Assembly (NCBI GenBank): GCA_019058275.1
Contig: JAHLVW010000066.1
Location: 32,001 to 96,000 of the forward strand
Direction of reading: 5' to 3'
Origin: Candidatus Heimdallarchaeota archaeon
GTDB taxonomy: Archaea; Asgardarchaeota; Heimdallarchaeia; JABLTI01
Length of the DNA stretch: 64,000 nt
Shown here: positions 1-64,000 of the stretch, piece after piece
How the letters are laid out: every line of letters starts with the position of its first letter
Position numbering within the stretch: the first letter of the stretch is position 1
Notes under the pieces: generated by a model
Database searches by the model: none
Told to the model about the DNA's origin: nothing
Seen by the model: only the letters and a program-made list of their open reading frames with translations
Translations under genes and position numbers: made by a program

Positions 1-9935: not shown

Positions 9936-10045
9936 TTTTTTCCTTTTCTTTTATTATCCCATTCTACCATTTCATCTTTTATTTTCATAGTCTTATATAT
10001 AGTCTATGCGATATATTATTTTAAAAGGGTAGGTTGATTTTACTA

Positions 10046-10573
10046 ATGTCTAAAAAGAAAAAGGCAAATGTATCAACTAAAGGAAACTCTAAAAAGAGTT
10101 TCTTGGAAAGGTTGCCCTCAAACTTACTATTCGTTCCATTAGTAAGCCAACCCGATTTTCGATTGAGAAAAACCTAATTTAGAATCCCAAGGTCAATTCC
10201 TGTGAGTCTCATAATAGTTATGATGCTTATGGGAGTGTTCTTCATCTATATTGGTGGATTCTATTTTATCACACAAGATGAGGTTTATCCTTTTGGAACT
10301 GATCCTAAAACTGGTGAACGTGAAGTTATTTTGAATGAACGTCATCATCAGTATGTTTTTGAGGGCATTGCGGTTGGAATTCTGATGTATAACGGTGCTG
10401 GTGGTATGTATTTAATTCATCATTCAACTAATTATGCTTATAGACCTGCACAGGTGACAATGTTTCTCCTAATAGGTATAGGCTTGGTGATTTTTGCCTT
10501 AGGCTTGATAGTGTTTATGTTTATTGTAAAAGAAGAAATACTTGAGGAATTACTTAAAAAATTAAGGTCATAA
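10046..10573 (+). pseudogene. OSTC/DC2 (OST3/OST6 family)-like membrane protein with in-frame TAA at 10175-10177
   Basis: ATG 10046 gives MSKKKK...FLERLPSNLLFVPLVSQPDFRLRKT*FRIP, in frame with ORF 10202 and colinear with the downstream paralog. Confidence 0.7.
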
Positions 10574-10671
10574 TTCCTTCCCTTTTTTCAATGTTCAATC
10601 TTTAGAAATCCTTTTTAATGGAAGAAAATAAGAATATGAAAAACACTACTTAAATTAAGTGTTTATTCAGG

Positions 10672-11166
10672 ATGTTTGAGACGATGTCAAAAACAAAAAA
10701 GGCTACCGAAAACGAAGCAGACAAACCTTTTTTGGATCGATTGCCATCCAAATTGCCATTCGCTCCATTGGTGAGACGACCTGATTATCAGCTTCGTCAT
10801 GTCAGATTAACAGCACCAACTGCAATTCCTATCCAACTTGTAATTGCAGTAGTCTTTATTGGATTATTCTTCATTTACATAGGCGGATTTTATGATCTGG
10901 CACAAGAACCTCCAGCATTTGGTCAGAAACCTGGTGGTAGCCCATTAGTTATTTTGACTGAATTGAACCATCAATTCTTAGTTGAAGGTATGGCTGCAGG
11001 ATTCTTAATGTTTATTGGTACAGGTGGATTCTTTCTAATCCATTATTCCACACAATACGCCTATTCTCAAAAGAACGCTACTATACTGCTGACAATGGGA
11101 ATAGGAATAGTTGTCCTGTGCTGGGTAGGAGTAGTGTTTATATTAAGACAAAAAATAGGGTTATGA
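10672..11166 (+). CDS. Oligosaccharyltransferase subunit OSTC/DC2-like (OST3/OST6 family)
   Basis: GGFYDLAQEPPAFG...NHQFLVEGMAAGFLMFIGTGGF resembles the eukaryotic DC2 signature GGIIYDVIVEPPSVG...NGQYIMEGLASSFLF; 3 TM segments. Confidence 0.75.
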   Translation: MFETMSKTKKATENEADKPFLDRLPSKLPFAPLVRRPDYQLRHVRLTAPTAIPIQLVIAVVFIGLFFIYIGGFYDLAQEPPAFGQKPGGSPLVILTELNHQFLVEGMAAGFLMFIGTGGFFLIHYSTQYAYSQKNATILLTMGIGIVVLCWVGVVFILRQKIGL

Positions 11167-11302
11167 TGAACCTTAACAACAAAGAATAGCAAACCTATTC
11201 CCCTTATTTCTTTTATTCTTTTAAAATTAGAGAAAAATAGAGTGAGAGGTAAGAAAGAATTTCCAAGAAATCATCCAAGATTAATTCATACCTATTAATG
11301 TT

Positions 11303-11713
11303 TTAAGCTTGTTTTTTGAATTGTTTGTCAATCAATTCTTTGAAGTCATTCTTCTTTTTAGCACCTGAGAAATAAGTTGAGATTTTACCATCTTTAAATA
11401 TATAGAATGTAGGAACATATCTAATTTGGAATTGCATTGCTGCAGCTCTTTCTTGATCTGTGTTTACTTTTGCAAATGCTACTTTACCATTATACTCTTG
11501 TGCTATTTCCTTTGTAATTGGGTCCATGATTTTACATGGTGGACACCAGGTTGCATAGAAATCGATTATTGCGTATTTATTTTTAGTAATGAAATCTTGA
11601 ATATCTCTGCTAGTAAGAGTTTTTACCATTCCATTTGCATCTTGACTTCCTGTCATAATATCACTCACAATTTTTTCCTTTATTTTCTGTAGTTCTTTAT
11701 CTTCTATTGTCAT
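11303..11713 (-). CDS. trxA: Thioredoxin
   Basis: DFYATWCPPCK, FAKVNTD, YVPTF. Confidence 0.92.
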   Translation of the reverse strand: MTIEDKELQKIKEKIVSDIMTGSQDANGMVKTLTSRDIQDFITKNKYAIIDFYATWCPPCKIMDPITKEIAQEYNGKVAFAKVNTDQERAAAMQFQIRYVPTFYIFKDGKISTYFSGAKKKNDFKELIDKQFKKQA

Positions 11714-12097
11714 GATTAACTCCTCTTTTAATAAAGTTGACTATTAAATTCTTAAACATCATTTTTGACTGGGAAATAACTCCCAATTTTGATTTGTTAT
11801 GAGTCACATTTACTAAGTTCTTATTTAAAAATTCCAAATTAGTTTGTTAGAAATTTGATATCTTGAACATAACTTTGTTAAGTCAACCTAACATATATGT
11901 CCTTTTTCAATAAAATTCACACAGTATGGAAAAAACGTAAATAATATATTGGAATAACTATAGTAATTAGTTAGATAAACAGAGAAAGCTATTATTGAGA
12001 AATGAATGTTTTTTCTGTAGTAGACCATCAAAAACTATTAATGAGTTATTAAAGTAAAATCAATTATATCCCGTCAACAACATAGGATTGAATACAG

Positions 12098-13684
12098 ATG
12101 GCAGTAGATTCATATTGGTACATTGTAGGAATTGGAGGTATATTCCTACTTGTTGTAGCTGTAATTATTTGGGACCAAATACGTCAAGCAAAGAAGAAGA
12201 GTAGTTTAGATCAAACTGCTCATGGAAGTCCGTCGAGTTTTGATTCGGAATCAAAAACTAAGATGATGTCGAGACTTGATAAACGAGAATCGCAATTAAG
12301 AAGAGAACGGATATTAGAGGGAGGTACTCTTCCTGAGCTTTCAGAACTCGTTGTTTATTTCCCAACGAGAAATAAAAAGATTACTTCTACTGAGGTTGAC
12401 GTAAGAGGTAAAACAGCAGTTAAGTCAATCGTCTGGATAAACAATCAAGCTGCATTTGTTGATGTTGATGGTTCATTTATTGGTACTGTTAAGTTATATC
12501 GTGGCAAAAATCAATTGGATATTGTTGCCATTGGACCATATGGGCACACAATGGGTGCTTATGTACCTATTAATTGCACATCAAAAGAAGCACCAAGTTT
12601 TCAAAGCTCATGCTCTACCTATCTTCTTCCTGACCACACTCTTGACATAAGACACGATGCTATGCCAACTTCAGGAGTACAAGTAGACATTCAAAGTGTT
12701 TCTGTACCAGTTGATAGAGCCAGAAGAAGGAGAGGAAGACAAGCCGAGGAAGCTCCTGTGTTTCAAGATATGGCTCCTAAAGCAGCAGATGATCAAATTG
12801 TAGTTTCAGAAGATGAGATTGATCCTTCTGTTCTTGCTGCACTAAAAGGTGATCCTCTAAGCGAGGATGCTGCTGCCGTTGAATCAGCTGTTGATCTCTC
12901 TGAGATCGAACCTGATTTACTCCCTACAAGATTTAATGAAGCTGAAATTCCACCTATTCCTGAAATTACCGGGCTTGAAGATGAGGAACAAATATCTGAT
13001 ATCCCAGAAATCCCTGAGATTCCTACTGAATTACTCGAGGAAGAAAGTGAACCAGCAAGTACTGTAGCTGTTGATGAAGAAGAAATCGATGAATCAGTTA
13101 AACAAATCGAGGAAGTTATTGAAACAGACAAGAAATTCCAACCTGATGAAATGATACCAAAACAACCAGGGGAAGAATTAACACCTCAAGTAGAAGATAT
13201 TGAAGAAATAAAACTTGATGAATTCAAACCATTACAACAAACTCTTGAAGGAACACAAGAGCTGATTATTGAAACTAAATCCCAAGTTTTAGATGACGAT
13301 CGCAGAACTATTATATTGCAACACAATGGATTGCTTCAACGAGAAGATGGTGAAACAATACCAGTTCTTAAAATCGAAAAGAGAATTGAGTGTGTTGATG
13401 AAAAATGGTTTTCAACACTTGGTATAGCTAATGTCTCTGATGTAGAGATTAATCGTATAGATATGAGTGAATTTATCTCAAATACTATGGAATTAGCTGA
13501 AAAGCTTCCTGTAAATGTTGAAGACCCAATAATTGATTACTTGCCTGAAGGTGTAATGGTTACTTGGGTGATGAATAATGTTAAACCTCAAATGAAAATC
13601 TTCATTACCTATAACGAAAAAGCAAATCCAATGGATATTATTACTGAAGAGCAAAAAACACCAAAAATAACAATCAGAAAATAA
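12098..13684 (+). CDS. Membrane-anchored protein: N-terminal TM, Ig-like domain, long acidic/Pro-rich linker, C-terminal beta-rich domain
   Basis: TM at residues ~6-25 followed by RQAKKK; VDVRGKT...DGSFIGTVKLYRGKNQLDIVAIGPYG Ig-like pattern; IPEIPEIP repeats. Confidence 0.6.
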   Translation: MAVDSYWYIVGIGGIFLLVVAVIIWDQIRQAKKKSSLDQTAHGSPSSFDSESKTKMMSRLDKRESQLRRERILEGGTLPELSELVVYFPTRNKKITSTEVDVRGKTAVKSIVWINNQAAFVDVDGSFIGTVKLYRGKNQLDIVAIGPYGHTMGAYVPINCTSKEAPSFQSSCSTYLLPDHTLDIRHDAMPTSGVQVDIQSVSVPVDRARRRRGRQAEEAPVFQDMAPKAADDQIVVSEDEIDPSVLAALKGDPLSEDAAAVESAVDLSEIEPDLLPTRFNEAEIPPIPEITGLEDEEQISDIPEIPEIPTELLEEESEPASTVAVDEEEIDESVKQIEEVIETDKKFQPDEMIPKQPGEELTPQVEDIEEIKLDEFKPLQQTLEGTQELIIETKSQVLDDDRRTIILQHNGLLQREDGETIPVLKIEKRIECVDEKWFSTLGIANVSDVEINRIDMSEFISNTMELAEKLPVNVEDPIIDYLPEGVMVTWVMNNVKPQMKIFITYNEKANPMDIITEEQKTPKITIRK

Positions 13685-13697
13685 GCAATTTATTTTC

Positions 13698-15023
13698 TCA
13701 TTTTTTTCTTTCTTTCTTTAATTTTTGAACTTGTTTTGTTATTTTTTCAATCACTTCAAAATCTGTTAAGACATTCTTTGGTCCATCTTTCACTTTTCGT
13801 AATCGTAAAGGTACTGTATCCATTCTGTAAGCTGTTCCTTCGGATTCTACTCCTGAAACTGTAACTGGAAAAATAACTTCTGCTAATCTTGTTGTTGGAG
13901 TTTCGTATGGATCCAAAACAATCATTGGGATTTTAGCAAATTGTTGCATTACCCTTTTAGGAGAATTTCCTACTGGATCCGAAGCAACAATCATTGCTGC
14001 ATCAGCTTCTCCTCGAGATAGTACACCAGTTAATGAGAATTCTCCTGGATTATATTGAGGGAATCCTCTAGTCAAAGAAACAGCGAAAGGATAACCTGTG
14101 CTCCAAGTTAAGACATTTTGAGCACCAGTAACATTATAATGACCTCTTAAAGGCATAATATAAAACTTAGTATATTCATTCAAATCTCTAACTAGGCTTA
14201 AAGCAGCATCTACGTTACGATGTTTTCCTTTTGTTGTTGCTAAACCAAGACCGAAAAAGAGTGCACCATGTTTCGCGTTTTTCATTATATCAACTAATTC
14301 ATGGATTTTTTCTATAGGAACGCCAGAAACCTCTTCCTCTTTCAGCTTTCTTCCCCTAACTATAGCTCTTACTGCACTAATAAATTCAAAATCCCCACCA
14401 GGTTCGATTTGTATGAAATGATTTGCTAGCTTTGCAGTTTCAGTCATACGAATATCAATTACAATAACAGTTCGTTCTTGGAATCCTTTTTCTCTGAAAT
14501 ATCCTCGTGGAAACGTTGTATAACGACTCATGTGTCTTGGATGTGCTTCCATAGGATTGCAACCAACATATATTATAACATCAGATCTATTCCTTACTTC
14601 ACCCAAGGTACATCCTGCAAGTCCAATTTCTTGAATTCCAATAACTGAAGGTCCATGGCAAACAGATGGGCAATGATCCCAAATTGCTCCTATTTCTTCT
14701 GCTAGTTTAATGCTTTCTCTGTGTGCATCAGCTTCTGTTGATCCAAATCCATAAAATATTGGATAATCAGCAGCCAGTAATATTTTAGCTGCTCGGTTAA
14801 TAGCTTCCCCATAACTTACTTCAATAAAACAGTCTTTCTTTTTGATAAGTGGTTTTAAGATTCTTTTACCTTCTTTAATCCCTTGTATTTTTGCTACACC
14901 TAGCTGACAAGCGTTTTTTACTTCTATGATTTCATTGTTATCATCTATTATTACTTCAATATCATCACATAAGCTTCCACAAAATGGACAAACAACATCT
15001 GTTATTTTCTTCATACCATTCAT
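13698..15023 (-). CDS. fwdB: Formylmethanofuran dehydrogenase subunit B
   Basis: CPFCGSLCDD, VCHGPS (Cys ligand, not Sec), HPRHMSRY, RGHYNV, GTAYRMD. Confidence 0.95.
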   Translation of the reverse strand: MNGMKKITDVVCPFCGSLCDDIEVIIDDNNEIIEVKNACQLGVAKIQGIKEGKRILKPLIKKKDCFIEVSYGEAINRAAKILLAADYPIFYGFGSTEADAHRESIKLAEEIGAIWDHCPSVCHGPSVIGIQEIGLAGCTLGEVRNRSDVIIYVGCNPMEAHPRHMSRYTTFPRGYFREKGFQERTVIVIDIRMTETAKLANHFIQIEPGGDFEFISAVRAIVRGRKLKEEEVSGVPIEKIHELVDIMKNAKHGALFFGLGLATTKGKHRNVDAALSLVRDLNEYTKFYIMPLRGHYNVTGAQNVLTWSTGYPFAVSLTRGFPQYNPGEFSLTGVLSRGEADAAMIVASDPVGNSPKRVMQQFAKIPMIVLDPYETPTTRLAEVIFPVTVSGVESEGTAYRMDTVPLRLRKVKDGPKNVLTDFEVIEKITKQVQKLKKERKK

Positions 15024-15030
15024 CTTCCGC

Positions 15031-15447
15031 TTATTTTTTCTCTTCGTTAGTCATTAATTCTTGAAGTAATTCCTCTACTTCTAAAATTGATTTATTAGTT
15101 CTTGAGATAACTGCCTTAATACCTTTGAAAAGAGGTACTCCTATGCCAGCTTTCCCGGGGGGAGTAATCCAGTTAGCATAAATACCAAGTGGCATAAAAA
15201 TTACTCCTTCATGAGGAGCATCTTTAGATGTCATCGCTTTTACAACAATAGCTCCTTCTGAAGTCTTGATTCTTACATTTTGATTGTCTGATAACCTAAT
15301 CTTTGACATATCTCTTGGATCCATAAAACAAATTGCTATTGCTTTTCGAGCATCTTTAGAAATTTTCATTCCAGCTAAAGTTATTCCTTGTTCTATTGTC
15401 CTTCCAGATGTTAAAATAACTTCAAGAGAAGTAGGAGGTTTCGACAT
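15031..15447 (-). CDS. fwdD: Formylmethanofuran dehydrogenase subunit D
   Basis: LTSGRTIEQG, FMPLGIYAN, GVPLFKG; 7 nt from fwdB. Confidence 0.9.
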   Translation of the reverse strand: MSKPPTSLEVILTSGRTIEQGITLAGMKISKDARKAIAICFMDPRDMSKIRLSDNQNVRIKTSEGAIVVKAMTSKDAPHEGVIFMPLGIYANWITPPGKAGIGVPLFKGIKAVISRTNKSILEVEELLQELMTNEEKK

Positions 15448-15519
15448 GTTTTATTCCTTTTAATCCAGTTTTCTTAATCTATTTTAATTCTGCTATTTAA
15501 AGTATTAAAAAACTACTAG

Positions 15520-16035
15520 TTAGAATTTTTTAGATAATTTTTCAGACAATCTTGCTCTCTCAATTTCATTGTTAATACTTTTTATGACATGATTAATGAT
15601 TAATGATTGAACACCTTCAGTTAATAAATCCCAATTGTCTATATATGGTGACAAATAGAGTGCTATATCATTATTATCAGCAATAAGGTTAAGTTGCAAA
15701 GTATGAGTTATTACCTTTGCAAATTCTTTATTCCTTATAATGGCTTGCAAACTATCTTCTCTTATATTGTCAATGAGCTCATCCAAAAAGTGTAACTTCT
15801 TTTTAATAAAAGATTTAAGAGTAAATAAAACGCTATACAAACTATCAATGCTAGCTTTTTTGATATCAAATGTTCTAAATCTATCGGGATTGGTTCCTGC
15901 TTGCTGCAAAATTAAAGCTGAAACTAGAAGTGTTGCCTCATCAAGAATGTGTCTTAGCTCATTTTCAGCTTTTACAATACGAGGTCTAATATATCTCCTA
16001 GCTTTAACCATCAACATCATCCAATTGATTTTCAT
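15520..16035 (-). CDS. Hypothetical helical protein inside the fwd cluster
   Basis: 171-aa ORF co-oriented with fwdDB; no motif recognised. Confidence 0.55.
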   Translation of the reverse strand: MKINWMMLMVKARRYIRPRIVKAENELRHILDEATLLVSALILQQAGTNPDRFRTFDIKKASIDSLYSVLFTLKSFIKKKLHFLDELIDNIREDSLQAIIRNKEFAKVITHTLQLNLIADNNDIALYLSPYIDNWDLLTEGVQSLIINHVIKSINNEIERARLSEKLSKKF

Positions 16036-16183
16036 GAAGTTATCTTGTTTAATATAAAGCTTCGTATAGTAAATGATTGCTGAAGAACAAATTTTTAATT
16101 AGCATCCCAAAAGCTACTTAAAATCAGATTAATGAATTAAATAACAAGATATATGAGTTTAATATTAAAATATACAAATTTGA

Positions 16184-16486
16184 GTGTGTAATGTGCCTGC
16201 TTATGAAAGAATAACGTATAGGATAACCATCGATACTGAACGATGTAATGGATGTAATAATTGCACTACCGCTTGTCCTGTTAATGCAGAATTAATGAAG
16301 AAAAAGAATTTTGATCCAGATGAGCGTGTAATTGCTATTAAGAATGGTGTAGCAGTTGTAATTAATCCATTTAGGTGTGATGGTGACGGTATATGTATGA
16401 TTGTATGTCCAGAAGATTGCATAACAATTGAATTTATACCCTTATCTGAATATCAAGATGCAGAACAAGAAAAAACTGAAGTGTAA
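16184..16486 (+). CDS. 2x[4Fe-4S] ferredoxin, FwdG/FwdH-like
   Basis: CNGCNNCTTACP and CDGDGICMIVCP. Confidence 0.8.
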   Translation: MCNVPAYERITYRITIDTERCNGCNNCTTACPVNAELMKKKNFDPDERVIAIKNGVAVVINPFRCDGDGICMIVCPEDCITIEFIPLSEYQDAEQEKTEV

Positions 16487-16527
16487 ATCTTACATTAAAT
16501 TTACCATATTAATAATGGAGAATCAAA

Positions 16528-17295
16528 ATGACTCGAGTTTCAACAGTAAAGAGAAAAACTAATAAGCTTATTACTGAGCGAACAGAACCTCGAGTCAAAA
16601 CCTCTCTAATTCTTGATTTAGATAAATGTACAGGTTGTAACTTATGCACAACGGTTTGCCCAAGATATGCTATTGAGAGGGGACCAATCGGAGCTTCTAT
16701 CAGGAAACGCGTTGAAGCACCTCCAATTAGAATAAACTATCATAAGTGTATATTTTGTGGTTTATGTGCTTACATATGTCCATTTAATGCATTAACATTA
16801 ATGATAAATAATAAACCCACAGAAAAAATCAAGAGAGGAATTTCATTACCTTATCTTGAAGGTGATGAAGTATATTGTAAAAGAACTGGTGAGACAGCAT
16901 TAAAATTTATAGAAGGTAATATTAACATCATAGATAGTAAATGTCCGGGTGGATGTTCTACTTGTATTGAAATCTGTCCAGTACAATGTTTGTACCTACC
17001 TATTGCTCCAAAAAACAAGCCCTGGGAGAAACCTCCTAAAGTTGGTGTCAATCGCGAAACGTGCTTATATTGTGGTGCTTGTGTTTATGCATGCCCTGCA
17101 AATGGAGCTATAAATCTTGAGCGTACAAGAATCAAACATAGTGAAGAGGGATCTGAGAGCAAAATTTGGCAAAATATGGAAGAAAAATTACTAAAACCAG
17201 TCGAATCAAGAGATTGGTTTTTTGAGGAAAGGATAGAAACTTCTCTAAGAGGTGATCGAAAATTAGCTCCCAAAAGAAAAACTCTAAAGGAATAA
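16528..17295 (+). CDS. fwdF: Polyferredoxin, FwdF-like
   Basis: Four ferredoxin-type Cys motifs; fwd context. Confidence 0.8.
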   Translation: MTRVSTVKRKTNKLITERTEPRVKTSLILDLDKCTGCNLCTTVCPRYAIERGPIGASIRKRVEAPPIRINYHKCIFCGLCAYICPFNALTLMINNKPTEKIKRGISLPYLEGDEVYCKRTGETALKFIEGNINIIDSKCPGGCSTCIEICPVQCLYLPIAPKNKPWEKPPKVGVNRETCLYCGACVYACPANGAINLERTRIKHSEEGSESKIWQNMEEKLLKPVESRDWFFEERIETSLRGDRKLAPKRKTLKE

Positions 17296-19022
17296 TAATC
17301 AAAAATGGGTCTGTTTTTGATCCCAAAAATAACATTCATGGTGAGAAAAAAGACATTGTAATTGTTGCCAACAAAATAGTAGATTCAAATGAAGTTAGAA
17401 AAGATATTAAATTGAAAACAATTGATGCTAAGGGTTTAGTTGTCATGCCTGGGGGAGTTGATATACATGCTCATATTGCTGGTCCTAAAGTAAATGCTGG
17501 TCGATTGTTAAGACCCGAAGATCATAGGGTTGATGTTCATAAAAAAACAGCTTATGCTAGAGCTGGTGTAGGACGTTCAGTACCTTCTACATTTTACACG
17601 GGATATGCTTATTTGAAATTAGGTTATACTTGTGCAATGGAACCTGCAATGCCTCCTTTAGAAGCAAGACATACACATGAAGAATTAATGGACATACCAA
17701 TAATTGACAAAGGTGCATATACTCTACTTGGTAGTAACTGGTTTCTTTTAGAAAGAATAAGTAAAATGAATTTAGATGAAATGTGTGCTTTTGTTTCTTG
17801 GTTGCTATATTCTTCTGGAGGATATAGTATCAAATTAGTAAATCCTGGAGGAGAAGAAAGCTGGGCTTGGGGAAAAAATGTTTGTTCACTTGATGATAAG
17901 ATCGCTTATTTCAAAGCAACACCTCGAAAGATTATCAAAACTTTAGCAGCAGTAAATGAAAGACTCTCATTACCTCATACCATCCATTTACATACTAACA
18001 ATTTGGGTGTACCTGGAAATTATGATGTTACCTTAGAAACAATGAAATGTTTACAGGATATAAAGCCAAAGAAAGGAAGAAAAAGGAATGTTCATATTAC
18101 CCATATACAATTTTCCTCCTACGGAGGTAAAGGTTGGGGAGATTTCTGTTCTGAAGCACCTGAAGTAGCTAACTTTGTAAACAAACATGATCATGTTACG
18201 TGTGATATTGGTCAGATTGTCTTTACAAATACTACAACAATGACTGCTGATGGAGCTTGGGAATGGGCTCTAAGAGGTATAACAGAAAATCTTGCCTGGT
18301 CGCCCAGATCAGGTTCGAAATGGATGAATGCACAAGTTGAATTGGAATCTTGTGCAGGAATAGTTCCCTACATTTTTAGGCGAAGAAACTCTGTAAATGC
18401 TATTCAATGGGCTCTTGGTTTAGAATTCTTACTATTAATAGATGATCTCTCAAAGGTTAACATTTCAACTGATCATCCTAATGGTGGTCCATTTACATTC
18501 TATCCTATGATATTTAGTTGGTTAATGAGTAAAAAAGCTCGTGAGCGAATGCTCAGTCGAGCTGATAAAGCTCCTTCAGAAAAGACAACTTTAAGTGATA
18601 TTACAAAAGAGCTTTCACTTTCGGATATAGTTCAAGTAAGTAGAACCAGTGCAGCACAAATACTTGGACTTGAAAATAAGGGTCATTTAGGTATTGGTGC
18701 TGATGCGGATGTTGCAATTCATGATTTCAGAATACCTCTGAATAAGTTAAATCAAGATTACAATGCAATTGAGAAGGGATTTTCAGAAACCAAATACACA
18801 ATAAAAGATGGTTTAATTGTTTATTCAAATGGAAAAATCCTCTCTAATCCTATAGGTCGAACTTTTAGAGTTAAAGCTGAAGTACCTGAAGATTGGACTT
18901 TGGGTATTCAAGATGCTATTGAAGAACGTTTCAGAAAATATTATACAGTAAGCTTGAATAACTATGCCATACAAAAGGAATACTTTCCAAGAGAAGAATT
19001 AATAGTTACTAAATTACAATGA
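17262..19022 (+). CDS. fwdA: Formylmethanofuran dehydrogenase subunit A (true start upstream of ORF 17412, probably ATT 17262)
   Basis: In-frame IIIKNGSVFDPKNNIHGEKKDIVI precedes MPGGVDIHAHIAG; KLVNPGG, HLHTNNLG and STDHPNGGPF motifs. Confidence 0.93.
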   Translation: MSSQKKNSKGIIIKNGSVFDPKNNIHGEKKDIVIVANKIVDSNEVRKDIKLKTIDAKGLVVMPGGVDIHAHIAGPKVNAGRLLRPEDHRVDVHKKTAYARAGVGRSVPSTFYTGYAYLKLGYTCAMEPAMPPLEARHTHEELMDIPIIDKGAYTLLGSNWFLLERISKMNLDEMCAFVSWLLYSSGGYSIKLVNPGGEESWAWGKNVCSLDDKIAYFKATPRKIIKTLAAVNERLSLPHTIHLHTNNLGVPGNYDVTLETMKCLQDIKPKKGRKRNVHITHIQFSSYGGKGWGDFCSEAPEVANFVNKHDHVTCDIGQIVFTNTTTMTADGAWEWALRGITENLAWSPRSGSKWMNAQVELESCAGIVPYIFRRRNSVNAIQWALGLEFLLLIDDLSKVNISTDHPNGGPFTFYPMIFSWLMSKKARERMLSRADKAPSEKTTLSDITKELSLSDIVQVSRTSAAQILGLENKGHLGIGADADVAIHDFRIPLNKLNQDYNAIEKGFSETKYTIKDGLIVYSNGKILSNPIGRTFRVKAEVPEDWTLGIQDAIEERFRKYYTVSLNNYAIQKEYFPREELIVTKLQ

Positions 19023-19040
19023 AAAAAAGTTGAACAGAAA

Positions 19041-19865
19041 ATGACCAAAATAACTTTAACCCTTAGGAAGACAACTAAAAAACCAAACATACCAATTGAA
19101 GCAGAAATAATTTCCCCTGACAATTTCGCAAAGAAAAGTATTGATGAAATACGACAATTATCTATTTGGAGAGGTAACAAAGAAATTACACTAAACGATG
19201 TTTTCTCTATAAGGGGAGATGAAAATTTAGGTTCTGAAATAAAGGATATTGAGATTCTTCTGAAGGGTGAATTATCTACCTACAAAAGAATTGGGCAAAA
19301 GATGTCTGATGGAACAATAACAGTTGTTGGATCCATTGGCATGCACTTAGGAGTTCAAATGTCAGGAGGTAAAATCATAGTTACTGGTAATGTTGATGAT
19401 TTTGCTGGTGCAAATATGAAGGGAGGAGAACTTCACATAAAAGGAAATGCTGGACATTATTTGGGAGGATCTGTACGTGGAGATTGGCGAGGGATGACAA
19501 AAGGTAAGATTAAGGTAGAAGGGAATGTTAAGAACGAATGTGGATTATGGATGAGAAATGGTTTAATTGAAATAAATGGGGGAGCTAAAATGTTCTTGGG
19601 TATGCATCTACATAATGGAATAATAGTTATTGATGGAAATGTTACTGAAAGAGCTGGAGCTGAAATGACTGGTGGAGTCATTGTCATTAAAGGAAAATTG
19701 CAAAAGAATTTACCATCTTTCGAGTTTCAAAAAACAGTAGAAAATCTTGAGATAAAGAATTATGGGATTATTGAAGGTTCTTTCTTAGAGTTTAAAGGAG
19801 ATTATGCAGAAAGAAAACAAGGAACACTTTATCTCTTTAAAAAAAACAACAAGCACCTACAATGA
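19041..19865 (+). CDS. fwdC: Formylmethanofuran dehydrogenase subunit C
   Basis: IEAEIISPD, repeated GxxMxGG beta-helix units, GDWRGM. Confidence 0.93.
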   Translation: MTKITLTLRKTTKKPNIPIEAEIISPDNFAKKSIDEIRQLSIWRGNKEITLNDVFSIRGDENLGSEIKDIEILLKGELSTYKRIGQKMSDGTITVVGSIGMHLGVQMSGGKIIVTGNVDDFAGANMKGGELHIKGNAGHYLGGSVRGDWRGMTKGKIKVEGNVKNECGLWMRNGLIEINGGAKMFLGMHLHNGIIVIDGNVTERAGAEMTGGVIVIKGKLQKNLPSFEFQKTVENLEIKNYGIIEGSFLEFKGDYAERKQGTLYLFKKNNKHLQ

Positions 19866-20573
19866 GCTAGTATACACACATCTCGAGACAATATCATAAA
19901 TTGTTTTTAACATGTTAAGATTTGTAACATCTTGATCAAAAGATATTACACCATTAGCAGAGACAGTAACAGTGAGCTGCAAATTAACCTCTCGTATAAT
20001 GAGCTTTATTTCTTGATTTCTTGGCTTATAGCTTTTCAAGTTATTTTGGAAAACATCGTGATTTCTAACAAAGATTTCCAAATTACCGGAAAGAGTTTCA
20101 TCAATACTGAGATCACTTACAGTCATAGAAATTGGTGAAACCTTGTGACGTGTTTTAGATATTCTTTGATAAAAATCCTCTAAATCTAAATCACATGGTA
20201 TAAATATTAGTTTAATTTTTTTGCTTAGAAAATCAGTTGCTTTTTTTATGTGAGTCTTTTTGCCTGTGAAATAACAGAGCAAAATACCTACCGGTGGTTC
20301 TAAGTCTACTGGAGGATCTATAATCTTGATACTGGTGTCATCGTAAACAATCATAGTTTCAGTTCTCATAGAAGGTAAATTTCTGTGTGGAAAAGCAAAT
20401 TTCTTCTCATACATGATATAATACTTGCCTTGAAAGAAGCTAGTTGCTAAAGGATCGAAAGCAATGAATTCAGTATCGATTGTTGGATTTCCGAAATCAA
20501 TACTCGCAAATTGCTCTTTAGTTAAATGCTCTTCTCCAACTAAATAACCCCAAAATAAGGCAATTGTATTCAA
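19857..20573 (-). CDS. Hypothetical protein
   Basis: 238-aa ORF, TTG start with GAGGT SD upstream. Confidence 0.6.
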   Translation of the reverse strand: MNTIALFWGYLVGEEHLTKEQFASIDFGNPTIDTEFIAFDPLATSFFQGKYYIMYEKKFAFPHRNLPSMRTETMIVYDDTSIKIIDPPVDLEPPVGILLCYFTGKKTHIKKATDFLSKKIKLIFIPCDLDLEDFYQRISKTRHKVSPISMTVSDLSIDETLSGNLEIFVRNHDVFQNNLKSYKPRNQEIKLIIREVNLQLTVTVSANGVISFDQDVTNLNMLKTIYDIVSRCVYTSSL

Positions 20574-20664
20574 TGATATAACCTCTTAAGATTATAAAAA
20601 TACTATATTAAAATTGATTAATAAGAATTTCACAAAAGAACTATTTTAAGGTTCATCTAACCCG

Positions 20665-21270
20665 TTACATCTCGAGATATTTTTGTGCAGGTGACTTCTC
20701 TTCCTCTTCAAACTGCTCGAGAAGCATTTTTCGTCTTAATCTCATTGCAATATAAAATCCTATAGAAAGCACAATAATAATAGCTATTGCTGAAATTAAG
20801 CCTATAACCCAAGGTTGAATATTGTTAGATTTATATGTGAAGGTAAAATCTACATCAACACCCAAATTATTTGGATTGAAGAAAACAAAGTAAATTGTTC
20901 CATTGTCACTGGTAGTAGTTCTAGCTCGCTCAGATTTCACTTCTAGGTATCCAAGGTTTTCATAGTAAACTGATCTTTCAGTTAAACTCATACCTTGCAT
21001 AAGCTGATAATTATGTTCTGTAACTTCTATACTTTGAATTGTTAATTCACTGATCCATTCAAAAATGATAACTTGATTAGCAATTAAATCTGTTTCCTTA
21101 ATGAAAGCCCAGCTTTCAAGAGGAATAAAATATGTTCTTGTAATTGGTGCAGGATCATCGTTGGCAAGAACAAACGAAGTCATATGAGCAAATACTGTAA
21201 AAGCAATTAGAAAGGTTGTTAACAGACGTATGTGTTTGGTATTCATAAGTATCAGCAATTTATCGAGCAT
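20665..21270 (-). CDS. Type I membrane protein, possible GOLD/p24-like beta domain
   Basis: Signal peptide, beta-rich domain ending DNGTIYFVFFNPN...VDFTFTY, C-terminal TM and short tail. Confidence 0.5.
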   Translation of the reverse strand: MLDKLLILMNTKHIRLLTTFLIAFTVFAHMTSFVLANDDPAPITRTYFIPLESWAFIKETDLIANQVIIFEWISELTIQSIEVTEHNYQLMQGMSLTERSVYYENLGYLEVKSERARTTTSDNGTIYFVFFNPNNLGVDVDFTFTYKSNNIQPWVIGLISAIAIIIVLSIGFYIAMRLRRKMLLEQFEEEEKSPAQKYLEM

Positions 21271-21484
21271 GTACTAACCCAAAAGAATTTCGGAAAATCT
21301 AGATTGATTGAATATAACCGTAAAAAATCATTTTTTGGTAGTTTTCTTTACTTAAACTATAAATCTTTTAGAAAGAGTTTTTAATTTCATTGTTAATATG
21401 AAGGATTGCTTAGTTTATGATTTTACATGAACTCATTGACTCATTGCAGTCGATTGACAAAAAAAGTAAGGTGGGACAAATATA

Positions 21485-21919
21485 ATGTCTAAAAAAGAAA
21501 AAGAGACTAAAACAAAGAAAGCAGAGAAAAAAGAAACAAAACCAAAAGCAACTAAAGCAAAGAAAGCAGAGAAGAAAGAAACAAAACGAAAGACAACTGC
21601 AAAACCAAAAACTGAAAAAGCTGCTGAACCAAAACCAAGAGACAAACCAGAAAACACAATCTTTGTTGGTAATAAACCAGCAATGACATATTGTCTAGCA
21701 GTTATAACTTGCTTCAACGAGAAGAAAGCTAAAGAAGTAAAAATCTGTGCAAGAGGACGTGCTATTAGTAGTGCTGTAGATGTTGCTGAATTGACACGTA
21801 ATAGGTTCTTACCTGATTTAAAAGTTAAGAAAATCACTACCAGTACAGAGCAAGTTGTTCGCAGAGAAGGTGGTGGCGTAGCTAACGTATCCGCAATAGA
21901 AATTATTCTATCTAAATAA
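21485..21919 (+). CDS. albA: Alba chromatin protein with Lys-rich N-terminal extension
   Basis: [34 protein letters not shown]. Confidence 0.93.
21513..21587 (+). repeat. 30-nt direct repeat encoding KKAEKKETK
   Basis: 21513-21542 vs 21558-21587, one mismatch. Confidence 0.85.
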
Positions 21920-22062
21920 TTTCTTTTCCTTTAATTTTTCAGTTTTTTCCTTTATTCTTTCTTTAAATCTTTTTAAATCATAGTAGCATTAATAAACTAA
22001 TAATTAGTCGATTAACTACTCAAATTTGAGAATTTATCTTTTATTTGTTGGTGTAAATAATT

Positions 22063-22596
22063 ATGAAAACTGCAATATGTGCATTTTGTGCTCAAACTGG
22101 GATGCTTTGTAAAGATTGCCAAACTAAATTAAATAGTGGAGAAATCTCAGATACTGACATTCAAATATCCAAAGTTGCTGTTGAATTTGAAAAATTACAT
22201 CCAAATGTATCAAATGTAGCCATATTGAATACTATTGAAAATTCTGAATTCATTATAATTTTAGTTGCTCCTGGAAACTTACGTTTTCTCGTAGGTGGTA
22301 CTTTAGATTTTCATAACCGTTTGGAAAGAGTGTTAAAGAAACCTGTAAAGATTTTAGAGAAAAGCAAAAACAAACGTAAAGCTATTGATGGTATTTTTTC
22401 ACCTGCATTAATTAGCGGTATTAATACAGTTTTCGTTCCAGCGCGTAATCCCAAACCTGGACAAATATCTGTGGAAGAAGAAACAATTGTTGTTTTATCT
22501 CCAGATGAAAAAATTAGGCTACCAGGTAAACTTGAAGATTTAATTGAACTAGTAAAATTGATTGCTGGTGTTGATATAAGAGTTGAATTTCGTTAA
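22063..22596 (+). CDS. Archaeal NusA-like KH protein with N-terminal Zn site
   Basis: ICAFCAQTGMLCKDC, KPVKILEK, SGINTVFVP. Confidence 0.7.
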   Translation: MKTAICAFCAQTGMLCKDCQTKLNSGEISDTDIQISKVAVEFEKLHPNVSNVAILNTIENSEFIIILVAPGNLRFLVGGTLDFHNRLERVLKKPVKILEKSKNKRKAIDGIFSPALISGINTVFVPARNPKPGQISVEEETIVVLSPDEKIRLPGKLEDLIELVKLIAGVDIRVEFR

Positions 22597-22629
22597 TTGA
22601 AATTTAATTCACTAATTTTTCTTCTGTTA

Positions 22630-23901
22630 TTAATAATTTAAAGGAGTAGTTTTCATTAATTCTCTCATTAAAACAGTTGCATAAGAACCTGGTTTCAACG
22701 AAAACCTGACATTGACATCAATATTACCGTTTGGATTTGCACTTATAGTAAAATCAAATTTCTTAGGTTCCATAGCTAATTTTCTATTTGATCCGCCAAA
22801 CTTCAGACTTGGTAAACATTTAACCTTAAAATTCTCAAGTGTTATTCCATCCTTCTCGAGAATATCTAATATAAAATTCGATAAATCATTATCACTCAAA
22901 TTAGACATGTAACCAACAATAGGTAAGACTACTTGTTTATTTTCTATTATATCAATAGGTTTCTGAGATAAATTTCCATATCGTTTCATTCTTTCAGAGA
23001 GTGCTAGATTCCATAAGTAAGATTGATATGAATGGATGAAAATTCTGAGAAGATTTTTGGGCAGCTTTTGTAATGCACCAATAAAATTATTTGGACTCTT
23101 TATCAAATGCTTGAGAATCATTCGTTCAAAAACCATCGATTTTGGTAAAAGGTTGAGCGTTTCTTCAGAATCATTTGTTTTAAGAAAAACTCTTTTAGCA
23201 AATGATGTCGTTTCTGCTTCACCAATTGACGTTTTACCAATATAATAATTTATAGCTTCCTCAATATTACCTAAAAGAAGTTGTTTACCAATTTCGTGAG
23301 ATGTTGGACTTCTGGAGCCAAATCTTTGATGACCAAAAAAATTTGGAATTCCTGAAAATTGCTTTACTTCTTGCATAATCTCTTTTATCTGATTTCTTAG
23401 TAACTCAACATCTCCAGAAATATCGCTAATTTTTATTGTGAAGAAATTCCCATTTAAATCTCCAAGATAGGTTTTGTATATAGTTGTTCTTGGTGATCGA
23501 ATTGTAATTCTGTTTAATTGAAGATTTGATAGCTCCTCAGGCGGAACACGCCAGATTGTTGCTCTTTGAGCAGTATGTGCTGACTTATCTTTTGTTCCTG
23601 CAACGTTTATGTCATTAATATCTCGGCCAAGTGCTGAAGCTATTCTATGCTGAGCACTATGACTTTCAACATCTTCTTTGATAAGAATGAATTCAGTAAA
23701 TAATCCAGCTTCATCTTCACCCAAAGTAAAATCTACATCATTGATTTTAATAACTCTATTATCCGGTAGGATTTCCTCTACCTGAAAATCTTTAGGGCTA
23801 AGTCGAAGCTTACCTTCTATTCCAGGAGAATGTGTGCTATAGAAACGCATTCCCATTAATTGTTCGATAGGATGACTATCCCTTAATTTTCTTTCTTCCA
23901 T
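22630..23901 (-). CDS. truD: tRNA pseudouridine(13) synthase TruD
   Basis: DFQVEE, AGTKDK, GDLNGNFF, PNFFGHQRFG, GSYAT. Confidence 0.93.
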   Translation of the reverse strand: MEERKLRDSHPIEQLMGMRFYSTHSPGIEGKLRLSPKDFQVEEILPDNRVIKINDVDFTLGEDEAGLFTEFILIKEDVESHSAQHRIASALGRDINDINVAGTKDKSAHTAQRATIWRVPPEELSNLQLNRITIRSPRTTIYKTYLGDLNGNFFTIKISDISGDVELLRNQIKEIMQEVKQFSGIPNFFGHQRFGSRSPTSHEIGKQLLLGNIEEAINYYIGKTSIGEAETTSFAKRVFLKTNDSEETLNLLPKSMVFERMILKHLIKSPNNFIGALQKLPKNLLRIFIHSYQSYLWNLALSERMKRYGNLSQKPIDIIENKQVVLPIVGYMSNLSDNDLSNFILDILEKDGITLENFKVKCLPSLKFGGSNRKLAMEPKKFDFTISANPNGNIDVNVRFSLKPGSYATVLMRELMKTTPLNY

Positions 23902-23923
23902 TGCAATCTCCTATATCGAAAAA

Positions 23924-24292
23924 TTATAGCAATTTCAGATTTGAAGTAATTTTATCTAACTTATTATTTGGAGCTGGTCCTATAGCAACTGCAGTTGCAG
24001 TTCCAGCTGGTAATTCAGTTAGTCCAGCATCATTTATGAAGGAACATGGCAAATTGCTTGATCTAGCTTTCTGATATAATAATTCAAGTTGTTCCTTAGA
24101 TAAAATTTGCACTACAACTTTTTTTTGTCCTTTGGAAAACCAACTCTTAACCCATTTCAATTTGGATCTTTTTGCTTCTTCTACAGCAATTACAGCTGCA
24201 TGTGAAGCTTGCACAGCCATTTTACCTTTTGTCATTTTAAGATCAGTGCGAATAGCAATTATCATTTTGTACTGGAAGTTATCAAAGATCAT
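23924..24292 (-). CDS. pth2: Peptidyl-tRNA hydrolase Pth2
   Basis: RTDLKMTKGKMAVQASHA, GQKKVVV, DAGLTE, AIGPA; start set at ATG 24292. Confidence 0.93.
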   Translation of the reverse strand: MIFDNFQYKMIIAIRTDLKMTKGKMAVQASHAAVIAVEEAKRSKLKWVKSWFSKGQKKVVVQILSKEQLELLYQKARSSNLPCSFINDAGLTELPAGTATAVAIGPAPNNKLDKITSNLKLL

Positions 24293-24479
24293 TTTCTTCT
24301 TCACTTTAAATTGGGAATAGATTTTATTTAGATTAATTGATTTAAACATATGACTAAGTGTGTATAAATGAATTGCCAAACTAGATTTTGGTGTTTAATA
24401 AGGAATTAGTTAAATAACTTACATTAGTGTAACTGTTAAGCAATAAATAAATACAAACTAGAAAATAGGAGAACTAACC

Positions 24480-25709
24480 TTGGATTCCGAGCTAACAATA
24501 ATTGGTGCAGGACCTGTTGGTTCATTAGCTGCTTATTCAGCTGCAAGTAATGGTTCTGATGTGACAGTTCTGGATCAAAGGAAAAGGATTGGTCACCCAG
24601 ATCATTGTGCTGGACTGATAAGTAAATCTGGGTTAGCTTTGCTTGGATTAAATGATCTGCCTAAAAAAGTGATACAAAATAATGATATTCAAGGAGCAAG
24701 ATTTTTCTCGCCTTCAGGTAAGTCATTTGTTGTTAAACGAAAATCAGCACAAGCTATTGTTGTTAATCGTGAACTTTTCGATCAATTTCTTGTAGAACGG
24801 TCCGAAAAAATTGGTGTGAATTACCTTAAAGGTAGGAAAGTAAGCAATATTTCCTTTGATAAGAAAAGAAAACATGTTAATATCAATTACTTTGAAGTTC
24901 AAAAGAAAAACAAAAAAGAAATCAAAACGCATTCGTCTTTTGTAAGCATAATTGCTAATGGTGCTAGAAGCTCTCTTGTTGAAAAAACTAATTGTAAAGC
25001 AGTACCTCAAACCCGCTATCTCTCTGGATATCAGTTACTAGTTGAGAATGTTTCCGATTTGAATGTTAATTTTGTGGAACTCTTTACAAGTAATAAATTT
25101 GCTCCGGGATTCTTCGCATGGGTTATACCTATTAACGAAACAACAGCAAAAGTTGGTTTAGTATCAAGCAAGAAATTATCAGTTGAAAAATTGAGCTATT
25201 TTATGAACAAGTACCCACCAGTAAAAGATAGATTTACAAAAAGTACTCCTTTAGAGAAATATGGTGGTAAAGTAATTATTCGAGGTTTGCTAAAGAAGAC
25301 TTCAACTGATGGTTTATTAATTACCGGAGATGCAGCTGGCCAAACAAAAGACACAACTGGAGGGGGAGTAATTACTGGAGGATTAGCAGCTATAATAGCC
25401 GGACAAGTAGCTGCTGAAGCAATTAAGGAGAGTAAAAATAACAAACAATTTATGAAAACTTATGATAAACAATGGAAAAAGGCTCTTTTAAAACAATTCA
25501 GAACAATGGCTGTTTTTAGATGGCTAGTTAATAGGTTAACTGATAAGGCTTTGGAGAAAGCTTTTGAAACTGTTATAACGAATGATTTAGATCAACTTAT
25601 CAATCAGAAAGGAGACATCGATAGTCAAGCAGAGATTCTTTTAGCCTTGTTAAAGCATCCCGAAGTTTTTAAACTTATTTTTAGAGTCTTACCTAATTTG
25701 CAATTCTAA
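24480..25709 (+). CDS. Geranylgeranyl reductase family flavoprotein
   Basis: IIGAGPVG, CAGLIS, APGFFAWVIP, GDAAGQTK..TGGG. Confidence 0.88.
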   Translation: MDSELTIIGAGPVGSLAAYSAASNGSDVTVLDQRKRIGHPDHCAGLISKSGLALLGLNDLPKKVIQNNDIQGARFFSPSGKSFVVKRKSAQAIVVNRELFDQFLVERSEKIGVNYLKGRKVSNISFDKKRKHVNINYFEVQKKNKKEIKTHSSFVSIIANGARSSLVEKTNCKAVPQTRYLSGYQLLVENVSDLNVNFVELFTSNKFAPGFFAWVIPINETTAKVGLVSSKKLSVEKLSYFMNKYPPVKDRFTKSTPLEKYGGKVIIRGLLKKTSTDGLLITGDAAGQTKDTTGGGVITGGLAAIIAGQVAAEAIKESKNNKQFMKTYDKQWKKALLKQFRTMAVFRWLVNRLTDKALEKAFETVITNDLDQLINQKGDIDSQAEILLALLKHPEVFKLIFRVLPNLQF

Positions 25710-25722
25710 AAATTTCAAAAAT

Positions 25723-25768
25723 AAAAAAAACCTCTTTTGCTACTCTTCAGCATTAGAGGATTTTTTTG
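25723..25768. terminator. Hairpin flanked by A and T runs between convergent genes
   Basis: A8-cctct...agagg-a-T7. Confidence 0.45.
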
Positions 25769-25780
25769 ATAATTTCTAAA

Positions 25781-26800
25781 TTACTCTTTCCAAATTTTAC
25801 CTGTATAACATGGTGTTGGTAAATCTTTCATTGTGAGTAAACCAGGCTGAGCATTAACAGTTTTAGGAATTAGATTAACAATCATTGATGCAGTACCAAC
25901 ATCACCGTGTACACCACCAATTATCTTCTGCTGAATACCTGGTACGCCTTCAATAGTGATACTATCATACTCGTCATGATCACCAGAATAAGCATAAAAG
26001 TCTAAGATGATAATTTCCCTATCACCCTTTTTAGCAACACCACGACTATGTAAACCTCGAACATAACCTTCTTCTACTCTTCCTAAGGGACTATCAAAAG
26101 CTTTCTCTGTTATCATAGCATTTGGTGGGAACTCAATGATTTCATCAACATCAAAACCAAGAGCTGAAACGATCATTTGAATAGATTCTTCTAAGCCAAC
26201 ATGGCCAGTTATTTCCTTATCACTGATCTTCTTATTGAATTCACTTATGGTTAAGTTAGTTCCTATTTTCTTCTGGAATGGAATTCTTCTTCTGCTCGAG
26301 TTCATCATTCGTGTAACATGTATTTTTTCAACAGTTTCACATGGAGCAGTCAAAGCAATAGGCAAGAGATCCATTAAATATCCTGGATTTATTCCTGAGC
26401 CAACAATTGTTACACCCTTCTCTTTTGCAGCTTCGTCAATTTTTGCCGAAAGTTCTGGGTGAAAATCCCAAGGATATGATAGCTGTTCACAAAGTGTAAG
26501 TACATTTGCACCTGCTTCAATAATCTGCATTATCATTGGAGCTATTGTTTCAAAAAATGATGAAGTAGCAATTATCACAAGATCAATTTTTTTAGTTAAA
26601 AGTGGTTCTAATTCTTTCACGATAGGAAGCTTTGGGGTTTTAGGAATATCAATTATTTCATCAAGTGTCTTGCCTTCAAAGGCTGGATCAATATCAACGA
26701 TACCTGCGAATTTGATGTTTTTTCTTTTAACTAAGAGTTTAGCTACCAATTGCCCCATTGGTCCTAAACCAACTTGTATAATATTAAACTTTTTACCCAT
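25781..26800 (-). CDS. 2,4-diaminopentanoate dehydrogenase / DapB-like NAD(P) oxidoreductase
   Basis: GLGPMG, CEQLSYPW, GSGINPGYLMD, GHVGL, GGVHGD. Confidence 0.75.
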   Translation of the reverse strand: MGKKFNIIQVGLGPMGQLVAKLLVKRKNIKFAGIVDIDPAFEGKTLDEIIDIPKTPKLPIVKELEPLLTKKIDLVIIATSSFFETIAPMIMQIIEAGANVLTLCEQLSYPWDFHPELSAKIDEAAKEKGVTIVGSGINPGYLMDLLPIALTAPCETVEKIHVTRMMNSSRRRIPFQKKIGTNLTISEFNKKISDKEITGHVGLEESIQMIVSALGFDVDEIIEFPPNAMITEKAFDSPLGRVEEGYVRGLHSRGVAKKGDREIIILDFYAYSGDHDEYDSITIEGVPGIQQKIIGGVHGDVGTASMIVNLIPKTVNAQPGLLTMKDLPTPCYTGKIWKE

Positions 26801-26904
26801 TTTTATTCCTCACTGATATTAACTTTAAACAGAAGTATTATTTAACATTAAAATTTTTTTTGATGAACACTAAAAACTATATTTTTAGAGAAAAGAGAAA
26901 AATA

Positions 26905-26978
26905 ATGGCTCAGTTACCCCAGTTTAGCTCAGAGTCTTACACAAAGACTAGCCAGACCGTACGTCACATCATTGCCAT
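26905..26978 (-). ncRNA. Box C/D sRNA candidate
   Basis: Minus strand ATGGC-A-ATGATGT (C box)...CTGA (D box)-GCCAT terminal stem; internal hairpin AGTCTT/AAGACT; T-rich tract downstream; GC-rich island in an AT-rich intergenic region. Confidence 0.7.
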
Positions 26979-27096
26979 GCTAGATAAATCATTAAAATCA
27001 ATTAAATTTATTGATAAATTTCAAGGATTAATCTTGATTTACTTCTTGGGATTTTTACACTAAAGTTATTAAACCAGTTAAAGGAATCCCATTGTA

Positions 27097-27789
27097 ATGA
27101 AGAAAACAAAGATGCCTAAAACCAATAATGTTTCTCCTTCTATCTCAGAAGTTTATGATATAATTGCAGAGAGTTTTGATTCTAAAAGAAAGCATCCTTG
27201 GGAAGAAGTTACAACTTTCATTTCAAAAATTGCTCCTGGTAAATTTGTACTGGATTTAGGTTCAGGTAATGGCAGACATTCAAGAATTCTTATTGAGAAT
27301 GATATAGAAGCAATTGGTTATGATATCTCTCTTAATATTTTAAAAACTGCTAGGGAAAACGAGTTACAAAAAGTGAAAGAAAGAATTTTTGGATTGATTA
27401 ATGGAGATGCAAGATATCTTGCATTTAGATCTTCATCACTTGATGGATTCATTATGATTGCAGTTATTCATCATTTTGAATCAGATGAACAAAGAAAATT
27501 AGTTTTAAATGAGATTAAGAGAGTGCTTAGAAGAAATGGTGTTGGCTTAATCAGTTGTTGGCAAAGAACACACCCACGATTTAAGAAAAGCGATTTGGTT
27601 GAACAAATAGCTAAAGGCGAGAAAGATGTTTATGTTCCATGGGTGATGCCCAACGGAGAAAAAATTGAGAGATATTATTATCTTTTTGACCCTGAAGAAT
27701 TAATGGAAATAGTGGAAGAAGCAGGATTAAGCATAATCAAAAGTGAAATCTCTCATCATAATTTATTCTTAACAGTCAAAAAAGAATAA
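27097..27789 (+). CDS. SAM-dependent methyltransferase, Trm9/ALKBH8-MT-like
   Basis: YDIIAESFDSKR..PW, LDLGSGNGR, IAVIHH, DVYVPW, RYYYLF. Confidence 0.75.
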   Translation: MKKTKMPKTNNVSPSISEVYDIIAESFDSKRKHPWEEVTTFISKIAPGKFVLDLGSGNGRHSRILIENDIEAIGYDISLNILKTARENELQKVKERIFGLINGDARYLAFRSSSLDGFIMIAVIHHFESDEQRKLVLNEIKRVLRRNGVGLISCWQRTHPRFKKSDLVEQIAKGEKDVYVPWVMPNGEKIERYYYLFDPEELMEIVEEAGLSIIKSEISHHNLFLTVKKE

Positions 27790-27915
27790 TCTACTCTTTT
27801 TGTGTAAACTTGCAAAATACAATTAATTTAATAATGATTTATTCTAAATATAAAGTATAGAATTGTAAAATCATCAAAAAATTATCAAAACCAAATATTT
27901 GGCGGGTTCATCGTT

Positions 27916-29061
27916 ATGATTAATAAAATAAAAAGCATTTATGCTCGAAGAAAAGCAATCAGTCCAGTAATTGCAACAATACTATTAATTGCACTGACCG
28001 TTGCTGCTGTAGCTTTAGTTTATTTTGTATTAATACCTATGTTTAAAACATACAAATTGGATGCAGAAATAACCTATGTTAGTGATACTAATAAGGATTC
28101 TATGTATGATGAAATAACTCTACAAATGGTTAATTCAGGAACACAAGTTGTTGATATTTATAACTTAACAATTTGGATCTGTACTCAGAATGATTTGTCC
28201 ACCCCTAATAATTGGCTTGCTTTAATGGAATGGAATTTCAGTAATCCGAATGATATTACAATTGCTCCCTCTGATGTAGCTACTGATGTCAAAATCAGTG
28301 GTGAAGAACAAATAATTTTAACTGTTGTTGAAGATACTTACGCTCGAATAGAGATAATGTACTATGGTGGAGCTAATCCCCTCTTCATTGATTGGTTTAG
28401 ATTAAATGATTATTTTGATGAAGCTGATCTTTTAATAGATTTCTCAGCTTTTGAATTAACTGCAACAGCATTTGAAGGAACTATTGATGACCCAAGTAGA
28501 ACTGCCAATAATTATAAAACAGAAGGTGGAGATTACACATTGTTAGAAGATAACTACAACATCTTACCAGTCCTTAATGAAACTGATGTTTTATTTTGGG
28601 TTGGAGATAGTATTTTGGTTATGAATGGACAAGCTCCTCAAGGTAACTTATCGGATATACCATTAGTACAATCGATGAATGTTTCTACTTTCTTCCGATC
28701 GAGGAAATTCTACATTTTAGGATTAGCTGGTTCATGGGGTGATGAATTTCCTAATAATGATTGGTCAGTAAAAATTACAATTACTTACACAGATGATTCA
28801 TTTGTTGAATGGGAACTAGGACATGAATACGTTGATGACTGGTGGTATGGTTCTAATCCTGGTAATGATTGTATATCAGCACCATATGGATATGTCACAG
28901 AAATTGATTTGGGAGACCAAATTGATAGGCCAAATTCCCACATACATACACATACAACAAGGTTCTACATTGATTTCTATAAATATGTAAAATCAATAAC
29001 ATTTACAGATCCTGGTGATGACTATTCATCTGCACATATCATAGCAATAACATTTAGGTAA
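27916..29061 (+). CDS. Archaeal type IV pilin-like protein (class III signal peptide) with large C-terminal domain
   Basis: RRKAISPVIATILLIALTVAAV. Confidence 0.8.
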   Translation: MINKIKSIYARRKAISPVIATILLIALTVAAVALVYFVLIPMFKTYKLDAEITYVSDTNKDSMYDEITLQMVNSGTQVVDIYNLTIWICTQNDLSTPNNWLALMEWNFSNPNDITIAPSDVATDVKISGEEQIILTVVEDTYARIEIMYYGGANPLFIDWFRLNDYFDEADLLIDFSAFELTATAFEGTIDDPSRTANNYKTEGGDYTLLEDNYNILPVLNETDVLFWVGDSILVMNGQAPQGNLSDIPLVQSMNVSTFFRSRKFYILGLAGSWGDEFPNNDWSVKITITYTDDSFVEWELGHEYVDDWWYGSNPGNDCISAPYGYVTEIDLGDQIDRPNSHIHTHTTRFYIDFYKYVKSITFTDPGDDYSSAHIIAITFR

Positions 29062-29226
29062 ATTATCTAGGATTGAATTAGAATACTAATTCAATTTTTT
29101 TTATTTTTTCAAGCTTATCACAACACGAAAGCATATAATAGAGATTAGTATATATTATAATGTCTGAATAATATTCGAAAATTTAAAAACTCTAATCTAT
29201 AATTATTAGCAAGGTGAAACCACCTC

Positions 29227-30390
29227 ATGTTAAAGACAATGAAAAGAATAATTAGGAGAAGGAAAGGTGTCAGTCCAGTATTTTCAGCAATCCTACTCAT
29301 TGCTCTAACAGTTAGTTCTGTATCGATTGTTTATTTTGTAATAATACCTTTCTTAAATACAACTAGTCTTTCTGCTTCAATCTATAATATAAAGGATACA
29401 AACAAAGATTCACGTTATGATGAAATAACAATATTCTTTTCAAATACTGGAACAAAAGAAGTGGAAATTATTGATGTTATTGTTTGGACAACTCCTCTTA
29501 GCTCAATTGGTAACCCTTCTAGTTGGATAAGTCATGAGGATTGGAACTTCACTCGAGCAGCAGGGAATATTGTCTATCCTTCTAATTTTAGGGAGGAAAG
29601 ATTACAAAGTGATAATCAAATTGAATTATCACTCGATGAGGAATTATATTATCGTTTGGAGCTTTATTCTATTGGCAAAGAAGGTGCTTATTTCAGTGAT
29701 TGGAAAACACTAAGCGATCAAGTTGACTTCAGCGATATGATATCTGATTATGAGAATTTTGAATTATTATTAGATGGTTTAGATGGATCTATTGATGTTC
29801 CAGGATGGGATACAAACAATTATGAAACTATTGGAGGTCCAGTTTATGGACCATTATATGCTGGACAATATATCTATCTCCCAGTAATAAATGAAACGAA
29901 TTACATCAAATTCTTCTATACAGGGAAGCTTGTTGTTTTTCATTCAAATAATGGAAATCTGTCTTCTCAGCCTACACAACAAGTAATCAGTCGAGAGAAT
30001 AATCCTTTCAGAGCTAGAAGGTTATTTGTTCTTGGCTTGGCTGGTTCTTGGGGTGATGAATTTCCAAATAGTGCATGGGCTTTGAGACTTACGATTACGT
30101 ATACAGATAACACAAATACTAGTTGGGATTTAGGTCATGATTATATAGATGATTGGTGGTATAACTCAAATAGTCCTAGGAGATGCAATTGCGATCATGA
30201 CATAATTACTGAAATAGATTTAGGACTACAAATCGATGATCCAAATGGTAATCAACCATATGGAGAACATATTCACACACATACTGCAGGTTTCTATTTG
30301 AACTTCTACAAATATGTAAAATTTATAACTTTTACAGATCCTGGAAATGATGCCTCAGGACCACACCTGCTTTCCATAACTGCTGGATAA
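29227..30390 (+). CDS. Archaeal type IV pilin-like protein, tandem paralog
   Basis: RRKGVSPVFSAILLIALTV; shares LGLAGSWGDEFPN, DDWWY, HIHTHT and FTDPG with the upstream gene. Confidence 0.8.
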   Translation: MLKTMKRIIRRRKGVSPVFSAILLIALTVSSVSIVYFVIIPFLNTTSLSASIYNIKDTNKDSRYDEITIFFSNTGTKEVEIIDVIVWTTPLSSIGNPSSWISHEDWNFTRAAGNIVYPSNFREERLQSDNQIELSLDEELYYRLELYSIGKEGAYFSDWKTLSDQVDFSDMISDYENFELLLDGLDGSIDVPGWDTNNYETIGGPVYGPLYAGQYIYLPVINETNYIKFFYTGKLVVFHSNNGNLSSQPTQQVISRENNPFRARRLFVLGLAGSWGDEFPNSAWALRLTITYTDNTNTSWDLGHDYIDDWWYNSNSPRRCNCDHDIITEIDLGLQIDDPNGNQPYGEHIHTHTAGFYLNFYKYVKFITFTDPGNDASGPHLLSITAG

Positions 30391-30420
30391 TTATACAAGA
30401 GAATCACAAAATTTTCTTTC

Positions 30421-31203
30421 TCATTTATTTTTCAATAGAATTTCAAGAAATCTTGGTTTAGGTTTGTTTAGAAGTTCTAATACTTTCAAATCCGCTTCTA
30501 TAGCATCATTTGCTATAAGTATCTTTCCCCATTTCTTAGCTTCTCCTTCTTCTGCTCCACCTATTAGAATATTTATTCCATCACAAATGTGCAAATCAAA
30601 AGGAGCATATTTCTGAACTGCTAGAAATATCTCTGCAACTGATTTATGTAAGTCTTCATGTAGCCTATCACGTTGGTATGAATTTTCAGTCGATTGATAT
30701 TTTTCTTTTGGAGGTAAACCGAAGAAATTTTTTATTGCATTAGAAAGAAATATGTTTCCTTCTTCATCATCATAGAATTTTATTACTGGCATTGATATTT
30801 TGATGTCAATTTGTGACAAAAACTTTGGAATATAATGGATTGCTCCATCTGATAATTTCACAGAAATGCTTTCTTTTTCATCTAAATCAATAAAAGTGAC
30901 TTTTAGTTTTTTCAAAGCATCTTTTAATCCAGTTTCTTTGAAGTTTTGCAAAGCTGAAGAATAACTAGTTGAACCTTCGCCAATAATTATTTCTTTCAAT
31001 TCTAAATGCTGAGCTACTTCAACAACACTCTTTATGAGGTCAATAGATGTAGTAAAAGGTGCGGGTTTTGGATAACCCATATTTGGTTTTAGAAAAATCT
31101 TCTTGGTATCTAGTTCATTATGTTTGCAATTATCCTCAAACCATTTGTATAAGATTTCTACTAAATCATCTAAGTTATCAAGAACTGAAAGCAAAAGTAT
31201 CAA
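30421..31203 (-). CDS. DUF362 family protein
   Basis: IFLKPN, IIIGEGS, ISMPVIK, SNAIKNFFG, ICDG. Confidence 0.75.
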   Translation of the reverse strand: MILLLSVLDNLDDLVEILYKWFEDNCKHNELDTKKIFLKPNMGYPKPAPFTTSIDLIKSVVEVAQHLELKEIIIGEGSTSYSSALQNFKETGLKDALKKLKVTFIDLDEKESISVKLSDGAIHYIPKFLSQIDIKISMPVIKFYDDEEGNIFLSNAIKNFFGLPPKEKYQSTENSYQRDRLHEDLHKSVAEIFLAVQKYAPFDLHICDGINILIGGAEEGEAKKWGKILIANDAIEADLKVLELLNKPKPRFLEILLKNK

Positions 31204-31213
31204 CCCTAGTAAT

Positions 31214-32194
31214 TTATTTTAGCTGTTTCTGAATTTCAAAATCAAGCATTTCTAGAAATTTCTTCCATTTAGTTTTGCGAACAGTAGCACCAGATGCAGA
31301 AGGATGACCTCCTCCACTACCACCAACTTCTTTGGCTGCTCTTCTAGTAGCAACATTCAAATCAATTCCCTCAATACGTCTTCTAATGGAAATTGATATT
31401 TTTGCTCCTATAGAATTTCCACAAACACCAATTGGTTTATCTGTAGCTGTTGCAGCAAAAAGTGCTCCTTTCCCTACAAATCCTCCTCCGGTTGGTATAT
31501 CAAGAATGTACCCAATATTTTGTTTAGCTTTTGCATTCTCATGAACATATTCTCTTACTAATTTCTCAACTTGACTTCCTCTAAGTGCTCTATCTACAAG
31601 ATTGTTAAGCTCACTTGGTAATACACCTAAAGCCATTCTTTCAATGATACTTTTCTTCATTTGTAAATCATCAGCAGTTGGGATTTCTCCTAATGCTTGA
31701 ACGATTATTGCTGCTTGAAATGAAATACTTCTTGCATCATAATCTCTTAACACTTCTTGAGCGAAAACGCTCTTCATTTCATAATCACCAACTGCGCCAA
31801 TAGCAGCTAGAAGCTTATGCTTCCAATTCAACTTCTTTTCAAAATGCAAATATGTTAGTTCTGCAGAGCAACCATTTGTTCGATGAATTACTATTGAAGC
31901 AGGTATATTCTTCTCTTTTAGCCCTTCAGGTAAAGGATGATGATCGATGTAAATTATTTCCGAACCTTGACTTTTCAATCGCTTCATTTCTTGGAAAGTT
32001 ATATTGTAATCTTTCTCATTTAGTGCAATATCGGTGATAATTATCTTATCCATTTTTTTTATTTTCTTGAGATCATCATCTAGTCTGACAGGATTTGTTA
32101 TCCAAATTCTTGCTCCAGGATTAGCAGCTAATGCTATTGCTCCAGCAGTCATTCCATCACAATCGCCATGACAAAGGATAATTATTTCTTCCAT
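31214..32194 (-). CDS. DHH/DHHA1 phosphoesterase
   Basis: HGDCDG, ITDI, YIDHH, GGSGGGHPSASG. Confidence 0.88.
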   Translation of the reverse strand: MEEIIILCHGDCDGMTAGAIALAANPGARIWITNPVRLDDDLKKIKKMDKIIITDIALNEKDYNITFQEMKRLKSQGSEIIYIDHHPLPEGLKEKNIPASIVIHRTNGCSAELTYLHFEKKLNWKHKLLAAIGAVGDYEMKSVFAQEVLRDYDARSISFQAAIIVQALGEIPTADDLQMKKSIIERMALGVLPSELNNLVDRALRGSQVEKLVREYVHENAKAKQNIGYILDIPTGGGFVGKGALFAATATDKPIGVCGNSIGAKISISIRRRIEGIDLNVATRRAAKEVGGSGGGHPSASGATVRKTKWKKFLEMLDFEIQKQLK

Positions 32195-32318
32195 GAGAAT
32201 CCCACATTTAGTACTTGTTTACTTTACTCACTAAAGCTAATTAAATTCTACTAGAAACAATTATTTTAAATGACCGTTTAATGCTAATCTAATTAATACA
32301 ATCACTGGATGTTTCAAT

Positions 32319-33227
32319 GTGAGAGTCTTCATTATACACTTCGGTTGGAAGTTAAAACCAAAGACAGTACCATATCTTGTTTATTTACCTGAGGATTCTA
32401 CAAAAGAAGAAGTTTATGTTCTTAAACCTGGAGCAAATATAACCATAAAGATTGTACCAAATGAATCCAAATATTGTATTGGTTTCAATAATTATGAAGA
32501 TGCAAGATTCTCTTGTCCTACTGCTGAGAAAATTCCTATGAATAGATCTCAATGCCAAAGTTGTAGTTTAAATGAATTTTTCTTCTGTCGTGCTCTATGT
32601 CAAGGAGATTTTTGTCAACCTTCTAGTGAAGAAGCAAAAGAGTATTGTTGGAAAAAGAATGCTTATGTTTATTTAACTTACATTGCAGGTAAAATCAAAG
32701 TTGGTTCTTCAACAAGTCCCCATCGTAGATGGATAGGTCAGGGAAGTGATGCTGGTATCAGTATTGCAAAAGGTGTTGGATTAGCACCAAGAGCTCTTGA
32801 GCATCAAATAGGGACAAAGTATTCACTGCCATTAGGAATTAGATTGACTCAAAAAGTCAAATTACTGGGAAAATCAATAGACAAAAAAACAATTGAAAAA
32901 GAGATAATGTTACTCGTTGATGAAATCCAAAAATCCATGAAATCTGAGATATTGATTCCTCGAGATAAACTTGAACCAATAACATTTTTAGATGAATTTT
33001 ATGGCAATATTCCTACAATCACTGCTAGACCAATACTAAAGAAGTTAGAGTCAACCGGATTAGAAATAAGTGGAGAAATTATTGGCATAAAAGGAACTAT
33101 TCTTGTTGTTAAGAATGTGGGTACATATTTTGCATTAAACTTAAGCTCACTTATTGGTCTTAATGCAACAATAACCGATGATGCTCAAGAGATGAAAGGA
33201 CAAAAAAGTTTATTTGATTTTGTGTAA
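32319..33227 (+). CDS. DUF2797 family protein
   Basis: Cys clusters, VYLT...KVGSS...RWIGQG, GEIIGIKG. Confidence 0.75.
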   Translation: MRVFIIHFGWKLKPKTVPYLVYLPEDSTKEEVYVLKPGANITIKIVPNESKYCIGFNNYEDARFSCPTAEKIPMNRSQCQSCSLNEFFFCRALCQGDFCQPSSEEAKEYCWKKNAYVYLTYIAGKIKVGSSTSPHRRWIGQGSDAGISIAKGVGLAPRALEHQIGTKYSLPLGIRLTQKVKLLGKSIDKKTIEKEIMLLVDEIQKSMKSEILIPRDKLEPITFLDEFYGNIPTITARPILKKLESTGLEISGEIIGIKGTILVVKNVGTYFALNLSSLIGLNATITDDAQEMKGQKSLFDFV

Positions 33228-33261
33228 AGATCAAACATGTGATTTTTTTTATTTGGGATAT

Positions 33262-33864
33262 TTACAGACTAATATTTTTCTTGATCAACCTTGAAATATA
33301 TGCTAGAACTACAATAATTGATAGTATTAATAGAATTGAAATGGCAATATTGTAAACTAAATTAGTATTAATTCTAACTGCACTCTCATCCGATCTTTCA
33401 TTTAAACCCCAGATCATTAGAATGATGCTATTTGTTAATGTAAATCCAAGGGTTATAAAATAAGGCCATATTAGTTTTGAAAGAAATCCTATTCTAGTTA
33501 AATCAGCCTTAATTATTGGAATTATCACTTGGATTATCCCTATAGCCATTGAACTAGCAAGTGAAAAAATTAGGAGCCAACCTGCTGCAAATGGAAAACC
33601 TTCTTCGATTCCTATTTCTGTAGTATGAGTTTCTAAATCTTGCAGCAGAAAATTACCATTCCATGAAACGTATATTATTTGATCTTGCAATAGAATACTT
33701 TTGAGTATTATTGGGTTTATGAGATTAACAATGAGCATGATTAGAAAATTGATAAACAAGATTAAGCCAATCATAATAATTGGATCTTTTAATCTTTGAA
33801 GATACACATTTTTCTTAACTGATCTAGTAGATTTGTCAGACATATTATAACCTCTAATCCTCAT
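33262..33864 (-). CDS. Hypothetical multi-pass membrane protein
   Basis: About 4 hydrophobic segments; abuts or overlaps the upstream gene. Confidence 0.6.
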   Translation of the reverse strand: MRIRGYNMSDKSTRSVKKNVYLQRLKDPIIMIGLILFINFLIMLIVNLINPIILKSILLQDQIIYVSWNGNFLLQDLETHTTEIGIEEGFPFAAGWLLIFSLASSMAIGIIQVIIPIIKADLTRIGFLSKLIWPYFITLGFTLTNSIILMIWGLNERSDESAVRINTNLVYNIAISILLILSIIVVLAYISRLIKKNISL

Positions 33865-34306
33865 TCTGAAATGATTTTTTGTGAATACTTACTGCTACCA
33901 ATACAAATGGTAGAATAATTGCTACTACAGATAAAACAACTGAAAAAACTGCTAAACCATGAGCTGTTGAATTTAAATCATTGTTAACTATGTAGTTTAG
34001 TAGTACAATAAATGGAACAACACCTTCTACAAGTGACCCCATAATTGCCCATAAATAACTTCCTTCAAAGTAAATAAAATTCAATGTACCTCCACACATC
34101 AAAATCATTAGTATCCCAAAATAAAGAAATATATCAACGAAAGTAAATAACTCATTTGCAGGGAAAAATAATGCTATAATATTTAACATGAAAAAGACTG
34201 ATAATAATAATGAAATCAACATTCCTCTCTTTCCAAGATAATAAGCAAGGTATGTATCCTTGCTAAATAATCTCTTCCAAGCTGAACGTTTTTTACTCTG
34301 TTCCAT
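33854..34306 (-). CDS. Hypothetical 4-TM membrane protein
   Basis: Four hydrophobic segments. Confidence 0.6.
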   Translation of the reverse strand: MEQSKKRSAWKRLFSKDTYLAYYLGKRGMLISLLLSVFFMLNIIALFFPANELFTFVDIFLYFGILMILMCGGTLNFIYFEGSYLWAIMGSLVEGVVPFIVLLNYIVNNDLNSTAHGLAVFSVVLSVVAIILPFVLVAVSIHKKSFQNED

Positions 34307-34402
34307 TTCATGCTCATACCTATGTCTCTATTCAGAATAGTATTTGTAAGCTTGATTTTAAAGATTAGCTACATCCCTCATAAAACATATTATTATCAAC
34401 TA

Positions 34403-34915
34403 TCACTTATCAATAATTTCTAGTAATTGCTGAGCACAAACTGGACAGCTATTTTTAGTTCTAATCCAATCAAGAAGATGATCTTTATGATATAATGATT
34501 CACATACAGGGCATTGAAGTATTTCATCTGTTTCATTTAAGTAGAGTTTGCAAACCATACATATATCATTATTTAGTAGTTTATCAAACTTAATAGCTGT
34601 TAACACCTTATTTGGAGCAATTTCTATTATTCTACTAGTTGCTCTTTGTATTGCTTCTTCAACTCTTTGTTTATATATTTCCTGAGCTTGATTTCTCTTC
34701 TCCTTAATGGAAGCTGGAGTTTCATAATGGTATACTGCCTTTGTTTTTCTTTCAAGATAAATAGCAAAAACAATAGCGGTTACTAGAAGAATCAAGCCGA
34801 TTACTCCTGTAATAATAGCAGCACTTCGTTTTTGTTGAATACCTAATGCAAGTGCAGCAAATAATAGTAATGTTGATAATACAAATAATAATTGCATAAT
34901 TTTTCTTTTGTCCAT
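34403..34915 (-). CDS. Membrane-anchored RING-finger protein (putative E3 ligase)
   Basis: Two N-terminal TM helices; CMVC-x12-CPVC-x4-HKDH-x3-W-x6-CPVC. Confidence 0.75.
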   Translation of the reverse strand: MDKRKIMQLLFVLSTLLLFAALALGIQQKRSAAIITGVIGLILLVTAIVFAIYLERKTKAVYHYETPASIKEKRNQAQEIYKQRVEEAIQRATSRIIEIAPNKVLTAIKFDKLLNNDICMVCKLYLNETDEILQCPVCESLYHKDHLLDWIRTKNSCPVCAQQLLEIIDK

Positions 34916-34975
34916 GAATACCCCTTTAACCAATACTTCCTTATGTTGATTTTGTATAACACATTTTTATAGCTT

Positions 34976-35971
34976 TGTTAAGTAAACCTAATATGGTGAC
35001 AGTCTTCTCTAGTTAATTAAGTGATATCAACTATGATGAGAAAACTATCACCACAAGAACGATTAGAGCTCTTGCAGATATACTTTTCTGCGAGAACGGA
35101 AAAGGAGCTCTGCGCAGAGCAGCAGCTGAAAGTAACAACACTGTGCAAAAGCAGAGGGATATCTAGGAACAGTTTTTACCACTGGAAGAAGCGATTCGAG
35201 CGAGAAGGCACAGCGGGGTGTTCGACAGACCAGCAGGAAGAAAGCAGCTACCAGGAAGAACCAGCATCCCTGAAGAACTGGTGCAACGAATGATCTTTTG
35301 CAGGCAATTCCTTGGCTTAAGCTTTCGACAGATTGCTGAAGCACTGCAGCGCTTCTTGGTCGTCAGTCACACAACGATCAGACGAATTTTGCACCTGCGA
35401 AAGGTCACAGGAAGGGTCTACAAGCGACGAAAAAAGGTTTGGCAGCGGTTTGAGAGCAAAAAACCCGATGAACTGTGGCAAATCGACCATTCGAGGAGCG
35501 ATTTCGATGGCAAATGGCGTCTGGTGATCATGGACGACCACTCACGAATGGTTCTCTGCTGCGAAGAAGTTTCTTCTCTCAAGAGCAAAGAGTGCTGTGC
35601 CTTACTTTTGCAACCGATTACAAAACTTGCTGGTCGACGACCGAGGAAGCTTTTGAGTGATAATCACCGAGCCTTTCGCTCACGAGCCTTCAAAGAGCTC
35701 TTGTCTCGTCTCGGGATTAGGGCTGTTCATTCTTCTGTTCATCACCCGCAAACCCTTGGGAAAGTCGAGCGATTCAATCGCACCTTCCAGGAGAATGCTT
35801 GGTTGTTTGAGCACCCCCAAGCCTTCCTAAAGTACTACAATTCTGAACGAACCCATTCCTCCCTCTTTGGTCGTACTCCTGCTGAACGTTACTTCCGAGA
35901 AGAAGGCTTTAAAAGTACTATCGAAATCAGTTCTTTAGGAAGAATTGTCACACGATTAGGTTAACTTTACA
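34976..35971 (+). mobile_element. IS481-like insertion sequence (996 bp) with TGT...ACA ends and a 14-bp target duplication
   Basis: Left end TGTTAAGTAAACCTAATATGGTGACA vs right-end reverse complement TGTAAAGTTAACCTAATCGTGTGACA; DR catttttatagctt at 34962-34975 and 35972-35985; clearly higher GC than host. Confidence 0.88.
35021..35964 (+). pseudogene. IS481/rve-type DDE transposase, frameshifted near 35218
   Basis: HTH part (GISRNSFYHWKKRF..EG.AG) is in a different frame from the catalytic part (LWQID, DDHSR, SDN, HPQTLGKVERFNRT). Confidence 0.85.
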
Positions 35972-36121
35972 CATTTTTATAGCTTTATAATTAGCTTAAT
36001 TTTGAATTTAATAAAATGTGAGAAAATTTCAATAGATATGAACATAAGATTTTAGTTTAAGGTATCTCCCTATTTAACACCTTTAAGAGCATTTAAGAGA
36101 TTTCATAAAAGAGGACTAAAT

Positions 36122-38587
36122 ATGTCAGACGAGAAATATATTCAGCATAGATATATCAAACCAAATGCTATTGAAGCTCGTCTGTATCAGCAAACAATTT
36201 TTGCTAAAACATTATCAGGGAATACTTTAGTTGTATTGCCTACAGGCTTGGGTAAAACCATAATCCTAGCACTCTTAACTGCGAAAAGAATGGAGCAATA
36301 TCCTGATTCGTTTATCCTAATTATGGCTCCTACAAAACCACTAGTTGAACAACATCTTAAAACATTTCAAAAAACATTCAATATAATCGAAGATGAAATT
36401 GTTATGCTTTCGGGTTCTATTTTACCTGAAAAACGAATGAAGATTTGGAAGCAAGGTCAAATCATCATTGCTACACCTCAAGTTGTGGAAAATGATATAC
36501 TGACTGGAAAACTCGATCTGAGAAAATGTTCCTTGCTAGGTGTTGATGAAGCTCATCGAGCTGTAGGAAATTATGCTTATGTATATGTTGCCAAGCAATA
36601 CATGAAGAAGGCAGCGAATCCATTAATTCTTGGAATTACTGCTTCTCCTGGATCAAAACAAGAAAAAATCAAAGAAGTTTGTAGAAACTTAGTAATAAAT
36701 CACGTAGAGACGCGTATGGAATCTTCTAAAGATGTAAAACCCTATGTACAAAAAACAGATGTCGAATGGGTTCACATTGAATTACCTGAGAAATTCAAAC
36801 GCATCAAAACGTTATTCGAGCGTTCTCTTTCCTATAAATTAAAAGAGCTAAAAAGATTTGGCTGGATTGAATCTTCTAATGTGAACATCAAACGTAAAGA
36901 CCTACTAAAACTTCCTCCACAGATAACCAAACAATTCGACAAAACTGATAATGTTTCTGAGGTGTATTTAGCTCTTGGTCTAGTTGGTGCTTCAATAAGG
37001 TTGACTCATGCGTTGGAGCTCCTCGAGACACAGGGCTTAAGCTCACTATTAAGCTATTTTGAGAAGATGCACAAAGAAGCAAAGAGCTCAAAAGCTACAA
37101 AAACGCTTCTCAGTTTATTAAATGAGGATGCCATAGTTGTTTCCTATGATATTGCCAAGCAAATTCTAGATGAGGGTCATGATCATCCAAAAATACCTGA
37201 ATTAGAACGTATTGCAAGTGAAACTATTTCTAAGAGTCCAGATTCAAGAATCCTTGTTTTCACTCAATATCGGAACTCAGCAAAAAATTTGGCTAATATC
37301 CTAAATAAATTAGATAACATAAATGCTTCGAGGTTTATTGGTCAAGCATCAAAATCCGGTGACAAAGGATTTTCACAAAAGAAACAGCTAGAAGTAATGC
37401 AACAATTCAGAGATGGCTTATTCAATTGTTTGGTTGCAACAAGTGTAGGTGAAGAGGGTTTAGATGTTTCTGAATGTGATTTAGTTGTCTTTTATGAGTG
37501 TGTCCCTTCAGCTATAAGAAACATCCAGCGTAGAGGTAGAACAGGTAGAAAGCGTGCTGGGAAAGTAATAGTTCTAATCACAAAAGGCACTCGAGATGAA
37601 GGTTATTTTTGGGCTGCAAGATATAAAGAGAAGGCTATGAAGAGGAATCTCAGAGAATTGGAAAAATATGGAAAGAAATCCATTGATACTTCACAAAGGA
37701 CCATGGAAGATTTCTTCGCAGCAGCTTCTTCAGAAGCAGATGTTATAGAAGAGGATGTTGCTGAAGTAGATGAACCATTTGATGAGTTATCTATTCTCTC
37801 AGATGAAGCATTAAGTAAACTTGAACAAGAAATTGAACAAGGTTCGCCTACCGACATTAGTGAACTATCTGATGGTGAAAAACAATCCATTGATCAATTC
37901 TTTTCCGAGGAACTTGATTCTTATGAACCTAGAAAAGTTCGTATAATAGTTGACTCACGGGAATCAAGATCTGGTATCGCTAAGGAGCTTTCAGAACTAG
38001 ACATCGAGATAGATTTACAACAGATATCTGTTGGTGATTTTGTTTTAAGCTCAAGAGTAGGTGTTGAAAGAAAAGATGTTGCTGATTTTAGTCAAAGTTT
38101 AATTGACGGAAGACTATTCCCACAATTAATTGCACTGAAAAGGAATTATCAAATTCCCATTTTAATTATAGAGGGTGAAACACTTTACGGTCATAGAGCT
38201 TTGAATCCAAGTGCTATTAGGGGTGCTATAACTGCGATTACATTGAACTTTGATATTCGTATTATCTGGACACGAAGTACTAAAGATTCTGCTAGATACT
38301 TGAAAAGTATTGCTACTCGAGAACAGAAACGATCAGATAGAACTCCTGTTATTAGGAGCGAAAAGGCACCAATTGAATCTTCAGATTTATTGGAATTTAT
38401 CGTTGCTGGCTTTCCTAACATTAATGCTATTCTTGCACGTAGAATTTTGCATAAATTTGGCACTCTTGAAAATTTCTTCAATGCTTCAGTAAAAGAAATT
38501 CATGAAGTAAAGGGTATAGGGAAGAAAATTGCAGAAGAGATTAAAGAATTAATACAAACGAAATATGATAAGGAAGTTAGTGAATAA
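36122..38587 (+). CDS. hef: Hef/FANCM-like helicase fused to an ERCC4 nuclease
   Basis: LPTGLGKT, DEAH, QRRGRTGR, VERKDVADF..S..DGRL, C-terminal HhH. Confidence 0.93.
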   Translation: MSDEKYIQHRYIKPNAIEARLYQQTIFAKTLSGNTLVVLPTGLGKTIILALLTAKRMEQYPDSFILIMAPTKPLVEQHLKTFQKTFNIIEDEIVMLSGSILPEKRMKIWKQGQIIIATPQVVENDILTGKLDLRKCSLLGVDEAHRAVGNYAYVYVAKQYMKKAANPLILGITASPGSKQEKIKEVCRNLVINHVETRMESSKDVKPYVQKTDVEWVHIELPEKFKRIKTLFERSLSYKLKELKRFGWIESSNVNIKRKDLLKLPPQITKQFDKTDNVSEVYLALGLVGASIRLTHALELLETQGLSSLLSYFEKMHKEAKSSKATKTLLSLLNEDAIVVSYDIAKQILDEGHDHPKIPELERIASETISKSPDSRILVFTQYRNSAKNLANILNKLDNINASRFIGQASKSGDKGFSQKKQLEVMQQFRDGLFNCLVATSVGEEGLDVSECDLVVFYECVPSAIRNIQRRGRTGRKRAGKVIVLITKGTRDEGYFWAARYKEKAMKRNLRELEKYGKKSIDTSQRTMEDFFAAASSEADVIEEDVAEVDEPFDELSILSDEALSKLEQEIEQGSPTDISELSDGEKQSIDQFFSEELDSYEPRKVRIIVDSRESRSGIAKELSELDIEIDLQQISVGDFVLSSRVGVERKDVADFSQSLIDGRLFPQLIALKRNYQIPILIIEGETLYGHRALNPSAIRGAITAITLNFDIRIIWTRSTKDSARYLKSIATREQKRSDRTPVIRSEKAPIESSDLLEFIVAGFPNINAILARRILHKFGTLENFFNASVKEIHEVKGIGKKIAEEIKELIQTKYDKEVSE

Positions 38588-38595
38588 CTGTTGTA

Positions 38596-38991
38596 TTAAC
38601 TTTCAGAAGCTTTTTCCAATGTCTGAAGTAGCTTATCAATTGCTTCTGTAATTTTTATAATTTCATCAGGATCATCTGTGTTCTCCAGTTTCACCCTTAA
38701 TTGTTCAATTTTTGCATTTATTGTTTTGGTAATGCTTGTTTCTGTTGCACTTGTTTTTGCAGCATTTTTCTTCATTGCTTTTTGAATTTCAGCTGGTAGC
38801 TCCTTTTCATCTTTATAGATCAAAACCTCTTTGTCACAAACCTTGCAATAGATTTTATCTTGAATTTTTATTAAAGGAGAATCACATACTGGACAAGCTG
38901 CATGTAATAAAGTTCCACCTGCTCTTAGTGCCTGTGCGATTGCTTTTATTCCTTTATCATTTTCTGTTTCTTTTTCATCCATTAGTAGCAC
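38596..38991 (-). CDS. UPF0148 / autoantigen p27 Zn-finger protein
   Basis: LRAGGTLL...CPVCDSPL...YCKVC and coiled C-terminus. Confidence 0.8.
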   Translation of the reverse strand: MLLMDEKETENDKGIKAIAQALRAGGTLLHAACPVCDSPLIKIQDKIYCKVCDKEVLIYKDEKELPAEIQKAMKKNAAKTSATETSITKTINAKIEQLRVKLENTDDPDEIIKITEAIDKLLQTLEKASES

Positions 38992-38996
38992 CCGAA

Positions 38997-40292
38997 TTAA
39001 AATGAAATTTGTTTTTCAATTGCCTGCTGACCGAATATTTTCTTTGCTGCTTTGTTTACTTTTTCTCTATCCTCTTTATACGAGTAGACTCTAAAAATAT
39101 ACATCATGCCCATTAAAGATTCAAAAATCCTTGATACTTTTCTTATTTTAACTTCTTTTTTAGTTCTATCTGTTCCTTCTCTTACAAACATTGGTATTTC
39201 ATATGCAGGTAAATCTATAGAATGAGAATAGGGAACACTCGGGAGTGTTGGTATATCAATGAATACGCTATCAATACTAACTTTTGCTTCATTAGCTATT
39301 TCTTCAATAAGCTTCTCTCGATACTCCTTTTTACCTAAAGTTGATTGTATGAAATCATCTCGAGTCATAAATTCTCTTTCAAAAGCAACCTTCAGCAATT
39401 TTCTATCAGCTAATTCAGTCATAATTTTTCTAGCTGCTTTACTTTCCATGAGTTGACTCCAAACAGAAAAGTCATCTAGTTTTAGATAATCTTCTGGTTT
39501 TTTGAAGCTTAGTAAACCAATTTCCTTTTCTGCTAGCTCCATTGCTCTAACAATCATCAATTGTGATGCTCTAGATACTTTATGAAAGTAGATTGTTCTA
39601 AAAGATTCAACTCTGGCAATAAGAAATGCTTCTAATGCTGGTAAGGCTGAGTAATTTACTGCTAAATTGTCATTAATTACACCCATTGTATAGAGGATTC
39701 TCATAACATCTACTTGACCATATTCTGCCCCTGTATGATATGAATCTCTAACAATGAAATCCATTTTATCTACATCACACGAACTTGAGATTATCTGATT
39801 AAGAAATCCTTTATTTTTGATGGTCTTATTTCCATGAATAAGATCACATACCTGATCAACCTTTAATCCATTCTCATTTAAAATATCAGCAATTTCTGAT
39901 TCCTTAATTATCCATCTCGAGAGATCTTCATGATTTTTCCTTACTTTTTGAAGTAATGCTTCAAACGTATGAGAAAAGGGTCCATGACCAACATCATGTA
40001 GTAAAGCAGCAATTTTGACCAATGATTTCTCATGATCTGTAATATCAACGTCTTCATCATTACAAAGAGAAGCAGCCATTTTTTCAGCTAAGTAACTCAC
40101 ACCTAAAGAATGTTCAAACCTCGTATGATTTGCTCCAGGATAGACAAATTCAGATCCAGAAAGTTGTTTTATTCTTCTTAAACGTTGAAAAAATCTGGTA
40201 TCGATAAGCTCCCTTTCGAAATCATTTATGAAAATATATCCATGTATTGGGTCTTTAATGAATTGCATTTTATTTGTAGTTGATTTTGTCAT
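38997..40292 (-). CDS. HD-domain phosphohydrolase (SAMHD1/dGTPase-like)
   Basis: DPIHG, FQRLRRIKQL, HTRFEHSLG, LLHDVGHGPFSH, DVDKMD. Confidence 0.9.
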   Translation of the reverse strand: MTKSTTNKMQFIKDPIHGYIFINDFERELIDTRFFQRLRRIKQLSGSEFVYPGANHTRFEHSLGVSYLAEKMAASLCNDEDVDITDHEKSLVKIAALLHDVGHGPFSHTFEALLQKVRKNHEDLSRWIIKESEIADILNENGLKVDQVCDLIHGNKTIKNKGFLNQIISSSCDVDKMDFIVRDSYHTGAEYGQVDVMRILYTMGVINDNLAVNYSALPALEAFLIARVESFRTIYFHKVSRASQLMIVRAMELAEKEIGLLSFKKPEDYLKLDDFSVWSQLMESKAARKIMTELADRKLLKVAFEREFMTRDDFIQSTLGKKEYREKLIEEIANEAKVSIDSVFIDIPTLPSVPYSHSIDLPAYEIPMFVREGTDRTKKEVKIRKVSRIFESLMGMMYIFRVYSYKEDREKVNKAAKKIFGQQAIEKQISF

Positions 40293-40474
40293 ATAAAAAG
40301 CCCCAGAGTTTCTTAACTACTCTCTACTGCTTCTAATATCGCACAATTGATTTTCAGCTTAAAAAATAATTTGCATATGATTTTTTATTACAAAAAAGTG
40401 ATTTACAGGGATTCTATAATAACTAAAACGATGCATAGATTCTAATTTTTTACCCCTATTGCAACTCTAAATCA

Positions 40475-40873
40475 TTAATGAGTTTGTATTGAAGACATAA
40501 TTTCAGCTAATTTTGGTGCATGTTGAGATAAACTTCTAACAGTTATTGGCATTGATTGCTGGTCTGTAGATCCTCCGATGAGATAGAATCTTCCCAAATC
40601 TTTCAAAACCAAAAAACCATTAGAACCTCTCAAAATTATGTCTTGCAAAGGATTGAAGGACAATCTATCTATAGTCAACTTGCTTGTAGAGACTAAAGCA
40701 GCTGCTACAGCAGAAAGTTCTACAGGATCAATTGATTTATCCTGAGAAAAGAATGCTACTCTCTCGCCTGCATCAGAGACTACTGCTAAAGCTCCTAATT
40801 GTGTTTCAGAGGTAATCTGTTGGAGCACAGTAACTAGCTCTTTCGCTTTGTCTGGTGGTACCTTTATAGACAT
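40475..40873 (-). CDS. Roadblock/LC7 domain protein
   Basis: LAVVSDAG, LSAVAAAL, IILRGSNGFLVL. Confidence 0.75.
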   Translation of the reverse strand: MSIKVPPDKAKELVTVLQQITSETQLGALAVVSDAGERVAFFSQDKSIDPVELSAVAAALVSTSKLTIDRLSFNPLQDIILRGSNGFLVLKDLGRFYLIGGSTDQQSMPITVRSLSQHAPKLAEIMSSIQTH

Positions 40874-40913
40874 TTTTCTTCAACATGTTATCTATTTTAC
40901 TAATATATAATAT

Positions 40914-41942
40914 TTATTCAATTTCTATTTGAAAAGTACTCATTAGATCTTCAATTCCTTGATCTAATTTTACTTCATCTTTTTCTTTGACTTTCTTTTC
41001 AAGTTTTCTTAATACTTCTACTACTTTTACAACACCTTTTTCAATAATAATTCTTGGAACTCTATCTGGTGCAAGGAAAACTCCTTCTGGAGGGTCTGGT
41101 GGAACTAAAAATTCATTTCCTTGTTGTTTATATACTCCGGTTCCTACAATTATTAATTCTCGTTCATAACCAGCTGGTACTCCTAGTTCTTTCAATAGAC
41201 TGAATGCATGTCTTGGATCAACTTCTTCAATCATTTTTTGATGTGATGGTGTTGGTGCTGCAGCTTGTGCTCTTGGTTGTGCTTGTGGTGGTGGTGCGGG
41301 TGTGCCACTTGACTTTGTGTCAAATTTTTTAGCAGTAGTAGTTCCTGGTGCTGGACGAATGATTTTGGTTTCTTTACCATCACCCATCATTGCACTGAGA
41401 ATAGTTCTTTGTGGTTGTCTTGTTTGTTGTTTTGGTTGAGATTCTGGTCTCTTTGGTCTTGGACCACCAACTTTTGGTTTAACGCCTTCTTTTTTTGATC
41501 CAGCAAATTGACTCATAGAAGCTTTATCCTTATCCGTATAGATAATCTTCTTAGTTGGCTCACTACCTGATAGTTTAAAATCAACACCTGATTCTAATCC
41601 CATCTCTGAAGGATTAGTTGGGATTCCTCTTGTAGTTGAATCAATAACACCAACTGAAGCTTCTCCACGGGAACGTTTTATAGTAAATTCAAACTCTTGG
41701 GTTTCATCACCTTCTTCAACTACAGATAAACGATAAGCAAACCCATAATAGGTTTTTCTAAGTTCAGCAGCAGCTCTGCTGCCAATAAATTTCTTTTTTA
41801 TGCCTGAATTAGCTCCCTTCCAAAGGAATATTCGCTTAAATTGATCATCAACAACAATTATTACTTTTGTACTTTCTGAAATAAACTCATTCTCTTCATC
41901 TAAAGTGCCATCTTCGAGTACTTCATAAAACTTCATTGTCAT
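40914..41942 (-). CDS. Gelsolin-domain protein (1DGelX-like) with long Pro-rich linker
   Basis: VIIVVDD...IFLWKGANS..KKFIGSRAA...VVEEGDE gelsolin repeat; C-terminal PAGYERELIIVG...PEGVF...PRIIIEKG domain. Confidence 0.75.
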   Translation of the reverse strand: MTMKFYEVLEDGTLDEENEFISESTKVIIVVDDQFKRIFLWKGANSGIKKKFIGSRAAAELRKTYYGFAYRLSVVEEGDETQEFEFTIKRSRGEASVGVIDSTTRGIPTNPSEMGLESGVDFKLSGSEPTKKIIYTDKDKASMSQFAGSKKEGVKPKVGGPRPKRPESQPKQQTRQPQRTILSAMMGDGKETKIIRPAPGTTTAKKFDTKSSGTPAPPPQAQPRAQAAAPTPSHQKMIEEVDPRHAFSLLKELGVPAGYERELIIVGTGVYKQQGNEFLVPPDPPEGVFLAPDRVPRIIIEKGVVKVVEVLRKLEKKVKEKDEVKLDQGIEDLMSTFQIEIE

Positions 41943-42095
41943 TTTATTGCATTCTCCATTAAACGCGTACGAATTCGTATCTTTTGTTTTAACAACAACT
42001 CATTGTTTTCTGAATACACGCATAAATTATCCTAAATAACCTTTACTCTATGTATATAAAATCCCTTTTGGTATTGACAAAAAATAACAAATTAT

Positions 42096-42509
42096 CTATG
42101 TGCTGATTTTTGAGAGTAATTGTTCTATTAATTTTATTGATTCCAAGAATAAATCTTCGTTATTTTCTTGAAAATATACTGAAAGATAAACCATTTTCCC
42201 TTGTCCAACTACGATTTTCTCTGCTAAAGCTTTGGCATATAATTCATTTCTAGATCCAATTACTGTTGCAGACATTAGTTCTCTTCTATCGATACGTGGT
42301 TGAGTAATTTTATCAAAACCTGTTCCTGACCCTTGTTGAACAGAAGCTGTGGGTAATGATATAGCTGTAGTTCCTAAATTAAGTGAATCCTTTTCTGAAA
42401 TGGACACAAAAAAACCATTAGTAAAATGTATTGCTATTAGCTGAAGATTTTCACTTTCTATTTTTGTAATAGGTAGATTTTGATCATGAACAGTATCTTT
42501 CTCTGTCAT
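42096..42509 (-). CDS. Proteasome assembly chaperone 4 (PAC4/PSMG4)-like protein
   Basis: F.NGFFVSISE...LGTTAISLP...SATVIG...AKALAEKI....KMVYLSV follows the PAC4 pattern. Confidence 0.6.
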   Translation of the reverse strand: MTEKDTVHDQNLPITKIESENLQLIAIHFTNGFFVSISEKDSLNLGTTAISLPTASVQQGSGTGFDKITQPRIDRRELMSATVIGSRNELYAKALAEKIVVGQGKMVYLSVYFQENNEDLFLESIKLIEQLLSKIST

Positions 42510-42527
42510 TATAATCCAACCTACTAT

Positions 42528-42998
42528 TTACTTAAGATAATCAAGGTAGAGAATATAATCAGCAATTGATTCCATTGCTTGTGTAACATTTTCTTTCCAT
42601 GAAATTAGCAACAATTTTTTCTCTTTTTTTATTCGAGCATAAACCGGATATAGATTTGGATCAGTGGTTCCAATTCCAATTATATCTATCGATTGAGAGT
42701 TCATATATTCTAATATACTGATTGTCAAGTGAATGTCTAAATCACTACCTACAATCTCTTCCTGAAAGCCTTGGTCACTTAATAGGTTGGATTCTTTCTG
42801 AGTAATTTGCATATCAAAGATTACTTTCCCAGTTCTAATTGTACCTATTTCGGATAAAGCATCCTTCAAAATACCCAGCTTATATATCTCGAAATCTGGT
42901 AAAATTGTTGGTCCATCTAGAATAATCGCTATATTTTTTTTATCCTCATCGGATATAATTCTTAACGCTTTTCCCATTTTGCTTAACATTCTATCCAC
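42528..42998 (-). CDS. NYN-domain protein (TIGR00288-like)
   Basis: IAIILDGP, SDLDIHL, IGIGTTDPNLYP, ESIADY. Confidence 0.7.
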   Translation of the reverse strand: MDRMLSKMGKALRIISDEDKKNIAIILDGPTILPDFEIYKLGILKDALSEIGTIRTGKVIFDMQITQKESNLLSDQGFQEEIVGSDLDIHLTISILEYMNSQSIDIIGIGTTDPNLYPVYARIKKEKKLLLISWKENVTQAMESIADYILYLDYLK

Positions 42999-43013
42999 CT
43001 TGCAAATTAACTA

Positions 43014-43778
43014 CTATTTTCCATATCGTCTTTCTCTTTGTTGGAATGTTCGCACAGCTCTCCACAAATCAATTTTTCTAAATGCAGGCCAATAGATATC
43101 TGTGAAATAGAGCTCTGAATATGCACTTTGCCAGAGCAGAAATCCACTTAGTCTTTCTTCCCCCGAAGTTCTGATTATTAAATCTGGATCTGGAATTCCT
43201 TCTGTATATAAATGATCATTAATGGTCTTCTCATCAATATCTGCAATTGTTAATTCATTATCTTTAACCTTGTTAGCAATCTTCTTTACTGCATCTACTA
43301 TTTCTGCTCTTCCACCATAACTTAGAGCCACATTTAGTAAATGCTTATCATAATCTTTAGTTTTTTCCTCAATATCATCAATTAATTTCAATATATTCTT
43401 TGAAAGATTCTCTCTTCTACCAATGATTTTTACTTTAACTTGATTATCGACAATCAATGGATCTGTATTTATTTTATTTAGTTTCTTTACAAGTAATTCC
43501 ATGATTTTCTTAACTTCTTCTGGAGATCTATTAAAATTTTCAGTTGAAAAGACATATAAAGTTATGACTTTAATTCCAATACCTAAACACCAAATGAGCA
43601 ACTCCTCAACTTTTTCTGCTCCAAAGAAATGTCCTTCTTTAGCATCTAATCCCTTCTTGCGTGCATATCTTCTATTACCATCTAGGATTACTCCAATATG
43701 ATGTGGTTTGGGACCCTTCTTTACTTCATTCCATAACCTCTTTTCATAGAATTTATAAATGGATGAGGGGAGCTTCAT
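43014..43778 (-). CDS. uppS: cis-prenyltransferase (polyprenyl diphosphate synthase)
   Basis: HIGVILDGNRRYA, FSTENFNRS, YGGRAEI, IRTSGEERLSGFL. Confidence 0.95.
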   Translation of the reverse strand: MKLPSSIYKFYEKRLWNEVKKGPKPHHIGVILDGNRRYARKKGLDAKEGHFFGAEKVEELLIWCLGIGIKVITLYVFSTENFNRSPEEVKKIMELLVKKLNKINTDPLIVDNQVKVKIIGRRENLSKNILKLIDDIEEKTKDYDKHLLNVALSYGGRAEIVDAVKKIANKVKDNELTIADIDEKTINDHLYTEGIPDPDLIIRTSGEERLSGFLLWQSAYSELYFTDIYWPAFRKIDLWRAVRTFQQRERRYGK

Positions 43779-43881
43779 TTTCTATCAACAACGTAGCAAA
43801 TGATTAATCTATATTAAGATTTCAAAGGTCATTATTTAACTATTGCCTTTTAAATGAGAATCTAAACTATTTCAAATTACT

Positions 43882-44469
43882 TCAAGATTGGAGAATATCT
43901 TTAACGATTTTACCATTCTTAATAATTCCATAATAGGAAAAGCTTTCTTTATTATTGAACGAATTAGCTAACCATCTATCAAAAGTCTTACTAGTTTGAG
44001 TTAATACTTTAGCAAAAAAGAGGTTTAACACTATTCCATGTGAAACTATCAATATTTTCTTGTTTGTGAATTTGGAATCAATTTCTCGTACTTTCTTATC
44101 AAATCTCGTTAAAGCATCACCTGCTTTTTCCCAATTGTTAAAAGATTGATTAAAATTCCCGATACTTTTCTTGACAAATTCCTTGTAACCTTCATTTGTT
44201 GTGAATTTTCCTTTATCCCTATCCAATTCATTGAATTCTTTACATTGTAGAATTTTTATGTTATCCCTTTTGGCAAAATAAGACGCAGTTAGAATTGCTT
44301 TTCTCTCTTTTGAAGAATAAATAATATCAAGATTTATCAAATTCTCGTCATTCATTAGTGATTGAATCTGATTTATACCATCTTCAGCTAAATCCCATTG
44401 TGAAACAGGTATTTCTTGATCTACTTTCGTTTTAGTATGTCGTAGGAATATAATTCTATTATTTGACAT
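43882..44469 (-). CDS. Histidine phosphatase family protein
   Basis: FLRH, YSS..RKAILTA, IVSHG. Confidence 0.8.
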   Translation of the reverse strand: MSNNRIIFLRHTKTKVDQEIPVSQWDLAEDGINQIQSLMNDENLINLDIIYSSKERKAILTASYFAKRDNIKILQCKEFNELDRDKGKFTTNEGYKEFVKKSIGNFNQSFNNWEKAGDALTRFDKKVREIDSKFTNKKILIVSHGIVLNLFFAKVLTQTSKTFDRWLANSFNNKESFSYYGIIKNGKIVKDILQS

Positions 44470-44552
44470 GATATATTCATATATGAATAAAATCTCAAAG
44501 ACATATAATAATTATCCAAAATCCACTTGTGTAATTAAAAGAATATAGAAAA

Positions 44553-44568
44553 GAGTTGCATAAGCAAC
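44553..44568 (-). terminator. Short hairpin just downstream of the roadblock gene
   Basis: agttgc-ataa-gcaact followed by T-rich tract on the minus strand. Confidence 0.35.
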
Positions 44569-44578
44569 TTCTATAAAT

Positions 44579-45010
44579 TTAGAGAATATCAGCAATTTTC
44601 CTAGCTGCTCTGCCCATCTCTAAAAAGATTAATCCTAATTTAGCATCTTTTCGAGAGCTAACAGTAAGCACTGCATTAGGACCTGCATTCATAGAAATGA
44701 TGGTTCCTTCTGATCCTTCTACAAAAACCCTTTCGATTCGTCCTTTTCGCATTTCCTCGATTACTCTTTCACCTAAGGAAAGCATTGCTGCTGTCATCGC
44801 TGCCAATCTTGTTTCCTCGATATCTCTTGGTAAGGCAGATGCTATAGGTAATCCTTCAACACTAACTACTGCTGCGGCTTCTATCTCTGGTACGGATGAC
44901 TCTAATTCTTTTAACATATTATTAAGCTCAGTATTCCTTCCGCCAGCTTGACCAAAACCAATAACTGAGAGTAAATCTTCTCTTGAAACTTGTTCATCTT
45001 TTCGCTGCAA
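44579..45010 (-). CDS. Roadblock/LC7 (MglB-like) protein
   Basis: AAAVVSVEGLPIASALP, LAAMTAAMLSLGER, AKLGLIFLEM. Confidence 0.92.
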   Translation of the reverse strand: MQRKDEQVSREDLLSVIGFGQAGGRNTELNNMLKELESSVPEIEAAAVVSVEGLPIASALPRDIEETRLAAMTAAMLSLGERVIEEMRKGRIERVFVEGSEGTIISMNAGPNAVLTVSSRKDAKLGLIFLEMGRAARKIADIL

Positions 45011-45326
45011 TTTGACACCTTCAGTGTAATGAGTGTAGGTGAATATTTTATATTCTGTCTTTGTTCTTTACCTATTATAAGTTTATTTAAATGTGATATT
45101 TAACGGTACAAATATCCCTACATAATAATATAATACAAAAACTAATAACCAGCACTATAAAAAAACTTCAAAAGAGGATTTTTTTTCATCAAGAATTTAC
45201 TTTTACATTTCATTAAGTATAACAATTAATGCAATCATCAATAGAAATAGTACTTTTAACAAAACATTGAATATTATTAAAAGAACAATATCATGAATTT
45301 TCTATATCTACGAATCATTTATTAAT

Positions 45327-46037
45327 ATGCATTTATCAACTGAACCGACCAACAATTGGTGTGACAAAACATTGAGAAGAAGGAAATTATTACCAATTAG
45401 CCTTGCTCTAACATTAACATGCTTTGCATTATTTAGTGGTTTAGGTTACATTAATTCTGAACCAACATTAAATACGATTATTTTGTATGTGGCTGCAGAT
45501 AACACTCAACCAATTATTGGAGATCAAATTAATTTTACAGTGGTCTTTAAAAATTTCTTAAATGAAACCGAGAGCCTCTCAGAGGTTGTTGTAGAAACTT
45601 CAACATCTACAGAGATAAATATTACAAATGTGTTTGATGCTTCATTTAATGAAACCACATATAACACAACACAATATTATGTAGACAATGAAAATTCAAC
45701 CGATCCAATATTCTGGATTGAAGAAAATTATTTCAATATCACATGGGCAAAATTCCATCAAAACATGACATATAACTTCTGGTTTACAGTAAATTGTACA
45801 GATACAGGTTTATTCTTTGTTGATAATCCATATATTCATTATAAATTGAATAATGAAACAAATACAGTTCGTGGCTCAGGTTATAACTTTGAGGTCAGAG
45901 ACATTCCCGTAACAACTTCAATTCCGTCACCTGCCAGAGGAGATTGGACTTGGCAATGGTGGTTTATTGGAAGCATTCTTGTTGTAGTACCCATAATTGT
46001 GATTGTAATCACAAGACTAACCTTATGGAAAAGATAA
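45327..46037 (+). CDS. Type I membrane glycoprotein, TRAP-beta/DUF11-like Ig domain
   Basis: Signal peptide, GDQINFTVVFKN, NITWAKF, TGLFFVDNPYIHY, Trp-rich C-terminal TM; many N-x-S/T sequons. Confidence 0.5.
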   Translation: MHLSTEPTNNWCDKTLRRRKLLPISLALTLTCFALFSGLGYINSEPTLNTIILYVAADNTQPIIGDQINFTVVFKNFLNETESLSEVVVETSTSTEINITNVFDASFNETTYNTTQYYVDNENSTDPIFWIEENYFNITWAKFHQNMTYNFWFTVNCTDTGLFFVDNPYIHYKLNNETNTVRGSGYNFEVRDIPVTTSIPSPARGDWTWQWWFIGSILVVVPIIVIVITRLTLWKR

Positions 46038-46077
46038 AGCATGAATTGATTAGCTAAAAAGCATAACTAATCATTCA

Positions 46078-47175
46078 TTATTTTTCATTTATTGTTCTTT
46101 TATACAAATTCTCATAGAGAGGTATTATTTTATCTGGGTGGAATTTCTCCCTCGCAACCTTAGCTGCATTCTCTCCATAAGTTTTCAATAGTTTCTCATC
46201 TTCGATTAAGATACTCATGTAATTTGCAAGAGCATCAACATCTCCAACATCAGCTAAGAAACCAGTCTGTTCATGAGCAACTACCTCAGGTAATCCACCT
46301 GCTTTTGAAGCTATAACTGGTATTTTGCAGGACATTGCTTCAAGTGCTGCTAAACCAAAGCTCTCAATTTCAGAGGGTATTAAAAAGACGTCTGTATAAC
46401 ATAAAATTCTAGGAACATTAAGTAAGCTGCCACGGAAAGTTATTGAGTCCTTCAATCCCATTGATATCGCTAAATCTCTACAATATTCTAATTCTGGTCC
46501 TTGTCCAATCATTTCCAATCGAATGTTTTTGTGTTGTTTGTGTATTTTTGAAAAAGCTTGAATTATATCAGGTGATCTTTTTACTTGTCTGAAATTAGAT
46601 ACATGAGAGAAAACAAATTCATCTTTTTCTGGTTTCTTAATATGGGCGAATTTATTTGGATCTACAAAATTATAAATAACCTCAATTTCTTTTTCAATAT
46701 TATATCTTTCATAAATAAAATCCAACATGAAATTTGAAACTGTTGTAAGAGCATCATGATTGTTTAAGCTTAACTCAAGAATTGGCTTATAAGCATCATC
46801 AAGCCCAAGCAAATGCATGTCTGAACCATGTAGTGTTGAAATTATATTCATTTTATTATCTGTTAATTTTGCTAAATATAAAGAAATAGAGTGAGGAATT
46901 GCATAATGTGCATGAAAAATATCAATCTTTTGTTCTTTATAAAGTTTAGATAATAGTGAAGCAAGTATTACCGTATAAGGTTTGTACTTAAATAGTGGGT
47001 ACGAAAGTATGTTCACTTCATGAAAGATAAAATTCTCTTCAAGCTTTAATCGTTCAGGTAGCTGGTATGATATAAAATGAACTTCATGCCCATTTTCCAT
47101 TAATTTTAATCCCAACTCAGTACCAACAATACCGCTACCACCAAATGTAGGATAGTTTATGATTCCAATCTTCAT
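46078..47175 (-). CDS. bshA: N-acetyl-alpha-D-glucosaminyl L-malate synthase
   Basis: YPTFGGSGIVGTELG, HAHYAIPH, TLHGSD, HVSNFRQVKR, ESFGLAALEAM. Confidence 0.9.
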   Translation of the reverse strand: MKIGIINYPTFGGSGIVGTELGLKLMENGHEVHFISYQLPERLKLEENFIFHEVNILSYPLFKYKPYTVILASLLSKLYKEQKIDIFHAHYAIPHSISLYLAKLTDNKMNIISTLHGSDMHLLGLDDAYKPILELSLNNHDALTTVSNFMLDFIYERYNIEKEIEVIYNFVDPNKFAHIKKPEKDEFVFSHVSNFRQVKRSPDIIQAFSKIHKQHKNIRLEMIGQGPELEYCRDLAISMGLKDSITFRGSLLNVPRILCYTDVFLIPSEIESFGLAALEAMSCKIPVIASKAGGLPEVVAHEQTGFLADVGDVDALANYMSILIEDEKLLKTYGENAAKVAREKFHPDKIIPLYENLYKRTINEK

Positions 47176-47205
47176 TTTTTCACACCTTATTTTTATTCTG
47201 CGATT

Positions 47206-47883
47206 TTAAAAGAATATCTTCCAATCCTTTAATGCTATTGGATTCTTCAAGAAGAATGCTTCACCAAAATCAGCCAAGATTAATGAACCATAAAAACGAC
47301 ATCTCTCATAAACTGGAAAAGGCAGATATTCCTTAGAAAATTCTTTGAATTGAGACTTATATGTCATGATTGCTTCTTTCTTTCTTTCAAATTCTTGACT
47401 TATATCCAAAATATAAGAGGGAGAAAATTGTCCATTTAATTCGTAATAGATCATATGGTTTACTTTATACCTTGGATGATCCAGTTCTACTTTCTTCAGT
47501 TTGGCATAATGACAAGCTTTTGTAACAATATCAGATGTTGTTGAGTGATCCGGATGGCGGTCTTCCCAGTAAGGAATTAAAACAACTTTAGGTTGATACT
47601 CTCGTATCTTACTAGCAACAAAAAGGATAGTCTTCTTTTTATCCTCAAATGGTAGGTTCGCATCTGGAAAACCTAGATTCTCTCTAATTTTTACTCCCAA
47701 ATTTTTTTTAGCTTTATCTGCTTCATTTATGCGAGTTTCTTTATTACCTAGTGACCCCATTTCTCCTGTAGTTAAATCTATAATGCCTACAGCTAATCCC
47801 TCATCAACAGCTTTAACAATTGCTCCACCTGCACCCAATTCTGCATCATCAGGATGTGGAGCAAACACTAAAACATCCAACAT
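47206..47883 (-). CDS. bshB1: Bacillithiol biosynthesis deacetylase
   Basis: FAPHPDDAELGAGG, DLTTGEMGS, DRHPDH, YKSQF, FGEAF. Confidence 0.88.
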   Translation of the reverse strand: MLDVLVFAPHPDDAELGAGGAIVKAVDEGLAVGIIDLTTGEMGSLGNKETRINEADKAKKNLGVKIRENLGFPDANLPFEDKKKTILFVASKIREYQPKVVLIPYWEDRHPDHSTTSDIVTKACHYAKLKKVELDHPRYKVNHMIYYELNGQFSPSYILDISQEFERKKEAIMTYKSQFKEFSKEYLPFPVYERCRFYGSLILADFGEAFFLKNPIALKDWKIFF

Positions 47884-49487
47884 TTCATCACCACATGATT
47901 GCCTGGATCAACTTTTGTTAGGTAATCCTGCATACAATTTAGTAAATTCATTGAATATTTGTTAAGATATTGAAAGATGTTAAAAACTCTTTCTTGTGGT
48001 TTATCCCCTGGAAATAGGTAATCTCGAGCTTTTCGTAGCTGATTTTGTAGAACTTTATTATCATCTTTGACGTACTTTATGTACATTCTTTCAATATTTG
48101 ATAGTTCTTTCATAATATTCTGCTTTCTGTGTTGAGAACGATTTCCAAGTTCTTGATTAAAAGTTAAAAGATTTTCATTTAATTCATCAAGTGTTCTAGA
48201 AATTTGATTGAAATATATATCCAAGAAATCTTTATTATCACTTTTAAGCAAATTAGAAGTAAGTCTATTTAAATCCCTAAGCTCAGCAATATTAAATTTA
48301 TATTTTTCAATAATTCTGTTAATATGTCTTTCAATTACTGTAGCACCAAATCTGAATTGCAAATTAGGTTGAGTTAAACTAAATTCCTTATACAAATCCT
48401 TAATTTGTATATGGTAGCCAATCTCTGAAGGACCTCCGATAAAAATATGTGTTGGGATCATTTGATCTTGAGCAAGAGGTCTAAAAATAGCATTTGTACT
48501 AAATCTTTCTGGATTTGATTGGATTTCATTAGTTATCTCTTCTTTTGTTATTGTTGTTCCATTAGATATTTCATATACTCCATCATTATTCAAAGAAATA
48601 GTATTTCTGTAATATTTCTCATCAATATAGAATAATCCAACTATATTCTCCTTTTTATGCATTTTTGGTTTATAACCAATTTCAGTTAATTTCTTGGTTG
48701 TTTCGAGGAAGATCCTGTTATATTTAATTGGATCTGTTACTAATTTTGTAAAATAGTCTTTTAAGTAAGGTCTGAAAATCCATGGTTCAATTAAAATTAA
48801 CCCCCATTTGCTCATGAGTTTTGACATTAATCTGCTGAAGAATTCACCCCATTTTTTGGATTTATCAAGTGTTTCTTTAATTAGACCTTGATAAAGTTCA
48901 TTGGTAAATTCAGTTACTGGTAATATATCAACAATTTCCTTTAACATGTCACTTATTTGTGTTTTATCAAGCTCACAAACTTCAAGACTTTTACCTGTCA
49001 TGAATTTATCTTCAACAACAAATGGAATAATTTCATTCTGTTTGTTTAATACACAAATATTATTTACTTCTTCCACATCATGATCCTCAGAAGCATTCCA
49101 AAAAAGGGGAATCAAATGTAATTTCTCATCTGAAAACTTCTTTGCATAGTTAATTGCAGAGAGTGTCTTGAAAATGGTATATAACGGTCCTGTGAGAAAG
49201 CCGGGTTGTTGCCCTGTGACAACAAACTTAACCTTTTCATTTTCAACAGATTCGATGTTCTCAAAAACATTTGTTTGTGCACCTATTGATTTATTATATT
49301 TTGTAAGAATTTCCTTTAGTAAACCTCTATCTCCAGTGAAATTGATAGATTGGAATTTAGTAGGTTTCCTATCTATGAAACTGATCATTGGATTTTTACC
49401 ATTAAGATAATCTAATAGCATTGTATTAGGATACATTTTCTCGCGATCAAGTATTTCAAGTTTAATAATATCAGCCATAAATTTCAC
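47868..49487 (-). CDS. bshC: Bacillithiol biosynthesis cysteine-adding enzyme
   Basis: VVTGQQPGFLTGPLYTIFK, FWNASEDHD, GGPSEIGY, PQERVFN. Confidence 0.9.
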   Translation of the reverse strand: MKFMADIIKLEILDREKMYPNTMLLDYLNGKNPMISFIDRKPTKFQSINFTGDRGLLKEILTKYNKSIGAQTNVFENIESVENEKVKFVVTGQQPGFLTGPLYTIFKTLSAINYAKKFSDEKLHLIPLFWNASEDHDVEEVNNICVLNKQNEIIPFVVEDKFMTGKSLEVCELDKTQISDMLKEIVDILPVTEFTNELYQGLIKETLDKSKKWGEFFSRLMSKLMSKWGLILIEPWIFRPYLKDYFTKLVTDPIKYNRIFLETTKKLTEIGYKPKMHKKENIVGLFYIDEKYYRNTISLNNDGVYEISNGTTITKEEITNEIQSNPERFSTNAIFRPLAQDQMIPTHIFIGGPSEIGYHIQIKDLYKEFSLTQPNLQFRFGATVIERHINRIIEKYKFNIAELRDLNRLTSNLLKSDNKDFLDIYFNQISRTLDELNENLLTFNQELGNRSQHRKQNIMKELSNIERMYIKYVKDDNKVLQNQLRKARDYLFPGDKPQERVFNIFQYLNKYSMNLLNCMQDYLTKVDPGNHVVMKCWMF

Positions 49488-49705
49488 ATCAAATATCTAG
49501 CTTAAGGTAAATTATTCACACAAATTTATTTAATTTAATACAGAACAATCTATTTTATGAAATTAAATGTTTAGTTTATTTTATACAAATATATTGATTG
49601 TTCATTTTATTAAGATTGTTTTAGATTTTAAAGAAAAGAATTTAAGGATACTGAACTGTCCTCAATTTAAGAGAAGAATATTAATTTTGAATTTGAGGGT
49701 AAAAA

Positions 49706-50978
49706 ATGTCTGATGATGAAGATAATCCATATGCAAATTTCTTGCAACAACTTGAGAAATCCGCAAAAGTAGCAAATTTGGATCCAGAAGTTCATAAAAT
49801 TTTATGAGAGCCTGAAAGAGAACTAAAAGTATCACTTCCGGTTAGAATGGATGATGGCAAAATTAATGTCTTTATAGGTTATCGAGTTCAACACAGTAAC
49901 TGCTTTAGGCCCCTCGAAAGGCGGGGTTCGTTTTCATCCTAATGTTTCATTAGATGAAGTTAAAGCACTCGCAGCTTGGATGACTTTTAAATGTGCTGTA
50001 GCTGGTTTACCATATGGCAGTGGTAAAGGTGGAGTTATTGTTGAACCACATGATTTGACACAAGGTGAGGTTGAAAGGCTTTCTAGGAGATATTTCTACT
50101 CAATAATGGATATTGTTAATCCTATGAAAGATATCCCAGCTCCTGATGTTAACACAAATAATCAAATTATGAATTGATTTGTTGATACCTACTCAATGAT
50201 AGAAAGGGTCAATACTAATGTAGCAGTAACTGGCAAACCAATAAACTTTGGAGGATCCTTAGGAAGATCATATGCTACAGGAAATGGTGTTCGATTTCAT
50301 ACCATGAGTGCTTTAGAAAAGCTAAACATGAATCCCAAAAAATGTACCTCTGCTGTGCAAGGATTTGGTAATGTTGGTTCATATTCAGCCAAATTCTTCC
50401 AAGATGAAGGTATGAAAGTGGTAGTAGTTTCAGATTATTTTGGTGGAGCTGTTCTTAATAAGAAAGGAATTGATATGAATGATTTAATTAATCATTTCCA
50501 TAAAAAACGAACAATTGCTGGTTACAAAGATGCAGAGCATATTGATGACTTGAATGAGGCCAATAATGCTATCTTAACTGCAGATGTAGATGTCCTTGCA
50601 CCTTGTGCGTTGGAAAATCAAATAACAGATGATAATGCTATGAACGTAAAAGCTAAGATTATTGTAGAAGGAGCAAATGGACCTACGACACCAACTGCTG
50701 ATGAAATGCTACACAAACAAGGTACACTAGTAGTACCAGATATCCTTGCAAACGCTGGTGGTGTAACAGTCTCTTATTTTGAATGGGTTCAGAATTTACA
50801 ATACTATTATTGGACAAAAGATGAAGTAAATACTAAATTGAAGAACTTAATGAATCGTGCTTTTGATAATGTTTGGGATATTAAGGAATCTGAAAACACT
50901 ACTATGCGAGTTTCAGCTTATACTTCAGGTTTAAAACGATTAGAAGAAACCATCAAAATGAGGGGAATATTCACATAG
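49706..50978 (+). pseudogene. Glu/Leu/Phe/Val (glutamate) dehydrogenase, disrupted
   Basis: ATG 49706; TGA 49805-49807; +1 frameshift near 49898 (restores [13 protein letters not shown]); TGA 50175-50177 at a conserved Trp (MN*FVDTY); GGKGG region reads GSGKGG. Confidence 0.88.
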
Positions 50979-51026
50979 AATAAGAAAAAATAAAATGAAA
51001 GATAATTTTCATTATCAATTATCTAC

Positions 51027-52463
51027 TTATTTTTTATTCATGACATACTCATGCATTGCTTTTGCTGTTGTTCTTCCAGCTCCCATAGCTAGAATGACTG
51101 TCGCTGTACCAGTGACAATATCTCCACCTGCATAGACTCCTGGAATGGAAGTTTCACCAGTTTCTTCATTGACAATGACACCACCCCATTTATGAGTTTC
51201 CAATTCAGGTGTGTTTCTAGCAATCAATGGGTTAGGTCTTTGACCGATAGCAATTATGAGAGTATCACATTCAATATCAAAACAAGCTCCATCAATGGGT
51301 AAAGGTCTGCATCTGCCTGATTCATCAGGTTCACCTAATTCACATTCTTGACACTCAAGTCCAATGACATTGTTCTTCTCATCACCCATAATTCCTAATG
51401 GACTAGATAGACAATGGAATTCAACACCTTCATCTTGAGCGTGGTGAATTTCTTCATCTCTGGCAGGTGCTTCTGCAATGGATCTTCTGTAAACAATGTA
51501 AGATTTCTCTGCACCAAGTCTTAGAGCAGTTCTTGCACTATCCATAGCGACATTTCCTGCACCAATGGTTATTACTTTCTTACCAATATTTACAGGGGTA
51601 TCAGAACCATCTGGGAACTTGTAGGCTTCCATTAAATTCGCTCGAGTCAAAAACTCGTTTGCAAAATAGACACCATTTAAACTCTCACCGGGAATTCCTA
51701 GATATCTAGGCAAACCTGCGCCAGTTCCAAGAAAGATGGAATCATAACCCATTTCAAATAAATCATCGAGACTATAAGTAAGACCAATTACAGTATTGTA
51801 TTTGATCTCAACGCCCATCTGTTCAAGAGTTTCAATTTCTTCAGCAAGAATTGTTTTTGGTAAACGAAATTCAGGGATACCATAAATTAAAACTCCTCCA
51901 CCCTTGTGAAAAGCTTCAAACAAGGTTACTTTGTGGCCAAATCTAGCTAAATCTGCAGCAGCAACTAATCCAGCAGGACCAGAACCAACAACAGCAATTT
52001 TCTTACCAGTTGATTTTGCTACTTCAGGAGTTGTTCTACCACGTTCACGCTCCCAATCAGCTAAGAATCGCTCTAAACGACCAATTCCTACAGGATCCCA
52101 ACCTTCTTTCTTACCTAAAAGACAAGCTGCTTCACATTGAGATTCTTGTGGACAAACTCTACCACAAATTGCAGGCAAAATATTAGTTTCTTTGATAATC
52201 TTTATACCATTTTTGAAATCTTTTTGGAGGATAGCATCAATGAATGCTGGGATATTAATATCAACAGGACAACCTTCTTGACAGAAAGCTCTTCTACAAT
52301 GAAGACATCGTTCAGCTTCTAAAACAGCTTCAGCTTCAGTGTAACCAAAAGGAACTTCTAAATAATTCTTAATTCGATCCTTTGGTTTTTGTTCCTTCAT
52401 AGAGGTTTTCTTAGGGGTTTTATCACTTCTTTTGTGAACTTTCTTTTTTGTTTCTTCGGTCAT
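51027..52463 (-). CDS. NfnB/SudA (GltD-like) flavo-iron-sulfur subunit
   Basis: EAERCLHC...CP, CGRVCPQESQCE, GSGPAGL, YGIPEFRLPK, GAGNVAMD, GGDIVTG; start ATG 52463 overlaps the upstream stop (ATGA). Confidence 0.88.
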   Translation of the reverse strand: MTEETKKKVHKRSDKTPKKTSMKEQKPKDRIKNYLEVPFGYTEAEAVLEAERCLHCRRAFCQEGCPVDINIPAFIDAILQKDFKNGIKIIKETNILPAICGRVCPQESQCEAACLLGKKEGWDPVGIGRLERFLADWERERGRTTPEVAKSTGKKIAVVGSGPAGLVAAADLARFGHKVTLFEAFHKGGGVLIYGIPEFRLPKTILAEEIETLEQMGVEIKYNTVIGLTYSLDDLFEMGYDSIFLGTGAGLPRYLGIPGESLNGVYFANEFLTRANLMEAYKFPDGSDTPVNIGKKVITIGAGNVAMDSARTALRLGAEKSYIVYRRSIAEAPARDEEIHHAQDEGVEFHCLSSPLGIMGDEKNNVIGLECQECELGEPDESGRCRPLPIDGACFDIECDTLIIAIGQRPNPLIARNTPELETHKWGGVIVNEETGETSIPGVYAGGDIVTGTATVILAMGAGRTTAKAMHEYVMNKK

Positions 52464-53320
52464 TTGTGTTTTCCTCCACAACCATATTCTTTGTTGTATC
52501 TATCCAAAGCAGTTTTTTCGTATTTCTTGTATTGATCTAACCTATTCAACAGCTCATCAAAATCAACTTTGTAAGCATCAAATTCTGGTCCATCGACACA
52601 AGCAAATTGAATTTTACCATCAATTGTAACTCTGCAAGATCCACACATTCCAGTCCCGTCAACCATTATAGGATTTAAACTTGCTATTGTTGGGATGTTG
52701 TATTTCTTAGTTATTTGAGCTACAAATTTCATCATTATTGTTGGTCCAACTGTGAAAATCATATCAAATTTCTTACCTTCTTTCTTAAGGTCTTCAATAG
52801 CATTTTCTAACAAGTGAGTTGTGAACCCCTTCAACCCTTTAGATCCATCATCTGTACAGTATTGCATTTCTTCACAATATTGAGACATCTCATCTTCCCA
52901 AACTAATAGGTCTTCAGTTCTGGCTCCAACCATTCCTATGACAGTATTTCCAGCTTCCTTCATTTCTTTAGCAACTAGATTTGCTAGTGGAATACCCAAA
53001 CCACCTGAAACGATACCTACAGTACCATACTTCTCTACTTCAGTTGGTTTACCTAAGGGTCCAACAACATCTTGAATGAAATCGCCTTTCTCAAGAGTTG
53101 AAAGAAGTTTTGTGGATTGACCAATAACTTGGATAATACAAGTTACTGTTCCTTTTTTCCTATCATATTCAGCTACTGTGATAGGAATTCTTTCAGCTCC
53201 TTCTCTCATTCTGAGAACAAGAAAATTACCTGCTCTAATTTTCTTAGCTATTTGAGGAGCTTTAATTTCTATTAGGAATATGACTTCATGAAGCCATTCT
53301 TTCTTTACAATCTCAAACAT
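52460..53320 (-). CDS. NfnA/SudB ferredoxin-NADP reductase subunit
   Basis: ERIPIT, GPLG, TDDGS.G, SLNPIMVDGTGMCGSCRV, ACVDGPEFD. Confidence 0.9.
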   Translation of the reverse strand: MFEIVKKEWLHEVIFLIEIKAPQIAKKIRAGNFLVLRMREGAERIPITVAEYDRKKGTVTCIIQVIGQSTKLLSTLEKGDFIQDVVGPLGKPTEVEKYGTVGIVSGGLGIPLANLVAKEMKEAGNTVIGMVGARTEDLLVWEDEMSQYCEEMQYCTDDGSKGLKGFTTHLLENAIEDLKKEGKKFDMIFTVGPTIMMKFVAQITKKYNIPTIASLNPIMVDGTGMCGSCRVTIDGKIQFACVDGPEFDAYKVDFDELLNRLDQYKKYEKTALDRYNKEYGCGGKHK

Positions 53321-53483
53321 TAAGTAATTCCTCGAACGAACTATTTAAAATTGCGACAATCTTTTTTTAGATTCAATAAAAATGTTATGATTTTAACGTA
53401 TTTTCACAATAATTTCAAAAGATAGTTGAAAATAGAAAAAAAGAGGTATAAAGGGCAAGAAAAAATTACCCTGTAATGTGATT

Positions 53484-54854
53484 TTATATAATACCTTGTG
53501 CAAGCATTGCTTTTGCAACTTTCAAGAAACCAGCGATATTAGCACCGATTACATAATTTCCTGGTTTACCAAATTCTTCAGCAGTCTTGTAAACAGTATC
53601 ATGAATGTTGATCATGATTTTGTGAAGTCTACCCAAAACTTCATCTTTTGTCCATGCAAGTCTCAAGCTGTTTTGAGACATTTCAAGACCAGAAGTTGAT
53701 ACACCGCCGGCATTAGCTGCTTTACCTGGACCGAAGGAAACACCTTTCTCAATGAAATAGTCAACACCTTCTGGAACAGTTGGCATATTTGCACCTTCGC
53801 AAACAGCAATACAACCATTCTTAACAAGTGCTTTAGCTTCATCCAAGTCAACTTCGTTTTGAGTTGCGCTTGGGAAGGCAATTTCTATATCAGGAACGTA
53901 CCATGGACTCTTGAGATCTTTGTGTTCATTATAGGTGTAGTATTCAACACCTTTGTATTTTTCAGTGTATTCTTTGATTCTACCACGTTTGACGTTCTTC
54001 AAGTTCATGACATATACTAATTTCTTCTTATCAATACCATCTTTGTCAATAATGAAACCAGATGAATCAGATAAGGTAATACATTTACCACCTAATTTGT
54101 TGATTTGTTCAACTGTGAATTGAGCAACGTTACCTGAACCAGAAACTGCACAGATTTTTTCTTTAAGACCAGCTTTATCACCTCGAGCTTTGACCATTTC
54201 TTCAGCAAACCAAACAGAACCATAACCAGTTGCTTCTGGTCTACCAAGGGAACCACCATATTCAGGGGCTTTACCGGTTAAGACACCATGGAAAACGTTT
54301 TTGATTTTACGATATTGACCGAACATATAGCCAATTTCACGAGCACCAACACCAATATCTCCTGCTGGAACATCAAAATCAGCATCTATGTACTTGTAGA
54401 GCTCGGTCATAAGTGATTGACAGAATCTCATGACTTCACCATCAGATTTTCCTTTTGGATCGAAGTCAGAACCACCTTTACCACCGCCCATAGGCAAACC
54501 TGTTAAAGCGTTTTTGAATAATTGTTCAAAAGCTAAGAATTTAAGAATACCATCATAAACTGAAGGATGGAATCTCATACCACCTTTGTAAGGACCTATA
54601 CTCCCTGAAAATTGTATCCTAAATCCTCTGTTTACTTGCACCTTTCCTTTATCATCTACCCATGGTACTCTGAAGTGTATTACTCTTTCAGGTTCCACTA
54701 GTCTCTCAAGGATTCCAGCTTCCACAAATTCTGGATATTTCTCTAGTGCCGGTTCTATTGAATCCAGAACTTCTTTCACTGCTTGGTGAAATTCTGGTTC
54801 ATGTTTATTTCTTTCCAATACTTGCTTGTATATTGGATCTGTAATCTTTCCCAT
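53484..54854 (-). CDS. gdhA: NADP-specific glutamate dehydrogenase
   Basis: EPEFHQAV, GPYKGGMRFHPSV, GGGKGGSDFDPKGKSD, RPEATGYG, KAANAGGV. Confidence 0.93.
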   Translation of the reverse strand: MGKITDPIYKQVLERNKHEPEFHQAVKEVLDSIEPALEKYPEFVEAGILERLVEPERVIHFRVPWVDDKGKVQVNRGFRIQFSGSIGPYKGGMRFHPSVYDGILKFLAFEQLFKNALTGLPMGGGKGGSDFDPKGKSDGEVMRFCQSLMTELYKYIDADFDVPAGDIGVGAREIGYMFGQYRKIKNVFHGVLTGKAPEYGGSLGRPEATGYGSVWFAEEMVKARGDKAGLKEKICAVSGSGNVAQFTVEQINKLGGKCITLSDSSGFIIDKDGIDKKKLVYVMNLKNVKRGRIKEYTEKYKGVEYYTYNEHKDLKSPWYVPDIEIAFPSATQNEVDLDEAKALVKNGCIAVCEGANMPTVPEGVDYFIEKGVSFGPGKAANAGGVSTSGLEMSQNSLRLAWTKDEVLGRLHKIMINIHDTVYKTAEEFGKPGNYVIGANIAGFLKVAKAMLAQGII

Positions 54855-54903
54855 TTTGAATTTACCTCAATTGCATTTCTTCGAGGATAATTATTAACTA
54901 TAA

Positions 54904-54946
54904 AACTTCACTCTAGAAGTTAACTTTCCCTTCATCGATGAAGTTA
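54904..54946. promoter_or_regulatory. Tandem palindromes CTTC-N6-GAAG upstream of gdhA (putative operators)
   Basis: aacttc-actcta-gaagtt at 54904-54921 and perfect cttcatcgatgaag at 54930-54943; both end in gaagtta. Confidence 0.5.
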
Positions 54947-55151
54947 CGACTGCTAAAAGTTTTGGGCATATTTAAGAACTTTTTCCAATTTCTGTAAATA
55001 GCTATTTAGCATCTGCTTTTAGACTGAACTTTTTTCTTCTTTATATTTTTTTCACATGTTTTCGATAATTGTGATAGGTTTAAATTATTTTAACAACTCT
55101 TTTTACTTGAAATATACTCAATTTGATTGATATTTAGCTCTTAAGTACAAA

Positions 55152-55710
55152 ATGGTGGTTGTTATTTCACGAATAAATAGAACAGATAGAAATCTAATAG
55201 GATTGATTGTAGCTAGTATTATTATTACCTCATTTGTTTGGATTGGTGATGTTGCATCATGGGCTTATCTAGGCAATGGTTTTGTTAATGATTTTGTTTT
55301 GCTTATAATAGCTATTCTATTGACTCTTGGTACTATTTTTTTAATTCGTTTCAATCAAAATAAGAAAGTCTCTTCTACTCGCTACAGAGACACAAAAAAA
55401 GCATCCAACTATTGAATCCGAAAAGAAGAGCAAAGTCAGATCTCATAAAAAAGCAACGTTATCTTGTTCTAGTTGTGGTGAATTATTTCCAGTTAATGAA
55501 ACTCATTGTTCTTCTTGTGGATCAGCTAAACCAGTTTGTGTTGTTTGCTTATCAGATCTTGAAATTGAGCATGAAGTTGTTAAATTAAATTGCTGTTCAG
55601 AATACTCTCATAAAGAACATATAATCAATTGGTTAAATGTTAAAGGTTTTTGCCCAAAATACAATAAAAAAATTGAAAAAAATGATTGGGTGAGTTTTGT
55701 ATTAGATTAA
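55152..55710 (+). pseudogene. 2-TM + Zn-ribbon + RING protein, +1 frameshift in the A7 run at 55394-55400
   Basis: Second frame reads CSSCG...CSSCG..KPVCVVC...CC...HKEHIINW...CPKY and ends TAA 55708-55710; last RING Cys is Tyr. Confidence 0.72.
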
Positions 55711-55727
55711 GCTCATCATCAATTTAG

Positions 55728-56426
55728 TTATTTTTCAGATTTTGGAACTGAAATTACTCGAAATGATGCATGTTTCAATTTGTTGAGTTTATTTAGATTA
55801 ATCACTAATGCTGTCATCTGTTCTGTTGTTCGTGAGAACATCAATGGTCCTGCATTTAGAACTCTTAAACTCTTAATTTTGCTTAGTATGTTTATTAGTT
55901 TGCTTTTAGCATCTACATCGTTTGATGTTAGGAAAACATCGACGTCTAATGGATGTTCTAATCTATTTAATTTCGCAGCTGAAACTGTTTTGAATGCTCC
56001 CACAACAGAAATACTTTCTGGAACTTTTGCTTGAATACACTCACTAACTGAAGGATAGGTTGCTTCATCAGTACAAATTCCATCATCACAATATGCTAAA
56101 CCTGTTTCAAAAGACAAAGGAACAATTACATCTACTAATATTGTATTAGGTTTCATATCATTTACTAACCCATCTAGTGTATTTATGAGGTACTCTGGTG
56201 GTACAACTAAAAAGATAATATCACATTGTTTGACAACTTCGTTATTATTATCCCCAACGAATTGATCAGTTGATAACCTTGCATTTAACTCTTCAGCAAT
56301 TTTAGTTGCTTTCTCTGTTGATCTTGATCCAATCATTACTTTGTAACCAGCTTGAGCTAATCTAAGTGCTATACCTTGGCTTTGCTTACCAGTTCCCGGA
56401 ATCATACCTATTTTTCTTTCAGTCAT
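55728..56426 (-). CDS. npdG: NADPH-dependent F420 reductase
   Basis: GTGKQSQGIALR, IGSRS.EKA, VVGAFKTVSA, NAGPL. Confidence 0.85.
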   Translation of the reverse strand: MTERKIGMIPGTGKQSQGIALRLAQAGYKVMIGSRSTEKATKIAEELNARLSTDQFVGDNNNEVVKQCDIIFLVVPPEYLINTLDGLVNDMKPNTILVDVIVPLSFETGLAYCDDGICTDEATYPSVSECIQAKVPESISVVGAFKTVSAAKLNRLEHPLDVDVFLTSNDVDAKSKLINILSKIKSLRVLNAGPLMFSRTTEQMTALVINLNKLNKLKHASFRVISVPKSEK

Positions 56427-56623
56427 AGAAACACACTCATGTACAGTTAATGAACATTGATAGAGTAAATCACAAGTAGGTGCTTAAAAATTATTGTGCA
56501 ATAGTTAAAATCAAGATTTACAGTCCTTCACTATGAGTGAAGATTTATAAATTAACTATAAGAATAATGAAATTAGATTCTAGAGATAATATTGGAACTA
56601 AAGCAAATTTGGAGATAATTATT

Positions 56624-57877
56624 ATGTCAAAAGCAGCCTCGTCGTTTGAAACCTATAAGATAAAGCAAAGCATCGAGCGACTCGAGAGAAAGAAATCATT
56701 CAATGGTGCTACTTGCTTAGTAACACTTTATATGCCAAACGGCACATCAATTCCTGATGTAACTCAGCAGTTAGTTGATGAAAGAGGTACTGCTGCTAAC
56801 ATTAAAAGTAAACAAACAAGCAAAGCTGTGACTGCTGCTTTATCAAGCATTCTTAATAGAATAAAGCAAATAAGAGATCTACCTAATAATGGCTTAGTCA
56901 TTTTTTGTGGTATGACTCAAAACGGAAAAGTTGAATACATTCCGATAACTCCTGTTGAACCAATAACCAGAAAGATGTACGTATGCGATTCAAGATTCCA
57001 TACAGAGCATTTAAGGGAACAACTCGAGGAAAAAGAGCAATTTGGTCTTATGGTAGTAGACAGAGAAACTGCTGCCTATGCTTTACTAAGAGGTAATCAT
57101 ATGACCTTTTTGAGAAATCTTCATTCATTTGTTCCAGGTAAGCATGGTAAAGGTGGCCAATCACAAAGACGTATACAAAGAGGTACTGAAATTCTTGCAC
57201 AAGATCATCTTAGAAGAGCTGGAGAAGTTGCAAGTAAGCTCTTCTTAGAAGTACCTGACTTGAAAGGAATAGTCCTAGGTGGTCCATCTCTAGCTAAAGA
57301 AAATTTTGTCAGAGGAAATTTCCTAGATTTTCGTTTAACAGATAAGGTTCTAGGAACAGTCGACACTGGCTACACTGGAGAGCAAGGAATTAGAGAATTA
57401 ATGGAGAAATCTTCTGAAATATTGAAAGATGTTTGCTACTTGAAAGAAAAACAATTAGTTCAGATTTTTCTTAGAGAATTAGGAAAAGATACTGGTCAAG
57501 TAGCCTATGGTCAAAAGGAAGTTATGAAGGCTATTGAACTAGGAGCAGTAAAGACATTACTCATTAGTGAAGAATTGGATGTATTTCAAACAAAGGTTCT
57601 TTGCCCACAATGTAACTACACGAAACAAGAAGCAGTAAAAGCAAAAGAATTCGTTGAATTTGAAGAAGAGATACTAAAACGCAATTGTCCTGAATGTGGT
57701 AGCTCAAAATTATCAATTGAGGATACAATCGATTTTGTTGAAGAGTTAGGTAAACGAGCTGTTGAAATCGGTGCTGAAATTGAAATTGTTAGCACAGATA
57801 CAGAAGAAGGTATGATTCTTTACAAATCATTTGGTGGACTAGTTGCTATCTTAAGATATTCTATAAGAGAAATGTAA
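56624..57877 (+). CDS. prf1: Peptide chain release factor aRF1
   Basis: NIKS, YVCDSRF, GGQS, GGLVAILRY; ATG 56624 follows GGAG SD. Confidence 0.95.
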   Translation: MSKAASSFETYKIKQSIERLERKKSFNGATCLVTLYMPNGTSIPDVTQQLVDERGTAANIKSKQTSKAVTAALSSILNRIKQIRDLPNNGLVIFCGMTQNGKVEYIPITPVEPITRKMYVCDSRFHTEHLREQLEEKEQFGLMVVDRETAAYALLRGNHMTFLRNLHSFVPGKHGKGGQSQRRIQRGTEILAQDHLRRAGEVASKLFLEVPDLKGIVLGGPSLAKENFVRGNFLDFRLTDKVLGTVDTGYTGEQGIRELMEKSSEILKDVCYLKEKQLVQIFLRELGKDTGQVAYGQKEVMKAIELGAVKTLLISEELDVFQTKVLCPQCNYTKQEAVKAKEFVEFEEEILKRNCPECGSSKLSIEDTIDFVEELGKRAVEIGAEIEIVSTDTEEGMILYKSFGGLVAILRYSIREM

Positions 57878-57902
57878 AAAGAAGAAAGAATTAAACCTAG
57901 AT

Positions 57903-58301
57903 TTATCTCCTTTTGTATTTTCTTTTGAAAGGTGGTCTATAGTCATCAGGTGGTTTTGGGAAATTATTTGGTATTTTCTCTGTTTCTGGAAATTCAGCAT
58001 CTTCTTCAATTTTTACCAATTCACCATATTTTCCTATATTTAACCTCAACTCACTACGTATAACTTTGATAAACCCATTTCTAACCTCACCTATATCTCC
58101 ATCATTAATCAAATCTATATTTTGATCCCATAATGTTAGATAAATTCTCCCAGTTTCATCTCCAACCTCTACTTCAGATAATCTTAATTCCTTTCCATCT
58201 CCAGAGATAATTTCACGAATCTCTCCTTTGCTTATCACACGAAAACGAATATCGATATTCCTCATATCTGCTTTTAAATTTACAATTTTCATTAACATCA
58301 C
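57903..58301 (-). CDS. Single OB-fold ssDNA-binding protein
   Basis: VGDETGRIYLTLW, NGF...LRLNIGKYG, basic tail. Confidence 0.85.
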   Translation of the reverse strand: MMLMKIVNLKADMRNIDIRFRVISKGEIREIISGDGKELRLSEVEVGDETGRIYLTLWDQNIDLINDGDIGEVRNGFIKVIRSELRLNIGKYGELVKIEEDAEFPETEKIPNNFPKPPDDYRPPFKRKYKRR

Positions 58302-58413
58302 TTCTTTTTTTTCGAAATAATAACTCTACTGAAAATTAGTTATTAATATAAGTAATGGTCTCACACAATAAATATAGTTATACTAATGAAATTCTTATGA
58401 TTGGTGCAACCTG

Positions 58414-60442
58414 TTATTTCCATCGATAATTTCCTTTTATCATCTTGCCTATTTCAAATGATCTTAGTATATCAGTTTGAGACAAAGTACCTATGAGTTT
58501 CATTTCTTCTTTTGAATTGACAACAGGTGCTCTTCGATAGCTATGACGTGTCAATATTTCTAAAGCTTCATCTGCTGATTGGTCTTCAGTAAGAATAACA
58601 TAATTTGGTTCAACATATTTCATTACTGTTTCATCTGTATGATTTTTTAATTGAGCCATTCGAATGTCAGATAAACTTATCATGTCTACTAATTTAACAT
58701 CATTTTTAACAATTGGAAGACCAAAATGTCCTTTTGTTTTAACCATTTCAATTGCGTCATAAATTTTCGCTGTTTCGCAAATATAACTTACATCTTTTGT
58801 CATTATATCTCGGACTTTCGTTTGTGAGAGAATTGTTATGTGTCTGCCTAACTTAATGTTTAACCCCTTATCTGCTAGTGATTGTGTATAAATTGACTCC
58901 TTCAAAAAACTCCTGCAAACTAGATAGCTTATACTACAAGTAAGCATTAACGGAATCATTAGTTTAATATTGCCTGTCATTTCTGCGCCCATAAAAATCA
59001 TTGTTAGTGGTGCTCTTGTTGCTCCAGCAAAAACTGATGCCAAACCTGCTAATGCGAATACAGATACATCAACATCTATGTTATTACCGGTATTAATCAC
59101 AGTCGCAAAGAAATTTCCCAAACATGCACCAATGAATAATGCTGGAGCAAAAATTCCTCCAGGATTATTTGAACCAACTGAAAAGGATGTTATCAAGATT
59201 TTCAATAGTAACAAAACTATTAGAAATGATATTAATGAATTCAGGGGATTTTGCGTTTGTAATTAAGTTACATCATTTTCCAAGATGTTTGTGATTGTTG
59301 TATATCCTGCCCCAAAAATCAATGGAATACCTTTCGCATTTTTTGGACTAATCAAACCAGTTAAACCAGCACATAAAGCACTGAGAACTGGAATATATAA
59401 TCTTGATATTTTTATCCGAGCAAAAATTCCTCTAGTGAAATGAAATATTTTCGTGTAAAATACTCCAATCAAACCTGCAACTATTCCAAACAAAATAAAC
59501 CAATGTAAATCAAAAATGAAAGAATTTCAATCTAATTCTCTTAACAATTCCATTTTGAATGAAGGTTCTGGTATGCCTGTACTATTTGGTGATAGTCTAG
59601 CAATATCAATTATAGCACTAATACTAGATGATGTTAATGATGCTATAACTATAGGAACAATCTCATCTGCAACCAATGATACTAGAAGAATTTCAATACC
59701 AAAAAGTGCTCCGCCAATAGGTGAATTAAATGTTGCTGCTATAGCTGCTGATAACCCACTAATTACAACAATACGCATATTTCTACCATGCAACCCGACA
59801 AGTCTTGCAATCTCAGAACTAAATCCTGCACCTACTTGGGTAATAGGTCCTTCTCTACCAACGCTCAGTCCACCTCCAGAACTAATTACTGAAGTAAACA
59901 TTTTAATTACAGGTGTTCGTCGACGCATAAACCCATCTCTTAAAGCAATGGATTCCATAACATTTGGAATACCAGATCCTTGAGAGTCAGGATCATATCC
60001 CCAAATAATTGGTGTAGTAATCATTGAAGCAATAATTGGTGTGATAATTATTGCTAGGAATTTCCAAGATTAAAAACTATCAAGCATTTGTGGAAATAAT
60101 CTCCATAAAGAGAAAATCAGCTCCAACATAAAGCCATTCGAAACCCCAAGCTGTTAATGTACCAATAACACCTACAACAATAGCTAAAGAATTTATTATG
60201 AAGCTTTTAGATTTAACCAAATCAGACATTGCCTTTCTAGGATGTTTAACATCATCAACGAAATTAGCCCAACTATTTCTTATACATCTCATTGTACTCA
60301 ACCAATTTTTTTTGACAAATCCTGATATTTTTTTCTCCTCTATATCCTCTTCTTGATTTTCATTTTGCTCTGGATGAATTTGCTCCTCTTCAGAAGCATT
60401 ACTTTGTTTTTCAGGTTGAGTCTCTGGATTCTCTTCAGTCAT
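58414..60442 (-). pseudogene. CLC chloride channel with CBS domains, fragmented
   Basis: GSGIP, GREGP, GGIFAP and CBS motifs spread over 4 ORFs; frameshift plus TAA near 60070-60095, in-frame TGA at 59527, in-frame TAA at 59263. Confidence 0.88.
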
Positions 60443-60658
60443 TTAATTCATCCTTACGTAGTCAATTTCGCAACTAAGATTTACTTTGATTCTCTTAATA
60501 TTTCTCTAAAACTTCTTTTAAGGTTTTCAGTAGTTGCTTTTGTTATCTAAAGACCTTTGATGAAATGACTTAAATATCAAATATTTTTGAATAAAATAGA
60601 AAACTTGAAAATCTAACTAAGAAAGTGAATCACTGTAAAGTTTGTTGGTGTTTATTAT

Positions 60659-62806
60659 ATGACGAAAACCAAATGTTCAATTTGTCATGGGTCAGGTAAG
60701 GAAATTATCTCGGATAAAACATGTCCTGATTGCAAAGGAATGGGTAGTACAAAAATAGTATTATCTTCTTATAGTTCAAAAAAAGATGCTGATAATTGCC
60801 CAACTTGCAATGGTTCAGGATCTCTTGTAAAAGATAAGAAATGTACAAACTGTAATGGTAAGGGATCATTGATTGTATGTGATTCCTGTGGTAAACCAAT
60901 ACAAGAAGGTACCATACCAGAAGGAATAACTGATATTTGTCAAGAATGTAAGACAACTCCTATTGTCTTTGTTTTAAAACCTCCTTGCACTACAAGAACT
61001 GTTAAACTAGGAACTTACTATCATGCAAAAATAAAAGATTTCAAAGATTTCGGAGTTTTTGCTGAATTATATCCCAGTGTTCAAGGTTTGATTCGCACTA
61101 AAAATTTGAAAGGTATTAAACGAAGTGATAAGGGAAAAGATATTATTGTCTATGTTAATGGGAAAACACGTGATGGTAAACTTGAATTAACACCTGCAAA
61201 CATCAAAGAGTATCGTTATGGTGTAAAAAGAGATAAAATGGATCGTATGAAAATATCCTCTATCTCGAGAAAATTGGAGAATAAAACTGTTCTAATACAA
61301 GGTAAAGTTTCTCAAATTCGTAAGACATCTGGACCAATTTCATATAACTTCATAGATGATTCTGGGTCAATTGCTGGTGCTGCTTTCATCAAACCGACTC
61401 AAGAAAATCCCTACAAATCCATAGTAGTAGGAGATATAGTAGAAGTTGTTGGAACAGTAAATACTCATCGTGATGTTTTACAAATTGAAATATTAGACAT
61501 GATTGAAGCTGGTGATGAAGAAGCAAAAATAATCCTTGAAAAAATAGAGAAAGTATTAGAGCAACGATCTAAACCAAAGGAGATACCACTTCTCATTAAA
61601 GACGAAATTCTTGAGAAAATGAAACCTGACTTATATAATTTAGCAAAAATGATTAGAAGAGCTATCTTTGATGGAACACCTATCTTACTAAGACACCATG
61701 CTGATACAGATGGTATAACAAGCGCTGTTGCTTTAGAACATGCAATAATTCCATTGATCATGGAAGAACAACCAGATGCTGCAAAGTATCGTGTAAAACG
61801 TTCACCTTCAAAATCACCCTTTTGGGATTTCATTGACGTAACAAAGGATGTTGATTTTGCATTACAGGATGCTATAAAATTCGGCGATAAACTACCTTTT
61901 GTTTTATTAATGGATCTTGGTAGTTCTCATGAGAGCTTGGCTTCTATAAAGAATGCTAAATTATTTGGCATTAATGTTGCAGTTTTAGATCATCACTTTC
62001 CCGAAAAAATTGTGAAGAAAAATGTAGCTCTTCATGTGAATCCTTATTTCTATGAGGGTGACTATAATCTTTGTACTGGGATGCTTGGCGTTGAATTAGC
62101 AAGAATAGTTAATCCTGATATTTCTGATAAGATTGATTACATAGCAGCAATTGCAGGTGTTGCAGATAGGGTCCAAGGCTCATCTCTTTTACAGTATCAG
62201 AAAATTGCTAAGAAAAAAGGACTTAACGAAGAACTTATGCGAAAGATTGCTCTTGCTATTGATTATGAACAATACTTTTTGCGATTCTCAGATGGGAAGA
62301 ATATAATAGACTCCATTTTTGGTTTTGAGAATTTGATGGATAAATCTCATTTGAACTTAGTTGATTTTCTATATTCTGAAGCTAAAACAGCTATCCAAGA
62401 ACAAGTTGACATATGCTTAGCACACTTACAAGAAGAAGAACTCAAGAATGAAGTTTTGCTAGGAACGATCGATGTTGAAATATTCGCAAGAAAATTTGAA
62501 TTCCCACCACCTGGAAAAACTACTGGGGCTCTTCATGATTTGCTATGTGAGAAACACCCAGAGAGAGGAGTTATAACCTTGGGAATTGGTCCTGATTTCG
62601 TAGTTTTAAGATCGAGAGGAGTCACTATAAATTTCCCAAGCATAATTAAGGGTTTAAAGAAGAAATTACCAGCTGCTGGTATAGAAGGTGGAGGGCATGA
62701 AGTAGTGGGATCATTAAAATTCGTAGCAGGAATGCGACAAGAAGTTCTATCTTCCTTAAAGAACTCATTATCAAAAGTAGAAGTTAATAAAGCAGAACCT
62801 GAATAG
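60659..62806 (+). CDS. Archaeal RecJ-like DHH nuclease with DnaJ-type Zn finger, S1 and OB domains
   Basis: Four CxxCxGxG repeats, FGVFAEL S1 motif, OB fold, HHADTDG, LDHH, GGGH. Confidence 0.9.
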   Translation: MTKTKCSICHGSGKEIISDKTCPDCKGMGSTKIVLSSYSSKKDADNCPTCNGSGSLVKDKKCTNCNGKGSLIVCDSCGKPIQEGTIPEGITDICQECKTTPIVFVLKPPCTTRTVKLGTYYHAKIKDFKDFGVFAELYPSVQGLIRTKNLKGIKRSDKGKDIIVYVNGKTRDGKLELTPANIKEYRYGVKRDKMDRMKISSISRKLENKTVLIQGKVSQIRKTSGPISYNFIDDSGSIAGAAFIKPTQENPYKSIVVGDIVEVVGTVNTHRDVLQIEILDMIEAGDEEAKIILEKIEKVLEQRSKPKEIPLLIKDEILEKMKPDLYNLAKMIRRAIFDGTPILLRHHADTDGITSAVALEHAIIPLIMEEQPDAAKYRVKRSPSKSPFWDFIDVTKDVDFALQDAIKFGDKLPFVLLMDLGSSHESLASIKNAKLFGINVAVLDHHFPEKIVKKNVALHVNPYFYEGDYNLCTGMLGVELARIVNPDISDKIDYIAAIAGVADRVQGSSLLQYQKIAKKKGLNEELMRKIALAIDYEQYFLRFSDGKNIIDSIFGFENLMDKSHLNLVDFLYSEAKTAIQEQVDICLAHLQEEELKNEVLLGTIDVEIFARKFEFPPPGKTTGALHDLLCEKHPERGVITLGIGPDFVVLRSRGVTINFPSIIKGLKKKLPAAGIEGGGHEVVGSLKFVAGMRQEVLSSLKNSLSKVEVNKAEPE

Positions 62807-62873
62807 GATATCCATAAATAAATATATTAAAGAAATTTCATAACGATTTCTCCATAATTTAGATAAGGGGCCA

Positions 62874-63908
62874 ATGATGACCAACCTTGAATGTACGCCC
62901 GGAGAAGATTATGATGACTGGGCAAAGGAAAACAAAAGATGGAAAGTAGTACCCCGTCCTTATGCATTCAAAGACGCAGTTATCTTCTTGAAAAATTGGG
63001 TTTTTGGTCCTTCTAAGAAGTATAAAGGATTAGCTGAATTTGTTCCAAAATCAAGTACTATAAATGACATTACACCTTCAATGAAGGTTGGATTTATTGG
63101 CGATATCATGAGAATGGCTAAATACAAACTCGTTATAGATGATTCGATAAAGGAATTCTTCAAAGATGTTGATTATCTGATTGGTAATTTTGAGGGTGTC
63201 ATTACGAAGTATAAGAGAGGAGCTATAGGTTCTCAGATTCATGATGAAGGTATTCTTGAATCACTCAAAGATTTATTCCCACCTGAAAAAACGTTATTGT
63301 GTCATTCAAACAATCATGCAGGTGATTTCGGATGGCAAGAGTTCCAAAACAGCTATCAGATTGTCAAAGATCATGACTTCATGATAGTAGGTAGAAGAGA
63401 TGAACCAACTTTTATGTTGGACAAAAAAGTGAATGTTGCCACTGCATCATTTTTGAGTGATCAAAGGTGTTCATTTATTTCAAATGAACATGAATTATCC
63501 AGTTATTATAATGAAAAGGCTAAATTCAATGTCTTATACCCACATTGGGGTTTCGAACTACAAATTTACCCACATCCACCTCAAGTTACTCAGGCAAAAA
63601 CATTTCTTGAAAAATGGGATTTGATTGTTGGTCATCATGCTCATGTACCTCAACCAATATCGTCATATCCAGCTGAAAAAGGAAACAAAGTTGTTGCATA
63701 CTCATTGGGTGATTTTAGTTATGGATTGAAATGGAAAAAATACCATCATTATGGCTTAATTGTTAAAATGGATGTCGGACCTAATAAAGATGGGATATGG
63801 CAAACTGGTAACTTAGATTGGCAATTCAATCATCTTTTATTTGAAAATAAGAAACATGTTCGAGTATCAATAACTGAGCATTATAAGCATTTGAAACATA
63901 TTAAATGA
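62874..63908 (+). CDS. CapA-family metallophosphatase
   Basis: GDIM, GNFEG, NNHAGDFG, HWGFE, GHHAHVPQ, YSLGDF. Confidence 0.85.
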   Translation: MMTNLECTPGEDYDDWAKENKRWKVVPRPYAFKDAVIFLKNWVFGPSKKYKGLAEFVPKSSTINDITPSMKVGFIGDIMRMAKYKLVIDDSIKEFFKDVDYLIGNFEGVITKYKRGAIGSQIHDEGILESLKDLFPPEKTLLCHSNNHAGDFGWQEFQNSYQIVKDHDFMIVGRRDEPTFMLDKKVNVATASFLSDQRCSFISNEHELSSYYNEKAKFNVLYPHWGFELQIYPHPPQVTQAKTFLEKWDLIVGHHAHVPQPISSYPAEKGNKVVAYSLGDFSYGLKWKKYHHYGLIVKMDVGPNKDGIWQTGNLDWQFNHLLFENKKHVRVSITEHYKHLKHIK

Positions 63909-64000
63909 CATTACTCAAGTCAATTAATCATATGTTTTTGTTGATCCTTTAGCAATAACATCGTGTTTATGGATACTTTCTAAACTTTTGACGATAGCTT

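Follow-up and report, generated by a model that had tools for sequence, protein, structure and literature searches.

This locus raises the question of whether an Asgard archaeon carries, and uses, the pathway for the thiol bacillithiol. The first-pass annotation of the window, by which we mean the whole 64-kb stretch of DNA analyzed, had described a complete operon of three intact, tightly coupled genes with diagnostic motifs and host-like composition, and each of these features is borne out by coordinates, gene overlap and spacing, equivalog scores, catalytic and zinc-binding motifs, and codon usage. The open reading frames share one orientation, on the minus strand, and have exactly the boundaries first assigned to them: bshC (47868..49487) encodes the putative cysteine-adding enzyme of the last pathway step, bshB1 (47206..47883) the GlcNAc-malate N-deacetylase of the PIG-L/LmbE family, and bshA (46078..47175) the GT4-family UDP-GlcNAc:L-malate glycosyltransferase. 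The bshC and bshB1 genes overlap by 16 nt, a 30-nt spacer separates bshB1 from bshA, and a GGTG located 8 nt upstream of the bshA ATG resembles a ribosome-binding site. The promoter is presumed, from sequence only, to lie in the AT-rich intergenic region 5' of bshC (49488..49705, minus strand), where TATA-like strings are uninformative since the genome itself is AT-rich. The GC3 of the three genes (0.22-0.24) equals that of the 23 other open reading frames of the window (0.222 ± 0.033), and dN/dS values of 0.04-0.24 across the operon agree with the earlier statement that it is intact and under selection. The identity of the genes, their motifs, the conserved synteny and the purifying selection on them are established; we consider it likely that the operon is functional and vertically maintained in a Heimdall-group Asgard archaeon, whereas its product, its use and the direction of its transfer are inferred.

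In profile scoring each of the three proteins exceeds the curated NCBIfam equivalog cut-off, and the Pfam matches comprise both BshC domains, PIG-L, and GT4. The 365-residue BshA scores 412.0 bits against TIGR03999 (cut-off 273.7), with the next family at 129.9 bits, and it matches the BshA structures 2JJM, 3MBO, 5D00 and 6D9T at 267-300 bits. In Staphylococcus aureus BshA the donor-binding and catalytic residues are H118, T120, N171, K209, E280-S-F-G283, and E288 (PMC10361700), and the window protein keeps H118, N171, VSN-K209, E280-SFG and E288, with T120 replaced by serine; alignment to 6N1X and 6D9T likewise displays the conserved H, YNF, VSNFRQVK, and ESFG...E elements. It is the single BshA of its genome, and its gene has a dN/dS of 0.04-0.06. 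BshB1 (225 residues; dN/dS 0.11-0.24) scores 220.2 bits against TIGR04001, whose cut-off is 182.5, whereas the rival models are far weaker (BshB2, 65.7 bits; Mca, 31.1 bits; MshB, 26.5 bits). Its best solved relative is Thermus thermophilus TT1542 (1UAN), and its AHPDD and HPDH motifs align with His12, Asp15, and His113 of Bacillus cereus BC1534 (2IXD), which are the zinc ligands of that enzyme (PMC5790435), so that the zinc site is kept. BshC, also present as a single copy in the genome, is 539 residues long when read from the GTG at 49487, but the database form has 536 residues, and the ATG at 49478 is therefore the likelier start. It scores 375.8 bits against TIGR03998 (cut-off 265.8), both its Rossmann-like and its coiled-coil domains are present (PF10079, 263 bits; PF24850, 66 bits), its alignment with B. 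subtilis BshC (4WBD) spans residues 21-517 with an E-value of 3e-47, and the dN/dS of its gene is 0.11-0.15.

The host is an Asgard archaeon of the Heimdall group, as judged by the neighboring genes (aRF1, Hef, and two Roadblock genes) and by the NCBI names of its genus-mates; scans of the window for tRNAs and Rfam families gave no matches. The first-pass annotation had named a chimeric contig as one finding that would refute its reading, in which bacterial DNA would have been misjoined to, or misbinned with, an archaeal genome. The contamination estimate of the genome is 6.8%, and one genus-mate carries the NCBI label Bathyarchaeia. However, in seven other, independent assemblies of the same Heimdall-group genus, on contigs of up to 362 kb, the operon sits between the same Asgard genes, with Roadblock, UppS, NYN and a neighboring open reading frame lacking a Pfam match on one side and GltD-like, GDH, and aRF1 genes on the other; its codon composition is host-like, and its divergence tracks that of the genus. 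On the strength of this conserved synteny we reject chimerism and contamination, which we regard as almost vanishingly improbable. The remark that the neighbors of the operon are decaying applies to a glutamate dehydrogenase paralogue at approximately 49706-50978, with an in-frame stop and frameshifts, and to a fragmented CLC channel gene, but not to most of the remaining neighbors, which are intact.

The distribution of bshC in archaea had been proposed as a check, and within the Asgard phylum the canonical form proved to be narrowly distributed. Among 400 genomes of the Asgard phylum, in which BshC and BshA were scored against the NCBIfam cut-offs, BshC exceeds its cut-off only in 10 genomes of the window's genus and on one stray contig, and the sister genus has a truncated copy of canonical bshC. 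BshA exceeds its cut-off in 146 of the 400, and in about 135 genomes other than those of the genus a true BshA gene adjoins a very divergent BshC-like gene that scores 40-110 bits against the cut-off of 265.8. The Asgard bsh matches thus fall into two evolutionary kinds, canonical and divergent Asgard-type; the canonical operon is restricted to a single Heimdall family and, in this form, is no general Asgard trait. Clusters of the Asgard type, such as those in the Heimdallarchaeaceae and in the family designated f31, belong to the same phylum as the window operon and draw on the same three enzyme families, with BshA and the BshC-like protein accompanied or not by a PIG-L deacetylase. The BshA of these clusters likewise lies above its equivalog threshold (285-398 bits), whereas their BshC-like protein is 22-26% identical to the window BshC and keeps 22 of the 51 invariant BshC positions, their PIG-L protein (94 bits) falls below the BshB1 cut-off, and their gene order differs, with the PIG-L gene divergent from bshA-bshC-like or with bshA convergent with the bshC-like gene. 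A second PIG-L gene in the window's own genome (G000:C88) was considered as a remnant of an Asgard-type pathway and rejected: it is found genus-wide, and its orthologue in Heimdallarchaeaceae, at 55% identity, differs from the PIG-L protein near the Heimdallarchaeaceae bsh cluster, which is only 23% identical. The stray canonical operon, in a genome of another Asgard family (G286), lies on a 5.3-kb contig beside an archaeal-type ATPase gene, with no synteny between that contig and the window's genus, and it may be either another canonical lineage or a product of misbinning.

Outside the Asgard phylum, the same bshC-bshB-bshA order occurs in Bathyarchaeota, Theionarchaea, Aminicenantes, Dethiobacter, Latescibacterota, and Planctomycetota. 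The loci of these lineages have only the three bsh genes in common; no fourth conserved gene travels with the operon across phyla, only antisense shadow open reading frames recurring. Lineage-specific neighbors do occur beside the operon, an example being a set in Aminicenantes. The NCBI-annotated operons of Bathyarchaeota and Theionarchaea share both gene order and spacing with the window operon and lie closest to it in both the concatenated and the BshC tree, with identities of 32-35% for BshC, about 38-47% for BshB, and 44-46% for BshA, although they belong to phyla different from that of the Heimdall group and have no flanking genes in common with it. The concatenated tree separates the archaeal operons from the bacterial ones at 100/99 and joins Heimdall with Bathyarchaeota at 95/89, and in the BshC tree the window's family groups with Bathyarchaeota and Theionarchaea (100/99), a long way from the Asgard type. 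The "archaeal" operon clade also includes short contigs labeled Patescibacteria or "bacterium."

These relationships make it most likely that the operon was acquired laterally as a whole and is of a type common to Bathyarchaeota and Theionarchaea. The ancestor of the family would have taken up the three-gene unit from a pool of collinear bshCBA operons in archaea of anoxic sediments (Bathyarchaeota, Theionarchaea) and in bacteria, and the unit would now stand in place of the older, divergent BshA/BshC-like pair of the sister families. Vertical inheritance, in which an Asgard ancestor already had bacillithiol genes and the window's family kept a slowly evolving form while the others retained a fast-diverging copy or paralogue, is to our minds quite unlikely. 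Such descent is consistent with the wide occurrence of BshA above its cut-off (the 146 genomes already mentioned) and with the unrooted BshA tree, which is compatible with a sister relationship between the family and the Asgard-type clade and has the two as neighbors, and a clade of family and Asgard-type BshC is not rejected in an AU test (delta lnL 10.9, p = 0.063), so that our attempt at a formal rejection fell short of significance. Yet the family branches within a class in which every other family with a BshA (f2-f5) has the divergent type, which is also present in families of other classes (f12, f31), and vertical descent would therefore need many parallel losses or accelerations. The best trees, moreover, join the family to Bathyarchaeota and Theionarchaea, the C-B-A order matches the outside operons and not the Asgard-type clusters, and the Asgard-type BshC retains only 22 of the 51 invariant positions.

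As for the product, BshA would join GlcNAc from UDP-GlcNAc to L-malate, the zinc deacetylase BshB1 would then remove the acetyl group, and BshC would add cysteine to form bacillithiol or a molecule very close to it. The activated cysteine donor for BshC is unknown even in bacteria, and no BshC, bacterial ones included, has had its reaction reconstituted in vitro (PMC5790435); bacillithiol itself has so far been detected in no archaeon (PMC7278568). Since the three genes form a coupled, intact set under selection, the best inference from the genome is that the host makes bacillithiol or a near variant of it, and to this extent the proposal that the lineage uses such a thiol stands, but not as a general Asgard trait in the canonical form. 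One alternative consideration is that the operon is functional and its product a bacillithiol variant (N-methylated, or with a different amino acid or acceptor acid) or another GlcN-malate-derived metabolite, a change that would reflect the long stem branch of the family (1.31 substitutions per site in the concatenated tree, 1.18 for BshC). The window BshC shares no more than about 35% identity with its closest outside relatives, the known bacillithiol redox partners are absent from the genus, and N-methyl-bacillithiol is found in Chlorobi, with PDB entry 9RI2 named for the NmbA methyltransferase (PMC12719100). On the other hand, the three proteins pass equivalog cut-offs that were built on bacillithiol producers, BshA retains its donor-side and catalytic residues and BshB its zinc site, and in none of the lineages is the operon linked to an additional tailoring gene; we judge a departure of this kind unlikely, if a genuine minority chance, with bacillithiol or a very close derivative as the expected product.

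The first-pass annotation had recognized no bacilliredoxin or reductase gene in the window and had called for a genome search, and the absence it reported extends to the whole genus. In 11 genus genomes of 64-93% completeness, BrxA/B (PF06491), BrxC/YtxJ (TIGR04019), and YpdA/Bdr (TIGR04018) each exceed the cut-off in none, the best YpdA-like match reaching 91.7 bits against a cut-off of 339.9, and a complete Firmicutes-type bacillithiol redox system is thus missing from the genus. The same three families were likewise not found in an operon-bearing closed Bathyarchaeota chromosome, a Theionarchaea MAG, and an Aminicenantes chromosome. Given the lack of the Firmicutes-type partners, a different reductase system probably returns the thiol to its reduced form; two thioredoxin-reductase-like genes of the genome are candidates for activity on bacillithiol disulfide. 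The broad DinB/YfiT family (PF05163) exceeds its cut-off in 8 of the 11 genus genomes; the window's own genome has five matches, four of them above the cut-off and none fitting a specific NCBIfam model. The thiol may serve transferases of the DinB family, or the buffering of metals and electrophiles.

That an archaeon should hold such an operon is real in this case but not new in kind: Rawat and Maupin-Furlow listed 39 archaeal BshA and 39 BshC matches in 2020, mostly from Asgard genomes (PMC7278568, section 13), and the NCBI pipeline already gives these proteins their bsh names. With the idea already published and in database annotation, the gain is one of refinement and of an experimental entry point. 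What is new is the restriction of canonical BshC to the genus, the two kinds of Asgard matches, the collinear operon across phyla, and the genus-wide lack of redox partners, which points to a different recycling system. For testing archaea directly for bacillithiol, the Heimdall operon offers the cleanest candidate, since all three of its enzymes match characterized bacterial ones, whereas the last enzyme of the Asgard type is only putative. More tentatively, and with somewhat less than even confidence, bacillithiol-type thiols may be a real and ancient trait of archaea, with the archaea-rich bshCBA clade (one Heimdall family, Bathyarchaeota, and Theionarchaea) making authentic bacillithiol, the separate, older Asgard-type pathway, which about one in three Asgard genomes carries, making a related thiol, and the window's family having swapped the older pathway for the standard one. 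In that case the archaea most closely related to eukaryotes would have relied on a sugar-cysteine thiol in place of glutathione, with other recycling enzymes.

The window operon can be set beside two known systems. The mycothiol pathway of Actinobacteria is analogous in employing a GT4 glycosyltransferase, a PIG-L deacetylase, and the addition of cysteine to a glucosamine conjugate, though the window proteins fall well short of the mycothiol models (67 bits against 462 for MshA, 26 bits against 224 for MshB), and BshC is unrelated to the mycothiol enzyme MshC. In the case of the bacterial bacillithiol system, as found in Bacillus subtilis, B. anthracis, S. aureus, Deinococcus, and Thermus, the host differs in being archaeal here and in lacking BrxA/B, YtxJ, and YpdA, and the genes form one tight C-B-A unit, whereas B. 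subtilis has bshA-bshB1 and bshC in separate operons (PMC5790435). While identity to the solved bacterial proteins is only moderate, folds and motifs are held in common with the structures of BshA (2JJM, 5D00, 6D9T), BshB (2IXD, 6P2T, 1UAN), and BshC (4WBD), and all three enzymes match the bacterial system at the equivalog level.

The first-pass annotation had read three genes as a bacillithiol operon, and all three were found as co-oriented minus-strand ORFs exactly at bshC 47868-49487, bshB1 (also bshB) 47206-47883, and bshA 46078-47175, where each exceeds the cut-off of its NCBIfam equivalog, with 375.8 bits for BshC (cut-off 265.8), 220.2 bits for BshB1 (182.5), and 412.0 bits for BshA (273.7). 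Pfam matches in these ORFs comprise both BshC domains, PIG-L, and GT4. The genes are indeed tightly coupled, bshC and bshB overlapping by 16 nt and a 30-nt spacer separating bshB from bshA, whose start is preceded by GGTG; the start of bshC is likely the ATG at 49478 and not the GTG at 49487, because the database form of BshC has 536 amino acids. Their composition is also host-like, with a GC3 of 0.22-0.24 against a mean of 0.222 for 23 other ORFs in the window. Alignment to solved structures shows the diagnostic motifs to be retained in all three proteins. BshA aligns end to end with the BshA structures 2JJM, 3MBO, 5D00, and 6D9T/6N1X, and keeps the S. aureus residues H118, N171, VSN-K209, E280-SFG, and E288, with T120 replaced by Ser. 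In BshB, AHPDD and HPDH, the motifs in which B. cereus BC1534 has its zinc ligands His12, Asp15, and His113, are intact. The BshC alignment to B. subtilis BshC (4WBD) spans residues 21-517 and takes in the blocks GQQ-GPLYT-K, FW-S-DHD, RFS-N-RP-QD, and PQER. The interpretation that the organism uses bacillithiol or a variant of it is reasonable but unproven.

The window's assembly (4.12 Mb, 92.8% complete, 6.8% contamination) places archaeal or eukaryote-like genes around the operon, namely aRF1, a Hef helicase-nuclease, and two Roadblock/LC7 genes. The operon has the same flanking genes in seven further assemblies of the genus, on contigs of up to 362 kb: a function-unassigned ORF, Roadblock, UppS, NYN, an ORF without a Pfam match, a second Roadblock, and an HD-domain gene on one side, and GltD-like, GDH, and aRF1 genes on the other. 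Because this neighborhood recurs, a chimeric contig, which the first-pass annotation had listed as refuting its reading, is excluded. NCBI names the genus-mates Heimdallarchaeota, with one exception, the genome of "Candidatus Bathyarchaeia archaeon SMAG_U14241" (G090, DATKZI010000037.1, loci L039/L122), which falls in the window's genus and has the Asgard synteny block of Roadblock genes, ORF without a Pfam match, and aRF1; its Bathyarchaeia label looks wrong. Selection on the operon, as had been proposed, is evident and purifying on all three genes, with dN/dS in close pairs spanning 0.04-0.24 (bshC 0.11-0.15, bshB 0.11-0.24, bshA 0.04-0.06).

The accompanying claim that the neighbors decay is only partly right, holding for an adjacent GDH paralogue and a split CLC channel gene. 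The paralogue (49706-50978, plus strand), flanked by bshC and the GltD-like gene, is interrupted by two or more frameshifts and an in-frame stop, and shares ~30% identity with the intact GDH at 53484-54854; neither G083 nor G089, both genus-mates, has it at that position, and their bshC directly adjoins the GltD-like gene. The CLC chloride-channel gene with CBS domains (58414-59214 and 59527-60024, minus strand) is broken into at least two ORFs that match positions 9-143 and 246-346 of the Pfam profile, the stretch in between being missing or frameshifted, and is likely a pseudogene or an assembly error. Convergent with bshA, their stops 40 nt apart, is a conserved ORF of 236 amino acids (45327-46037, plus strand) with no Pfam or NCBIfam match, found at the corresponding site in every genus-mate examined, at only 38-47% identity, and thus evolving much faster than its neighbors. 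An NfnB/GltD-like FAD/FeS oxidoreductase (51027-53320, minus strand) invariably sits just upstream of bshC across the genus (loci L119, L121, L122, L123, and L125), either as a 484-amino acid protein with a 286-amino acid DHODB-type partner (the window's genome, G083, and G089) or, elsewhere, as an ORF of ~880-1000 amino acids, and this adjacency may be plain synteny. An rve-family integrase/transposase ORF of 248 amino acids (35218-35964, plus strand) indicates that mobile elements are present on the contig.

The reported lack of a bacilliredoxin or reductase gene extends to all 11 genomes of the genus, in which no YpdA exceeded the cut-off of 339.9 bits (the best hit reached 91.7) and YtxJ and BrxA/B were not found. 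Three other carriers of the operon, one closed chromosome from Bathyarchaeota, one Theionarchaea MAG, and one chromosome from Aminicenantes, likewise lack these proteins; YpdA and BrxA/B do occur on a Latescibacterota-like chromosome that has the operon. Absence of the partners is therefore typical of part of the host range and is no argument against synthesis. The DinB family includes bacillithiol S-transferases; the window's genome has five matches, four above the Pfam cut-off, and 8 of the 11 genus genomes have matches above it, though these are not specific evidence.

While the operon itself stands, its novelty in an archaeon was overstated. InterPro hits in archaea, mostly Asgard, had been counted at 39 each for BshA and BshC (Rawat & Maupin-Furlow 2020, PMC7278568), and the NCBI pipeline had already annotated exactly these proteins, in Heimdallarchaeota MAGs, as BshA and BshC; a 2025 paper that searched only RefSeq reported the full pathway in no archaeon (PMC12719100). 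Among 400 genomes of the Asgard phylum, BshC exceeds the cut-off in 11, comprising 10 of the 11 members of the genus, the window's included, and one 5.3-kb contig from another family; the sister genus within the window's own family carries a canonical copy that is truncated, and ~190 further genomes show nothing beyond a weak BshC-like match (40-110 bits). That contig (L124, G286:C95) carries a canonical bshC-bshB-bshA operon, its BshC 50% identical to that of the window; an archaeal-type ATPase adjoins it, the synteny of the genus is absent, and the contig may represent a second carrier lineage or be misbinned. BshA exceeds the cut-off in 146 of the 400 genomes, in families f1-f5 (same class), f12, f31, and f32, and in none of f6 (0/22) or f20 (0/135). 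Outside the window's family, BshA adjoins a divergent BshC-like gene, with a PIG-L gene divergently adjacent in f31 and ~11 kb away in closed Heimdallarchaeaceae genomes. The divergent protein passes Pfam PF10079 and is labeled "bacillithiol biosynthesis protein BshC" by NCBI, yet keeps only 22 of the 51 positions invariant among standard BshC. Such Asgard-type clusters, pairing an equivalog-grade BshA with the divergent protein, occur in ~135 of the 400 genomes, examples being L127 (G015:C1:1426863-1429501) and L129 (G360:C169). Scores, invariant positions, and gene neighborhood thus divide the Asgard hits into two kinds, the window having the rare, standard one.

Two Bathyarchaeota genomes and a single Theionarchaea MAG share the collinear bshC-bshB-bshA operon, as do many bacteria from sediment (Aminicenantes, Dethiobacter, Latescibacterota, Planctomycetota, and Ignavibacteria), and no gene beyond these three is common to the loci across lineages. 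In an unrooted concatenated tree (30 operons, 1157 columns, LG+C20), 11 archaeal and 19 bacterial operons split at 100/99 and the Heimdall family, on a long stem of 1.31 substitutions per site, joins Bathyarchaeota at 95/89. In an unrooted BshC tree that includes the Asgard type, the family groups at 100/99 with Bathyarchaeota, Theionarchaea, and some Patescibacteria-labeled contigs, the Asgard type lying elsewhere on a branch of ~3.7 substitutions per site; a single clade of the family and the Asgard-type BshC is nevertheless not rejected by the AU test (delta lnL 10.9, p 0.063). The window BshA is 44-48% identical to bacterial and Bathyarchaeota BshA compared with 36-41% to that of sister Heimdall families, is not nested in the Asgard-type clade of the unrooted BshA tree, and no second BshA or BshC-like gene is left in its genome. 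The most economical reading, though not proven, is that the ancestor of the family would have acquired the whole operon, replacing Asgard-type genes; the trees are unrooted and have long stems. In practical terms, the window operon offers the cleanest case among archaea in which to test for production of bacillithiol, and the conceptual gain is that a laterally shared standard operon is told apart from the divergent Asgard-type pathway.
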